Both the position numbers and the translations under genes were made by a program. Shown here piece by piece: positions 1-64,000 of a DNA stretch of 64,000 bases. Position 1 is the first letter of the stretch. Every line of letters begins with the position of its first letter. Source of the stretch: an uncultured Acidobacteriota bacterium. GTDB lineage: Bacteria; Acidobacteriota; Vicinamibacteria; Fen-336. The stretch is from assembly GCA_963720545.1 (NCBI GenBank), contig OY970399.1:800001-864000 (forward strand), read 5' to 3'. The notes beneath the pieces were generated by a model, which had not been told where the DNA came from, did not search any database, and was given only the letters and a program-made list of their open reading frames with translations.

Positions 1-542
1 TCGCCGTTCGCGAGCGAGGTGAGCGCGTCCTCGGTGGTGACCATCGGCACCAGCTGCGGCCGCTGCGCCTCGGGAAGGTTGCGCAGCATGTCGTAGGTCG
101 GCGAGTTGCGCACCACCGCGATCGTCTCGGGGGCCAGCCCATCGCCGCTTTTCGGATAATCGGTGCGGCCTGGCGCAAACACCACCACCTGGTCGAGCGT
201 CCACACCTGCACCAGGTAGTCGTAGCGCGCGGCGCGCGCGTCGGTATAGATGATGAAGGCAAGGTCGACGCCGCCCGTCTCGAGATCGGTCAGCCCGGTG
301 CTGCCCGGACCCATGCGGAACTTCACGTCGCGCCGCGAGACAGCCGCCAACTCCTTGATCAGTTCGACGTTGAAGCCGGCGGGGTTGCCCGCGGCGTCGA
401 GGTACTCAAAGGGGGCGAAGCGCGGATCGGCGCCGACCAGCACCGTCTTCGGCGGGGCTGCTTCGGCGGCTCCGGCCGTGGGAACCGCCGGGAGAAGGAC
501 GCCAAGAGCGAGCCACAGCGTGAGCTGAGGGCCACGCGACAT
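1..542 (-). CDS. Periplasmic solute-binding (family 3) domain protein, continues beyond window edge
   Basis: Manual translation from ATG 542: MSRGPQLTLWLALGVLLPAVPTAGAA (signal-like) then KTVLVGADPRFAPFEYLDAAGNPAGFNVELIKEL, typical family 3 binding-domain start. Confidence 0.75.
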   Translation of the reverse strand, partial: MSRGPQLTLWLALGVLLPAVPTAGAAEAAPPKTVLVGADPRFAPFEYLDAAGNPAGFNVELIKELAAVSRRDVKFRMGPGSTGLTDLETGGVDLAFIIYTDARAARYDYLVQVWTLDQVVVFAPGRTDYPKSGDGLAPETIAVVRNSPTYDMLRNLPEAQRPQLVPMVTTEDALTSLANG

Positions 543-552
543 GTTTTGGATG

Positions 553-1935
553 CTAACGCAATACGCTCCGGTTGAGGCTCCAGGCAGCCGCCAACGTGGC
601 CGAAAACACGACGACGGCGAGCCCGATGGCGGCTGGCAACGGCAATGAAGCGGCTCCCCACCAAGCGGCGAACGCGCAGGGGGCGGCAAGGACGAGCGCA
701 ATCGCCAGCGGCCGGAGGATGGGCACCGCGAAGCCACCGCGGCGGCAGGCCACGGCGTTCATCGCACAGCAGACGGTTTCGGCGCACAGGAACCCGAAAG
801 CGGCGCCCCGCGGCCCGAAACGCGGCAACAATGCGGCGGCGAGGAGGGCCGCCACCGCCACACGCAGCGCCGTCAAGCGCGGCACCCACGAGGCATGGCC
901 GGCGGCGATCAGGCACTGAAGGAGCAGGGCGTTCAGGAACAGCGGCACGACGGCAAGCCCGAGGAGCCGTAGCGCCGGCGCGGCGGGGGCGAAGCCGGTT
1001 CCCAGCAGGCGCAGCAGCTGCGGCGCCACGAGGAACAGGCCGGCCGCCGCGGGTGCCGCCAGCACGGCGACCGTCAGGACGGTGCGCCGGCGGGCGGAGT
1101 CGCCGCCATGGAGCGATTCGCGAGTCAAGGACGGCAGTGCTCCGGCGGCGATCGCGGTGGGCACCGAGAGGAGCGGCTCCACCAGCCGATGGGCGCCGGC
1201 GAAGAGACCCGCGTCCGCTGCGCCGCGAAAGAAAGGCAGCGCGAGGAGTTCGACCTTGGTGCTGAGCAGGGCCAGCGGGCCGTTGACACCCAGCGGCAGC
1301 GCGGCGCGCAGCACGCTGCGCACCCCGTGCGGCGCGACCGGCGGCGTGGGACCCGCGGTGCGCGACAGCAGCAGGAAACCGAGCGCCACCGCCGGCGCGG
1401 TGGCGGCGACGAACGCGGCGGCGACGACACCGAGCGTCGGGTTGCGGAGCGCGCAGACGACGCCGACGAGCCCGAACAGGCGCAGAGCGAAGAGCAGCAC
1501 GCCCTCCTGCACCGGCTCACCGCGCGCGCGCAGCGCGACGCCGAGGAATTCGGTCCAGTTGGCGAGCAGGAAGTAGACGAACAGCAGCCCGAGCACGGGC
1601 AGGAACGCCATCAGCAGGACCGCCGCGACGAGGCACACGGCGAACAGCACGGAGCGCGCGCGCAGGAAGTCGCCGAGTGCGAATTGCCGGGCGACGAGAG
1701 CCCGGGCGGTCAGCGCCTGCAGGCCGAGGTCGGAGGCTTCCGCCAGGATCGAGGCGATGACGAACATCCAGACGAAGGAGCCGAAGTCGGCAAGCGACAG
1801 CCGCCGCGCCAGGAGGATGGTGCCGACAAACGACAGGCCGCGGCTCAGGACCTCGGCCGCGAGCCGCACGAAGCTGCCAAACGTTGCCGCGCGCTCGGCC
1901 TCGCCGGCTGCCACTGGCGCCGCCGCGCCACTCAT
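553..1935 (-). CDS. Oligosaccharide/polysaccharide flippase (Wzx/MATE-like)
   Basis: 460 aa with many hydrophobic helices; LARRLSLADFG and SDLGL motifs. Confidence 0.8.
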   Translation of the reverse strand: MSGAAAPVAAGEAERAATFGSFVRLAAEVLSRGLSFVGTILLARRLSLADFGSFVWMFVIASILAEASDLGLQALTARALVARQFALGDFLRARSVLFAVCLVAAVLLMAFLPVLGLLFVYFLLANWTEFLGVALRARGEPVQEGVLLFALRLFGLVGVVCALRNPTLGVVAAAFVAATAPAVALGFLLLSRTAGPTPPVAPHGVRSVLRAALPLGVNGPLALLSTKVELLALPFFRGAADAGLFAGAHRLVEPLLSVPTAIAAGALPSLTRESLHGGDSARRRTVLTVAVLAAPAAAGLFLVAPQLLRLLGTGFAPAAPALRLLGLAVVPLFLNALLLQCLIAAGHASWVPRLTALRVAVAALLAAALLPRFGPRGAAFGFLCAETVCCAMNAVACRRGGFAVPILRPLAIALVLAAPCAFAAWWGAASLPLPAAIGLAVVVFSATLAAAWSLNRSVLR

Positions 1936-2037
1936 AGGTGCTTCATTTGTAGGGGTTTGCAGCCGCGTGTTAGCATTTTCACTTCGCGCCGCAACGATAC
2001 CTCAAGGCCCACGGCTACCTTCAATTTCAACGAACGC

Positions 2038-4855
2038 ATGAACCAGGTCACCGACCTTCGCGCGTCGCTCAACCTGCCGCGCACCGACTTTCCCATGAAG
2101 GCCAACCTTCCCGAGGCGGAGCCGCGCCGGCTCGAGCGCTGGCGGGCCATGGGGCTGAACGAAAAGATCCGTGAGGCGCGCCGCGGCTGCGAAACCTTCA
2201 TCCTGCACGACGGTCCGCCGTACGCGAACGGCCACCTCCACATCGGTCACGTCGTCAACAAGGTGCTGAAGGACCTCATGGTCCGCAGCCGCTCGATGGC
2301 CGGCTTCAACGCGCCCTACATCCCGGGCTGGGACTGCCACGGCCTGCCGATCGAGATCCAGGTGGACAAGGACCTCGGCGCGAAGAAGCACGCCATGTCG
2401 CCCGTCGCGTTCCGCAAGGCGTGCCGCGAGTATGCGGACAAGTTCGTCAACATCCAGCGCGACGAGTTCATGCGGCTCGGCGTCGGCGGTGAATGGGACC
2501 GGCCCTACAAGACGATGGACCCCGAGTATCAGGGCGACATCGTGCGCGAGCTCGCCACCTTCATCGACCGCGGCCTCGTCTACCGCGCGAGGAAGTCGGT
2601 GCACTGGTGCATCACCGACCGGACGGCGCTTGCCGAGGCGGAAGTCGAGTACGACGAGAACCACCAGAGCCCCACCGTCGACGTCGCCTTTGCGCTGCGG
2701 CCCGAGGACGCGGCGAAGCTTGCGGTCGCGCTTCCCCGCCCTTGCCGGCAAGGACGTGAGCGCCGTCATCTGGACGACGACGCCATGGACCCTGCCCGCG
2801 AACCGCGCGGTCGCCTTCCATCCCGACTACGAGTACGGCTTCTATCCCGTGACGGGCACGAACCGCGTGCTGGTCGTCGCCCGCGCGCTGCGCGAGGCGA
2901 CCGCGGCGCGGCTGGCGAAAGACGCTGCACGGCCGAGCGTTCTGGCCGTGGAGCCGCTGGCGCTCGCGAGCGGCGCGAGCCTCGAGGGGCTGCGCTTCCG
3001 CCATCCGTGGCTCGACCAGGATTCGCCCGCCGTGCTCGCCGGCTACGTCACCGCGGAGGCGGGCACCGGAGTGGTGCACACGGCACCCGGCCACGGCGCC
3101 GACGACTACATCACCGGCGTCAAGTACGGCCTCGAGATCTATTGCCCGGTGGACGAGTCGGGGCGCTTCCTTCCCGAAGTCGAGCACTTCGCCGGGCAGC
3201 GCGTGTTCGACGCCAACCCCGTCATCGTCGCCTTCCTCGGCGAGCGCGGCGCGCTGCTCGCGCACGACCAGCTGCGCCACTCGTACCCGGTGTGCTGGCG
3301 CTGCAAGCGGCCGATCATCTTCCGGGCCACCGAACAGTGGTTCATCGGCATGGACCGCGGCGGCTTCCGTGAGCAGGCGCTCGCCGCGATCGACAAGGTC
3401 GAGTGGTATCCGGCGTGGGGCCGGGAGCGCATGCACAACATGATCGCGAGCCGCCCCGACTGGTGCATCTCGCGGCAGCGGCTGTGGGGCGTGCCGATCC
3501 CGGCGTTCTATTGCAACAATTGCAGCGCGGTGCTGCTGAGCGGCGACACCGCGCGCGCGGTGGCCGACATCTTCGCGAAGGAAACCGCCGATGCCTGGTG
3601 GTTGCGCGAGGCCGCCGACCTGGTGCCCGCCGGCACCAGGTGCACGGCATGCGGCGGCAGCGAGTTCACGAAGGAGCACGACATCCTCGACGTCTGGTTC
3701 GATTCCGGCTCTTCGCAGGCGGCGGTGCTGGCGCGGCGCAGCGAACTGCGCTGGCCCGCCGACATGTACCTCGAGGGCAGCGACCAGCACCGCGGCTACT
3801 TTCACTCGTCGCTGCTCATCGGCGTCGGCACGCGCGGGCAGGCGCCGTTCGGCGCGGTGGTGACGCACGGCTTCGCGGTGGACAGCGAAGGCCGCAAGAT
3901 GTCGAAGAGCCTCGGCAACGTCGTCGATCCGCTGAAGACCCTGAAACAGTACGGCGCCGAGATCCTGCGCCTCTGGGTCACGATGGTCGACTACCGCGAG
4001 GACATGCGCATCTCGGACGAGATGGTGGCGCGCGCCGCGGAGGCGTATCGCAAGATGCGCAACACCTGCCGCTACCTGCTCTCGAACCTCGACGGCTTCG
4101 ACGCGGCACAGGACGCGGCGCCGGAGGCGAAGCTCGAGGAGATAGACGCCTACGCGCTGGCGCGCTTTCGCCAGGTGGCAGCGCGGGTGCGCGCCGGCTA
4201 CGACACGTACGAGCTGCACGTCGTCTACCATGAGCTGCTGAAGTACTGCGCCTCGGACCTCTCGTCCTTCTATCTCGACGTGCTGAAGGACCGGCTCTAC
4301 TGCGAACCCGCGCAGAGCCCGCAGCGGCGCTCCGCCCAGACGGTGCTGCACACCGTGGTCGACGGCATGGCGCGCCTGCTGGCACCGATCCTGCCGTTCA
4401 CGGCCGACGAGATCTACTGCGCGATGGCTGGCCGCGCCGACGCGTCGGTGCACGCCGCGCTCTTCCCGGCCACCACCGCTCCCGATGAACGGCTCATCGC
4501 GCGCTGGCAGCCGCTGCTCGAAGTGCGCGCGGCGGTCACCAAGGCGCTCGAGGAAGCGCGGGCGGCCAAGGACATCGCCTCGAGCCAGGAGGCACGGGTC
4601 GAGATCGCGGCACCCGCGGCGGTCGTCGCGCGGCTCGCCGAGTACCAGGGCGGCGACATCTCGTTCCCCGGCCGGCTGGCGAGCCTGTTCATGGTGAGCT
4701 CGGTGCGCGTTTCAGAAGGCCCCGCGACCGCGGTGCGCGTGCTGCGCGCCGCAGGCTCGAAGTGCGAGCGCTGCTGGAACTATTCGACCAAAGTGGGCGC
4801 CGCGGCGGCGCATCCATCGGTGTGCGAGCGCTGCGCCGCGGTGCTCGCCTCATGA
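2038..4855 (+). CDS. ileS: Isoleucyl-tRNA synthetase, with one +1 frameshift near 2724
   Basis: HDGPPYANGHLHIGH and GWDCHGLP in frame 1; WTTTPWT, GTGVVH, DWCISRQR, KMSKS and C-terminal CERC..CERC in frame 2; followed by lspA. Confidence 0.95.
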
Positions 4856-5370
4856 TCGCCGCGCGCCGCGGTTACTGGCTCATCGCGCTCCTGGTCGTGT
4901 GCCTCGACCAGCTGACCAAGTGGCTGGTGGAGCGCACCCTGCCGCTGCACCACGACCGGCCCATCATCGGCGGCTTCCTGAGCCTGCAGTACGTGCGCAA
5001 CGAGGGCGCCGCGTTCGGCATACTGTCGAACGCCGACCTGCCTTTCCAGGGAGTGCTGCTGTCGATCGTGGCGGCGGTCGCACTCGGCGCCATCGTCGTC
5101 TATGCCCTGCGCCTCAACCCGGCGCACAAGCTGGCGCAGCTGGCGCTGGCGCTGGTGATGGGCGGCGCGGTCGGCAACCTGCTCGACCGCGCGCGCTTCG
5201 GCTACGTCATCGACTTCGTCCTCGTCTATTGGCGCGAGCATCGCTGGCCCAACTTCAACGTCGCCGACTCCGCCATCAGCATCGGCATCTGCCTGCTGGT
5301 GCTCGACATCATCCGCTCGCCGGAAGCGAAGCGCGAAACCGACCTGGGCGCGACGGCGCCGCGCGGTTAA
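4852..5370 (+). CDS. lspA: Lipoprotein signal peptidase II
   Basis: DQLTK, NEGAAFG, GNLLDR, VIDF, FNVAD motifs; ATGA overlap with ileS stop. Confidence 0.95.
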   Translation: MIAARRGYWLIALLVVCLDQLTKWLVERTLPLHHDRPIIGGFLSLQYVRNEGAAFGILSNADLPFQGVLLSIVAAVALGAIVVYALRLNPAHKLAQLALALVMGGAVGNLLDRARFGYVIDFVLVYWREHRWPNFNVADSAISIGICLLVLDIIRSPEAKRETDLGATAPRG

Positions 5371-5383
5371 GGAAAGGACGCGC

Positions 5384-6178
5384 ATGTTCCCGAAGATCGC
5401 GACGCTTGGCCCGTTCACACTGCACACCTACGGCCTGCTGCTGGCGGTTGCCTTCCTGGTGGCGCTCTGGGTGGTCGCGCGCGAGGCGCGCCGCACCGGC
5501 CTCGACCCCGCGCGCATCACCGACCTGTCGATCTACGTGCTGCTCGCGGGCCTGGTGGGCGCGCGAGTGCTGCTGGTGGCCGTCGACTGGAGCCGCATCG
5601 ACTGGAACTGGCGCGACCTCCTCAACCTGCTGCAAAGCGGCGGCGTCTTCTACGGCGGCCTGCTGGGCGCGCTGCCGGTCGCGTGGTGGTATGTCCGCCG
5701 CCACCGCCTGCCGGGCTGGGCCACCGCGGACGTGCTGATCCCCGGCGTCGCCATCGGCCAGTCGATCGGCCGCCTCGGCTGCCTGTGCGCGGGCTGTTGT
5801 TACGGGCGGCCCACCGACGTGCCGTGGGCGATCACGTTCCGCAACGTCACCGCCAACCGCGAGATCGGCACGCCGCTCGACGTGCCCATCCACCCAACGC
5901 AGATCTACGAGTCGCTCGCGACGCTGGGCATCTTCTTCGTCCTGCTGGCGGTCGCGCGCCGCAAGAAGTTCGACGGCCAGGTCCTGCTCACCTATCTGGC
6001 ACTCTACGCGGTGGCGCGCTTCGTCATCGAGATCTACCGCGGCGATGCCGCCCGCGGCACGGTCTTCTCCGGACTGATGAGCACGTCGCAGCTCATCGCC
6101 GTCGTGATGTTCTTCGCCGCCCTCGTCCTGCTGCCGGTCCTGGCGAAGAAGGGCCGCGTTGGTACCCGCACCGCCTGA
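5384..6178 (+). CDS. lgt: Prolipoprotein diacylglyceryl transferase
   Basis: YGGLLG, IGRLGC, HPTQIYES, RFVIE motifs. Confidence 0.93.
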   Translation: MFPKIATLGPFTLHTYGLLLAVAFLVALWVVAREARRTGLDPARITDLSIYVLLAGLVGARVLLVAVDWSRIDWNWRDLLNLLQSGGVFYGGLLGALPVAWWYVRRHRLPGWATADVLIPGVAIGQSIGRLGCLCAGCCYGRPTDVPWAITFRNVTANREIGTPLDVPIHPTQIYESLATLGIFFVLLAVARRKKFDGQVLLTYLALYAVARFVIEIYRGDAARGTVFSGLMSTSQLIAVVMFFAALVLLPVLAKKGRVGTRTA

Positions 6179-7118
6179 GCGGCTGACTATCGGCGCGGAC
6201 GCCGACGGGCTGCGCTTCGACGTCGCGCTCGCGCGCCTGTTTCCGCAGCTCAGCCGTTCGCGGCTGCGCGCATTGATCGACTCGGGCGACGCGCGGGTGG
6301 ACGGCGCCATGCTGCGCGCGTCGGCCAAGGTGCGCGCCGGCCAGGAGCTGAGCGTCGCGATCCCGCCGCTGCAGCCGGCCGATCCGGCGGCCGAAGACCT
6401 GCCGCTCGGCATCGTGTACGAGGACGAAGACCTGCTGGTGCTCGACAAGCCCGCCGGGCTCGTCGTCCATCCGGGCGCCGGGCGCAGCACCGGCACGCTC
6501 GTTAACGCGCTGTTGCACCACGTCAAGGACCTGTCCGGCATCGGCGGTGTCGCTCGTCCCGGCATCGTGCACCGGCTCGACTCGGGCACCTCCGGCCTCA
6601 TCGTGGTGGCCAAGAACGACACAGCCCACCGCAGCCTCGCTGCGCAGTTCGAGGCGCGCACGGTCGCGAAGGAGTACCTCTCGGTGGTCCACGGCCGTCC
6701 CGAGCGCGACCGCGGCACGATCGATGCGCCGATCGCCCGCGACCCGCGCCATCGCCAGAAGATGTCGGTGGCGCGCACCGGCGGCCGGGCAGCGCGGTCG
6801 TCCTACGTGGTGAAGCGGGCGCTCGACGGCGCCAGCCTGGTGAGCGTCGCGATCCACACCGGCCGGACTCACCAGATCCGCGTTCACATGGCCCACCTGG
6901 GGTGCCCGGTGGTCGGCGACCGCACGTACGGCGGGGCGCGCGAACCCGCCTCGCGCAGCCCGGCGGCCCGCGACCTCATCCGCACCTTCCCTCGCCCCGC
7001 CCTGCACGCGGCCCGGCTCGAGTTCGCGCACCCGCGCACGGGGGCGCGCGCGAGCTTCGAAAGCCCTCTCCCCGGGGACATGCAAAGGCTTGTCGAGGGG
7101 CTCGGAACCTTGAAGTAG
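6159..7118 (+). CDS. rluD: RluA/RluD family 23S rRNA pseudouridine synthase
   Basis: N-terminal S4-like region, DKPAGLVVHPG, HRLD, TGRTHQIRVH. Confidence 0.9.
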   Translation: MVPAPPERLTIGADADGLRFDVALARLFPQLSRSRLRALIDSGDARVDGAMLRASAKVRAGQELSVAIPPLQPADPAAEDLPLGIVYEDEDLLVLDKPAGLVVHPGAGRSTGTLVNALLHHVKDLSGIGGVARPGIVHRLDSGTSGLIVVAKNDTAHRSLAAQFEARTVAKEYLSVVHGRPERDRGTIDAPIARDPRHRQKMSVARTGGRAARSSYVVKRALDGASLVSVAIHTGRTHQIRVHMAHLGCPVVGDRTYGGAREPASRSPAARDLIRTFPRPALHAARLEFAHPRTGARASFESPLPGDMQRLVEGLGTLK

Positions 7119-7132
7119 CATCGATTCACTCC

Positions 7133-7657
7133 ATGGCGACGCGGAAACTCAGCGGCAGGCGCGTCTTTTCGGGCAGCGTCCTCGATCTGGACGTCGACCA
7201 GGTGGAAGAGCCGGGCGGCGTGCGCGCGGCGCGCGAAGTGGTGCGGCACCGCGGCTCGGTCGCGGCGCTGCCGGTGCACGACGACGGCCGCATCGTGCTG
7301 GTGCGCCAGTACCGTTATCCGGTCGACGAGAGCGTCTGGGAACTGCCGGCCGGCCGGCGCGAGCCGGGTGAGACCGCGGCGGCGGGTGCGCTGCGCGAAC
7401 TGGAGGAGGAGGCGGGACTCGCCGGCGCCCAGGCCGAGGAGCTGTCCTTCTTCTATACGACGCCCGGATTCTGCGACGAGAGCATGACCATCTTTCGCGT
7501 CACCGGCCTCACCGCGGTCACGGCGCGCCCGGAAGCCGACGAACGCATCGAAATCGGCACGTTCACCCTGGCGCAGGCGCGCGCCATGATCGCAACCGGC
7601 GAGATTCGCGAAGGCAAGACGCTCGTGGCACTGCTGCTCGAAAGCCTGCGGGACTAG
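7133..7657 (+). CDS. NUDIX hydrolase, ADP-ribose pyrophosphatase-like
   Basis: VRQYRYP and Nudix box ELPAGRREPGETAAAGALRELEEEAG; ATG 7133. Confidence 0.88.
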   Translation: MATRKLSGRRVFSGSVLDLDVDQVEEPGGVRAAREVVRHRGSVAALPVHDDGRIVLVRQYRYPVDESVWELPAGRREPGETAAAGALRELEEEAGLAGAQAEELSFFYTTPGFCDESMTIFRVTGLTAVTARPEADERIEIGTFTLAQARAMIATGEIREGKTLVALLLESLRD

Positions 7658-7663
7658 GCGGCG

Positions 7664-10600
7664 ATGCCCAGTCGCTTCTGGCGGATCACGCGGCGCACGT
7701 TCATCGGCCTGGTGCTGGTGGTGCTCGTGGTGTTCGTGGTGGCCGCGCTCGGCCTCTTCCCGGAGGAGCCGCTGCGCCGCGTGGTCGAGTCGTCGCTGCG
7801 CCGGACATTCGGCCCGAACACATCGGTCGCGCGGGTGCACGTGTTCCCCGCGGGCCTGCGCGGCGAGGTCGAGGGCCTGGTGGTGGACACGCCGGCGTAT
7901 CGTCTCGAGATCCCGCGACTCGCGGCGGCGATTCGTCCCGGCACGCTTTTCGGCGGCGCGGTGCGCCTGCGCTACCTGCGCGTGCAGCAGCCGGAGCTGC
8001 GCATCAAGACGCCCAACCCGAACGCGCCGAAGACGGCTGCGGCCGACCTGCCGGCCCTCGTCCTTGCGGACGTCCAGGTGGACGATGGCCGCCTCGTCGT
8101 CGAGATGGGCGCGCGCGGCACCATCGAGAGCCGCGGCGTGCGCGCGCGCGGTGCAGTCGGCGAGGGCATCCTTGCGCTCGAGCTGCCGCAAAACACCTGG
8201 ACCCGGGAAAAGGACCAGGCGCTCGAGCTCGGCCGGATGGCGGCGCGCCTCGCCCTCGACCCGATGCTGGTTGGAAAGCTGGAGGCGCTCGACTATGCGA
8301 AAGGCGCATCGCAGGTCGCGGTCAAGGGCGCGCTCGGACGCCTCACCGAGCCGCGGCCAGACCTGGGCTTCACCGGCGCGTTGAACCTTGGCGACTTCGC
8401 CGCGCTGGCAGCGACACCCGGCTTGCGCGGCGACGTGGCTCTCACGGGCAAGGCCGCCGGTCGGCTGGATGCGCTCGCCGTATCGGTCGTCGCTACGGGA
8501 CGCGGCGTCGGTGTCCCGGACGTCGCAGTCGATGTCGACGACGCGCGGCTCGAGTACGCGGGCACTCGTGCCACGGCCGACATCAACGTGCGCGCCTTCG
8601 CCGGCCGGATCAAGGCGAACGGCTCGCTCGACACTGCCGGCGGGCGCACCGACGGCCGCGCCACGGTCGCGGGCATTGCCTTCGAGGCGCTGCCAAAATC
8701 GGCCGCGCTGCCGCCCGAGCTGCACGGGAGGCTCTCCGGCGACCTGACGTGGAACGGCGACCGCAACGGCCGCGTCGCGGTGACATCGCACCTGCGCACC
8801 GAGGCGCAGTACCAGCAGCCGCTCACCGCGAACGCGGAACTGAGCGGCAGCGTGTTCCCGAAGGAAGAGCGCCTCGACCTGCGCTTCACCACCACTGCGG
8901 AAACCCAGGGCACTGGCGCCCTGCGCTCCGGCGTGGTGCAGGCCGAGGGCACGGCGCGCGGGCCCTGGCCGCCGACGATCGAAGGCGCCGCGAAGATCGT
9001 GGTTTCGGCGGCCATCGGCGGTGCCGCGGCGACCGAGCCGCTCGAGGCGGAGACCACCTTCCGCGCTGCGGCCGCGGAGACCTCGCTGAAGGCAAAGGGC
9101 ACCTTTCTCGGCGGCACTTTCGAGGCCGGCGGTCGCCTCGCCAAGGACCGCATCGAGGACGCGACGCTTTCCGCTGTCGCGATCGAGCTGCACCGTATCG
9201 ACCCGCGCGCGGCCGGCAGCGCAAGCCTCAAGGTCGCAGCTGCCGGCAAGGCCGCGGCCCCCGACGTGGACGCTTCGTTCGCGACCGCCGGGCTCGCCGT
9301 CAACGGCATCATGCTCGACACGGCGAGCGTCACGCTCAAGGGCCCGCTGTCTGGCGCTTCGTGGACCGCGGCCGTGCCGGCGCTGAACCTCACCGGCAGC
9401 GGCCGATTCGCGAACGGCCAGGGCGGCTCCCTCAACGGCACGCTCACGGCCGAGCAGACCGACCTCGCTCTTTTCGCGCCGCTCGTGCCTCGCGTTTCCG
9501 GGCTCGCGGGCACCCTGAGCGCCACCGCCGACCTGAATGTGCCGCTGGGCGAGGGCGCCGCGCAGCGGGCCGTGGTCAGTGCGCGTGTCACCCAACTCGA
9601 GGCCCGCACCGCGAGCCTGGGGCCGGCGCAGGCCGAGCCCTTCGGCATCCGCTACGGCGGCGGCCAGGTGGCGGTGACCGGCTTCCACGGGACGGCCCCG
9701 GGGCTCGTGGCGACGCTCGACGGCACCTACGGCCTCGACGCCGGTCGTGCCGTTGCGGGCAGGGCTCGCCTGCAGGTGGATTTGTCGAAGGTCTCCGAAA
9801 GGCTGCAGAACGCCGCCGGCAATGTCGATGCCAGTTTCGAGTTCAGCGGCAACGAAACCCGCCCCGTGGTCACCGGCGCCATCAACCTCGCCGGCATCGC
9901 CGTGGACCAGCCGGGCAAGCCGACGGTTCGCGTTGCCGACGGCGTCATCCGCATCGCCGGCAACGCTGCCGTCGTCGACAACCTGAAAGCCGAGACGGAC
10001 GGCGGCGCCGTGGTGGTCACCGGACGCGTACCGGTGCCGGCGCTGGTGCGCAGCTGGCGCGCCGATCCGCTGCGCGTCCAGGGCAGCGAAGCGGCCGACC
10101 TGACCGTCTCCTGGAACGGCTTCGACGCCGGCGCGCTCCTCGCCCGCATGCGGCCGACTTCCGAAGAACGCCTGACCGCGCAGCTCACCGGCAGCCTCAA
10201 GCTATCGGGCGGCCTCGCAAGCCCCGACGAGGTCGAGGCGCTGCTCGCATCGCAACCAGCCGAGATCGCCGTGGGCGAAACCACCGGCCGCCTCGAGGGC
10301 TTCGAGGTGAAGGCGACTCGCGGCCTCGTGAGCACCGCGGGCATCGAGATCGGCACCGCCGGCGCCAGCTTCAGGGTCGCGGGCAGCGCCACGCTCCAGG
10401 ACCGCAGGCTCGACCTCACCGGCAAGGGCAAGGTGGACCTGCGGGTGCTGTCGCCGCTTCTCGCCTCCGCGGCTCTTTCGGGCACCGCCACCGTGGACGC
10501 CGCGGTCAAGGGCACCGCGGCAGCACCCGATGCGCGCGGCAGCGTCACAATCAGCGGCGCCACCGCGCGGCTGCGCATGATGACCCAGTCGTTCACCGGC

Positions 10601-13600
10601 ATCGAAGCGAACGCGGTGCTGGAAGGCAACCAGGTGCGGGTCGACAAGGCGACGGCGGTGCTCGGCGGCGGCAACATCAACGCTTCCGGCACCGTGGCTC
10701 TCGCAGGCCGCGGCTTCGGCACCGTGGACATGACGATCACCGGCAAGGAGATCGCCCTGCGCTATCCGGAAGGCCTGCGCAGCCGCATCCAGGCCGACCT
10801 CAAGCTCACCGGCACCCCGGGCCAGATGCTGCTCTCGGGCGACGTGCGCGCCTCGCGCGCCCTCTACGACCGCGACTTCCAGACGACCTCGTTCCTCGCC
10901 TCGGTGCCGGTCGAGGACTCGCCGGCGCTGCGCCGCATTGCCCTCAACATCAACGTCATTGCGCGCTCGCCGCTGCGCATCCGCAACGACACGGCGCGCC
11001 TCGAGGCCACCGGCCGGCTCAACATCCGCGGCGACCTGCAGTCGCCGAGCCCGTTCGGCCGCTTCGAGGTGGTGACGCCGGGCGGCGAATTGTACCTGCT
11101 CGGCGGCCGCTATACCGTGAACCGGGGCACAATCGTCTACAACGGCACCTTCGATCCGCTGCTCGACATCGAGATCCAGCGGCGCGTGCGCATCCGTCCC
11201 AGCGACACCAGCCAGCCCACCGGCGACTACACCGCGATCATTGCCGCCAACGGCACTGTCAACGACATCAGCCGCGAGGTGTTCCAGATGGCGCTCGGCG
11301 GCGGCTCGGCGGCCGCCGAACCGCAGACGCTGCGCTTCACGGCGGAGGGCCCGGGCGACGTCGACCCGGTCGACGTCGGCTACGTGGCGCTCACCGGCCG
11401 GCGGCGCAACGACATCCGCGGCGTCGGCATCGCCGGCGAGCAGACGCAGAACCTGCTGGCGGGGCGCCTGGCCCGCTCGATCACCAAGGGCCTGCCGTTC
11501 GAAAACGTCACCATCCAGCCCGAGCGCGTGTCGCGCGAGACCGACACCCCGGAAACCCGCTGGACCTTCGGCGCGGGGCTTGCCGCCGGCGTCGACCTGA
11601 CGTACGCGGTGAGCCTCGCGAACTCCGAAGACCGCCTGATCCAGCTCGACGGCCGCCCGTTCCGCAACTTCACCGCCACCGCCAAGCGCGAGTACGACAT
11701 CGACCGCAAGGAGACGATCGCGACCGGCGGCGTCGGCCAGCGCTTCGAGTTCGCGCGGCCGCCGGCGCGGCAGCGCCTGCGCGCCGACGGCACGCCGCAG
11801 CCGCGCACGCGGCAGCGCCGCCAGGAAAAGGTGGAGATCGCCGAAGTAAGGGTGACAGGCATCGACGATGCGGGTCTGCAGCAGGAGGCGCGCGGCGTCC
11901 TCAAGACCAAGGTCGGCAAGTCGGTCGACATCTGGACGGTGCAGGACGACGGCGACCGCATCCGCGAGCGCTTCCTCGACAAGGGCTACCTCGACGTCGA
12001 GGTGGGCGCCGACATCGAGGACACTGCCGCGGTCTTCAACGTCCGCCCCGGCCGGCCGTACGTGGCGCGCATCAGCGGCATGAACAAGCCGCCCGCCCTC
12101 ACGGCCGAAATGCACAAGGCGCTGTATGAGGAAGAGGCCCTCGACAAGGGCCGCGACCGCATCCTTGCCGACCTGTTCGAGCGCGGCTTCTTCCGCGCCA
12201 AGGTCAAGACCTCCGCGGTGGACGAAGGCGCGTCGCGGGTGCTGCTTTTCCAGGTCGAGCCGGGCCCCGCGCTGAAGCTCGGCAAGGTGACGTTCCCGGG
12301 TGCCACCGCTGTTTCCGAGAAATCGCTGCTGGCCGCGGCCGGCGGAGCCGGGAGGCTCATCAGCGACCCGGGCGAAGCGCGCACGGACATCCGCAAGGAG
12401 TACGCGGAGCATCACTATCTCGAAGCGCAGGTGGAGGCGCCGAAGGTCACGGAGTCGGGCGGCGTCATCGACATCGAGGTGAAGGTGCAGGAAGGTCAGC
12501 AGGCGACGGTCGCCGTCGTGATTTTCGAAGGCGCCTCGCGCCCGGAGTCGGAGCTCCTGGCGCTGTCCAAGCTGCGCGCCGGGGTGCCGTACGACGAGGT
12601 CGAGGCACTCGCTTCGGTGGACGCGATCCGCAACGACTACTACCGCAAGGGCTGGGCCGCGGCGCGCGTCTACGCGACCCACGAAGACCGCGCCGAGGGC
12701 ATCGTCTTCACCTACCACGTCACCGAGGGGAAGCGGCTCACCATCGGCCGCATCGAGATCGTCGGCCTCAACCGCGTCAACGAATCGTTCGTACGCAGCA
12801 ACATCAAGCTGCGCGCCGGCGAGCCGCTCGACCCGATCAAGGTCGGCGAGATGGAGCGGCGCCTGCTGCAGCTCACCGTGTTCTCGCGCGTCAGCTCGAC
12901 CCACACCGACGACGACCCGGCGACCATCACCGTGGACGTGCAGGAGCGCGCGCGCTACGCCGCGAGCTACGAGCTGCGCTACAACACCCCGGAGAAGCTG
13001 GCGCCGATCGTCGACGGCGAGGTGCGCAACCTGTTCGGCCGCGGCCTCAGCGTCGGTGCCCGCTACCGGCGCAGCAGCGTCATCGACCAGTGGCGCGGCT
13101 CGCTGTTCATACCGTCGTTCCTGTGGCGCGGTGACCTCTACACCTCCGTGTTTCGCGAGAAGGAGGTGAACTTCGGCTCCGCCGGCGTCGACTGCAACGT
13201 CGAGCCGACGCCGGACGTCTGCGGCGTTACGCAGCTGGAACGCGGCTTCCAGCTGCAGGAATCGGTGCAGCTCGGCCAGCGCAACACCATCCTGTTCGGC
13301 TACCGGATGGAGCGCGCGGTGATCACCTCGCCGGTGCTGATCGAGCCGAGCACGCAGAACACGGCGGCCCTCACGCTCTCGGGCATCCGCGACACCCGCG
13401 ACGACGTGCTCGACGCCCGCCACGGCAAGTTCACGTCACTCAACCTGACGCTGGCGCCGGCGCTGCTCGGCTCGGACCAGAACTTCATGAAGGGCCTGGC
13501 GCAGGTGTTCTGGAGCATTCCCGCCGGCCGGAAGGCAACCTGGGCGCAGGGTTACCGGCTGGGTCTCGCGCACGTCTTCAGCGCCGACAGCCTGATTTCG

Positions 13601-13969
13601 ACCCAGGGCTTCACCGCCGGCGGCGGCAACACCATCCGCGGGCTCGCGACCGATGCCCTGCAGGGCACGCCGGACAACCCGTTCATCGGCGCCCAGGGGC
13701 TGCTGGTCATCAACCAGGAGCTGCGGGTGCGCACCGATTCGGGTTTTGGGGCGGTTGTCTTTTACGATACCGGCCAGGTGTTCGAGCGGGTGCGGAAGAT
13801 CGACCTCGACCTGCGGCACTCGGTGGGCGTCGGGCTGCGCTATTCCTCGCCTTTCGGCCTGCTGCGCGTGGACGTGGCGACTCTGCTCAACCGCCGCCGC
13901 AATCCGCTCGACGGCGCCTTCATCGACAAGAAATTCCAGTTCTGGTTCAGCCTGGGGCAGGCCTTCTAG
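7664..13969 (+). CDS. TamB/AsmA-like protein fused to POTRA repeats and an Omp85 (TamA/BamA) barrel
   Basis: N-terminal TM helix, long Gly-rich beta-repeat region, DUF490-like segment (PEGLRSRIQADLKLTG..GTFDPLLDIE), POTRA-like repeats, AGGGNTIRG loop, C-terminal FQFWFSLGQAF. Confidence 0.85.
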   Translation: MPSRFWRITRRTFIGLVLVVLVVFVVAALGLFPEEPLRRVVESSLRRTFGPNTSVARVHVFPAGLRGEVEGLVVDTPAYRLEIPRLAAAIRPGTLFGGAVRLRYLRVQQPELRIKTPNPNAPKTAAADLPALVLADVQVDDGRLVVEMGARGTIESRGVRARGAVGEGILALELPQNTWTREKDQALELGRMAARLALDPMLVGKLEALDYAKGASQVAVKGALGRLTEPRPDLGFTGALNLGDFAALAATPGLRGDVALTGKAAGRLDALAVSVVATGRGVGVPDVAVDVDDARLEYAGTRATADINVRAFAGRIKANGSLDTAGGRTDGRATVAGIAFEALPKSAALPPELHGRLSGDLTWNGDRNGRVAVTSHLRTEAQYQQPLTANAELSGSVFPKEERLDLRFTTTAETQGTGALRSGVVQAEGTARGPWPPTIEGAAKIVVSAAIGGAAATEPLEAETTFRAAAAETSLKAKGTFLGGTFEAGGRLAKDRIEDATLSAVAIELHRIDPRAAGSASLKVAAAGKAAAPDVDASFATAGLAVNGIMLDTASVTLKGPLSGASWTAAVPALNLTGSGRFANGQGGSLNGTLTAEQTDLALFAPLVPRVSGLAGTLSATADLNVPLGEGAAQRAVVSARVTQLEARTASLGPAQAEPFGIRYGGGQVAVTGFHGTAPGLVATLDGTYGLDAGRAVAGRARLQVDLSKVSERLQNAAGNVDASFEFSGNETRPVVTGAINLAGIAVDQPGKPTVRVADGVIRIAGNAAVVDNLKAETDGGAVVVTGRVPVPALVRSWRADPLRVQGSEAADLTVSWNGFDAGALLARMRPTSEERLTAQLTGSLKLSGGLASPDEVEALLASQPAEIAVGETTGRLEGFEVKATRGLVSTAGIEIGTAGASFRVAGSATLQDRRLDLTGKGKVDLRVLSPLLASAALSGTATVDAAVKGTAAAPDARGSVTISGATARLRMMTQSFTGIEANAVLEGNQVRVDKATAVLGGGNINASGTVALAGRGFGTVDMTITGKEIALRYPEGLRSRIQADLKLTGTPGQMLLSGDVRASRALYDRDFQTTSFLASVPVEDSPALRRIALNINVIARSPLRIRNDTARLEATGRLNIRGDLQSPSPFGRFEVVTPGGELYLLGGRYTVNRGTIVYNGTFDPLLDIEIQRRVRIRPSDTSQPTGDYTAIIAANGTVNDISREVFQMALGGGSAAAEPQTLRFTAEGPGDVDPVDVGYVALTGRRRNDIRGVGIAGEQTQNLLAGRLARSITKGLPFENVTIQPERVSRETDTPETRWTFGAGLAAGVDLTYAVSLANSEDRLIQLDGRPFRNFTATAKREYDIDRKETIATGGVGQRFEFARPPARQRLRADGTPQPRTRQRRQEKVEIAEVRVTGIDDAGLQQEARGVLKTKVGKSVDIWTVQDDGDRIRERFLDKGYLDVEVGADIEDTAAVFNVRPGRPYVARISGMNKPPALTAEMHKALYEEEALDKGRDRILADLFERGFFRAKVKTSAVDEGASRVLLFQVEPGPALKLGKVTFPGATAVSEKSLLAAAGGAGRLISDPGEARTDIRKEYAEHHYLEAQVEAPKVTESGGVIDIEVKVQEGQQATVAVVIFEGASRPESELLALSKLRAGVPYDEVEALASVDAIRNDYYRKGWAAARVYATHEDRAEGIVFTYHVTEGKRLTIGRIEIVGLNRVNESFVRSNIKLRAGEPLDPIKVGEMERRLLQLTVFSRVSSTHTDDDPATITVDVQERARYAASYELRYNTPEKLAPIVDGEVRNLFGRGLSVGARYRRSSVIDQWRGSLFIPSFLWRGDLYTSVFREKEVNFGSAGVDCNVEPTPDVCGVTQLERGFQLQESVQLGQRNTILFGYRMERAVITSPVLIEPSTQNTAALTLSGIRDTRDDVLDARHGKFTSLNLTLAPALLGSDQNFMKGLAQVFWSIPAGRKATWAQGYRLGLAHVFSADSLISTQGFTAGGGNTIRGLATDALQGTPDNPFIGAQGLLVINQELRVRTDSGFGAVVFYDTGQVFERVRKIDLDLRHSVGVGLRYSSPFGLLRVDVATLLNRRRNPLDGAFIDKKFQFWFSLGQAF

Positions 13970-13974
13970 ATTCA

Positions 13975-15126
13975 ATGACGACAAACTTCGACGCGGTAGT
14001 CGTGGGTGCGGGTGTGTTCGGCGCGTGGACGGCGTACGAGCTGCAGCGCGCCGGTCGGAAAGTGGCGCTCGTGGACCAGTACGGGCCGTCCAGCGCCCGT
14101 TCCAGCTCGGGCGACGAGAGCCGCATCATCCGCATGGGCTACGGACCCGACGAGGTGTACACGCGCTTCTCGATGCGCTCGCTCGAGATGTGGAAGGGGC
14201 TGTTCAAGGCCGGCGGCCACCAGCTGTTCCACGAAACCGGCGTCTTGTGGATGGGCCGCAACCACGACATCCGCTTCGACGCCTCGGTCGAGACGCTCGC
14301 GAGGGTGGGCGTGCCGCATGAGCTCATCGAGCGTGCCGAACTCGAGCGGCGCTACCCGCAGATCGAGCTCGGCGACATCGTCGCGGCGGTGCTCGAGCCG
14401 CAGAGCGGCGCCCTCATGGCGCGGCGCGCGGTGGCGGCGGTGGCGCAGGCCTTCGTCGCCGCGGGCGGCACGCTGCTGAACGAAGCGGCGGCGCCGCCGC
14501 CCGAGAAGGGCCGGCTCGACGCGCTTTCGCTGCGCTCCGGCGGCCGCCTCAGTGCCGGCACGTTCATGTTCGCCTGCGGCTCGTGGCTGCCAAAGGTGCT
14601 ACCCGAGGCGATGTCGAGCCGCATCTTCCCGACGCGCCAGGAGGTCTTCTACCTCGGCCCGCCGCCTGGCGACGCGCGCTTCGCGCCGCCACGGATGCCG
14701 ACGTGGCTCGACCAGGGATCGCTGTTCTACGGCATCCCCGACCTCGAGACCCGCGGCTTCAAGGTGGCGTCGGACCTGCACGGCATCCGCGTCGACCCCG
14801 ACACCCAGGAGCGGGTCGCGTCGCAGGACGGGATCGCGCGCATGCGGGCGTTCGTCGCCGAGCGCTTCCCCGCTCTCGCCTCGGCGCCGGTGGTCGAGAG
14901 CCGCGTGTGCCAGTACGAGAACAGCTGGAACGGCGACTTCGTGATCGACCGCCACCCGGCGAGCGACAACGTCTTTATCGCCGGCGGCGGCTCCGGCCAC
15001 GGCTTCAAGCACGGGCCCGCGGTTGGCGAATACGCGGCGACGTTGATGCTCGGCACGCTGGCGCGTGCCGAGCCGCGCTTTGCCTGGTCGGCGACCCGTA
15101 CCGAGCAGCTGCGCGCCGTCTACTGA
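13975..15126 (+). CDS. FAD-dependent oxidoreductase, monomeric sarcosine oxidase/SolA-like
   Basis: VVGAGVFG, SSGDESRIIR, CQYEN, SGHGFKHGP. Confidence 0.85.
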   Translation: MTTNFDAVVVGAGVFGAWTAYELQRAGRKVALVDQYGPSSARSSSGDESRIIRMGYGPDEVYTRFSMRSLEMWKGLFKAGGHQLFHETGVLWMGRNHDIRFDASVETLARVGVPHELIERAELERRYPQIELGDIVAAVLEPQSGALMARRAVAAVAQAFVAAGGTLLNEAAAPPPEKGRLDALSLRSGGRLSAGTFMFACGSWLPKVLPEAMSSRIFPTRQEVFYLGPPPGDARFAPPRMPTWLDQGSLFYGIPDLETRGFKVASDLHGIRVDPDTQERVASQDGIARMRAFVAERFPALASAPVVESRVCQYENSWNGDFVIDRHPASDNVFIAGGGSGHGFKHGPAVGEYAATLMLGTLARAEPRFAWSATRTEQLRAVY

Positions 15127-15140
15127 AGCGCTGACGGCGC

Positions 15141-15686
15141 CTAGTGCAGGGTCGAGAGGATCGCGCGCAACGTGGTCGCTTCGGGAGCGGTCGGGGCGAG
15201 CGTCAGGAACTTCTGGTAATCGGCGGCCATGTTCGCGGGCTGCTTCTTGCCGTCGTAGGCCTGGCCGCGCCAGAAGAAGGCGTAGGCCTGGTCGCCTTTT
15301 GCGGTGATCGCCGCGGTCATGGCGGTGATGGCGTCGTCGTACTTCTTCAGGCCGACGAGCGCATTGCCCAGCGACGCCACCGCCACCGGGTGCGTCGGCG
15401 CCGCGGTGACGGCAGCGCGCGCCGGAGCCTCGGCTTCGGCGTACTTCTTCTGCTTGACCAGGCTGCCGGCGAGGTAGGCGCTCGCCTCGGTGCCCTTGGC
15501 CGTGCGCAGCGTCGCTTCGGCGCCGGCGAAGTTGCCGGCCTTGAACTGCGCGATGCCGGCCGCGACCGGGTCGGCGGCGGGTGCCTGGGCGAGCGGCGCG
15601 GACGACGCGCCGGCACAGGTGAGGAACACGCCCGAGGCGGCGACCAGCGCGGCGGCAAGGGCTGAGCTGCGGATGATTGCGTTCAT
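15141..15686 (-). CDS. Secreted tetratricopeptide repeat protein
   Basis: Signal-like N terminus after GGAGGAG RBS; helical repeats ending YQKFLTLAPTAPEA. Confidence 0.75.
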   Translation of the reverse strand: MNAIIRSSALAAALVAASGVFLTCAGASSAPLAQAPAADPVAAGIAQFKAGNFAGAEATLRTAKGTEASAYLAGSLVKQKKYAEAEAPARAAVTAAPTHPVAVASLGNALVGLKKYDDAITAMTAAITAKGDQAYAFFWRGQAYDGKKQPANMAADYQKFLTLAPTAPEATTLRAILSTLH

Positions 15687-15901
15687 TTTCTCTCCTCCAG
15701 CAACACGATATGACGGACGTTCGACCACGGCACCATGATGCGGCTCGTGACTTCCTGCACGTCACCGCCCTCGGTGACGATGCGCCGTACTTCGAAAACG
15801 ATGCCGATCGGGTCCGACTCCAGCACGGTGGGGCTGGTGAAGAGCGCATCGCGGGTGGCGATTTCCTTCACCGTCGTGCCCGCCGCCAGTCCGGCCGCCA
15901 T
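15683..15901 (-). CDS. Small hypothetical protein (72 aa)
   Basis: GGGAGG RBS before ATG; stop overlaps TPR start (ATGA). Confidence 0.6.
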   Translation of the reverse strand: MAAGLAAGTTVKEIATRDALFTSPTVLESDPIGIVFEVRRIVTEGGDVQEVTSRIMVPWSNVRHIVLLEERK

Positions 15902-15915
15902 CAGGACCTCCCATT

Positions 15916-15961
15916 ATCGACGGATTGGCGGTCGTTCGCGTCCAATCCGTCGATTTCCGTT
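15916..15961. repeat. Dispersed palindromic (REP-like) element, copy 1
   Basis: ATCGACGGATTGG-13 nt loop-CCAATCCGTCGAT-TTCCGTT; 44/46 identical to 24862-24907. Confidence 0.8.
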
Positions 15962-16024
15962 AGTCAGTTCCCCAGGCGCTTGCGTCATGGCTTTAGTGCG
16001 TTCCCCAAGCGCTTGCGTCATGGC

Positions 16025-16026
<2 letters not shown>
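15961..16026. repeat. 33-bp imperfect tandem duplication at the ino1 3' end
   Basis: tagtcagttccccaggcgcttgcgtcatggctt / tagtgcgttccccaagcgcttgcgtcatggcct. Confidence 0.8.
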
Positions 16027-17350
<1,324 letters not shown>

Positions 17351-17435
17351 TCTCTCTTTCGAACGAAGTGCGTTGGTTTCCGGCAGAGTGGAAACCAGGA
17401 TCGTACCACGCAGCCGCGGGCCGGCCGCGGCGCCG

Positions 17436-17660
17436 CTATTGGCTCAGGCGGCCGTTCGCGTTGAGGAAATCGAGCGCGGCGGTGGTGATCTCGGCGTCGT
17501 GGCGCGGCCCGACGAAACGGCGTTCGCCCAGGTGGTAATGCAGGATGCCGGAGCGCGACAGCCGTGTTTCAGTCTCGAACGAGTAGAAGAGCAGCACCCT
17601 GGTGGTGATCGAATGTCCGTTGTCGTCGAAGAAATCGAACTTGAGGTTGCGTATGGACAC
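17436..17660 (-). CDS. Small hypothetical protein (74 aa)
   Basis: Protein-like composition, GC-ending codons, candidate promoter just upstream. Confidence 0.55.
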   Translation of the reverse strand: MSIRNLKFDFFDDNGHSITTRVLLFYSFETETRLSRSGILHYHLGERRFVGPRHDAEITTAALDFLNANGRLSQ

Positions 17661-17692
17661 TTTTTATCGGGGGCCGTGGTTGGTGAGCAGTG

Positions 17693-17722
17693 ACTCTAGG
17701 AATCCGTTTTGGATGCTGTCAA
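17693..17722 (-). promoter_or_regulatory. Candidate sigma70 promoter for the 74-aa ORF
   Basis: Minus strand TTGACA-18 nt-TAGAGT in an AT-rich intergenic region. Confidence 0.4.
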
Positions 17723-17835
17723 GGGTGCGCGCGCCCTTGATGGCGGCTGTTGAAATAATTCGATTTGGATGGCGCCCTAGCCAATCGCGGTCATTGCAAC
17801 AGCAAAAAAAATGCCTTGACAACCACGTGACATCC

Positions 17836-18131
17836 TCAATTGATTTGCTTGACGACGCTGACCGCGAGATGCACGATGGTCGCGCCCCATCCGCCGCTCG
17901 CAGGCGAAGCGTCGCCGAAGGAAACGACGTGCGGCAGCGAGCGCAGCACCCGCGCCACCACGGCGCGCTGCGTGCCGGTGCCGCGGCCATGCACCAGGCG
18001 CAGCGTCTTGATGCCGCGCGCGGCGCAGGCGGCGACGTACTCCTCGACCACCGAAGGGATGTCGCGCGGCGCGAACGCGTGCAGGTCGAGCTCGCCGGTC
18101 AGCGGGATTTCGACTGGCGGTTCGTCGCCGC

Positions 18132-18135
<4 letters not shown>
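17836..18135 (-). CDS. Stand-alone Smr (small MutS-related) domain protein
   Basis: [28 protein letters not shown] start overlaps metH stop. Confidence 0.88.
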
Positions 18136-21857
<3,722 letters not shown>

Positions 21858-22283
21858 TTACTGCAGTTTACCGCGCAGCCTGTCCAGGGCGTTCAGGCTC
21901 GTGAGCAGGGCCCCGAGCGCCGGCGTGCCCATTTCCCTGCGCAGCACCTCCTGCGCGCGACGCCAGCAGTCATCGCCGGCGCGCCGCGCCTTCTGGCCCG
22001 CGGCGGTGATCTGCCAGTAGCGTTTGCGCCGGTCGGTTCCTGCGACTGTTCTGACCCAGCCGCGCCGCTGCAGCCGGCGCAGGCCGCCGCCAATCAGCGC
22101 GCTGCTCAACCCCAGGGCGCGAACCAGGCCCTTGGCGCGGGCGCGATCGCCGAGCGAGAGAACGGACAGCAACGTATAAGTCACCCAGTCGAGCGACACT
22201 TTCTGTAGCTCGGCGTCGTAGCGGCGCGCGAGCCTGCGGGCGGCGGTGTCCAGGAGAATTGGCGCCGTCTTCGGGAGGTTCAC
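21858..22283 (-). CDS. MarR family transcriptional regulator
   Basis: AARRLARRYD start; winged-helix wing DRRKRYWQITAAG. Confidence 0.8.
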   Translation of the reverse strand: MNLPKTAPILLDTAARRLARRYDAELQKVSLDWVTYTLLSVLSLGDRARAKGLVRALGLSSALIGGGLRRLQRRGWVRTVAGTDRRKRYWQITAAGQKARRAGDDCWRRAQEVLRREMGTPALGALLTSLNALDRLRGKLQ

Positions 22284-22360
22284 GCGGTGTTCAAAGAGGA
22301 TACCCGGTCGCGAGCGGGCTTTTTAAGGAACCGCGGGCGTTTGGTATTCGTCGTAACGGC

Positions 22361-24859
22361 ATGCTCAACGACCTGAAGTTCGGCGCGCGGATGCTCCTGC
22401 GGCGTCCCGCGTTCACGGCGGTTGCGGTCTTGTCCCTGGCTCTTGGGATCGGCCTCAGCACCACGATGTTCAGCGTCGTCAACGCCGTGATGTTCGCCCC
22501 AACCGCGGCGCACGAACCCGAGCGTCTGGTCGAGATCTACACGAGCCCGCACGCGGAGGTGCCCTACCTCGCCACCTCCTGGCCCGACTACCTCGACATC
22601 GCCGCGCAGACGAACGCCTTCTCCGGGACCGCCGCATACGCGATGGTGCGCGGCCTCTACCGCGGCGGCGCCGAGCGCGCGCAGATCGTCCGCGGCGAAG
22701 TGGTGAGCGACACCTACTTCGACGTCCTCGGCGTCCGCCCGGTGCTCGGACGCGGCTTCACTCCCGAGGAGAACCGCACCGAGCTGACCCACCCCGTGGT
22801 GGTGTTGAGCAACGGCTTCTGGAAGCGACGGCTCGGCAGCGATCCCGCGGTCGTCGGCAGACTCATCGAACTGAGCGGCGTGAAGTACACGGTTGTCGGC
22901 GTGGCGCCCGCCTCCTTCAAGGGCATGATTCCCGGCTACCTGCCCGAGTTCTGGGCGCCTTTGATGATGATAGAAAAACTGTCGTTCAACGGCATCCAGG
23001 CGCAGGCTTCGGCGGCGCCGGGCGTGACGCGGCTGCAGCAGCGCGGCACGCGCTGGCTGCTCGTCGCCGCGCGGCTCGCCGCCGGCCGCACCATCGAGGA
23101 AGCGCGCGCGCAGGTCAAGACGGTCGGCGCCCGGCTGGTCGCCGACCATCCCGAGGAAAACAAGAACCTGACGGTGGCGGTGCTGCCGGCGGCGGCAGTG
23201 CGCTTTCATCCGATGATCGACGGTTACCTGCCGCCGGTGGCCGCGGTGCTGATGGGAGCGGTGGGCCTGGTGCTGCTCATCGCCTGCGCGAACGTGGCGA
23301 GCATGCTGCTGGCGCGCGCCACCGGCCGCCGCCGTGAAATGGCGCTGCGGCTTGCGATCGGCGCGCCGCGCGGACGCCTGGTGCGCCAGTTGCTGGCGGA
23401 GAGCGCCTGCCTCGCGGTGCTCTCGGGCGCGTGCGGATTGGCGCTCGCCTTTGCCGGCGGCCGGCTGCTCTCGAACCTGGACCTGCCGCTGCCCCTGACG
23501 ATGACCTTCGACTTCGGCCTCGACGTGCGCGTGCTGGCGTTCGCGGTGCTCGCTTCGGTCTGCACCGCCTTCCTCTTCGGCCTGGTGCCGGCGCTCCAGA
23601 CCTCGAAGCCGGCGCTGGTGCCGGCGCTGCGCGCCGACGGCGGCGGCACCGTCGGCGCCGGGCTCGCTCGCGGCCCTTTCGGGCTGCGCTTCTCGCTGCG
23701 CCATGCGCTCGTCACCGGGCAGCTGGCACTGTCGCTGGTGCTGCTGGTCGCGGGCGCGCTCCTGATCCGCGCGCTCACCGCGGCCGACGGACTGAAACCG
23801 GGTTTCGATGCCGACCGCATCGCCGTGTTTTCCTGGAACCTGGGAATGAACGGCTACGACGTCGCGCAGGCGCGCACCTTCCAGGACCGGGTGGCGGCGC
23901 GGCTGCGCGAAACGCCCGGCGTCGAGACGGTGGCGCTCGTGAGCCGGCCGCCGCTCGCCGCGGACCAGAACATGGAAGCGATCCGGCTGCCGGGCCAGCA
24001 GGGCCCCGCGGACGAGCCGATCCTGGTGGACGCGGCCGCCGTCGACAGCGGCTACTTCGCGGCGCTCGACGTTCCAATCCTCGAGGGACGCGCGTTCACC
24101 GATGCCGACACCGAGGGCGCTCCTGATGTCGTGATCGTGAATGAGACCGCGGCGAAGCGCTTCTGGCCGGGCCGCAGTGCGCTCGGCGAGCGCATCTACA
24201 CCGACGGTTTCGACAAGCCTTCGCACGAAGTGGTGGGTGTGGTGCGCGACTACAACGTTCGCGAGCTGGGCGAGAAGGGGCGGCCCTACCTGCACACACC
24301 TTGGCGCCAGCAGAAGAGCCGCTTGACGACAGTGATGGTGCGGACCGCCGGACCTGCCGTCGCGAACCTCGGCTCCCTGCGCAGCGCCATCCTCGCCATG
24401 GAGCCGGCGATAGCGTTCACCGACGAGGGCACCGAGGCCGACATCCTCAAGCTGACCCTCGGCCCGACCCGGGTGGCCGCCGTGATGCTGGGAGCATTCG
24501 GCGCGCTCGCGCTGCTGCTCGCCGCCATCGGCCTCTACGGCGTCGTCGCCTACACGGTGGAACAGCGCACTCGCGAGCTTGGCCTGCGGCTCGCCCTCGG
24601 CGCGAGCGTCCGCGACGTCATCCGCCTCGTGCTCGGTCAGGGCATGCGGCTTGCCTTGACCGGCATCGTGCTCGGCGCGGCCGGTGCCGCAGCTCTCGCG
24701 CGCATTCTCGGCTCGCTCCTCTACGGCGTCAGCGCGATCGATCCGCTGGCCTACATCGGTGCCGCGCTGCTGCTGGTGGCGGTGGCCCTGCTCGCCCACT
24801 GGGCCCCGGCCCGCCGCGCCACCCGCGTCAACCCGATGACGGCGTTGCGCAGCGAATAG
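22361..24859 (+). CDS. Duplicated MacB/FtsX-type ABC permease (ADOP-like)
   Basis: MLNDLKFGARML..LALGIG, LLIACANVA, GLYGVVAY, RATRVNPMTALRSE. Confidence 0.9.
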   Translation: MLNDLKFGARMLLRRPAFTAVAVLSLALGIGLSTTMFSVVNAVMFAPTAAHEPERLVEIYTSPHAEVPYLATSWPDYLDIAAQTNAFSGTAAYAMVRGLYRGGAERAQIVRGEVVSDTYFDVLGVRPVLGRGFTPEENRTELTHPVVVLSNGFWKRRLGSDPAVVGRLIELSGVKYTVVGVAPASFKGMIPGYLPEFWAPLMMIEKLSFNGIQAQASAAPGVTRLQQRGTRWLLVAARLAAGRTIEEARAQVKTVGARLVADHPEENKNLTVAVLPAAAVRFHPMIDGYLPPVAAVLMGAVGLVLLIACANVASMLLARATGRRREMALRLAIGAPRGRLVRQLLAESACLAVLSGACGLALAFAGGRLLSNLDLPLPLTMTFDFGLDVRVLAFAVLASVCTAFLFGLVPALQTSKPALVPALRADGGGTVGAGLARGPFGLRFSLRHALVTGQLALSLVLLVAGALLIRALTAADGLKPGFDADRIAVFSWNLGMNGYDVAQARTFQDRVAARLRETPGVETVALVSRPPLAADQNMEAIRLPGQQGPADEPILVDAAAVDSGYFAALDVPILEGRAFTDADTEGAPDVVIVNETAAKRFWPGRSALGERIYTDGFDKPSHEVVGVVRDYNVRELGEKGRPYLHTPWRQQKSRLTTVMVRTAGPAVANLGSLRSAILAMEPAIAFTDEGTEADILKLTLGPTRVAAVMLGAFGALALLLAAIGLYGVVAYTVEQRTRELGLRLALGASVRDVIRLVLGQGMRLALTGIVLGAAGAAALARILGSLLYGVSAIDPLAYIGAALLLVAVALLAHWAPARRATRVNPMTALRSE

Positions 24860-24861
24860 TC

Positions 24862-24907
24862 ATCGACGGATTGGCTGTCGTTCCCGTCCAATCCGTCGAT
24901 TTCCGTT
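24862..24907. repeat. Dispersed palindromic (REP-like) element, copy 2
   Basis: Same 13-bp stem and TTCCGTT tail as 15916-15961; starts 2 nt after the permease stop. Confidence 0.8.
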
Positions 24908-25177
24908 CGTCCGTTCTTCTCGTTCCCCGAGCGCTTTGCGTCCGCATCCGTTCCGATCTGCTGCTACTGCGCCCGGACGCAGTTGCGTGGATCCCTCGGT
25001 CGCAGCGCAAGCGTTGAGCTCCTCGGGAAAACGACCGGGCCGTGCCCTTGTCCTAGACTGGCAGCAAGGATGAACCGCGCGAGGTCCGCTGCGCATCGTC
25101 GCTCCGGCTGACAAGCGGCCCGCGCGCTGGATCCGGATACTCGCGAAGATCGAAGTGTTCCGCCTGCCGCCAGCGCG

Positions 25178-25702
25178 CTAGCGACGCCGGCGCACCAGCT
25201 GCTTGCGGATTGCGCGCAACGCCCCATCCGGACCCTGCCAGCCCAGAATGCGCAGCGCCTTGTCCTCGAAGGCGACGGCGTGCAGGAAGAAGAGCTCGAG
25301 CTCGCTGCGGATGCGCGGTGAAAGCGACAGCACCGATTCGATTCCTGCCTGGCGCGGTGCCGCCACCGGCGCAACGAAGAAGCGGTCGTTGCGTACGATG
25401 CGCCGGGTGCGGGCGTTGCGCTGCTCGACGTTCAGCGCGCCGAGCACCCGGCAGCCGAGAACCATGCCCGGATAGCTGCTGCCGTCCCAGTAAACCATCG
25501 CGTCGAGCGGATCGCCGTCCTCGCCGAGTGTGCCGGGGACGATGCCCCAGTCGTAAGGGTAGACGAGCCCCAGCGGCAGCGGCCGCGACAGCTCGATTCG
25601 GCCGGCTTCGTCGCCGAGCTTGAGCTTCAAGCCGGAGCCGCGCGGTGACTCGACGACGACGTTGAGGAAGCCGTCCTTACGGAAGGCGCCGAGCCCGGCC
25701 AC
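25178..25702 (-). CDS. Family I soluble inorganic pyrophosphatase-like protein
   Basis: VVESPRGS, YPYDWG, DGDPLD, RNDR; GTG start 25702. Confidence 0.85.
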   Translation of the reverse strand: MAGLGAFRKDGFLNVVVESPRGSGLKLKLGDEAGRIELSRPLPLGLVYPYDWGIVPGTLGEDGDPLDAMVYWDGSSYPGMVLGCRVLGALNVEQRNARTRRIVRNDRFFVAPVAAPRQAGIESVLSLSPRIRSELELFFLHAVAFEDKALRILGWQGPDGALRAIRKQLVRRRR

Positions 25703-25704
25703 GG

Positions 25705-26577
25705 CTATGCCTTCGACCAGGTGTCGAGCATCGCGCGCAGCCGTTTCGGGCGCGGTGCGAACAGCTGCCGCCCGCTGCGCAGCGCCTGGGTGCGCAGCGT
25801 GCTCTGCCGCTTCTCGATGCAGCCGATCACGATGGCGGTAGAGCGAGCGTCGCCATAGCGCTCCGGGTTCGCGGCGAGCTGTGCGCCGAGGACGGCGAGG
25901 TTGTGCTCGTCGCCGAGGTAGGTCTCGAGCTTCCTGAGCGAGCGGCTGCGAGCGCGGGCGCTCGAGTGCCGCGATGCAAACAGGCGCACGTGATACCAGT
26001 GCTCCTTCACGCGGCGGCGCCACGCATGAAACTCGGTCGAGGCGGAGTCCAGAGTCAGCGTGCCGAGGATGGCCTGCGCGCGTTCGTAGCTGCGCTCGAA
26101 TCCTGAGCGCACGGCCGAGCGGCTGGCCGCCGAAGCCACGCGCCCGGGCAGAGTCTTGCGCGAGCGCTTCAAGCCGAGGCGCGTCCTCTGCGCCAGAGCG
26201 GCCATGCTCTTGCGGCTCTCGCGCCGCTGCCTCTTCAGTTCCGCCGCCACGCCGCGCACGACCGCCGGCGTGAGCACCGCCGAATAGTGGGCGCGCAGGG
26301 TGGCGAGCGTCTGAATCATCGCATCCGCATCACGCACCGGCGCCAACGCATGGCTCAGCGTGCGCAGCCGCTTGTTCTCACCGGCAAACCGGCGGCCGAG
26401 GGGCCGCTGCAGGAGTTTCGCGACCGCCCTGACCTTCTTGATGTTCTTGCGCGCCTTGTGGATGCTGCTCTTGCCGACCGACGGACCTTCGAAGAGCTTC
26501 ATCGAGGCTCCGAGCTCTTCACGCACCAGCTTTTCGAGCCCGCGGCCGACGTCGCCCCGTTTCAACCGGAATGTCAT
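25705..26577 (-). CDS. CHAD domain (polyphosphate-binding) protein
   Basis: IHKARKNIKKVRA, VRDADA, FHAWRRRVK, LGDEHNL; very basic. Confidence 0.85.
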   Translation of the reverse strand: MTFRLKRGDVGRGLEKLVREELGASMKLFEGPSVGKSSIHKARKNIKKVRAVAKLLQRPLGRRFAGENKRLRTLSHALAPVRDADAMIQTLATLRAHYSAVLTPAVVRGVAAELKRQRRESRKSMAALAQRTRLGLKRSRKTLPGRVASAASRSAVRSGFERSYERAQAILGTLTLDSASTEFHAWRRRVKEHWYHVRLFASRHSSARARSRSLRKLETYLGDEHNLAVLGAQLAANPERYGDARSTAIVIGCIEKRQSTLRTQALRSGRQLFAPRPKRLRAMLDTWSKA

Positions 26578-26588
26578 GGGATCGTGAA

Positions 26589-27716
26589 TTATCCCCCGAA
26601 GAAGAATCCGACAAGGGCGCCGCCGAGGATGAGCCAGCCGCTGTTGACCCGCGACCGCCATAGAACCAGGATGGTGGCCAGAGCCAGGGCGGCGGCCATG
26701 GGACCGCGGAGAGCATCGCGGGCGAACTGCCACGAGACGATTACCATCAGCGCCAGGCTCGCCGCGTTCACGCCGTCGAGGAAGGCGCCCGCGGCGGGCG
26801 ACCGCCGTAATGCGGCGACGAGCGGACCGCTCAGCCATACGAAGACGAAAGCCGGCAGGAAGATCCCGGCGGTGGCGAGCGCGGCGCCGGCATGTCCGCC
26901 CACGAGATAGCCCACGAAGGTGGCGGTCGCGAACAGCGGGCCGGGAGTCATCTGCCCCGCGGCGACCGCGTCGAAGAGCTGCGACTCGGCGAGCCAGCGC
27001 AGCTTCACGACGAACTCCTCGCGCAGGAAGGCGACAAGCACATACCCGCTGCCGAAGAGGACCGTGCCGATCTTCAGGAACGCGAAGAACAGCGTCGACA
27101 GCTGAAACGCGGCTGAGGTGCCAGCGACGGCCGATGGAGCGAGTGCCGGCGCGGCCGCAAACCAGGCACCGCGCGATCGCGCCGTCTGCAACGACGCGGC
27201 CATCGCGGCACCGGCAATGACGAGCACAGCGATCTCGTCGATGCCATAGAGAAGCATCGCTAGCGCGGCACACGCCGCCGCGACCAGCGGCGCGTTCTTG
27301 AGCGCACCGGGGCCGAGGCTCCACAAAGCGCGCAGCAGCAGAACCAGGACGACGGGCTTGATGCCCGCGAACACGGCGGCGACCTCGGGCAGCCGTCCGT
27401 ATTGCGTATAGCCCCAGGCGAGAATCCACACCAGGACGACCGCCGGCGCGATAAACGCCACGCCGGCCACGAGCAGCCCGGGCAAGCCCGCACGGCGGTA
27501 GCCCACATGGATCGCCATTTCGGTGGAGTTGGGGCCCGGGATCAGGTTGGTCGCGCTCAGCAGGTCGAAGAACTCTTCCCTGCGGAGCCAGTTCCGGCGC
27601 CGCACGACTTCCTCTTCCATCATCGCGACGTGAACCGCCGGTCCGCCAAACGAGGTGGCGCCCAGTCGCAGGAACAGCCGCGCCAACTCCCCTAGCCGGC
27701 CCGGCTCGTGTATCAC
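26589..27716 (-). CDS. chrA: Long-chain chromate transporter
   Basis: SFGGP, PGPNSTE, FGSGYVL, TPGP duplicated halves; start approximate. Confidence 0.88.
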   Translation of the reverse strand: MIHEPGRLGELARLFLRLGATSFGGPAVHVAMMEEEVVRRRNWLRREEFFDLLSATNLIPGPNSTEMAIHVGYRRAGLPGLLVAGVAFIAPAVVLVWILAWGYTQYGRLPEVAAVFAGIKPVVLVLLLRALWSLGPGALKNAPLVAAACAALAMLLYGIDEIAVLVIAGAAMAASLQTARSRGAWFAAAPALAPSAVAGTSAAFQLSTLFFAFLKIGTVLFGSGYVLVAFLREEFVVKLRWLAESQLFDAVAAGQMTPGPLFATATFVGYLVGGHAGAALATAGIFLPAFVFVWLSGPLVAALRRSPAAGAFLDGVNAASLALMVIVSWQFARDALRGPMAAALALATILVLWRSRVNSGWLILGGALVGFFFGG

Positions 27717-27812
27717 GGGCGCATAATAGGAGACTCTTCTGCAATACGGCATCCAGGTTGTACAAGTAGCCGCTTCCCACCCCTGATATCCCTGCCGAAA
27801 CAGCCTGGGGAG

Positions 27813-27828
27813 CGGCACGCGCCTTGCA
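27813..27828 (+). promoter_or_regulatory. Candidate sigma54 promoter
   Basis: CGGCAC-GCGCC-TTGCA, 21 nt before ATG 27850. Confidence 0.6.
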
Positions 27829-27849
27829 CCGGAAAGACGCAGGTTCGTC

Positions 27850-28092
27850 ATGGGAACAGCCCATCTGTATTGCGGCGAGGAAGAGATCGGCACCGTGGAG
27901 CGCTGGTGGAGCGACATCGATGAGGAGCAGCACCTGACGCTCGGGGTCCTGTATCGGGGTCCGGAACTTTGTTCCGGGCCGCATCAACTCGAGCTCAGTT
28001 CCGGGCGCCTGGCCCTGGGCCGAGTGATCTCCCAGCGGCGCCTGGTGGACGGCCGCATTCGCGCTTCCTTCTCCCAGGACACGGCGGCGTAG
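27850..28092 (+). CDS. Hypothetical protein (80 aa)
   Basis: Follows sigma54 motif; 4 nt from next ORF. Confidence 0.55.
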   Translation: MGTAHLYCGEEEIGTVERWWSDIDEEQHLTLGVLYRGPELCSGPHQLELSSGRLALGRVISQRRLVDGRIRASFSQDTAA

Positions 28093-28096
28093 GTTC

Positions 28097-28537
28097 ATGA
28101 GCGATACGCCCGCCCCGTCACATGAGCAGCCGAACTTTGTACGTTGGGAAGCCTGCAAGGATTGCGGCGGGCCGGCGCAGCGTTTCCGCAACGACGAGGG
28201 TCCGGATACGGTCGCGTGCATGAAATCCGCAGAGCACACGCGCGAAGCGCCACGCACCGACGCAAAAGAGGAACAGGCGGCACAAGAGCGCTTCGAAGAG
28301 GCCGTTCAAAAATCGGAACAGGCGAAGGAGAAGTTCGCCGCCGCCGAAGAAGAAATCGCCGAGGCGCTGAAGGAAGGCGACAAAGAACGCATCGAGGCGG
28401 CGATGGCCACGAAGGGCGACGCGATCGAGGAACACGTCCTCGCCGTGAAGGAAAAGCAGGAAGCCCGCCTCGACGATCCGCCCACTCCTCCCAAGTTGGA
28501 CCCGCCTGCCGAGCAGTCGGACCCGCCCACCGAATAG
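28097..28537 (+). CDS. Hypothetical protein: CxxC..C..H region plus acidic/Lys coiled coil
   Basis: CKDC..VACMKSAEH then E/K/A-rich helix and Pro-rich tail. Confidence 0.6.
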   Translation: MSDTPAPSHEQPNFVRWEACKDCGGPAQRFRNDEGPDTVACMKSAEHTREAPRTDAKEEQAAQERFEEAVQKSEQAKEKFAAAEEEIAEALKEGDKERIEAAMATKGDAIEEHVLAVKEKQEARLDDPPTPPKLDPPAEQSDPPTE

Positions 28538-28634
28538 CTCACTTGTGGACGCCGAGACCCCGCCTCGGCCCGTCACTCAGGAATCTGGCGGCTGCGTCCG
28601 CGTCCTGACATAATCCCGCAGGAAAACCAACCAA

Positions 28635-31141
<2,507 letters not shown>

Positions 31142-31166
<25 letters not shown>

Positions 31167-32747
31167 CCTTGTCTGAACTTCGCCGGAACACCACCTGCGA
31201 CTCCGTTGGAGGCCGTGACGGGCTCCTCAACAAGGATGGTCTGATCGACAGCAATATCCTCCACCAGCTGGTGCACGCCGCTTGGCCACACCACGACGAT
31301 GGAAGAAACGTGGTCGGAAGAACCTACGCCGAAATGCAGAGGCGCGCTGTTTTGTGCCAGATGGTGCTCGGGCCCGTCGTGCTCCTGATACTGCACGCCG
31401 CACGGGCACCCGCTGACGGTCACCTTGGCTCCCAGTCCATCGCGATTGCTTTGATGGCCTAGCAAGCGAATGTTGAGCCAATGGTTGCCGTTGCCATTGT
31501 TCTTCAGCAGGACGTACGGTCCCACGCGCGTGCCATTTCCGTTGGTCAGGAAAAGGTCGAGGAGACCGTCGTTGTTGTAGTCCACAAAGGTCGCGTCAAT
31601 ACCCGAGCCTGCCGTTTGCGCCTCGACGCCGGCTTCGCGGGCGACGTCCTCGAACCTGCCGCCGTCGTTTCGATACAAGCGATTGGCTTTTGCCTCATTG
31701 CGTGCGTTGACGACGTAGAGGTCGAGATCGCCGTCGTTGTCGTAGTCTCCCCACACGGCGGCCCGGGCCTCTTCGGCATTGTCGATGCCGCTGCCTTCGG
31801 TCACATCCTCAAAGGTTCCGTTGCCCTGGTTGGCATAGAGCACTCCCCTGCCGCCGTTGTTCATGGTGATATAGAGGTCGAGGTCGCCGTCGTTGTCATA
31901 GTCTCCCCAGGCCGCGCTTGCCGGGAAAGAAAACCGCTTGAGACCGGCGGCCTTGGTCACGTTGCTGAAGTGACCGCCAGCAGAGTTGGCGAACAGCGCC
32001 AGCGGCTGCATGATCAACACGTCCGGCCAGCCGTCGTTGTTGTAGTCGGCCCATGCGCCGACACGGTTGCCCGGGGCGCGGTAGCGATCCTGGTAGGTTG
32101 GCTTTCCGGGGCGTGAAACTCCCGCGCGCGGCGCCACATCGACGAACGTCGAATTGTCCTCTTGCTGAAAGAGGACGTTTCCCTGATCCGGGATGGTGCG
32201 CCGCCAACTCAGGGAGAAGAGATCCAGCCGGCCGTCCATGTTGAAGTCGAAACTGTAGACGCCACGGCCGCGATGGCCAACAGCACGAACCCCGGAACTC
32301 TCCGCGGTGTTGACGAAATGACTATTGCCGTCGTTGATCCATAGCTCGTGGTAGTTTTTCTGCGACTTGGGCGTTCTCTTGGCACTGCCCTTGGTTATGT
32401 AAAGGTCCAGGTCGCCATCGTTGTCGAAATCGGCCCAGACAACGCCGTGACAATCGCCGTTGGTCGGATCCAGGCCGGCCGCTTCGGTGACATCCGTGAA
32501 ACTTCCTTGCCCCAGATCGTTGTTCCACAATTGGGAAATCGAATTCGTTTTCGCCTGAACGTGGCCGATCGTCAGCAGGTCGAGATCGCCGTCATTGTCG
32601 TAGTCGCCCCAGGCTCCCGCCCAACTGCCCATGTAGCGTTGCGCCGCGAGGCCGGAAGGCAAGGAAACATCGGTAAATGTCTGCGCCGCTGCTGGAGCAG
32701 TGGTAGCCAGGACGAAGGCGAGTACGGCAACGCTTCTAGCTCAACAT
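31142..32747 (-). CDS. Secreted FG-GAP repeat / ASPIC-UnbV (CRTAC1-like) protein; probable indel just after the start codon
   Basis: Repeated WGDYDNDGDLDLY, C-terminal NHWLNIRL..LHFGVG; in-frame signal-like ARSVAVLAFVLATTAPAAAQ preceded by an out-of-frame ATG at 32747. Confidence 0.8.
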
Positions 32748-32808
32748 GGTCCATCATGCGCCGGCGAAATAGGCCCTTCAAGGACTAATTCCTCTGGCGG
32801 CCACCCCG

Positions 32809-34035
32809 TCAGCGTTCGAAGACGTACACCTTCCCCTGGTTTGCGTTGGTGCCCACACGGCGCTGGGATCGCCGGCAACAACGAGGTCCTTGTTGGCCGC
32901 TAGCGCCTGCAAATCGGTCGCACCCGTTGGGTTCAGCCTTCGCGAGGGCAATGTGGGTCCCGACCAGCCCGCCGCTGGTCGATGAAATGCAAGGATGAAC
33001 GGCACCCCGCCCGTAGGCGTCGCTTCGAAGCTCACGCCCAGGAACGTCTCCTTCGATCGCACTTGGAGGGCGCCTTGAGCCAGCCTCGCGACAGCAACGG
33101 GGCCAGTGTCTACCCAACCTCCAGGAGGACGAACGAATACCTCGGCCCCGGAATCCACGACCGTCTGCGCGACGATGGTGTCCCCCTTGAACGCCAGCTC
33201 GAAGCCCCGTCCGGGTTGCTGTTGACGAGGCGCGCGGTCGGTTGAACGTCGCCCCGCCAGCCTGACTTCGGGCGCTCGTAGACGTAAAGGAAGGTCGGAT
33301 TGAATCCAAGGGCAACCACCGTGTGGCCGTCGAAGGCGATATTGCGCGGAAAGAACTGGTGGGCAGGATCGATGCCTGCGTACGAGAGACGAGCCTTTTC
33401 ACGCAACGACCCAACCCAGCCGGCGGCCGGTTTCTTGAAACGTAGATCTTGCCGGCACTCGCGTCCGCCAGGACGATCGTGTCGCCAACGATGCCGACCA
33501 CCGGCGGAATTGCGTTTCCACCGTGATTCCCGCGGCGATAGTCCGATGGTGTCAGCGTTGCCGACGGCTCCACGAAACCGGACCATCCGCTCGGCGGTTT
33601 CACGAAAACGAACGCCTGCGAAACCCAGCAGCGGTTATCCCACAGGAAGGCACCGCCGACGACGATGATGTCGCCGCTGATTGCCACCTTACTGCCAAAG
33701 CCGCTGCTGGAACCGAACGGACTCGCGGACATCCAGGCACTCTCGGCGGGGCTCTCGCTCCATCCGTCGTCGGGACGAACGAAGACGTACGCTTTCCCGT
33801 TCCTTGTCAGTGCGCCCGGCGCGCCGACCACGATGACGTCTCCGTCGGTCGCGACGCTTCTACCGAAATCGTCGTTCGCTGCGCCGTCGGATGCGACCAG
33901 GGTTCCTGTCTCGGAAATCGGGACAGCTGCGAGGGCTACATCCGAGGCACGAAGGGCGGGACCGTAAATTCCGCTGGCGGTGGTGAACAGCAAGGCGACA
34001 ACCCCGCCTAGAGCGGGCACGCGGGAAGGAGTCAT
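32809..34035 (-). pseudogene. Secreted FG-GAP-2/beta-propeller protein broken by three single-base deletions (decay or sequencing error)
   Basis: DDFGRSVATDGDVIVVGAPG and repeated YVFxRPxxGW units continue across three frames; shifts near 33439, 33206 and 32856. Confidence 0.7.
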
Positions 34036-34098
34036 AGACCCCCCTTTGCGACTGAGTGTTACGCCTCGGCATCACCCAGTTCAAGCCGAAACTGCAAT

Positions 34099-34124
34099 GA
34101 GTGGCGGAAGCGGGTGGGAATCGA
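34099..34124 (-). repeat. Outer tRNA-Sec 3' fragment (26 bp, older att site)
   Basis: gagtggcggaagcgggtgggaatcga identical to 62135-62160. Confidence 0.9.
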
Positions 34125-34176
34125 TTACGTCGGCGAGGAGCGCAGCGACTCGCGCGGAACTGATGACCAGCCGCTC

Positions 34177-34223
34177 CGCCACGAGCGTATGCGAGTGGCG
34201 GAAGCGGGTGGGAATCGAACCCA
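34177..34223 (-). repeat. Left att direct repeat of the island (47 bp)
   Basis: cgccacgagcgtatgcgagtggcggaagcgggtgggaatcgaaccca identical to 62119-62165. Confidence 0.95.
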
Positions 34224-34403
34224 ACCAAGGGCGCCGGTCCGTGCGACTCGGTACAACAGAATCAACGCTTTAAGTTAGTAGGGCCGCGGTGTAATTGCTC
34301 GGTTTTGCACCGAGTTGCTCCGCGTTCGCGCACAAAACGCGCACAGGCAACAGTTGCCGTAGTGGGCCCTTGCCTCGACGCTTGACATGAAGCCAATGCA
34401 TCT

Positions 34404-34425
34404 AATATTCGAATATTCTAATATT
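34404..34425. promoter_or_regulatory. Probable ArsR operator/promoter region
   Basis: Perfect palindrome AATATTCGAATATT (34404-34417) plus another AATATT, just after TTGACA at 34382. Confidence 0.6.
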
Positions 34426-34431
34426 ACAGGT

Positions 34432-34773
34432 ATGCAGGACCAACTAAGGCGGTTTAAGGCCGACATTTTCAGTGCCCTCGCGCACCCGACGCGCATCGCG
34501 ATTCTTGAGACTCTCCGCGACGGAGAGATCTCTGCAGGGGCGCTCAACGAGAAGCTCGGGATGGAGCAGGCCAACGTTTCGCAGCACCTTTCCGTCCTGC
34601 GGACCAAGCTGCTTGTCGCGAATCGGCGAGCTGGAAGCCAAGTCTTTTACTCGGTGCGCGACCCGATCATCATCAAGGTCTTGAACCTCATGCGGACTTA
34701 TTTTCACGCTCATCTCAAGGAGGCTCTCGCGATGCTTGGCGAGATGGAGAAACCTCGCGCGAGGGCGCGGTGA
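34432..34773 (+). CDS. ArsR/SmtB family regulator (no Cys)
   Basis: FSALAHPTRIAIL, ANVSQHLSVLR, VFYSV. Confidence 0.9.
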   Translation: MQDQLRRFKADIFSALAHPTRIAILETLRDGEISAGALNEKLGMEQANVSQHLSVLRTKLLVANRRAGSQVFYSVRDPIIIKVLNLMRTYFHAHLKEALAMLGEMEKPRARAR

Positions 34774-36479
34774 TTGTCACGCAGCAATGGCTGCCACGAT
34801 CGGTCGAGTGCCTACGCGGTTACACAGCGAGACAATTCACACACGATCTCGTCGCGGGGTTGACGGTCGGACTGGTTGCGCTGCCTTTGGCGATGGCTTT
34901 CGCGATCGCGTCGGGAGTGCCGCCGGAAGCTGGCCTGTACACAGCCGTGGTGGCTGGGTTTCTGATTTCGGCCCTCGGCGGGTCGCGGACGCAGATCGGC
35001 GGACCGACCGGTGCCTTCGTCGTCATCGTCGCCGGCATTGTCGCGAAATTCGGCGTACCGGGCCTTGCCCTTGTCGGCATCATGGCGGGCGTTCTGTTGT
35101 TGGTAATGGGTTTCACCGGCTTGGGCGCAGCTGTGAAGTTTATCCCTCGCCCGGTCACCATCGGCTTCACGAATGGCATTGCTCTGCTCATCGCATCTAC
35201 GCAGATGAAAGACTTCTTTGGACTCACAACACCTGCGGTCCCAAGCGAGTTCCTGCCGCGCATCTCGATGCTTGTCCGTTACGCCGACACCGTCCGCTGG
35301 CAGACAGTCACGATCGCAGCGACCTCACTGGCCATCATTCTTTTTTGGCCGCGCTTAACGAAACGCATTCCGGGCTCCATCGTCGCGCTGGTAGTGGGAA
35401 CAGCTGCCATTGCCGCCTTCCCCTCGGGGGTAGAAACGATCGGAACCAAGTTCGGGGGAATCCCGCAGGGGTTTCCGCGCTTTGCCGTCCCGCAATTCCA
35501 TCTCGCCGACATTCCTGCACTGCTTCCCTCGGCCTTCACGGTCGCCCTCCTTGCGGCCGTCGAAAGCCTGCTCTCAGCCGTTGTTGCCGATGGCATGAGC
35601 TGCGACCACCATAAATCTAATGTGGAGCTCGTTGCGCAAGGTGTGGCAAATGTCGTTTCGCCAATGTTCGGCGGGATTCCCGCGACAGGCGCCATTGCCC
35701 GCACCGCGACGAACATCCGGGCAGGTGCGCTGACTCCGATTGCCGGAATGGTTCATGCACTGACCCTGCTGATTATTCTTCTTTTCGCGGCCCCCCTCGC
35801 CCGCTTGGTGCCTCTAGCAACGTTGGCGGCGGTGTTGTTCGTGGTTGCTTACAACATGGGCGAGTGGCGAGAGATTGGCACGATTGTTCGCTTATCGAAA
35901 ACCGATGTGTCCGTGTGGATCACGACGTTTGCTCTTACCGTCTTCGCCGATCTCACAGTTGCGGTCGGCGTCGGGATGGCCCTCGCCGCGCTCCTCTACA
36001 TCCGCCGTATTTCCGAGACGACGACAGTGGCGGCTGTCACTCCGGAATACCTTCGGGACGGCCAGGCCCACATCCTCCAAGATAAGGACATCCCTTCGAA
36101 TGTCACCATTCTCCGTATCCATGGTCCGTTTCTGTTTGGCACTACCGACAAATTGGTAGAGGCCACCCAGCATCTCAACCGATTTGGAGACGTCGTGATC
36201 CTTCGCCTTCGAAACATGACCGCTCTCGACGCCACAGGTCTTCATGCCCTCGAACAGTTCGCCGAGCGCCTACGCAAGACCGGGAGGAGTTTGTTGGTAT
36301 GTGGCGCGAGGGATCAGCCGTCCAGGCTTATCTCCCAGTCCGACTTCACGCAGCATGTCGGAGCCGAGAACGTTCTGCCGCACGTTCGCGCTGCGTTGGC
36401 GCGCGCGGGGGAAATTCAACAAGGCTTTGCCGGGCTCGGCCGTGAGCTGGCCCGTGAGATGGAACGTCGGCCACTCTGA
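34770..36479 (+). CDS. SulP family anion transporter with STAS domain
   Basis: DLVAGLTVGLVALP, QIGGPTGAF, TGAIARTATN, DATG. Confidence 0.93.
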   Translation: MIVTQQWLPRSVECLRGYTARQFTHDLVAGLTVGLVALPLAMAFAIASGVPPEAGLYTAVVAGFLISALGGSRTQIGGPTGAFVVIVAGIVAKFGVPGLALVGIMAGVLLLVMGFTGLGAAVKFIPRPVTIGFTNGIALLIASTQMKDFFGLTTPAVPSEFLPRISMLVRYADTVRWQTVTIAATSLAIILFWPRLTKRIPGSIVALVVGTAAIAAFPSGVETIGTKFGGIPQGFPRFAVPQFHLADIPALLPSAFTVALLAAVESLLSAVVADGMSCDHHKSNVELVAQGVANVVSPMFGGIPATGAIARTATNIRAGALTPIAGMVHALTLLIILLFAAPLARLVPLATLAAVLFVVAYNMGEWREIGTIVRLSKTDVSVWITTFALTVFADLTVAVGVGMALAALLYIRRISETTTVAAVTPEYLRDGQAHILQDKDIPSNVTILRIHGPFLFGTTDKLVEATQHLNRFGDVVILRLRNMTALDATGLHALEQFAERLRKTGRSLLVCGARDQPSRLISQSDFTQHVGAENVLPHVRAALARAGEIQQGFAGLGRELAREMERRPL

Positions 36480-36560
36480 TCGCGCCCAGGGGATCCGACC
36501 AGAAAGCCCAATGTTGCTGCGTCCCATTTCCGAAGCCAGTCCAGTTGGGCCCGTGCGCGG

Positions 36561-36661
36561 CGCAGATACTGCGACCCACGGGAAACCGAGCGCATGAATT
36601 GCGTCGCGACGACTGCCATCTCGATAGCATTCGACGTTCCACGCCGGGCATGACATTTGCT
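36561..36661 (+). promoter_or_regulatory. sigma54 promoter with paired upstream sites
   Basis: CGCAGATACTGCG (36561), CGCATGAATTGCG (36591), GGGCAT-GACAT-TTGCT (36646-36661). Confidence 0.75.
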
Positions 36662-36684
36662 CTGCAATGAACGGAGGTCGGCAA

Positions 36685-37659
36685 ATGAATCTGCTGCATG
36701 CTGGGATCCGGCGAATACTTCTCCCGACTGATTTTTCACACGAGTCCGTGGCCGCGCTACCGCACGCAATCGCGTTCGCACGCATCTTCGACGCCGACCT
36801 CGCTTTGATGCACGTCGTGCCCACGGTGACAGGCGCCTTGGAAAAGGCCATGCTGCCTTATCAGCTTCTGCCAGACTTGGAGGCGGATGCCCTTCGCGAA
36901 GCGGAGAGCGATCTACGAGCATTCGCCCGCCCTGCGCAGGACGCCGGCCTGCGCCCGACGCGCGTCGTGAGGAGTGGCGTTGCGTCGCAAGAGATCCTCG
37001 CCGAGGCAGTTGCCATGGCGGCCGATTTGATCATCATCGGAACCCGGGGGTTGGGCGGCATAGAGCGGTTCGTCCTCGGCTCGGTCGCGGACCAGCTGCT
37101 GCGCCATTCTCTCTGCCCAGTCCTGACCGTTTGCCACGAAGAAGGGCGCACGTGGTCGGCTCCTGGACTCATCGAAAGCATCCTGTGCGCGGTCGATTTC
37201 ACGCCGACGGCACACGCTGCCATCGATCTGGCGCTTCGCCTGGCAGGGGCCAAAAACGCACGGGTAACGGTGCTGCATGTCGCCGAGCAAGACCAACCGG
37301 ACGTCTCTCAGCCGCAAGCCGGGGTTCCCGAGCGCGAGCCTGTCGAGGTTGCTTCCGAGTCGCCGGCCAACGCGTGGCTTCGATTCGTGGTTCCCGCCGA
37401 CAGCTCAATCCGGGTTCAGACAAGGGTGACAGCCGGCGTCGCTCACGAGGAGATCCTCAGGGTGGCGCTTGATGAGCAGGCCGATGTAATCATCATGGGC
37501 ACGCGCGCCCGGGGCCCAGTCGGGCGGGCGATATTCGGCGCCACGTGTGATCACGTCGTGCGCGGAGCTACGTGCCCGGTGCTCACCATTCCGCCACCGC
37601 CAGGCCACGTTGAACGAGATTCGCGTCCGAGTACCGTCGCGCTTGCGTCGCGAACCTGA
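36685..37659 (+). CDS. Tandem-domain universal stress protein
   Basis: ILLPTDFS, DLIIIGTRG..LGSVA, second domain ILCAVDF..GATCDHVV; GGAGG RBS. Confidence 0.92.
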   Translation: MNLLHAGIRRILLPTDFSHESVAALPHAIAFARIFDADLALMHVVPTVTGALEKAMLPYQLLPDLEADALREAESDLRAFARPAQDAGLRPTRVVRSGVASQEILAEAVAMAADLIIIGTRGLGGIERFVLGSVADQLLRHSLCPVLTVCHEEGRTWSAPGLIESILCAVDFTPTAHAAIDLALRLAGAKNARVTVLHVAEQDQPDVSQPQAGVPEREPVEVASESPANAWLRFVVPADSSIRVQTRVTAGVAHEEILRVALDEQADVIIMGTRARGPVGRAIFGATCDHVVRGATCPVLTIPPPPGHVERDSRPSTVALASRT

Positions 37660-37726
37660 AAACAAGGACAACCAAGATGTCAGCAACGATATGTGCGTAC
37701 GCGCCGATGGCGGCGAGCCCGTTACG

Positions 37727-38608
37727 ATGACGCAACCCCTCGTCGCCTTGCGCAGTATCTTCGTCCCCGTGGATTTCAGTCCGGCATCTGAGGCGGCTAT
37801 TGCTCATGCGAGCCTGGTCGGCAGTGCCTTCGATTCACAACTCACGCTGTTTCACGCCGCCGGGGTCGGGGCCAACGATCTCCTTAGATGGGTCGACGAC
37901 GAACCTGCCGTGGGCGCGCGGATGCGCGCGGCGGCGCGAGCCGAACTGGAGCGTTGTGCGGCTATGCTGGCTCGCCCACCGACCTTGATTCTCGAGTCCG
38001 AACAGCCTGTCGTGCCCCCGCTCGTGGACATCGCCGTGATTCGACAAATTGTGCGGCTGAAGCCCGACCTTGTTGTCATGGCCACTCACGGGCGCAGTGA
38101 CCTCGGCACCTACTTCCTAGGCAGCGTTTGCGAGGAGGTGTTGCGAGCGTCCCGTACGCCGGTGCTGGCCGTTCCGGCCAGAGCCCGCCACGCCGCGACC
38201 TACAAGCGGCTGGTGGTTCCCACAGACTTGTCATGGCCCTCGCGCGCCGCCTTTCCGCTGGCTTGCTCCCTCGCGCGAAAGTTCGACGCCGAACTCGTGC
38301 TTCTACACGTCGCGCGGGATTCGTCACGTTCCGAACCGGACCCGCACAATTTATCGGGTGAGGGTGGGATGGAAACCGCCTTGCGGCGTCTCCTGGAGGA
38401 CTACGACGGCGTGCGCGTGACGCCACGGATTGAAAGAGGCGTCGCATGGGATCGCATCGTCGCAGTGGCAAATGAACTGGAGGCCGACGCGATCATCATG
38501 GCAACCCGTGGTGAGGACAGTTTTGGTGACCGGGTCCTAGGCAGCCAGACGGAGCGAGTGATCCGGAGGGCAGGGTGCGGAGTATTTGCTGTACCTGTGC
38601 TCCATTGA
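37727..38608 (+). CDS. Tandem-domain universal stress protein
   Basis: IFVPVDFS, VMATHGRS..LGSV, MATRG..LGSQTERV; start approximate. Confidence 0.9.
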   Translation: MTQPLVALRSIFVPVDFSPASEAAIAHASLVGSAFDSQLTLFHAAGVGANDLLRWVDDEPAVGARMRAAARAELERCAAMLARPPTLILESEQPVVPPLVDIAVIRQIVRLKPDLVVMATHGRSDLGTYFLGSVCEEVLRASRTPVLAVPARARHAATYKRLVVPTDLSWPSRAAFPLACSLARKFDAELVLLHVARDSSRSEPDPHNLSGEGGMETALRRLLEDYDGVRVTPRIERGVAWDRIVAVANELEADAIIMATRGEDSFGDRVLGSQTERVIRRAGCGVFAVPVLH

Positions 38609-38649
38609 GTCAGGTGACTCCAACGATCGTCTCCAGTGGGATCCAGCCC

Positions 38650-38736
38650 ATGATTGAAGTAACCGAAAAGATCGTTCTCGCCAGGCGCGAGGTCAAGGAG
38701 CGGTTCGTGCGCGCTGCCGGTGCTTGCGTCCCGTGA
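38650..38736 (+). pseudogene. 5' remnant of an ArfB/YaeJ-like ribosome rescue factor
   Basis: MIEVTEKIVLARREVKERFVRAAG then stop; resembles the ArfB N terminus up to just before GGQ. Confidence 0.5.
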
Positions 38737-38760
38737 GAGTGCTGGCCGAAGGGGCTGCCC

Positions 38761-41280
38761 TCAACGCCCGGATCTGGAAGGCAACCATCCAAAGGTCCGA
38801 CGTACGAGCTTCGAACACTCGAGGATGGACACGGTGACCAGGCCCAGTGCGACCGACAGGGCAAAATCCAATGCGGAAAGAGGGCGCGTGCCGAGAAGGC
38901 TTTGGCCAAGGGGGACGTAGTGAAGACCCAGTTGCATAACCCCTGAAACGAGGACCACGCCCAGCAGACGCAGGTTGGTGAATGCACCCACCTCCCAGAA
39001 CAGGCGCGTAGTGCTGCGGGCAGCGAAGACGCGGAACAGCTCCGAGAACACAATCACGGAAAATGCCAGATTCCTGGCCTCATCGAGGCCACGTGATTTG
39101 AGTGCCCAGGCGAAGACGGCGAGCACGACTGCGGCCTCCAGCAGTCCTGTTGCAAGGATAGTCATCCATTGCGACCTACCGAGCATGGCCTCGTCCGGCT
39201 TTCTCGGGGATCGGCTGAGCAGATCGTCCGACGCTGGATCCCCCACCAGGGCCAACGCGGGAAGCCCATCCGTGACCAGGTTGATCCACAAGAGCTGGAG
39301 CGGACGGAGTGGAAAAGGGAGGCCAGCGGCCGAGGCTACTAACATCACGGTCAGTTCGCCGACATTGCCCGACAGCAGATACACCAGCGTCTTCTGGATG
39401 TTGTCGTAGATCCCGCGACCCTCCCGCACAGCGGCCACGATGCTGGCGAAGTTGTCGTCGGTGAGGATCATGTCCGAAGCCTCGCGAGTCACCTCAGTGC
39501 CGCTTCGCCCCATCGCGATGCCGATGTCTGCTTCGCGGAGCGCGGGCGCATCGTTCACGCCATCTCCCGTCATCGCGACCACATCGCCGCGAGCCTTCCA
39601 CGCCCGGACGATGCGCAGCTTGTCCTCCGGAGTTGCCCGTGCGTGGATGACCTCGTTCGGTTGGTCGGCGTGTGTCAGGATGCCCAGCTCCCGACCGATC
39701 GCCGCCGCCGTCACCGGGTGATCGCCGGTGATCATCACCGTCTTGATGCCCGCATTGCGTGCGAGTTCGACGGCAGCGATTGCCTCGGTGCGAGGGGGGT
39801 CGGCGATACCGACGAGTCCCAGGAGAGTGAGGTTTACGTCCCCTGGACCCTCCCCCACGGCAACCGCCAACACGCGGAGACCCCGCCGGGCCATGCTCGC
39901 GTTCGCTTCCACGGCGTTCTGCGTCCCGGTCACGCAGAGGGGTAGGACCACTTCTACGGCTCCTTTTACATAGAGCTTGCCATTGTCACGTCGAATAGCC
40001 ATTCGCTTCGTGGCCGAATCGAATGGCTCGACCGCAATCCGTTTGAGCTCGCTTTCGATGGTTTTGCGATGGATACCGCGCTGCGCGGCTGCCATGAGGA
40101 TAGCAAGCTCGGTAGGATCGCCTGTCCCGGTTCGTTCGTCTGCGCCGAGCTCTGCATCGGAACAGGCAGCGGCAGCGAACAGGATGGCGGCATGATCACC
40201 GCCCCACAGCTCGCGAACCACCATCACACCGGTGGTAAGGGTGCCGGTCTTGTCGGTGCAGATGACCGTAGCGCAGCCGAGAGTTTCCACTGAGGGTAGC
40301 GTCCGGATCAGAACGTGGCGTGAGGCCATGCGCTGGACTCCGACAGCAAGCGCAATCGTTACCACGGCCGCGAGGCCCTCGGGCACAGCAGCTACAGCAA
40401 GGGAAACGGACGACAGAAGGACCTCCATCCGCGGCAGGCCTCTCACAAGACCTACGATCGCCACGAGTACGACGATAGCGAGACACAGGCGGAGGAGGGT
40501 CCTGCCGACGGTCTCCAACCGCCGTTGAAGTGGCGTTGTCTCCTGCTTCACCGTTGCCAAGAGGTGCGCAATCCTGCCCAACTCCGTGCCCATGCCGGTC
40601 CGGATCACTTCGGCGACGCCCGTTCCTGCGTTCACCGAGGTTCCCATGAAGACGCAGTCCGTGCGTTCGGCTAAGTGAGCATCCGCGGCCACTGGAGCGA
40701 CGTGCTTGTGCACCGGTGAACTTTCACCGGTCAGCGGTGCCTCGTTGACTGTCAAGGAATGAGCCGTTCGGAGTCGCGCGTCGGCCGGCACAATATCTCC
40801 CGCTTCCATAAGCAACACGTCACCGACCACAACCTCCGACGCGGGAATTATCTTGGATGCCTCGTCGCGCATCACGCGTGCCCGTGGTGCGGTCATGGAC
40901 CGGAGGGCGTGCACCGCTCGTTCTGCCCGATACTCCTGGAAGAATCCGACGAGCCCGTTCAGCACCACGATGGCGCCGATTGCGACGGCGTCCATCATCT
41001 GTCCCAAGGCTGCCGACACAACACCCGCTCCAAGCAGAAGCCAGAACATGGCGCCCTTGAACTGAGCTGCGAGGATGGCCCATGGGGAGGCTGCTGTTTC
41101 GCGCTGAATCTCGTTATGGCCGTGCTCCGCGAGGCGGCGCTTGGCCTCGTCATTGCTCAGTCCCTTGGGCGGCGCGTTGACTGCGGCGGCGACGGAGTGC
41201 TCGGTCCTCACGAAGCGCCTTCGGTCTTGCTCACCTTCGCACTCGCCGCCGTCGCCACGCATCTCTGCCGAGGCGTGCAT
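38761..41280 (-). CDS. Type II cation-transporting P-type ATPase (Ca2+-type)
   Basis: TGES, VAAVPEGL, DKTGT, TGDGVND, WINLVTDG; start uncertain. Confidence 0.93.
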   Translation of the reverse strand: MHASAEMRGDGGECEGEQDRRRFVRTEHSVAAAVNAPPKGLSNDEAKRRLAEHGHNEIQRETAASPWAILAAQFKGAMFWLLLGAGVVSAALGQMMDAVAIGAIVVLNGLVGFFQEYRAERAVHALRSMTAPRARVMRDEASKIIPASEVVVGDVLLMEAGDIVPADARLRTAHSLTVNEAPLTGESSPVHKHVAPVAADAHLAERTDCVFMGTSVNAGTGVAEVIRTGMGTELGRIAHLLATVKQETTPLQRRLETVGRTLLRLCLAIVVLVAIVGLVRGLPRMEVLLSSVSLAVAAVPEGLAAVVTIALAVGVQRMASRHVLIRTLPSVETLGCATVICTDKTGTLTTGVMVVRELWGGDHAAILFAAAACSDAELGADERTGTGDPTELAILMAAAQRGIHRKTIESELKRIAVEPFDSATKRMAIRRDNGKLYVKGAVEVVLPLCVTGTQNAVEANASMARRGLRVLAVAVGEGPGDVNLTLLGLVGIADPPRTEAIAAVELARNAGIKTVMITGDHPVTAAAIGRELGILTHADQPNEVIHARATPEDKLRIVRAWKARGDVVAMTGDGVNDAPALREADIGIAMGRSGTEVTREASDMILTDDNFASIVAAVREGRGIYDNIQKTLVYLLSGNVGELTVMLVASAAGLPFPLRPLQLLWINLVTDGLPALALVGDPASDDLLSRSPRKPDEAMLGRSQWMTILATGLLEAAVVLAVFAWALKSRGLDEARNLAFSVIVFSELFRVFAARSTTRLFWEVGAFTNLRLLGVVLVSGVMQLGLHYVPLGQSLLGTRPLSALDFALSVALGLVTVSILECSKLVRRTFGWLPSRSGR

Positions 41281-41354
41281 CGCTTGCCGTTACCCCGAAC
41301 CCGTTGAAGGCGAGACAAAAAGCTGACCTCGCGCCCCTGCCCGGTGCTCGTGAT

Positions 41355-42398
41355 CTAGGCGTCGTGTTGAAGCAACACTTTGAGCGCCCGCGTATTTGCG
41401 GCATCCGCGAACGTATCGTACGCCTCCATCGCGCGGAACAATGGGAACGTGTGCGTCGCCAGCTTCTCAGGCTGAAGCTTCCCCGCTTGCACTTGCTTCA
41501 GCAGCATCGGGGTGGTAACCGTATCGACGAGGCGAGTCGTAAGGGTGATATTGCGCGCCCAGAGCCTCTCGAGGTGAAGTGTCACGGGCGCTCCATGGAC
41601 GCCGACGTTGGCGATTCGCCCACCAGGAGCAATGATTGTCTGGCAGGTATCGAAGCTGTCGGGCACGCCAACGGCTTCAACGGCAACATCAACTCCAGCG
41701 CGCGCGGTCAGCTCCATGACCTTCTCCGCCGCCTTGCCATCGGAACCGTTCACGAGGCGCGTTGCGCCCATGGCGCGAGCCACCTGCAGTCGATTGTCAT
41801 CCATGTCCACGACAACGATCTCGGCAGGAGCAAAGAATTGCGCGGTTAGGAGTGTCGCGAGGCCGATAGGACCGGCGCCGATGATCGCCATCGTGTCTCC
41901 TGGATGAACCTGCCCGTTCAGGACACCGCATTCAAAACCCGTCGGAAAGATGTCGCTCAGCATCACAAGCGCCTCGTCTCCGATGCCGGCCGGCGCTCGA
42001 TGAAGGCTGGAGTCGGCGTGAGGGATGCGCACGTACTCGGCGTGAGTTCCATCGATCAGGTGGCCGAGGATCCAGCCCCCCGTCCTACAGTGCGAATACA
42101 TCCCCTTCCTGCAGAAGTCACAGGTTGCGCACGATGTAATGCAGGAGATCAGAACGCGATCGCCCTTTCTAAAGTTCGAAACCCCCGGCCCGGTCTCCTC
42201 GACTACTCCGACGCCCTCGTGCCCAAGGATGCGGCCATCGGCAACCGTGGGGACATCGCCTTTCAGGATATGAAGGTCCGTGCCGCAGATCGTCGCCGTC
42301 GTGATCCGCACGATCGCGTCGGTGGCATCCCGCAGTACTGGTTGCGGCTTGTCCTCCCACGATCGATGAGGAGGCCCGTGATATACGAGCGCCTTCAT
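41355..42398 (-). CDS. Zn-dependent alcohol dehydrogenase family (FDH-like)
   Basis: CGTDLH, GHEG, CATCDFC..C, LSDIFPTG, GAGPIG. Confidence 0.92.
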   Translation of the reverse strand: MKALVYHGPPHRSWEDKPQPVLRDATDAIVRITTATICGTDLHILKGDVPTVADGRILGHEGVGVVEETGPGVSNFRKGDRVLISCITSCATCDFCRKGMYSHCRTGGWILGHLIDGTHAEYVRIPHADSSLHRAPAGIGDEALVMLSDIFPTGFECGVLNGQVHPGDTMAIIGAGPIGLATLLTAQFFAPAEIVVVDMDDNRLQVARAMGATRLVNGSDGKAAEKVMELTARAGVDVAVEAVGVPDSFDTCQTIIAPGGRIANVGVHGAPVTLHLERLWARNITLTTRLVDTVTTPMLLKQVQAGKLQPEKLATHTFPLFRAMEAYDTFADAANTRALKVLLQHDA

Positions 42399-42507
42399 GA
42401 CTGTCGATGAACCCCGGACAAGTGCGGCGTCTTCTGATTTACGTTTGCCATCCTCGTTGTCACATCGGCCTCCTTAGCATCACCTCGGCAGCATCCCCAC
42501 TCGCATG

Positions 42508-43989
42508 TCAGCGACCCGCGGGTGCCGATTTCTGCGGCGGCGCCACGAGCGCGAGCTGCGCCTGTCGAGAAAAGTCAATCGACTCAGCCAGGATCCTTGC
42601 AGCCTCCGCGGGCGCATGAAATCCCATCGAGTTTTCAGCCGCCACGAAATCGAGGCGCCATTGCGCCTTGCGTTGCAGTTCCTGCGCGGCAGCGAGCCGC
42701 TCCGCGGGCACGCCTGCCTTCCTCGCTGCGGCCATCGAGTCGAGCATGTCGACAAGCGCCGCAGCCGAGCGCTGAACCAGCGCCTGCGTGCGCTCCTGGA
42801 TCGCGTCCACGCGCGCTTGCAACTCTGTCTCTGGGTAGGGATGGCACGACTGGCATGCCCGCGCAATGTTCAACAGCGGGCTGCGCACCCAGTGGTCCGC
42901 GACCTTGACCGCGCCCTCGCGCTTATAGGGCATATGGCAGTCGGCGCACGCGACGCCTGAGCGCGCGTGGACACCTTGGCTCCACAGCTCGAACTCTGGA
43001 TGCTGCGCCTTGAGAACCTCTGCCCCCGTTTCGCCATGCGCCCAATCGTAAAAACGATGCCCGTCCGGGAAGTTGAAGCCGTCGTAATGACTCTCGATCT
43101 GCTCCACCTTGAGCCCTTTGGACCATGGGAAGAACAACGTCGTCTTCGGGCCGCAGTAGTATTCGACGTGGCACTGGCCGCAGACGTACGATCGCATCTC
43201 CTGACGGGTGCCGTCGACGTTGGGATCGTAGGCAACCGCGCGAGCGCCCTGACGCCACCGCTCCACGCTCTGCAAGTGCGGAACCGGTTCCGCGCTGGCG
43301 GCCAGCGCCTGTATCCCCCGGATGAAGCCAGGGCGTGTCACCCGCAGGGCCATCGTCTTCGGGTCGTGGCAATCGACGCAGCCCACGGGGTGAGCACCAT
43401 CGGCGTGCTGGAACTGTTGCCCGCTGCCGCCCGCTCCAGGGTTTGATGAGCCAGTCTTCACCAGCTCAGCGTGCGCGTCCCAGTACTTCAGCTTATTGAG
43501 CGCCTCGAAGCCCTTGAACACATCGCCGCCACCAATGCGCCGGTAGGTCGGGATCACTGAGCCGTGACAATGCAGGCATGCTCCCGGCTGTGGGCGCTCG
43601 TTGACGCGCTTCGTGACCTCTTGATCAGCCAACATGAACGCGTGTCCGCGCCGGTCGCGGTAATCAATGGCAAATGCATATCCAGCAAACATCCGCTTGA
43701 GCCACGGGTCACGCTCAATCTTTTCCGCAGGCAGCGCCTCGGATCCTCCAAACTGTGTACGCGTTGTGTCGCTGGTCCTCCGGTATGCGTCATACTCCCG
43801 CGGCCAGTTGGTTCCCCACGGTGCCGCGTCGGTGGTCTCTTCGTTGACCTCCACCAGTCGAACGTATGGGTTTTTTGCCTCCTGCTTGCGCTCGAAGATG
43901 CTCGTTAGCAGCCCGGCCACAAGGAACGCCGCCGCCGCCGAGGCGATGGCCACACCGACGATCGTTAAGCGCCCGCGCAGCACGGTCAC
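42508..43989 (-). CDS. nrfA: Ammonia-forming cytochrome c nitrite reductase
   Basis: Five heme motifs ([29 protein letters not shown]), [19 protein letters not shown]. Confidence 0.93.
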
Positions 43990-44456
43990 GATCGGGCTCC
44001 ATGCCCGGCGCCACGATGGCAGTGCACGCACTGAGCTTCGTTGTCACGTTCCCCTCCGCCGCGAACGATCTCGTGAACGAAGTCTTCGTGACAGCGCATA
44101 CAGTTCTCCTGAAGGATCACCGAGTTTCGCGGCTTAATCTGGATCGGTTCGTGAAAGTCAAGGAAGGTGAAGCCCTTCGAATGACGATAGCCATTGTCAG
44201 CCTTCGCCATGTACTTTCGGACGAAGTCGTGCGGCAGGTGGCATTCGACGCACTTAGCAGCCGCGTGATGCGGACCCTGCGACCAGGATTGATACTGATC
44301 GTTCATGATGTGACAGTTTGCGCAGGCGCGAGGATCCGTAGAGAAGTAGCTGAGCCCCTCGCCGTACCGAAAGGTGAACGCACCGAGGCCGGCACCCGCG
44401 CCAACGCAGAGTGCGGTTAACAAGAACGCCACCGGCGCGCGCGAGCCGGGCTTCAT
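43986..44456 (-). CDS. nrfH: Tetraheme membrane-anchored quinol dehydrogenase
   Basis: TM helix then CANCHIM, CVECH, CMRCH, CVHCH; overlaps nrfA start. Confidence 0.93.
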
Positions 44457-44487
44457 CGCGGGAGCAGTCTAGCCGAGCGCGCCACGC

Positions 44488-45450
44488 CTAGAAGGAAAAT
44501 GGCAGGTCAGCCTGCACGATAGCGTAGCCGCGTAACCGCATCGGCGCGTCGAGCGCCCGCGAGTAGGCAAGGCCCGGACGGAACCACCTCTTCCCGATCT
44601 TGAAATGCAGCCGCGGCCCAGCGCCGAATGTCAGCTGCTCGCTCGCACGGGAGTCATTCCGAACTGGCGCGGCGTCGGTAATCCAACGCTGCAGTCGAAT
44701 CTCCGTCCCCAGCGATAGCCGTGGCGAAAGGAAATGTCCCGCATGCACGCCGGCGGTGAAGTTAGTGCGGTGCCCATCCTGTGCTACCGGTCCGCGTACC
44801 CGGTCAAGCTGCAACACGGTCGCCTCCGCCTGCAGCGTGAGTGCTCTCGTCACGCGGCCGATGCTCACTCCGCCAATCAGGGTCCAGTAGTCCACCGCAA
44901 AGAGCGCATTGTCCATTCCGGACCGTGCCGGTACTGCCGCTGCAAGCGCGGCAGCCGCCCCGGCATCCAGCCGGTCGCCGCCCCTGCTGCCGAGGGGAAC
45001 GGTGCTGGCGAGAAAAACAGACACCCGCCAGGCGCCGCGCAGAGGCCGCACATAGTTGATTCCCAGCAACGGGTTCGAGAATGCCGAGCCCCGCGACGCA
45101 AAGGGTGTCGACAAGCTGTGATGCACCCAGGTTTCTCGGAACACGGGCACCCAGCGAGGGCGGAGCCTCCATGTGATAGTCAGACTCGTGACAGCGGTCC
45201 GGGCCATCACAGCCGTGACTGGCATCTGCGAGAAGGCGATGGTCTGGTCGAGACGAACCACACTTGCGGCCGTCATCGGCCGCAGCAACCACGGCAACGA
45301 GTAAGGCGGCGCCGGCGGTGGCGCCGCGTGCACCGATTGCGCGCTGGCCGTCGCAGCCAAGCTCGTCAGACAGATAACCGCAAACGCCACGCGCCTCGGA
45401 TAAGAACACCCTGGTGCCAACCGTTGGGGGCACGTCAATATTGAAAGCAT
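44488..45450 (-). CDS. Hypothetical exported protein, possible outer-membrane beta-barrel
   Basis: Signal-like AATASAQ, alternating beta-strand pattern, terminal aromatic (ADLPFSF). Confidence 0.55.
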   Translation of the reverse strand: MLSILTCPQRLAPGCSYPRRVAFAVICLTSLAATASAQSVHAAPPPAPPYSLPWLLRPMTAASVVRLDQTIAFSQMPVTAVMARTAVTSLTITWRLRPRWVPVFRETWVHHSLSTPFASRGSAFSNPLLGINYVRPLRGAWRVSVFLASTVPLGSRGGDRLDAGAAAALAAAVPARSGMDNALFAVDYWTLIGGVSIGRVTRALTLQAEATVLQLDRVRGPVAQDGHRTNFTAGVHAGHFLSPRLSLGTEIRLQRWITDAAPVRNDSRASEQLTFGAGPRLHFKIGKRWFRPGLAYSRALDAPMRLRGYAIVQADLPFSF

Positions 45451-45465
45451 GGATACACCCTTTTC

Positions 45466-45481
45466 AGCAAGCGCCGTGCCA
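45466..45481 (-). promoter_or_regulatory. sigma54 promoter for the barrel-nrfHA unit
   Basis: Minus strand TGGCAC-GGCGC-TTGCT, full consensus. Confidence 0.8.
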
Positions 45482-45579
45482 CAAGGATCAGATGCTGTCG
45501 TGCCTGCCCTTGCTGCTTAGGTACGCTCCGCTAGCCGGCCTCGTTTCCGCGTAGGATTTGCGTGACATCAGGGCCGCCA

Positions 45580-46308
45580 ATGGTGACTAAACTGCTGAGC
45601 GACGGTCAGCCACGTAAGTACGCAGTAATGGGCCCGTTGGTGGCCCTAGGGGCGCCCGTTGGGCTTGCGGTACTTCGCCTCCTGCTGCGTGGTTCAGCAT
45701 CAGCTCATGAACTGTTTGCCGATGTGGAACGGGATCCGTGGACTTACGGCTACGTGGCGATCGCGACCATGACCGCGTTTGGAGTGTTCGGATGGTTTCA
45801 GGACCGGCAAGCGCGGCTTCTCTACGAAATGGCGATCATCGATGCACTCACGCAGCTGTGCAACCGCCGAGCGTTCGAGGAACAAATGACCCTGGCACTT
45901 GCACGTCGCAAACGCGACGGCTCTTCGCTCAGCCTTGCGTTATTCGATGTCGATGGACTCAAGACGATCAATGACCGCGACGGCCATCGTTGTGGCGATA
46001 GCGTATTGAAGGCGGTGGCGCAAGCCCTTCGTGACGGGTCGAGGGAGGCGGATCTCGTCGCACGCTGGGGTGGCGATGAGTTTGCGATCCTTGCACCGGA
46101 TACCGATCATTCTGAGGCTTTGCAACTGGCCGAGCGCATCCGCACCCTCGTGGCATCCAGTGGCGCGGGCGTCACAGTGTCCGCGGGCGTCGCGACCACT
46201 GCTCCAGGAACTGACAGGGGAGGAGACTTGTTGAGAATCGCCGACGCTGCTCTTTATGTCGCAAAAGCACGCGGACGCAATTGCGTAGAGTCGTCTGCAA
46301 CGTCGTGA
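45580..46308 (+). CDS. Membrane-bound diguanylate cyclase
   Basis: Two TM helices, DALTQLCNRR, INDRDGH, RWGGDEF. Confidence 0.9.
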   Translation: MVTKLLSDGQPRKYAVMGPLVALGAPVGLAVLRLLLRGSASAHELFADVERDPWTYGYVAIATMTAFGVFGWFQDRQARLLYEMAIIDALTQLCNRRAFEEQMTLALARRKRDGSSLSLALFDVDGLKTINDRDGHRCGDSVLKAVAQALRDGSREADLVARWGGDEFAILAPDTDHSEALQLAERIRTLVASSGAGVTVSAGVATTAPGTDRGGDLLRIADAALYVAKARGRNCVESSATS

Positions 46309-46345
46309 TGCCTCGCGCGGTCAACAGCTTGACGCGATCAGCGCA

Positions 46346-47776
46346 ATGAAGAGCACCGAGACACGCGGCGGCCGCATCGTCGTTGTCGACGATGAAACGG
46401 GTGCGGCGTCGGCCCTCGAGACGCTGCTGCGTGGCGACGGTTATGAGGTCTGGAAGGCCACCGACGGAACGTCAGGCTTGGCGTTGGCGGAAGACGTTCG
46501 TCCCGATCTCGTACTCACCGACCTGCGAATGCCAGGACTCGACGGCGTCGAGCTGCTCACCCGCCTCAAGACGACGCAGCCGGACGTGATGATCATCATT
46601 ATGACCGCCTTCGGCACGGTCAAGACCGCGGTGAAGGCGCTGAAGCTCGGCGCCGAGGACTACCTGACGAAGCCGCTCGACATTGAAGAGCTGGAAATCG
46701 TGATCGAGAAGACCCTCACACGCAAGCGCCTGATAGAGGAAGCGCGTGGACTCCGCGAACGGCTCGACACGAAGTACAAGTTCAACAACCTCATCGGCGA
46801 AAGCGCCCAGATGGTCGCGGCTTTCAAGACTATTCGCCAGGTGGCGCCATCAACGGCGTCGGTGCTGTTGCTCGGAGAAAGCGGCACGGGCAAGGAGTTG
46901 TTCGCCCAGGCGCTTCACCAGAACTCGCCGCGCCGTGAGCGGCCGTTCGTAAAGGTAGCGTGTGGCGCGTTGCCCGAGTCTCTTCTTGAAAGCGAACTCT
47001 TCGGGCACGAGAAAGGCTCCTTCACCGGGGCAATCGCCAGCCGCGCAGGCCGCTTCGAGATGGCTGACGGCGGCACGCTGTTCCTGGACGAAATCGGCGA
47101 CATTTCCATGACCGTCCAGGTCAAGCTCTTGCGCTTCCTGGAAGAGCGCGAATTTGAGCGAGTTGGCGGCAATCGGACGCTGAAGGTCGACGTACGCGTG
47201 GTCGCCGCGACGCACCGCGACCTGCAAGTGCGCATCGCGGAGGGCTTGTTCCGTGAAGACCTTTACTACCGGCTCAACGTCGTCGAGATCAACATTCCGC
47301 CGCTGCGGGAACGCGCCGGCGATATCGCGCTTCTGGCCCATGAGTTCACCCAGCGGTTCGCGGTGATCAACGGCAAGAAAGCCTTGCGCCTTTCCGATGA
47401 AGCTCTCGCAGGCTTGCTGCGGCACCCGTGGCGAGGCAACGTGCGGGAACTCGAAAACGCGATCGAACGCGCCGTGGTCTTGAGCGAGGGTGGCGAGATC
47501 GAATTGACCCCCGGACACTTTCCAACGCTGCGCGCCCTCGGTCCCGCAGCGCCCGCCGGCTCCCCCGCCGACAAGTCGCTGCCCATTCCGGGAACTACGC
47601 TGGACGTGCTGGAGCGCGAGGCAATCCTGAGAACCCTCGAAGCCGTGGGCGGCAGCACGTCACGGGCAGCGGAGCTCCTCGACATCAGCCCGCGGAAGAT
47701 TCAGTACAAGTTGAAGGAATACCGCGCGCTCGGCGTTCTCGCCCCGGAGGAGCTCGACCCCAAGCAGGGTTCCTGA
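46346..47776 (+). CDS. sigma54-dependent response regulator (NtrC/AtoC-like)
   Basis: Receiver DLRMP, GESGTGKE, GSFTGA, LFLDE, GNVREL, Fis-type HTH. Confidence 0.95.
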   Translation: MKSTETRGGRIVVVDDETGAASALETLLRGDGYEVWKATDGTSGLALAEDVRPDLVLTDLRMPGLDGVELLTRLKTTQPDVMIIIMTAFGTVKTAVKALKLGAEDYLTKPLDIEELEIVIEKTLTRKRLIEEARGLRERLDTKYKFNNLIGESAQMVAAFKTIRQVAPSTASVLLLGESGTGKELFAQALHQNSPRRERPFVKVACGALPESLLESELFGHEKGSFTGAIASRAGRFEMADGGTLFLDEIGDISMTVQVKLLRFLEEREFERVGGNRTLKVDVRVVAATHRDLQVRIAEGLFREDLYYRLNVVEINIPPLRERAGDIALLAHEFTQRFAVINGKKALRLSDEALAGLLRHPWRGNVRELENAIERAVVLSEGGEIELTPGHFPTLRALGPAAPAGSPADKSLPIPGTTLDVLEREAILRTLEAVGGSTSRAAELLDISPRKIQYKLKEYRALGVLAPEELDPKQGS

Positions 47777-47878
47777 CGCAGAAACTGCGGCTGGCAGTTG
47801 CGCGCCGCGCAACTGCTGCGCGCGGATCCGCCAGTCCGGGGCTTTAGCCGCAAAAACGCGGCTGGCACGTTCCTCGCT
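47777..47878 (+). promoter_or_regulatory. sigma54 promoter with paired upstream sites
   Basis: CGCAGAAACTGCG (47777), CGCAACTGCTGCG (47808), TGGCAC-GTTCC-TCGCT (47863-47878). Confidence 0.75.
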
Positions 47879-47904
47879 GTTGCTCGTGACAACAGGAGCG
47901 ACAC

Positions 47905-48930
47905 ATGCCCAACCTGATGCGCGCCGCCGTGGTTCACGCCTTCGATCAGGCACTCGTGATCGAGCAAGTGCCGATTCCGAGTCCCGGCCCCGGGCAGGTT
48001 CTTGTCAAGATCGAGGCCTCGGGTGTCTGCCACACCGACCTGCATGCGGCCCGCGGCGACTGGCCCATCAAACCGGCGCTGCCATTCATACCGGGCCACG
48101 AAGGCGCGGGCTTCGTCGCGGCACTCGGTGCAGGAGTTGAGGGCTTTCAGGAAGGCGACCGAGTCGGGATTCCGTGGCTGCATTCGGCGTGCGGCCGGTG
48201 CTCCTATTGCGTAGGCGGTTGGGAAACGCTGTGCCAAGCGCAAACCAACACGGGCTATTCAGTCAATGGCGGCTTCGCAGAGTACGCCTTGGCCGAGGCG
48301 GCTTATGCAGCACCCATCCCCGCGACAATCAGCCTTACGGACGCTGCGCCGATATTGTGCGCCGGGGTAACGACCTACAAGGCCCTCAAAGAAACCGGCG
48401 CCAGACCCGGCGAGTGGGTGCTCATCTCCGGGATTGGGGGTTTGGGTCATATGGCGGTTCAGTACGCCCGCGCGATGGGCCTGCGCGTCGTCGCGATGGA
48501 CGTGACCAAGGAAAAGCTTTCGCTGGCCCACGAACTTGGTGCGGAGATCATGATCGACGCCCGGTCTGCGGACGCCGCGACGCGAGTTCAGTCGGCGACC
48601 GGCGGAGTACAAGGTGCGGTCGTTACGGCTGTTTGTGCGCCCGCCTTCCGCCAGGCGCTCGACATGGTGCGGCGCGGCGGCACCTGTGTGCTCGTGGGCC
48701 TGCCCCCGGGCGATTTCTCGATCCCCATCTTCGACGTGGTTTTGAAGCGCCTGACGATCCGTGGCTCGATCGTGGGCACGCGCAACGATCTTGCGGAGGC
48801 GTTTGCGCTCGCAACAAACGGCGGCGTCACTGCGAGATACGAGGTGCAGCCGCTCGAGTGCGTCAACACTGTGTTTGAGCGAATGCAGAGTGGCGTCATT
48901 GCCGGCCGCGTTGTTCTGGGGATGCGGTGA
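47905..48930 (+). CDS. adhP: Zn-dependent alcohol dehydrogenase, AdhP type
   Basis: [42 protein letters not shown]. Confidence 0.92.
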
Positions 48931-50345
48931 TGACCGACGCCTCGTGGACAAACGAGATCGCGTCGTATTACCGCTCTTCTTCCGTCAGGCATCGCCTCTC
49001 GGAAGCTTGCGGCGGGCAGGACGGCTCGCCGGACTCCTTCTCCAGCTGGAGTCTCGCAGCCTTCGGCGGCGCGCGCCGGCGATTCGAAGTAGACGGCGGC
49101 CCGGTGCCCTTCGGCAACGCCGACTTCAGCAGCATCCTCGACGAGGGCGCGGACTTGTGCCGGTCGCTGGCCGATCGCGGCGGCACACTGATCGTGCTGG
49201 ACGTCGATTACGTAAGCCCGGATAACGCCATCGAGGCATATTCCTCGCCGGCGATGGTGTTCCGCCGTCTCGAGCCGGTTCACCAAGCTGTGCTCCAGTT
49301 CTTCAGAGCACACGGCCTCGAACCCCGCGCAATTGGTACGGGACGGGGATATCACTACTCCTTGCGTGCACCTCTTGGCAGCGCGTTCCGAAGCAAGCTC
49401 GTTGCAATCGGCTCCGCGGGCGTACGCACCCTGCCGCGCGTGCGCCCCCCGCAACTCAGTCCCATGACAGTCCTGGACATGGAACACGCGCATGAAGGCG
49501 CCGGGCGTCTCCTGGAACACATCGCTCACCGCTTGATGCACCGGCTTCGCGGTGCAACCGAAGTGCCGGTAACGCTCGCTGACGTGCCGCCCCCTGGTCG
49601 CGGCCCGTTCATCTGTCTCGACCTCAGCGCCCACGGTGATCCCCTGTTCACGCGCCACATCCGCTGCGCCTTCTCGACCAACCAGAAGGCGGGAATCATG
49701 GAACTGCCTGGAGTACCGCCATTCACGGTCGCCCTTTCCCGCCGGGACGAACCGCTCGCGATGTTCCTGAGCGCGCGGCGCGACCCGACGGGCGCCACTT
49801 GCTGGGCGGCAATGGGCCGCGCCACTATCCCCGATGTCAGCGAGGCCGGAACTCTCTTGATGGATTACGAGAACGGCGCTGTCGCCCGGTTCCATCATGA
49901 GTTCGATAGCGGCCCAGCGGAGCTGTCGTCCTCGTGGCCGACGCGCCAGGATGAGTTCGAAGTCGCCGATCTCCCGGCATGCATGAGCACGCCCTTCGCT
50001 AATCCCAACCCCCTCTTGCTTCGTCCTTCGTGCCTGCGCTCCGTGGCACTCGGCATGTTGGGGCTTGGCGAGAGCCCGCGCGCAATCGCCGACGCCGTGA
50101 GCGTCGTCTATCGGGAAGAGCACGGTTGGCAACCGCCGTTCTCGCATTACGACGCCGCTCGCCGCGCGAATTTCTACGTGCGCGTGCTGTGCGGGGCGCT
50201 CGCCGACGGCCTCGATTCCGCGGCGCAGTTCTCGTGCGCGACCCAGGCTACACGCAACCTCTGCTTTCCCGGGCGCTGCAGCCAACCGGCACGGACCCTG
50301 TTTGCGTCGCTTGGCACGCTGGCCCAATTGAGGGCTCAACGGTGA
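48927..50345 (+). CDS. Putative archaeo-eukaryotic primase with fused PriL-like 4-Cys domain
   Basis: [29 protein letters not shown]-terminal LPACM..FSCxxxxxxxxCxxxxC. Confidence 0.6.
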
Positions 50346-51235
50346 TTCTCGTGCCTGGCATTTCCACCGGTATCCACTATCGCCGGCCGATCGGCGACTG
50401 CTTGCCGGCGATTCGCGAAGCGGGATTTACTCTGATCGAGGTATCGACCGCGCCTGATCATTTCGCTTACGGCAGCGCAACGGCAGTGCGGCAGCTCGCG
50501 GCCGCCGTCGCCAGCGAGGGCCTTCGGGTCCACTCCCTGCATGCTCCTTTCGGCCACGACATCGACATAACGAGCGAAAGCGAGTCGGCTCGCCGTCACG
50601 CGCTCGACAAGCTGAAGTCTGCGGCCGACGCTTTGGCGGCCCTTGGCGGCAAGATCCTGGTGGTCCATCCAGGCAGCGAGAATCCTCGCTGGGCGTGGGA
50701 GCGAGAACCCAGTATTCAACGCGCCGTGCACGGCATGCGATCGCTCGCGGCCGCGTGCTCGGATCGTGGCTTGACGCTCGCCATCGAGACCGCGCTGCCA
50801 CACCTGCTCGGCGGCAACGTCGGCGAACTCGACTGGATTCTCGAACAAGTGCCTGGCGCTCATGTGGGCGTCTGTATCGACACGTCGCACTGCTCGCTCG
50901 GCGGCACTCTATTCGATGCGTTCGCACGCTTCGCGCCAAGGCTCGTCCACCTCCAGGCGAGCGACAACCACGGCGTCACCGATGATCATTTGCCGCCGGG
51001 AAACGGGTTGGTCGATTGGCCGCGTGTTCGCGCCACCCTCGACGCTGTCCACTACCGTGGCTGTTTCATGCTCGAGATCAGCGGCGACGATGACGTGAGG
51101 AAGGAAACGCGCGCGGCTGCCGCCAGTGCGCAACACGCCCTCGATCCGGCGCGCGTCACTGAAGTTATGCACCGCGAAGCGGCCGCCTTGGCCAATTCGA
51201 TTGAAAGGAGTTCGCCATGGTCCTACAACGACTGA
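50342..51235 (+). CDS. AP endonuclease 2 / xylose-isomerase-like TIM barrel
   Basis: SLHAPF, VVHPG, AIET, CIDTSH, ASDN, DDHLPPG, MLE; GTGA overlap with preceding gene. Confidence 0.85.
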   Translation: MILVPGISTGIHYRRPIGDCLPAIREAGFTLIEVSTAPDHFAYGSATAVRQLAAAVASEGLRVHSLHAPFGHDIDITSESESARRHALDKLKSAADALAALGGKILVVHPGSENPRWAWEREPSIQRAVHGMRSLAAACSDRGLTLAIETALPHLLGGNVGELDWILEQVPGAHVGVCIDTSHCSLGGTLFDAFARFAPRLVHLQASDNHGVTDDHLPPGNGLVDWPRVRATLDAVHYRGCFMLEISGDDDVRKETRAAAASAQHALDPARVTEVMHREAAALANSIERSSPWSYND

Positions 51236-52209
51236 ACATCCAACGCGTGCTTTGCGCCGTCGATTTCTCGGAGTTTTCCGCCCAGGCGCAGGAACGGGCA
51301 GCAGCTATCGGGGGTTGGTTCGACGCCGAGCTGATGCTCGTACATGCGGTGCAGCCCATCATCGGCTGCGTTCCGCCTGACGGCGGCGTGCCTTACATAG
51401 CAATGACCACGGACATTCTGACTATTCAACAGCAGGAGGCCCGGCGCAGCCTGGAAGACGCCGCCAGACTGCTGCGCGAACGTGGCATGCGTGTGGAGAC
51501 GCGAGTGGTGGTGGACAGCCCCGCAACTGCAATCGCGGCGGCCGCCGCCGCATGGCCGGCGGATCTCGTCGTCATGGGAACCCACGGGCGCGCGGGTTTC
51601 GCTCATCTGCTGCTCGGCTCGGTCGCCGAACGGGTGCTGCGCACGGCACCTTGTCCCGTCCTGGTGGTGGGTAGAGAGACTGCGCAAAGCCCGTGGAGCC
51701 CGCTGTTCAGCCGGATCCTGTGTGCTGTGGATCTGACGGAAGCCTCCGAGCGAACCATCGACACGGCCTTCTCTGTTGCCGCTGAAACCCAGGCCACAAT
51801 CACGATGCTGCACGTAGTCGAAAGCCTGACCGGCAATAGTGCTGCAGTCCTCGGAATCCCCGAAACCGACCCTGCTTCGGTGCACTCCGAACTGAGAAAT
51901 CGTGCAGCCGCGAGACTGCTTCGAACCGTCCCCGATGCGACGGGGCGTTACTGCGAGATTTCCCAGCGTATCGAGATTGGCAGCGCCTGGCGGTCGATCG
52001 TGAAGGTCGCTGAGGAATTGGCGTCCGATGTCATAGTGGTGGGCGCACACGGCGGCTGGGGCGCAGGCCGGATGTTCCTGGGGTCGACCGCGAACCAGGT
52101 CGTCCGCCATGCCCACTGCCCCGTGCTCGTGGTGCGAGAGTCGAATGCGCGGCATGCGATGCCGCAACCCACGTTGAACGGCCCAGCGACTCGCCTAAAG
52201 CCCGCGTAG
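51217..52209 (+). CDS. Tandem-domain universal stress protein
   Basis: VLCAVDFS, MGTHGR..LGSVAE, GAHG..LGSTANQV; AGGAG RBS. Confidence 0.92.
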   Translation: MVLQRLNIQRVLCAVDFSEFSAQAQERAAAIGGWFDAELMLVHAVQPIIGCVPPDGGVPYIAMTTDILTIQQQEARRSLEDAARLLRERGMRVETRVVVDSPATAIAAAAAAWPADLVVMGTHGRAGFAHLLLGSVAERVLRTAPCPVLVVGRETAQSPWSPLFSRILCAVDLTEASERTIDTAFSVAAETQATITMLHVVESLTGNSAAVLGIPETDPASVHSELRNRAAARLLRTVPDATGRYCEISQRIEIGSAWRSIVKVAEELASDVIVVGAHGGWGAGRMFLGSTANQVVRHAHCPVLVVRESNARHAMPQPTLNGPATRLKPA

Positions 52210-52254
52210 TCGTGTCGGCGATCAGCCGCTGACGGCAATAGGAACACCGTTACA

Positions 52255-53775
52255 ATGACGCTGCAGCTACCAGCGCAGTCTCGTTTTTATCCTGCCATGG
52301 AACTTCCCCGGCTCATTGAATTGCTCGAACTGGCGCCGGACGCGACTGTTGTCGTCGATCGCGCTGGCCGGATCGTGCGCATCAATGGAACGGCCGAGCG
52401 CTTGCTCGGCTACCACAATGGCGAGCTCGGCGGGCAGCCGATCGAGATTCTGGTGCCAGGTCGGCTCAAGGAGGCTCACCGCTCCCATCGCAACGCGTAT
52501 CTCGCGTCTCCGGAAGTACGTTCGATGGGTGCCGCGCTCGATCTGCACTGCCGCCGCAAGGACGGCAGCGAGTTCCCAACGGACATTAGCCTCAGCCCGC
52601 TGGAGACCACGGAGGGCCCGCTTGTAATCGCTGCCATACGCGACACCACCGAGCGCCGACGTCTCGAACGAGCACTGCACCTAAGTACAGAACGCTTCCG
52701 GTTGCTGGTCGATTCAGTGGAGGAGTACGCGATCTTCATGCTTGATCGAGAAGGCCGCGTCGCCACCTGGAACCGCGGCGCCCAGCGGATCAAAGGCTAC
52801 GCGGCGCAGGAGATCATTGGCCAACCGTTCGCCATCTTCCATGCGCAGGAAGACATTGCTCTCGGTAAACCGCGTAAGGCTCTCGCGTACGCGGCGGAAC
52901 ATGGCGAGTTTCGCGAAGAGGCTTGGCGCGTACGCAAGGATGGCTCGCGATTCCGCGCGGACGTGACGATCACGCGACTGTCCGACGAACGGGGCACGTT
53001 GCTGGGGTATGCCAAGGTGACACGCGACGTCAGCGCGCGCACTCGTGCCGAGGATGAGCGTCGTCGGGCGGTGGAGGCGCGCGAGGAGATCCTGGCACTC
53101 GTCGCTCATGACCTGCAGAACGCCGTCAACGCGTTGGTCCTCAACGCCGAAGTGATAACGCGTACCTCGCCTGTGACCGCCACCGAGACGGCGATGCAAG
53201 CCGCGGGAGTCACCGTGGCACGGTCGGCCGAAGGCATGAAGCGCCTGATCCGCGACCTCCTGGATGTGCAGCAGATAGAGCTTGGCAGTTTCACGATCGA
53301 GCCTCGGACCGAGCCGGTGGCAGGCTTGGCGGAAGCCGCAATCGAGCCGCTCCTTATCGTGGCGCACGAGCGTTCCATTCGGCTAGTCCTCGAGCTCGAT
53401 CCGGACGTGCCTCTTGTTTCCTGTGACGCCGAGCGTGTGGTGCAGGTGCTCCACAATTTGATTGGCAACGCCATCAAATTTGCGGACGAGGGCGGGGTGG
53501 TGACGCTGTGCACGGCTACTTCGCCCGCCGGTGTTCGTTTCAGCGTCTCGGATGGCGGTCCAGGTATGGCGCCCGAAGAACTGCCATTTGTTTTCGATCG
53601 GTCCTGGCGAGCTCCTCAAAACAAGCTGCAGCGCGGCTCCGGCCTGGGGTTGTTCATCGTGAAGACCATTGTCGAGGCCCACGGTGGCCGCGTTTGGGTT
53701 GAGAGCCAACTCGGCGGCGGCACGACATTCTTCTTCACGCTCCCAGTCGCGAGCTCAACGTCCCGGCTTCCGTAA
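52255..53775 (+). CDS. Cytoplasmic two-PAS sensor histidine kinase
   Basis: Two PAS/PAC domains, AHDLQN, NLIGNAIKF, DGGPG, GSGLGL. Confidence 0.92.
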   Translation: MTLQLPAQSRFYPAMELPRLIELLELAPDATVVVDRAGRIVRINGTAERLLGYHNGELGGQPIEILVPGRLKEAHRSHRNAYLASPEVRSMGAALDLHCRRKDGSEFPTDISLSPLETTEGPLVIAAIRDTTERRRLERALHLSTERFRLLVDSVEEYAIFMLDREGRVATWNRGAQRIKGYAAQEIIGQPFAIFHAQEDIALGKPRKALAYAAEHGEFREEAWRVRKDGSRFRADVTITRLSDERGTLLGYAKVTRDVSARTRAEDERRRAVEAREEILALVAHDLQNAVNALVLNAEVITRTSPVTATETAMQAAGVTVARSAEGMKRLIRDLLDVQQIELGSFTIEPRTEPVAGLAEAAIEPLLIVAHERSIRLVLELDPDVPLVSCDAERVVQVLHNLIGNAIKFADEGGVVTLCTATSPAGVRFSVSDGGPGMAPEELPFVFDRSWRAPQNKLQRGSGLGLFIVKTIVEAHGGRVWVESQLGGGTTFFFTLPVASSTSRLP

Positions 53776-53790
53776 TCACCGCGACGGCCA

Positions 53791-53892
53791 CGCACATTCT
53801 GCGCCGCCCTTGTTGCCGGACGGCAACACTTGCGTTCAAACCGACTTGCTGTGCCATATAGGCGGTGTTTTGGACCGGGCACGTCGGTTGCA
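53791..53892 (+). promoter_or_regulatory. sigma54 promoter with paired upstream sites
   Basis: CGCACATTCTGCG (53791), GGCAACACTTGCG (53822), GGGCAC-GTCGG-TTGCA (53877-53892). Confidence 0.75.
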
Positions 53893-53914
53893 AACGCAGG
53901 TGCCGGAGGTTGCA

Positions 53915-54913
53915 ATGCAGGGTGCCAGTATCCATGTCCAGCACATCGTCTGCCCCACCGATTTCTCAGCGATGTCCGAGAATGCGCTCCGACACGCCAT
54001 TGCCATGGCGCGCGTCCTTGGCGCCGGAATCACAATCCTGCACGTCCTGCCACCAGAAGCAGGTCCGTATGCCACGGCGGTGTTGCCCTACCTCCTACCC
54101 GAGGAACTCACCGATCCCGAAGCGCGGCACACGGCGCTCGCCGCGCTCGAACGTTTTGCGCAGCCGGCGCTCGACGCCCACATTCCCACGGTCCTCGATG
54201 TGCGCGTGGGCGATGCATGGCGGGGTATCACGGCGGCTGCTCGCGAACAGCATGCCGGGCTCATCGTGATGGGCACACGAGGCATTTCAGGCGCCCGCCG
54301 GCTCCTGACTGGCTCTGTGACGGACAAGGTGTTGCGCCACTTGCCGTGCGCCGTCATGACCGTATGCCACGAAGAGGGTCGCTCCTGGTCGGCTCCGGAG
54401 TTGATCCAACACATCGTGTGCGCGACCGATCTTGGGGAGACCTCCGATGCGCCCGTGGCTTTTGCCGCTCTGCTTGCTGGTATTCGCCACGCCGAACTCA
54501 CCGTCCTGCATGTGGTCGGGGAAGAGCTGAATCCCAGTGTCGCTCAGCATCCGTGGGCGCCCGAGTTCGGGCCGATCGCCGACTATGCCGGGCCCGCGCT
54601 ACTCGAGAGTTTCCACGACGCAATCGCCGCAAGCGATGCAGCGGAACACACGCACAGCAAGGTGGCTTGCGGCGTCATTCACGACGAGATCTTGCGCGTC
54701 GCGGCCGCAGAGCGTGCTGACCTCATCGTTATCGGCACACACGTTCGCGGCCCGTTAGGCCGCACTATCCTCGGCGCCACATGCGATCGAGTGGTTCGCG
54801 AGGCCACCTGTCCGGTGCTCGTTGTGCCGATGCGGAAGCGTTCAGAAACGACGCGTCATGCAGAGCCAACCGGTATGGTCCTCAGCGGCACGCGCCGCAG
54901 CCAAGAACGGTAG
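53915..54913 (+). CDS. Tandem-domain universal stress protein
   Basis: IVCPTDFS, MGTRG..GSVTD, GATCDRVV; GGAGG RBS. Confidence 0.92.
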   Translation: MQGASIHVQHIVCPTDFSAMSENALRHAIAMARVLGAGITILHVLPPEAGPYATAVLPYLLPEELTDPEARHTALAALERFAQPALDAHIPTVLDVRVGDAWRGITAAAREQHAGLIVMGTRGISGARRLLTGSVTDKVLRHLPCAVMTVCHEEGRSWSAPELIQHIVCATDLGETSDAPVAFAALLAGIRHAELTVLHVVGEELNPSVAQHPWAPEFGPIADYAGPALLESFHDAIAASDAAEHTHSKVACGVIHDEILRVAAAERADLIVIGTHVRGPLGRTILGATCDRVVREATCPVLVVPMRKRSETTRHAEPTGMVLSGTRRSQER

Positions 54914-55777
54914 ATGCTTCGGTTGCTCTGGTACTTCGCCGCCGTCGTTGCCCTTAGCGCCGTCGCGGTTGTCATTGCTTCCGGCACCGATCGGTTGAGG
55001 AAACGCGTAGCGTCTGAAACAAGCGCGCTCTGGTCGGGCATTGGAGGAATGGGAGACGTCGATCGCGAGGCACTTGACTCGCTGCCAGTGCCTGCGAGGG
55101 CGTATCTGACCAAGGCACTTGGGCGCAGGCGCCGGGCGGTGCAAGCCGTACGCTTCCGCCACAGCGGACGTTTTCGCACCTCATTGACCGGACCGTGGCG
55201 GAAGATCCGGGGCGTGCAGTACGAGGGCGCTAACCCGCCGGGATTCGTATGGTGGGGGCGGCTGAAGCTCTTTCCCGGACTGTGGGTCGATGCGCGCGAC
55301 CGCTCGCAAAACGGCACCGGCGGAATGCTGATCGTGGCCGAAGCGCTGATGCCGGTTGTGAATCGCCTCGGCCCGGAGCTGGATCAGGGAGCAATGTTGC
55401 GACTGCTCTCCGACTTCGTCTTGTTTCCCACGGCACTGCTTGACACGCGCCACGTGTCCTGGACCCCGATCGACAATTCGACCGCACAGATTACTCTCAC
55501 GATTGGCGAATGCAGTGTAAGCGGAGTCTTCACTTTCGGCGCCGACGCTCTTCCCACGCGATTTTCGGCATATCGCTACTTCGACGACGGCAAGAACTTG
55601 CCAACGCTGCTTGCTTGGTCCGGCGAATACTTGGACTATCGCGAAGTCGATGACGGCATGCTGGTACCCTTCCGTTATCTCGGCTACTGGCACAAGGACG
55701 GCAAGGCCGTGCCGTATGTCGACTTCATCCTGGAACGGCCGGAGTACGATAAGCCGCAACCCTACGGCGCTCCATGA
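54914..55777 (+). CDS. Membrane-anchored hypothetical protein (DUF6544-like)
   Basis: N-terminal TM, LPVPARAYL, PPGFVW, GPELDQG..RLL. Confidence 0.65.
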   Translation: MLRLLWYFAAVVALSAVAVVIASGTDRLRKRVASETSALWSGIGGMGDVDREALDSLPVPARAYLTKALGRRRRAVQAVRFRHSGRFRTSLTGPWRKIRGVQYEGANPPGFVWWGRLKLFPGLWVDARDRSQNGTGGMLIVAEALMPVVNRLGPELDQGAMLRLLSDFVLFPTALLDTRHVSWTPIDNSTAQITLTIGECSVSGVFTFGADALPTRFSAYRYFDDGKNLPTLLAWSGEYLDYREVDDGMLVPFRYLGYWHKDGKAVPYVDFILERPEYDKPQPYGAP

Positions 55778-58116
55778 CGAATTTTGCCTCCCTAGACGCC
55801 TACATTCGCGCGGCCAACTTCATAACCGTTGGCCAGATCTATCTGCTCGATAACCCTCTACTGCGCGAGCCGCTCCGGCCGGAACACGTCAAGTCGCGGC
55901 TCCTTGGCCACTGGGGAACTTCGCCGGGAATAAACCTCATTTACGCCCACCTCAACAGGGCGATCATCCGCGATGACTTGAACGTGCTGTTCATGGCCGG
56001 GCCCGGGCACGGTGGTCCCGCGGTCGTCGCGAACGCATATCTGGAAGGCACATACTCCGAGGTCTTTCCGGCTGTCGCCCAGGATGCGGCTGGCTTACGC
56101 GCGCTTTTTCGCCAGTTCTCGACGCCTGGAGGAATACCGAGCCACGCCGGCCCGACGACCCCGGGCTCCATTCACGAAGGCGGCGAATTGGGTTATGTCC
56201 TCACCCATGCTTTTGGCGCTGCTTTTGACAATCCAGACCTGATCGTCGCCGCCGTGATTGGCGACGGCGAAGCAGAAACCGGGCCGCTTGAGGGGTCGTG
56301 GAAAGGCATCAGCTTTCTCAATCCTTGTCGGGATGGTGCCGTATTACCCATCCTTCACCTGAACGGATACAAGATCGCCGGCCCGACGGTTCTCGGGCGC
56401 TCCTGCGATGCGGACATCGCGAGTCTGCTCGCCGGTCATGGCTACAAGGCACATTTTGTCGCTGGCCATGAGCCGATGGCTGTACACGCGGACCTCGCCC
56501 ACACACTGGACGAGTGTCTTGCCGAGATTCGCGCGATCCAGGACGAAGCACGCGCCGCCGGACACGTGAACACTCGGCCGCGGTGGCCGGCCCTGGTTCT
56601 GCGTACGCCCAAGGGCTGGACCGGCCCGCAACAGGTTGATGGTCTGCAGATCGAGGGGACGTTTCGAGCGCACCAGGTGCCAGTTGACCAGGTACGCACC
56701 AACCCCGGCCATCTGGCCGAACTCGAACGCTGGCTTCGCAGCTACCGGCCAGAGGAACTTTTCGACGCCTCCGGCGCGCTCAACCCGGCGCTCAGTGTGG
56801 TCTTGCCTAGAGGCGAAAGGCGCATGAGCGCGAACCCGCATGCCAACGGCGGAAGGCGTTGCACGCCTCTGATGTTGCCGGATGTCGCGGCGTATTCGCT
56901 GGCAGTGCCTCTTCCCGGTCAGGTTGTCGCCGAATCAACGCGACAGCTCGGTTTGTTGTTGCGTGATACGTATCGCGACAACCCCCACACTTTCCGCCTC
57001 TTCTGTCCCGACGAGACTAATTCCAACCGATTGGGCGGTGTGTTTGAGTCGGAGGCCCGTTGTCTGGTCGCTTCTCCGCACGCCGAAGACGATCACGTGT
57101 CGGCGCACGGCCGCGTAATGGAGGTCCTGAGCGAACATAACTGCCAAGGCTGGCTCGAGGGGTACGTTCTCACCGGTCGTCACGGCCTGTTCGCAACCTA
57201 CGAGGCGTTCGCGCTGATCGTGGCGTCGATGGCGACACAGCACGCCAAGTGGCTTGAGGCGTGCGCCGAACTCGACTGGCGTGCGCCGGTCCCGTCGCTC
57301 AACTACCTGCTCACTTCGACCTGCTGGCGCAACGACCACAATGGCTTCAGCCATCAGGGGCCCGGCTTCATGGACACAGTGCTCACCAAGCAGGGACAGG
57401 TCGCGCGTGTGTACCTGGCGCCCGATGCCAACTGCCTGCTGTCGGTGGCCGATCACTGCCTGCGCAGCCGAAACTACGTCAACTTGATCATCATCGACAA
57501 ACAACCGCAGTTGCAGTGGCTCGATCCTGCCGCGGCGGCCGCTCACTGCGCCCGCGGTGCGTCTATATGGGACTGGGCTGGCACCGAGTCGGATCAGCCA
57601 CCGGATGTCGTCCTTGCGTGCGCCGGCGACACCGCAACCCTCGAAACAATCGCAGCGGCGGAATGGCTCCGCAGCCGCGCGCCGACGCTGCGGGTTCGCG
57701 TGGTCAACGTCGTCAACTTGATGACGCTGGCAAGCCCGGACATCCACCCCCATGGGCTGAGTGAGCCGCGCTTCGTGGAGCTGTTCGGGCGGGACCGCCC
57801 GGTGATATTCGCCTTCCACGGCTACCCGGGAGCGGTGCATCAGCTCCTGCACGGCCGACCGCATCCACAGCGATTCCACGTTCGCGGCTACAAGGAACGA
57901 GGCACGACCACGACGCCATTCGACATGGTCGTGCTAAACGAGACGAGCCGTTTCCATCTCGCCATTGAAGCGTTGCGTCGTGCGGCCCAGCGACCAGAGG
58001 GGGCGTCGTTGTTGATCGAGGAGTGCCGCGCCGCGCTTCGCGAGCATCACGCTTACGTCCGGGAGCACTTCGAGGACATGCCGTCGATACGCAATTTCAG
58101 GTGGCATGGCCGCTGA
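55774..58116 (+). CDS. xfp: Phosphoketolase
   Basis: GHWGT, GPGHG, HEGGELG, GDGEAET, HNGFSHQ, GTTTTPFDM. Confidence 0.96.
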   Translation: MTNFASLDAYIRAANFITVGQIYLLDNPLLREPLRPEHVKSRLLGHWGTSPGINLIYAHLNRAIIRDDLNVLFMAGPGHGGPAVVANAYLEGTYSEVFPAVAQDAAGLRALFRQFSTPGGIPSHAGPTTPGSIHEGGELGYVLTHAFGAAFDNPDLIVAAVIGDGEAETGPLEGSWKGISFLNPCRDGAVLPILHLNGYKIAGPTVLGRSCDADIASLLAGHGYKAHFVAGHEPMAVHADLAHTLDECLAEIRAIQDEARAAGHVNTRPRWPALVLRTPKGWTGPQQVDGLQIEGTFRAHQVPVDQVRTNPGHLAELERWLRSYRPEELFDASGALNPALSVVLPRGERRMSANPHANGGRRCTPLMLPDVAAYSLAVPLPGQVVAESTRQLGLLLRDTYRDNPHTFRLFCPDETNSNRLGGVFESEARCLVASPHAEDDHVSAHGRVMEVLSEHNCQGWLEGYVLTGRHGLFATYEAFALIVASMATQHAKWLEACAELDWRAPVPSLNYLLTSTCWRNDHNGFSHQGPGFMDTVLTKQGQVARVYLAPDANCLLSVADHCLRSRNYVNLIIIDKQPQLQWLDPAAAAAHCARGASIWDWAGTESDQPPDVVLACAGDTATLETIAAAEWLRSRAPTLRVRVVNVVNLMTLASPDIHPHGLSEPRFVELFGRDRPVIFAFHGYPGAVHQLLHGRPHPQRFHVRGYKERGTTTTPFDMVVLNETSRFHLAIEALRRAAQRPEGASLLIEECRAALREHHAYVREHFEDMPSIRNFRWHGR

Positions 58117-59228
58117 TGGCGTCCCCAACAGAGACTGTGCTGTGTCTCAATGCTGGCTCGTCTTCGCTGAAGTACGCTGCCTTTGTCGTAACACCGGCCG
58201 GCGCACCGACACGGCTCTGTAGCAGCGTCCTGGAAGGGTTCAGCGCCGAGACAGCAGACGACTGCTTTTCTGAGGTGTTCGAGACGCTAGAGCGGACCGG
58301 CGTTCAACCAACGCTGGTCGGCCATCGCGTGGTTCATGGCGGAATGCATTATTCCGAGCCCCAGCGAATGGACGCGACTGTACTCACCCAGTTGCAAGCA
58401 CTCGTGCCACTCGCCCCCCTGCATTTGCCGCTCGCCCTGGCGGGAATTGAAGTTGTGCAGCAGCGCCTGCCCATGATTGCGCAAGTGGCCTGCTTCGATA
58501 CCGCGTTCCATCACGGCATGCCGGAGTTGGCGTGTCGGTACACGTTTCCTCCTCCATTTCACGAACAGGGCGTGCGCCGGTATGGGTTTCACGGGTTGTC
58601 GTATGAGTCTCTCCTCGAATCGATAGGGCATCCACCGCCGGAGCGCATCGTAGCTGCCCATCTTGGCAGCGGTATGAGCCTCGCCGCGATAAAGCATGGG
58701 CGCTGCGTCGATACCACAATGGGGTTCACTCCAAGCGGCGGCGTCATGATGGGAACGCGCACCGGCGATCTTGATCCGGGCGTGCTGCTCTACTTGATGA
58801 GGGTGAAGGGCCTGGGTCCCGACGAATTGGAGCAACTCGTCGATCATCGTTCGGGCCTGCGGGGTTTGGCGGGAACGTCGGACATGAAGGCACTCATCGC
58901 GCGTTCAGCTACCGACCCCAGCGCGCGCTTGGCGATCACCATGCTCGCATACTCAATTCGCAAGACGATTGGCGCCTATGCCGCGGTACTCGGCGGTATC
59001 GACCTCCTGGTCTTTACCGGCGGCGTCGGCGAACATGCTCCGCCGGTCCGGGCGGCTGCCTGCGATGGGCTGGACGTAATAGGGATTCGCATCGATCCCG
59101 AGCGCAATGAGGAGAATGCCGGAGCGATCCAGGCGACGGACAGTCGTTGTGGTGTCCTCGTCATTCCAACGGATGAGGCGCAAGTGATCGCTGCTCACAC
59201 CTGGCGCGTCACGCGCCAGGTGCCATAA
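58116..59228 (+). CDS. ackA: Acetate kinase
   Basis: NAGSSSLK, GHRVVHGG, YGFHGLS, TMGFTP, FTGGVGE, PTDE. Confidence 0.94.
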   Translation: MASPTETVLCLNAGSSSLKYAAFVVTPAGAPTRLCSSVLEGFSAETADDCFSEVFETLERTGVQPTLVGHRVVHGGMHYSEPQRMDATVLTQLQALVPLAPLHLPLALAGIEVVQQRLPMIAQVACFDTAFHHGMPELACRYTFPPPFHEQGVRRYGFHGLSYESLLESIGHPPPERIVAAHLGSGMSLAAIKHGRCVDTTMGFTPSGGVMMGTRTGDLDPGVLLYLMRVKGLGPDELEQLVDHRSGLRGLAGTSDMKALIARSATDPSARLAITMLAYSIRKTIGAYAAVLGGIDLLVFTGGVGEHAPPVRAAACDGLDVIGIRIDPERNEENAGAIQATDSRCGVLVIPTDEAQVIAAHTWRVTRQVP

Positions 59229-59545
59229 TGACAGGCGACGATCGGCAATCCCCTCGCGGCACCGCTGGTGCACGGCTCGCGACCTCAGGGTTTGGTTGGG
59301 TCGTCGGTCTCGCCGCGCTTGTCACGGTCTTCTGGGTAGTGATCCACCGCGCGGAGGGCTGGCGGTTCGCAACGCTCGCCGCAGGTATTCGGCCCGCATG
59401 GCTCATGGTCGCGATGCTCCTGCAGGCCAGCACCTACCTGGCACAGGGTGCAGTCTGGCGTCATGTGCTGCGCCGCGCCGGCGCGCCGCGGTCACTGGGC
59501 CAGAGCGTCCGTCTCAGCGTCGCCAAACTCTTCGAGACCAGGTAG
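59228..59545 (+). pseudogene. Truncated lysylphosphatidylglycerol-synthase-TM/flippase-like membrane protein
   Basis: RPAWLMVAMLLQASTYL..LSVAKLF then stop at 105 aa. Confidence 0.5.
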
Positions 59546-59551
59546 CGGCAC

Positions 59552-62101
59552 TTGAACGAGAGACCGACCGTCGAACTAACCGCCAACGGTAGCGAACAGT
59601 ACTGGACCAGGACGCCCCCTGAGCTCGCTGAACTTCTTCAAACAGATGTCAATGGGCTCCGCACCGACGAAGCGTCGCGTCGCCTCGAGGTTTACGGCTA
59701 CAACGAACTGTCGAAAGAGCGTGGTTCATCAGCGACAACGATGCTGTTTAAGCAATTTCGTAGTCCATTGGTGCTGCTGCTTCTCTTTGCCGCATGCGTC
59801 TCAATGTTGTCCGGCGAGTGGATCGATGCCGGGATCGTTATAGCCATCGTGTTGGCCTCGGTGGCTATCGGGACATTTCAAGAATATAAGGCGCTCTTGT
59901 CGATCGCCAAGCTTCGCAGCAGGCTGCGGATCAATGCGACGGCTTTTCGGGATGGTGCGGCATGCCCGGTGCCCAGCCGTAGCCTGGTCCCCGGCGACGT
60001 CGTGCTGCTGTCGGCCGGAACCTTGGTCCCTGCCGACGGGATTCTTCTTAGCGCGACAGACTTGTGTGTGAACGAAGCGGTGTTGACCGGCGAGAGTTTC
60101 CCTGTCACGAAGCATGCCGGCGTAGCACCAGCCGACGCGACACTTCCGGGTCGATTCAACTGCGTCTTCATGGGGACAAATGTTCGCAGCGGTTTTGCGC
60201 GCTGCCTGGTGCTGCACACCGGGATGAGGACTCACTACGGGGCGATTGCAGGCACCCTCGCAGGTCGAACGCCTGAGACCGACTTCGACCGCGGGATTCG
60301 GCATTTCGGCAACCTGCTCGTCCGCACGATGCTCGTGATGGTCGGTCTCGTATTCGTCGTAAACGTGGTTGCACATCGGCCTGCAATAGAGACTCTCCTG
60401 TTCTCCCTCGCGCTTGCTGTTGGGCTGAGTCCCGAGCTATTACCAGCCATCCTGACGATCAATCTGGCTCATGGAGCAGAACGGATGGCGAGGAACGGCG
60501 TCCTGGTACGTCACTTACATGCCATTGAAAACCTGGGCAGCATGGACGTCCTGTGCACTGACAAGACCGGTACCCTCACCGAGGGCACGGTGCGGCTCAA
60601 AGGCGCCTTCGACTCCCTGGGGCAGCCGTCTTCCACCGTTCTCGAGCTGGCATCTGTCAACGCGGGCTTGCAGGCTGGCCTGGCGAACCCGCTCGATCAG
60701 GCGATCCTTGAGGCTCGCCCGCTTGGAACGGTCCCGGAGAAACTGGGCGAGATTCCTTACGACTTCGAACGCAAGCGCCTCAGTGTGGTGGTGGGTAAGG
60801 GCGTAGAAGCAACGATGGTGAGCAAGGGGGCCGTTTCCCTCATTCTCGATGTGTGCACTCGAACGGCAGAAAACGAACCGTTGGATGCAAATCATAGGAG
60901 CGCGCTTGAAAGCCGCTTTCAGGCTTGGGCGGAGCAAGGAGTACGCGTGTTGGCGCTCGCAACGCGTACGCTCGAGCGGCGCCCTTCGTATTCGCCGGCG
61001 GATGAACGCGACCTGACTTTTCAAGGCTTTCTGACGTTCTTCGATCCTCCGAAGGCGGGTGTCGCCAAAACTCTCAGAGATCTCTGTTCGTTGGGCGTTG
61101 ACGTAAAGCTGATCACCGGTGATACCGGGCTGGTTGCCCTACACGTCGCGACCGCTGTCGGCATGCGAGTGGCGCGATCGCTGGACGGCAAAGCCATCGA
61201 CGCGCTGGACGAACAGGAGCTGCAAGATGTTGCGCAAACGACTGATCTATTCGTCGAGGTCGATCCCAATCAGAAGGAAAGGATCGTCCGTGCGCTTCGT
61301 CGGTCCAAACACGTAGTCGGCTTCATGGGCGATGGCATCAACGATGCACCGGCAATGCATGCGGCGGATACCAGCCTGTCAGTCGACGATGCCGTCGACG
61401 TTGCCAAAGAAGCAGCCGACTTTGTTCTGCTCGAACGCGACCTCGATGTGATACGCGCGGGCATCGAAGAAGGTCGGCGTACATTCGCCAATACGATGAA
61501 GTACGTGCTCACGACCACAAGTGCCAATCTTGGCAACATGATCAGCATGGCTGTCGCGTCAGTCTTCCTTCCATTCCTGCCGCTGCTGGCCAGTCAGATT
61601 CTGTTGAACAACTTTCTCTCTGATATCCCTGCAATCGGGCTTGCCGGCGACAATGTCGACCGCGAGCAAGTCGAGCGGCCGCAACGATGGAACATGCGCT
61701 TCATCTTGCGGTTCATGCTTGTGTTTGGGACGGTGAGCTCATTGTTCGACTTCGTGACCTTTTGGGTGCTGCTCACGATATTCACGTCCGGTGCGGCGTT
61801 ATTCCGGACCGGTTGGTTTGTTGAATCATTGCTCACGGAACTGCTCGTCGCGCTGGTTGTACGGACGCAGCGGAGCTTCTTGCACAGTCGCCCCGGCAAG
61901 CTATTGATGATCGCCACCGGCGTGGTGATGCTTCTCACGTTTCTCATTCCCTATTCACCGATAGCCAACCGCCTTGGCTTCGTTCCTCTTCCGGGCGTCT
62001 TGATGCTGACTATTGCGGCGATCGCCCTGGCCTACGTTTGTCTCGCTGAAATCACTAAACGCTTCTTCTATAGAGGCAATGTGGCTGACGCTTGGGTCTG
62101 A
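59552..62101 (+). CDS. mgtA: Mg2+-translocating P-type ATPase
   Basis: AVGLSPELLP, DKTGT, GDGIND, SANLGN, QILLNN, FRTGWFVESL. Confidence 0.92.
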   Translation: MNERPTVELTANGSEQYWTRTPPELAELLQTDVNGLRTDEASRRLEVYGYNELSKERGSSATTMLFKQFRSPLVLLLLFAACVSMLSGEWIDAGIVIAIVLASVAIGTFQEYKALLSIAKLRSRLRINATAFRDGAACPVPSRSLVPGDVVLLSAGTLVPADGILLSATDLCVNEAVLTGESFPVTKHAGVAPADATLPGRFNCVFMGTNVRSGFARCLVLHTGMRTHYGAIAGTLAGRTPETDFDRGIRHFGNLLVRTMLVMVGLVFVVNVVAHRPAIETLLFSLALAVGLSPELLPAILTINLAHGAERMARNGVLVRHLHAIENLGSMDVLCTDKTGTLTEGTVRLKGAFDSLGQPSSTVLELASVNAGLQAGLANPLDQAILEARPLGTVPEKLGEIPYDFERKRLSVVVGKGVEATMVSKGAVSLILDVCTRTAENEPLDANHRSALESRFQAWAEQGVRVLALATRTLERRPSYSPADERDLTFQGFLTFFDPPKAGVAKTLRDLCSLGVDVKLITGDTGLVALHVATAVGMRVARSLDGKAIDALDEQELQDVAQTTDLFVEVDPNQKERIVRALRRSKHVVGFMGDGINDAPAMHAADTSLSVDDAVDVAKEAADFVLLERDLDVIRAGIEEGRRTFANTMKYVLTTTSANLGNMISMAVASVFLPFLPLLASQILLNNFLSDIPAIGLAGDNVDREQVERPQRWNMRFILRFMLVFGTVSSLFDFVTFWVLLTIFTSGAALFRTGWFVESLLTELLVALVVRTQRSFLHSRPGKLLMIATGVVMLLTFLIPYSPIANRLGFVPLPGVLMLTIAAIALAYVCLAEITKRFFYRGNVADAWV

Positions 62102-62118
62102 AGGCAGACGACACACTT

Positions 62119-62165
62119 CGCCACGAGCGTATGCGAGTGGCGGAAGCGGGTGGGAATCGAACCCA
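62119..62165 (-). repeat. Right att direct repeat of the island (47 bp)
   Basis: Identical to 34177-34223; overlaps the tRNA 3' end. Confidence 0.95.
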
Positions 62166-62236
62166 CCGCCGGTGGCATTACCCATCGGCCAGGCGGCTTT
62201 GAAGGCCGTGCGGATCACCAGATCCGAATCACTTCC
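62138..62236 (-). tRNA. selC: tRNA-Sec (anticodon UCA)
   Basis: GGAAGTG../..CGCTTCC-G-CCA acceptor, 6-bp D stem CGGATC-TGGT-GATCCG, loop CTTCAAA, long variable arm, T arm GTGGG-TTCGATT-CCCAC; 99 nt. Confidence 0.95.
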
Positions 62237-62254
62237 GAAGGCGAGGGGGAGATT

Positions 62255-63172
62255 TTAGGCGGTAAGTGTAGCGAGGGCGCGGCGGATTGCGGCGACATGG
62301 CTCGGGCCGGTGCGGCAACAGCCGCCGATGTAGCGGGCACCCGCCTGGTGCCAGCGGCGCGCGAGCGCTTCCCAGTCGGCGGTGGCGGGGTTGCCTAGCC
62401 ACCGCTTCCCGGTCGCGTCGTAGGTTTCGCCGGAGTTCGGATAGGCGACGAGCGGTTTGTCGGTCGCTTGGGACGCGGCTGCGAGCAGCGGTTCGACATG
62501 TTCCGGAGCCGTGCAGTTCACGCCGATCGCCACCAGTTGCGGAGTGGCCGCGACGTCGCGGACCACGTCCACGAGCGGTGTGCCGTCGCGCAGGCTCGCG
62601 CCGTCTTTGCAGCTCATACTGAGCCACGCTCTTGCGTTTGGTGTTTCCGCCAACAGCTCCGCGAGGACGCGGGCCTCGGTGGCCGACGGGATCGTCTCGA
62701 ATGCGAGGAGGTCGGCGCCCGAGTTCGACAACAGGCGCAGGCGGTCGCGATGGAAGTCGGCGAGGCCTTCCGCATTAAGGTCGTAGTCGCCCGTGTATTC
62801 GGCGCCGTTCGCGAGGTAGGCGCCGTACGGGCCGATGCTGGCGGCGACGAGCGGCCGCTGCCGGCCTTTGGCGTCTGCACGCGACCAGAACCCGTCACGT
62901 GCGCTGCTTGCGATTTCAACGCTGCGGACGATGAGGGCCTCGGCTTCGGTCCGCGGCAACCCCTCGCGCATCAAGCCCGGGACGGTGGCCTGGTAGCTTG
63001 CGCTTGCGATGCAGTCGGCTCCGGCTTCGAGGTATGCCGTGTGAACCGCGGTCAGAGCGTCCGGGGCCTCGAGCAGCAGGCGCGACGACCAGAGCGGGTG
63101 GCTGAGGTCGAAGCCGCGCTTCTCCAGCTCGGTCGCCAGGCCGCCGTCGAGGACGAGGACCCCCGAGGTCAC
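62255..63172 (-). CDS. mmuM: Homocysteine S-methyltransferase
   Basis: LDGGLATELE, ASIGPYGA, FETIP, GVNC, YPNSGE, GGCC. Confidence 0.92.
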   Translation of the reverse strand: MTSGVLVLDGGLATELEKRGFDLSHPLWSSRLLLEAPDALTAVHTAYLEAGADCIASASYQATVPGLMREGLPRTEAEALIVRSVEIASSARDGFWSRADAKGRQRPLVAASIGPYGAYLANGAEYTGDYDLNAEGLADFHRDRLRLLSNSGADLLAFETIPSATEARVLAELLAETPNARAWLSMSCKDGASLRDGTPLVDVVRDVAATPQLVAIGVNCTAPEHVEPLLAAASQATDKPLVAYPNSGETYDATGKRWLGNPATADWEALARRWHQAGARYIGGCCRTGPSHVAAIRRALATLTA

Positions 63173-63882
63173 GGCAGGAACCGGTACCCCGATCCGTAGA
63201 CCGTCAGGATGTGGCGCGGGTCCTGCGGGTCGCGTTCGATCTTGCGGCGCAGCTTGGCGACGAAATTGTCCACGGTACGGGTCAACGGCGTGCTGTGATA
63301 GCCCCACACCTCGCTCAGCAATTGCTCGCGGCTGACCAGTTCGTTCTTGTGGGCCAGGAAGTAGCGGAGCAGGTCGAACTCACGCCCCGACATCTCGACC
63401 GGACGGGAACGCCGCCGAACCTGCTGGCGCTTCATGTCCACGACGATCTCGCCGAACTGGATGGTCGCCGGTTCGTTCGTGGCCTGGCCGGCGCGACGGC
63501 GCACCTGCACCTTCACGCGGGCCATCACCTCCTGCACGCTGAACGGCTTGCCCACGTAGTCGTCGGCGCCGAGCTCGAGACCCAGCACCCGGTCGATCTC
63601 GGTGTTGCGCGCCGTGATGATGATGATCGGCACGCCCACTCCGCTTTCGCGCAGCTTGCGGCACACCTGGTAGCCGCTGATCCCGGGCAGCATCACGTCC
63701 AGGAGGATCACGTCGGGAGGCTCCTGGGCGACGAGCGCCAGGGCCTTCTCGCCGGTTTCGGCGGCGATCGCCTCGTAGCCCTCGAACTCGAGGTTGTCGC
63801 ACAGGATCACCTGCATCTGCGGCTCGTCTTCCACCACCAGCACGCGGATGGCGGGGTTCGCCGCCGGGTTCGACGCGCTCAT
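63169..63882 (-). CDS. OmpR family response regulator
   Basis: [21 protein letters not shown], winged helix TVYGSGYRF. Confidence 0.94.
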
Positions 63883-64000
63883 GTCGCCATCGGCAGGAGG
63901 ACGCGGAACTCGCTGCCGCGGCCGGGGCCACTGTCGACGACGATGCGGCCGCCGTGGGCTCTCACGATCGTCTGCACGATCGTCAGGCCCAGGCCGAAGC
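63879..64000 (-). CDS. 3' end of a sensor histidine kinase (partial)
   Basis: [36 protein letters not shown]; stop overlaps regulator start. Confidence 0.88.

Follow-up and report, generated by a model that had tools for sequence, protein, structure and literature searches.

We identified an undescribed bacterial family of single-chain archaeo-eukaryotic-type primase-polymerases (AEPs) in which a catalytic domain with a complete set of acidic and histidine motifs is predicted to be joined with a helical domain bearing four cysteines and resembling PriL's C-terminal domain (PriL-CTD) and photolyases. The representative described here is encoded in the window, the entire 64,000-nucleotide stretch analyzed from an uncultured Acidobacteriota bacterium. 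The AEP gene and a TIM-barrel gene constitute a conserved two-gene unit, which occasionally occurs as one fused protein. Given that the AEP is almost always found beside this endonuclease IV (EndoIV)-like gene, the two genes probably encode a module for DNA repair that has not been described before. The explanation we favor, with a probability of roughly 55%, is that a stress-regulated Fe-S primase-polymerase and a phosphodiesterase cooperate in excision-type DNA repair and are made under oxygen-limited or stationary stress.

The AEP reading frame opens at GTG 48927 or ATG 48930 and closes with the TGA ending at 50345, giving 472 or 471 amino acids; a database copy of the protein (P0002) begins at the ATG. 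Direct translation reproduced the open reading frame and every residue named in the initial annotation (Table 1). A second, antiparallel frame of 583 residues overlaps the gene and is best regarded as a high-GC artifact, since the forward frame has hundreds of relatives.

Table 1. Features of the AEP gene and its operon, with positions in the window
Feature	Position	Strand	Evidence or detail
Sigma-54-dependent response regulator (receiver, AAA+ sigma-54-interaction and Fis HTH domains)	46346..47776	+	Sigma54_activat 2.2e-73, Response_reg 2.3e-30, HTH_8 1.2e-11
Candidate sigma-54-type -24/-12 box (TGGCAC-N5-TCGC), TGGCACGTTCCTCGC	47863..47877	+	Precedes the adhP ATG by 27 nt
adhP-type zinc alcohol dehydrogenase, first operon gene	47905..48930	+	NCBIfam AdhP, 351.7 bits (cut-off 344)
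Antiparallel 583-aa open reading frame	48588..50339	-	Overlaps the AEP gene
AEP-type primase-polymerase gene with C-terminal four-Cys domain	48930..50345	+	471 aa from ATG; alternative GTG 48927
AEP catalytic domain (residues ~1-315)	48930..49871	+	D92/D94, H143, D232, R243/R246/S250 segment
Motif I, DVD (D92/D94)	49200..49208	+	Direct translation
Motif II, RGYH (H143)	49344..49355	+	Direct translation
Motif III, D232	49620..49622	+	Direct translation
12-residue segment after D232	49653..49688	+	Direct translation
All-helical C-terminal domain (residues 318-472), C352/C437/C446/C451	49878..50342	+	PriL-CTD/photolyase-like, putative [4Fe-4S]
C352	49980..49982	+	Direct translation
C-x8-C-x4-C (C437/C446/C451)	50235..50279	+	Direct translation
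AP_endonuc_2 (xylose-isomerase-like) TIM barrel	50342..51235	+	PF01261 3.2e-45; EndoIV-like metal-ligand set
Tandem-domain universal stress protein (Usp)	51217..52209	+	Usp 6.1e-64, two stretches

The AEP protein matched no model in Pfam (E ≤ 1) or NCBIfam (E ≤ 10), including the LigD-Pol and Prim-PolC models TIGR02778 and PF21686, and searches of PDB sequences with the single sequence and with a profile returned nothing usable. Foldseek with the full-length model (pLDDT 90.8) yielded six matches at E ≤ 1e-3, every one a Prim-PolC or LigD-Pol; residues 1-313 could be matched by structure search to Prim-PolC, LigD-Pol, and PriS. Against viral structures, the whole model gave weak AEP-type matches only, one of them at E ≤ 1e-3. 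AEP motif I is defined as hhhDxD/E on a beta strand, and D92 and D94 of LIVLDVD fall within a predicted strand (86-96); motif II occupies strand 141-149, and D232 of motif III ends strand 228-232. The TG-RGYH segment aligned in hhalign with LigD motif II (TSGsKGLH), at a probability of only 38% against 21 LigD-Pol domains, which denotes a weak sequence-profile likeness. The AEP superfamily features present are the catalytic fold, motif I, motif II (sGxGxH), and motif III (hD). In the predicted model, the catalytic domain is structurally nearer to LigD-Pol and Prim-PolC, the bacterial repair AEPs, than to PriS. The initial annotation had proposed a PriS-PriL-like fusion; the joining of an AEP to a PriL-CTD-like domain is supported, with the correction that the catalytic half is nearer to the repair AEPs.

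All eight residues named in that annotation are invariant in 33 relatives sharing 40-57% identity, and the expected model strands contain the motif I-III residues it had likened to those of AEPs. Among 93 diverse representatives of 430-530 amino acids, D92 is kept in 87 (with Glu in three more), position 94 is Asp or Glu in 88, H143 is kept in 84, D232 in 92, and R243 and R246 in 90 each. The cysteines are retained in 83 (C352), 81 (C437), 83 (C446), and 72 (C451) of the same 93 sequences; some members, such as P0201, lack them. Judged from these alignments, motif conservation exceeds chance.

The C-terminal domain was likewise modeled with confidence (pLDDT 90.7). It had no Foldseek match in the PDB at E ≤ 1e-3 and no match to the PriL model PF04104 in Pfam (E ≤ 1); a wide search likened it to the DNA-binding domains of primase and photolyase. 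Its neighbors by ESM features are PriL C-terminal clusters (0.91), PriX, and PriCT_1; among those of the whole protein are clusters from Nanobdellota with both primase-subunit families, DNA_primase_S and DNA_primase_lrg (0.94). The nearest known systems are the [4Fe-4S] domain of PriL and the Fe-S domain of prokaryotic (6-4) photolyases (PhrB), whose ligand spacing and likeness to PriL-CTD have been published (PMC3204975). We infer that the four cysteines, which had been recognized as PriL-like from the outset, hold a [4Fe-4S] cluster.

The family comprises 355 cluster representatives at 50% identity, and its genomic context centers on the TIM-barrel gene; the phylogenetic tree used was built with FastTree. 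In the clade of the window, this gene is the same-strand neighbor of the AEP gene at 11 of 13 genome loci, and it is adjacent in four of the five other carriers in the phylum. A scan of metagenome loci from a distant clade, with a query alignment of 10 closer sequences, found it adjacent at 61 of 80; 16 of the remaining 19 end within 100 nt downstream, leaving 61 of 64 loci with room for it. Spacing at the metagenome loci ranges from -59 to +61 nt, and in P0147 and P0201 the two proteins are fused. Within a PVC-group clade (18 loci), no TIM-barrel gene was found inside 6 kb, and the downstream gene is a second paralog in nine. At two other loci (L138 and L150), a gene of the uracil-DNA glycosylase (UDG) superfamily takes the TIM-barrel position (3e-9 and 9e-10), and L138 also bears two Ku genes (242.6 and 236.7 bits, cut-off 150). 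Ku was found at this one locus among the 29 metagenome loci with annotated neighbors and was absent from the annotated neighbors of the genome loci; the AEP-TIM module contains no ligase. The genomic link of the LigD-Pol clade to Ku and ATP-dependent ligase does not hold for the present family. Three canonical LigD-Pol domains (208-309 bits) are encoded elsewhere in the window's genome, and its Ku gene lies ~1 Mb from the AEP gene. Most neighbors are metabolic or stress genes (ADH, Usp, Hsp20, SOD, and P-type ATPases) and not repair genes. An alcohol dehydrogenase was found at none of 32 related loci, and adhP was rejected as a functional partner. Of the neighborhood envisaged at first, then, the TIM barrel proved to be a conserved partner but adhP did not.

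The TIM barrel scores 155.2 bits against PF01261, past the gathering cut-off of 31.1. A profile search placed the uncharacterized MJ1311 (PDB 3wqo), its closest solved relative, at 2e-24, ketose 3-epimerases at ~1e-12, and EndoIV at 2e-7, so that in a plain search the epimerases outscore Nfo. MJ1311 is entered as a predicted EndoIV homolog of M. jannaschii in Table 1 of PMC2770678. The partner has the AP_endonuc_2 barrel in common with Nfo and MJ1311. Aligned by hhalign with 15 Nfo sequences (probability 98.1%, E 9e-14, 231 columns), it matches eight of nine conserved putative ligand positions: H67, H109, E149, D180, H183, D214, H216, and E245, all themselves invariant, correspond to Nfo-invariant H68, H108, E144, D178, H181, D228, H230, and E260. 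At the ninth, an invariant Gln (Q205) stands opposite Nfo H215, with an invariant His (H203) two residues before. We take the Nfo-invariant His, Asp, and Glu residues to be the nine ligands of the trinuclear metal site; to our knowledge, sugar epimerases lack the His and Asp positions matching them. Besides the Gln, the partner differs from Nfo in scoring far below the cut-off of the nfo model TIGR00587 (28.4-29.5 bits, cut-off 129.65). Complex prediction for the AEP and the TIM barrel scored 0.02 relative to a mark of 0.32, a result that says nothing either way on binding. The window's genome has two xth genes and no nfo above cut-off; canonical nfo occurs in four of the five other carriers, and the idea that the TIM barrel substitutes for a missing Nfo was rejected on that account. 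With nfo in those carriers and two xth genes here, there is no obvious repair gap to fill. In the phylum, nfo is found in 28 of 41 genomes, or 27 of 40 without G024, a genome flagged as unpublished.

The pair lies within a tightly packed operon. The adhP stop codon (TGA, 48928-48930) overlaps the AEP ATG at 48930 by one base, and the AEP stop (TGA, 50343-50345) overlaps the TIM-barrel GTG at 50342, in keeping with the translational coupling proposed initially. The Usp gene overlaps the end of the TIM-barrel gene by 19 nt and hence probably belongs to the same transcript; Usp genes are also nearby at related loci L001, L002, L006, L007, and L091. No terminator-like site was found inside the adhP-AEP-TIM-Usp operon. 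The sigma-54 consensus is TGGCAC-N5-TTGC, from which the box preceding adhP deviates by one mismatch, and an enhancer-binding protein gene stands directly upstream; this response regulator is the probable activator of the adhP operon. Window-wide, this motif shows no enrichment (9 found, 5.3 expected). Public RNA runs (6% of sampled words) compared with positions 47850-51300 gave four small contigs, none on the AEP gene, of which the two longer cover adhP (48115-48345) and 51041-51250.

Under the excision-repair interpretation, the TIM-barrel enzyme would act as a phosphodiesterase, cutting at abasic sites or clearing 3' ends that are blocked, after which the AEP would fill the short gap or prime across it. 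In primases, the PriL-CTD holds the 5' end or the initiating nucleotide, and the PriL-like domain may do the same here; together, the two proteins would form an excision-repair-type module in the middle of the operon, behind the candidate sigma-54-type promoter and beside its probable activator. Given this setting, and nearby genes for stress responses, anaerobic respiration, and fermentation, cells probably produce the module under oxygen-limited or stationary stress, a condition in which cells that are not replicating would rely on such repair.

Other readings merit consideration. A rather unlikely one holds that the AEP works on its own as a primase in damage tolerance or in restarting replication, synthesizing dinucleotides de novo downstream of lesions as in PrimPol-like repriming, while the TIM barrel only trims ends. 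Its appeal is the architecture: the monomeric primase of Nanoarchaeum equitans and other Nanobdellota (PMC10250227) and plasmid-encoded PolpTN2 (PMC3973330, PMC5862659) are reported to be self-sufficient primases, each with an AEP and, behind it, a PriL-C-terminal-type domain in a single chain. The shared domain logic, the adjoining Nanobdellota clusters in ESM features, and the missing ligase suit this reading as well. Those enzymes are archaeal and replicative or plasmid-borne, whereas the present family is bacterial, chromosomal, and tied to an EndoIV-like enzyme; unlike PriS-PriL, it matches neither PF01896 nor PF04104, and its catalytic domain is nearer to LigD-Pol. The pair could instead act on small molecules, with a nucleotidyltransferase and a sugar-phosphate isomerase or phosphodiesterase making or remodeling a nucleotide-containing metabolite or signal under stress. 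The named families best matching the TIM barrel are indeed CbiR, a cobamide-remodeling phosphodiesterase (2.4e-12, below cut-off), and the ketose 3-epimerases; the neighbors are mostly metabolic and stress genes; and CBS domains, typically sensors of adenosyl ligands, are present at the N terminus of a few family members. We consider this improbable, as the structural neighbors of the catalytic domain are all nucleic-acid polymerases or primases, the C-terminal domain is similar to domains that bind DNA, the TIM barrel retains the His and Asp residues aligned with those of Nfo, and UDG (L138, L150) and Ku (L138) appear in the family's context.

Bacterial AEPs with PriCT domains mostly serve mobile elements, and a replication or anti-phage module of that kind would accord with the patchy occurrence of the family in the phylum (6 of 401 genomes, 4 of 228 genera). 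According to Kazlauskas et al. 2018 (PMC5862659), bacterial AEPs of the PrimPol-PV1 supergroup are fused to helical domains related to PriL-CTD (PriCT-1/PriCT-2), nearly all reside on mobile elements, and are usually joined to helicases; only two of the four PriL cysteines align in PriCT-2. The present family has such a fused helical domain in common with them, and PriCT_1 clusters are among its ESM neighbors, but it keeps all four cysteines and shows no mobile-element context: no integrase, helicase, plasmid, or phage genes occur among annotated neighbors, PADLOC and PHROGs gave no match to the AEP protein, and the gene's GC content (0.659) equals that of the window, with GC3 similar to neighboring genes. 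Longer fused forms (827-2360 amino acids) were searched for and none found, which is weak evidence. A mobile-element role is thus very improbable. The words "Acidobacteria" and "endonuclease IV" do not occur in the main text of PMC5862659.

The family also differs from its closest catalytic relatives. Mycobacterial Prim-PolC and LigD-Pol (PDB 5op0, 6sa0, 2fao, 2iry) share the AEP fold with the present protein; they have neither the four-cysteine PriL-like domain nor the TIM-barrel partner, and there is no family-level sequence match. A bolder proposal, which we advance as speculative and on balance rather unlikely, is a widespread, unrecognized system of repair in bacteria: the PriL-type domain, with its [4Fe-4S] cluster, would let a LigD-like polymerase prime de novo and might also sense redox state, and the enzyme would be permanently associated with an EndoIV-like nuclease, replaced in some lineages by a UDG or a second paralog, for repair in non-growing, oxygen-starved cells. 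If true, the PriS-PriL division of labor would predate or span the bacterial-archaeal split, and the family would link PriL-CTD to Fe-S photolyases.

Bacterial AEPs are thought to function mainly in Ku/LigD end joining, in gap filling by Prim-PolC, or as components of mobile elements, and a PriL domain with four cysteines is considered characteristic of the replicative primases of archaea and eukaryotes. An AEP that bacteria encode on the chromosome, fused to a PriL-type domain and tightly linked to an EndoIV-like enzyme, would mean a new route of excision repair or priming. With 355 representatives, no Pfam or NCBIfam model, and no description found in a literature search of limited coverage, definition of the family would allow many genomes from soils and sediments to be annotated better. 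The family would also offer a compact, single-chain model for the role of the Fe-S domain in primases and one more data point on how PriS-PriL arose.

The AEP gene, which encodes a primase-polymerase-type domain followed by a C-terminal four-cysteine domain, occupies a plus-strand frame running from GTG 48927 or ATG 48930 to 50345 (472 or 471 codons), and the database copy of the protein begins at the ATG. Upon translation, all motifs listed in the initial annotation fell at the residues assigned to them. The translational coupling proposed on both sides is also evident: the adhP stop has one base in common with ATG 48930, and the AEP stop (50343-50345) overlaps GTG 50342 of the downstream TIM-barrel gene (TIM gene). 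The GC3 of the AEP gene, 0.765, is similar to that of its neighbors. An antisense ORF spans nearly the whole gene; of the two overlapping ORFs, relatives are known for the plus frame, and the antisense ORF is probably a high-GC artefact.

Searches of Pfam, NCBIfam, and PDB sequences returned no match to the AEP protein. A word-indexed search retrieved 187 relatives among 7,999 candidates scored, nearly all labeled hypothetical and the nearest at 57% identity. An exhaustive search of 50% clusters recovered 355 representatives at E ≤ 1e-3, of which 116 also passed E ≤ 1e-30. The AEP family is real, sizeable, and without a name. The eight catalytic and cysteine residues highlighted initially, together with R243, R246, and S250, were invariant in 33 relatives, and those scored were mostly kept across 93 diverse representatives of 430-530 aa: D92 in 87 (Glu in 3 others), Asp/Glu at position 94 in 88, H143 in 84, D232 in 92, R243 and R246 in 90 each, and C352, C437, C446, and C451 in 83, 81, 83, and 72, respectively. 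The motif set is not due to chance. Two family proteins (P0116 and P0122) carry an N-terminal extension with a CBS domain. In two congeneric genomes, G336 (C7:67479-68841) and G353 (C5:1654232-1655577), the AEP gene matches in two pieces (approximately residues 12-220 and 211-459) and may be split or broken.

An AlphaFold2 model based on a 33-row alignment (pLDDT 90.8, pTM 0.92) places D92/D94, H143, and D232 on strands E86-96, E141-149, and E228-232. In a Foldseek comparison with the PDB, all six matches at E ≤ 1e-3 were structures of Prim-PolC or of LigD-Pol, and RepB', CAPP, and PriS/Pri1 ranked next; the modeled catalytic domain has the AEP fold anticipated for it. The tabulated structural matches cover model residues 1-313. 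Profile-profile comparison with 21 same-phylum LigD-Pol domains was weak (probability 38%), with TG-RGYH set on LigD motif II. Given this structural proximity and weak profile match, the protein is an AEP superfamily member whose nearest structural kin are the bacterial repair clade, although by sequence it falls outside that clade.

In the C-terminal domain, the first cysteine lies 84 residues ahead of a trio spanning 15 residues. Excerpted text of PMC3204975 describes a striking resemblance between the PriL C-terminal domain (PriL-CTD) and the part of photolyases around the active site, and places the four PhrB cysteines at 350/438/441/454, with Cys1 86-89 residues before Cys2, a pattern resembling that of primases. 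ESM-feature neighbors of the C-terminal part were PriL C-terminal clusters (0.91, 0.90), PriX (0.88), and PriCT_1 (0.87); for the whole protein, those beyond its own family were a PriX cluster (0.95) and Nanobdellota clusters with both DNA_primase_S and DNA_primase_lrg (0.94). The spacing and ESM lines are mutually consistent, each modest, and the four cysteines would bind a cluster. The structural interpretation first offered for this gene holds, with the fold and the conserved catalytic and cysteine residues established.

We compared 32 genome loci, 13 from the window's clade (Acidobacteriota, Binatia, and one Spirochaetales-labeled bin). Within this clade, the TIM gene adjoins the AEP gene on the same strand at 11 loci; downstream of the remaining two, the sequence continues for just 399 and 106 nt. 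Start-stop overlaps of 4 nt recur. Among other carriers in 401 phylum genomes, four of five show a weak nfo-model match 150-240 nt past the AEP match. A FastTree phylogeny of 135 rows divides the family into three groups, with two TIM-fused proteins, P0147 (747 aa) and P0201 (724 aa), in the group farthest from the window's; P0201 has lost all four cysteines. A metagenome scan for this most distant group found 308 relatives, and in 61 of the best 80 loci the TIM gene lies directly downstream (gaps of -59 to +61 nt, none of the 61 pairs fused). Of the other 19, 16 run out of sequence within 100 nt, which leaves three with room; two of these three (L138 and L150) encode a UDG-superfamily protein at the TIM position (3e-9 and 9e-10). 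Two Ku genes precede the L138 pair (242.6 and 236.7 bits; cut-off, 150). The 18 loci of the third group, from PVC, Auribacterota, and Hydrogenedentota, have no TIM gene within 6 kb; at nine of them the downstream gene is a family paralog with DxE, SSGYH, LD, and the Cys set. Both members of these tandem pairs (PVC group, Auribacterota) carry the catalytic and Cys motifs, which points to a two-subunit form, and upstream of the pairs there is often a divergently oriented DUF401 permease gene. The genetic link between AEP and the endonuclease IV (EndoIV)-like enzyme is near-obligate.

The TIM gene encodes an AP_endonuc_2 barrel (PF01261, 3.2e-45) for which no NCBIfam match (CbiR, psicose epimerase, IolE, Nfo) reaches its cut-off. 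A profile of 12 partners matched MJ1311 (3wqo, 2e-24), a predicted EndoIV homolog of M. jannaschii (Table 1, PMC2770678), ahead of ketose 3-epimerases (~1e-12) and endonuclease IV (~2e-7). Against 15 Nfo sequences, hhalign gave a probability of 98.1% (E 9e-14, 231 columns), pairing eight invariant residues (partner/Nfo H67/H68, H109/H108, E149/E144, D180/D178, H183/H181, D214/D228, H216/H230, and E245/E260) and setting Nfo H215 opposite invariant Q205. These nine Nfo positions are its metal ligands, of which sugar epimerases are not known to keep more than four. Because of this pattern, the partner is read as a putative phosphodiesterase, EndoIV-like but with a subfamily of its own outside Nfo.

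The operon order is adhP, AEP, TIM, and tandem Usp, with overlaps of 1, 4, and 19 nt, no internal terminator-like site, and a sigma-54 activator gene immediately upstream. Three sigma-54-type boxes, all intergenic, surround the activator gene and may define one regulon in which genes for nitrite ammonification and fermentation are joined with stress genes; across the whole window, the motif is no more frequent than chance predicts (9 vs 5.3 expected). The 320-aa ORF behind the perfect box has a signal-peptide-like start and no Pfam match. The surrounding ~30 kb (34770-63307) encodes four tandem-Usp proteins, two P-type cation ATPases, two zinc ADHs, NrfHA, phosphoketolase, acetate kinase, a GGDEF protein, and a PAS histidine kinase, and resembles an island of genes for hypoxia or dormancy. 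P-type ATPase and Usp genes also lie beside the family in other genomes; its recurring stress neighbors are Usp, Hsp20, Cu/Zn SOD, BON, and P-type ATPases. The genome (one contig, 4.09 Mb, 94.8% complete) has one family copy. Elsewhere it encodes three LigD-Pol domains of the canonical type, a single Ku, and a pair of xth genes, with no nfo above cut-off.

Features of the AEP operon, related loci, and structural matches
Feature	Position	Strand	Remark
ORF, 320 aa	44488-45450	-	first in nrfH/nrfA-like unit, behind perfect sigma-54 box
sigma-54-type box	45467-45481	-	perfect match; precedes minus-strand unit ending in nrfH/nrfA-like genes
sigma-54-type box	47863-47877	+	one mismatch; 27 nt ahead of adhP
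adhP	47905..48930	+	operon gene 1
Antisense ORF, 583 aa	48588-50339	-	
DVD (D92/D94)	49200-49208	+	translation
RGYH (H143)	49344-49355	+	translation
D232	49620-49622	+	translation
[12 protein letters not shown]	49653-49688	+	translation
C352	49980-49982	+	translation
C-x8-C-x4-C (C437/C446/C451)	50235-50279	+	translation
TIM gene	50342..51235	+	
Tandem Usp	51217..52209	+	operon gene 4
sigma-54-type box	53877-53891	+	precedes second tandem-Usp gene
L138	1561-5661		Ku-Ku (divergent), AEP, UDG-superfamily gene
L150	4676-5419		UDG-family gene where TIM barrel normally stands
Tandem paralogs, L015	5989-7398 + 7535-9031		likewise L016, L018, L020, L021, L026, L028, L029, L031
Structural match 5op0_B			Prim-PolC; 17.4; 3.6; 256
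Structural match 2fao_A			LigD-Pol; 16.1; 3.2; 232
Structural match 7nqf_B			CAPP; 12.5; 3.9; 202
Structural match 1v33			PriS; 12.2; 3.4; 212

From fold and context, we infer that the AEP/TIM pair probably acts in DNA repair; in the gene context, this reading is supported chiefly by the UDG gene that can replace the TIM gene and by the Ku genes that can stand nearby. The TIM enzyme would cleave at abasic sites or remove 3'-end blocks, AEP would prime or fill a short gap, and the PriL-like Fe-S domain would grip the 5' end or initiating nucleotide, with expression expected under oxygen-limited or stationary stress. A PrimPol-like repriming primase is an unlikely alternative reading of the same protein, and it is doubtful that AEP and TIM form a small-molecule pair that does not act on DNA. 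Among annotated neighbors of family loci, the module includes no ligase or helicase, as had been claimed for this locus, and no integrase, other neighbors being variable; a mobile-element or defence module seems very improbable. In fold and likely role, the closest known systems are Prim-PolC and LigD-Pol (PMC7442782).

Single-chain PriS-PriL primases are nearest in architecture (excerpts of PMC5862659), PriL-CTD and FeS-BCP photolyases in the tail domain, and Nfo and MJ1311 for the partner. In the main texts of a limited literature collection, no paper linked an AEP with a partner of the EndoIV type or the xylose-isomerase-like type. The observation is real and represents a new variant inside the AEP superfamily; this family is a good target for biochemistry.
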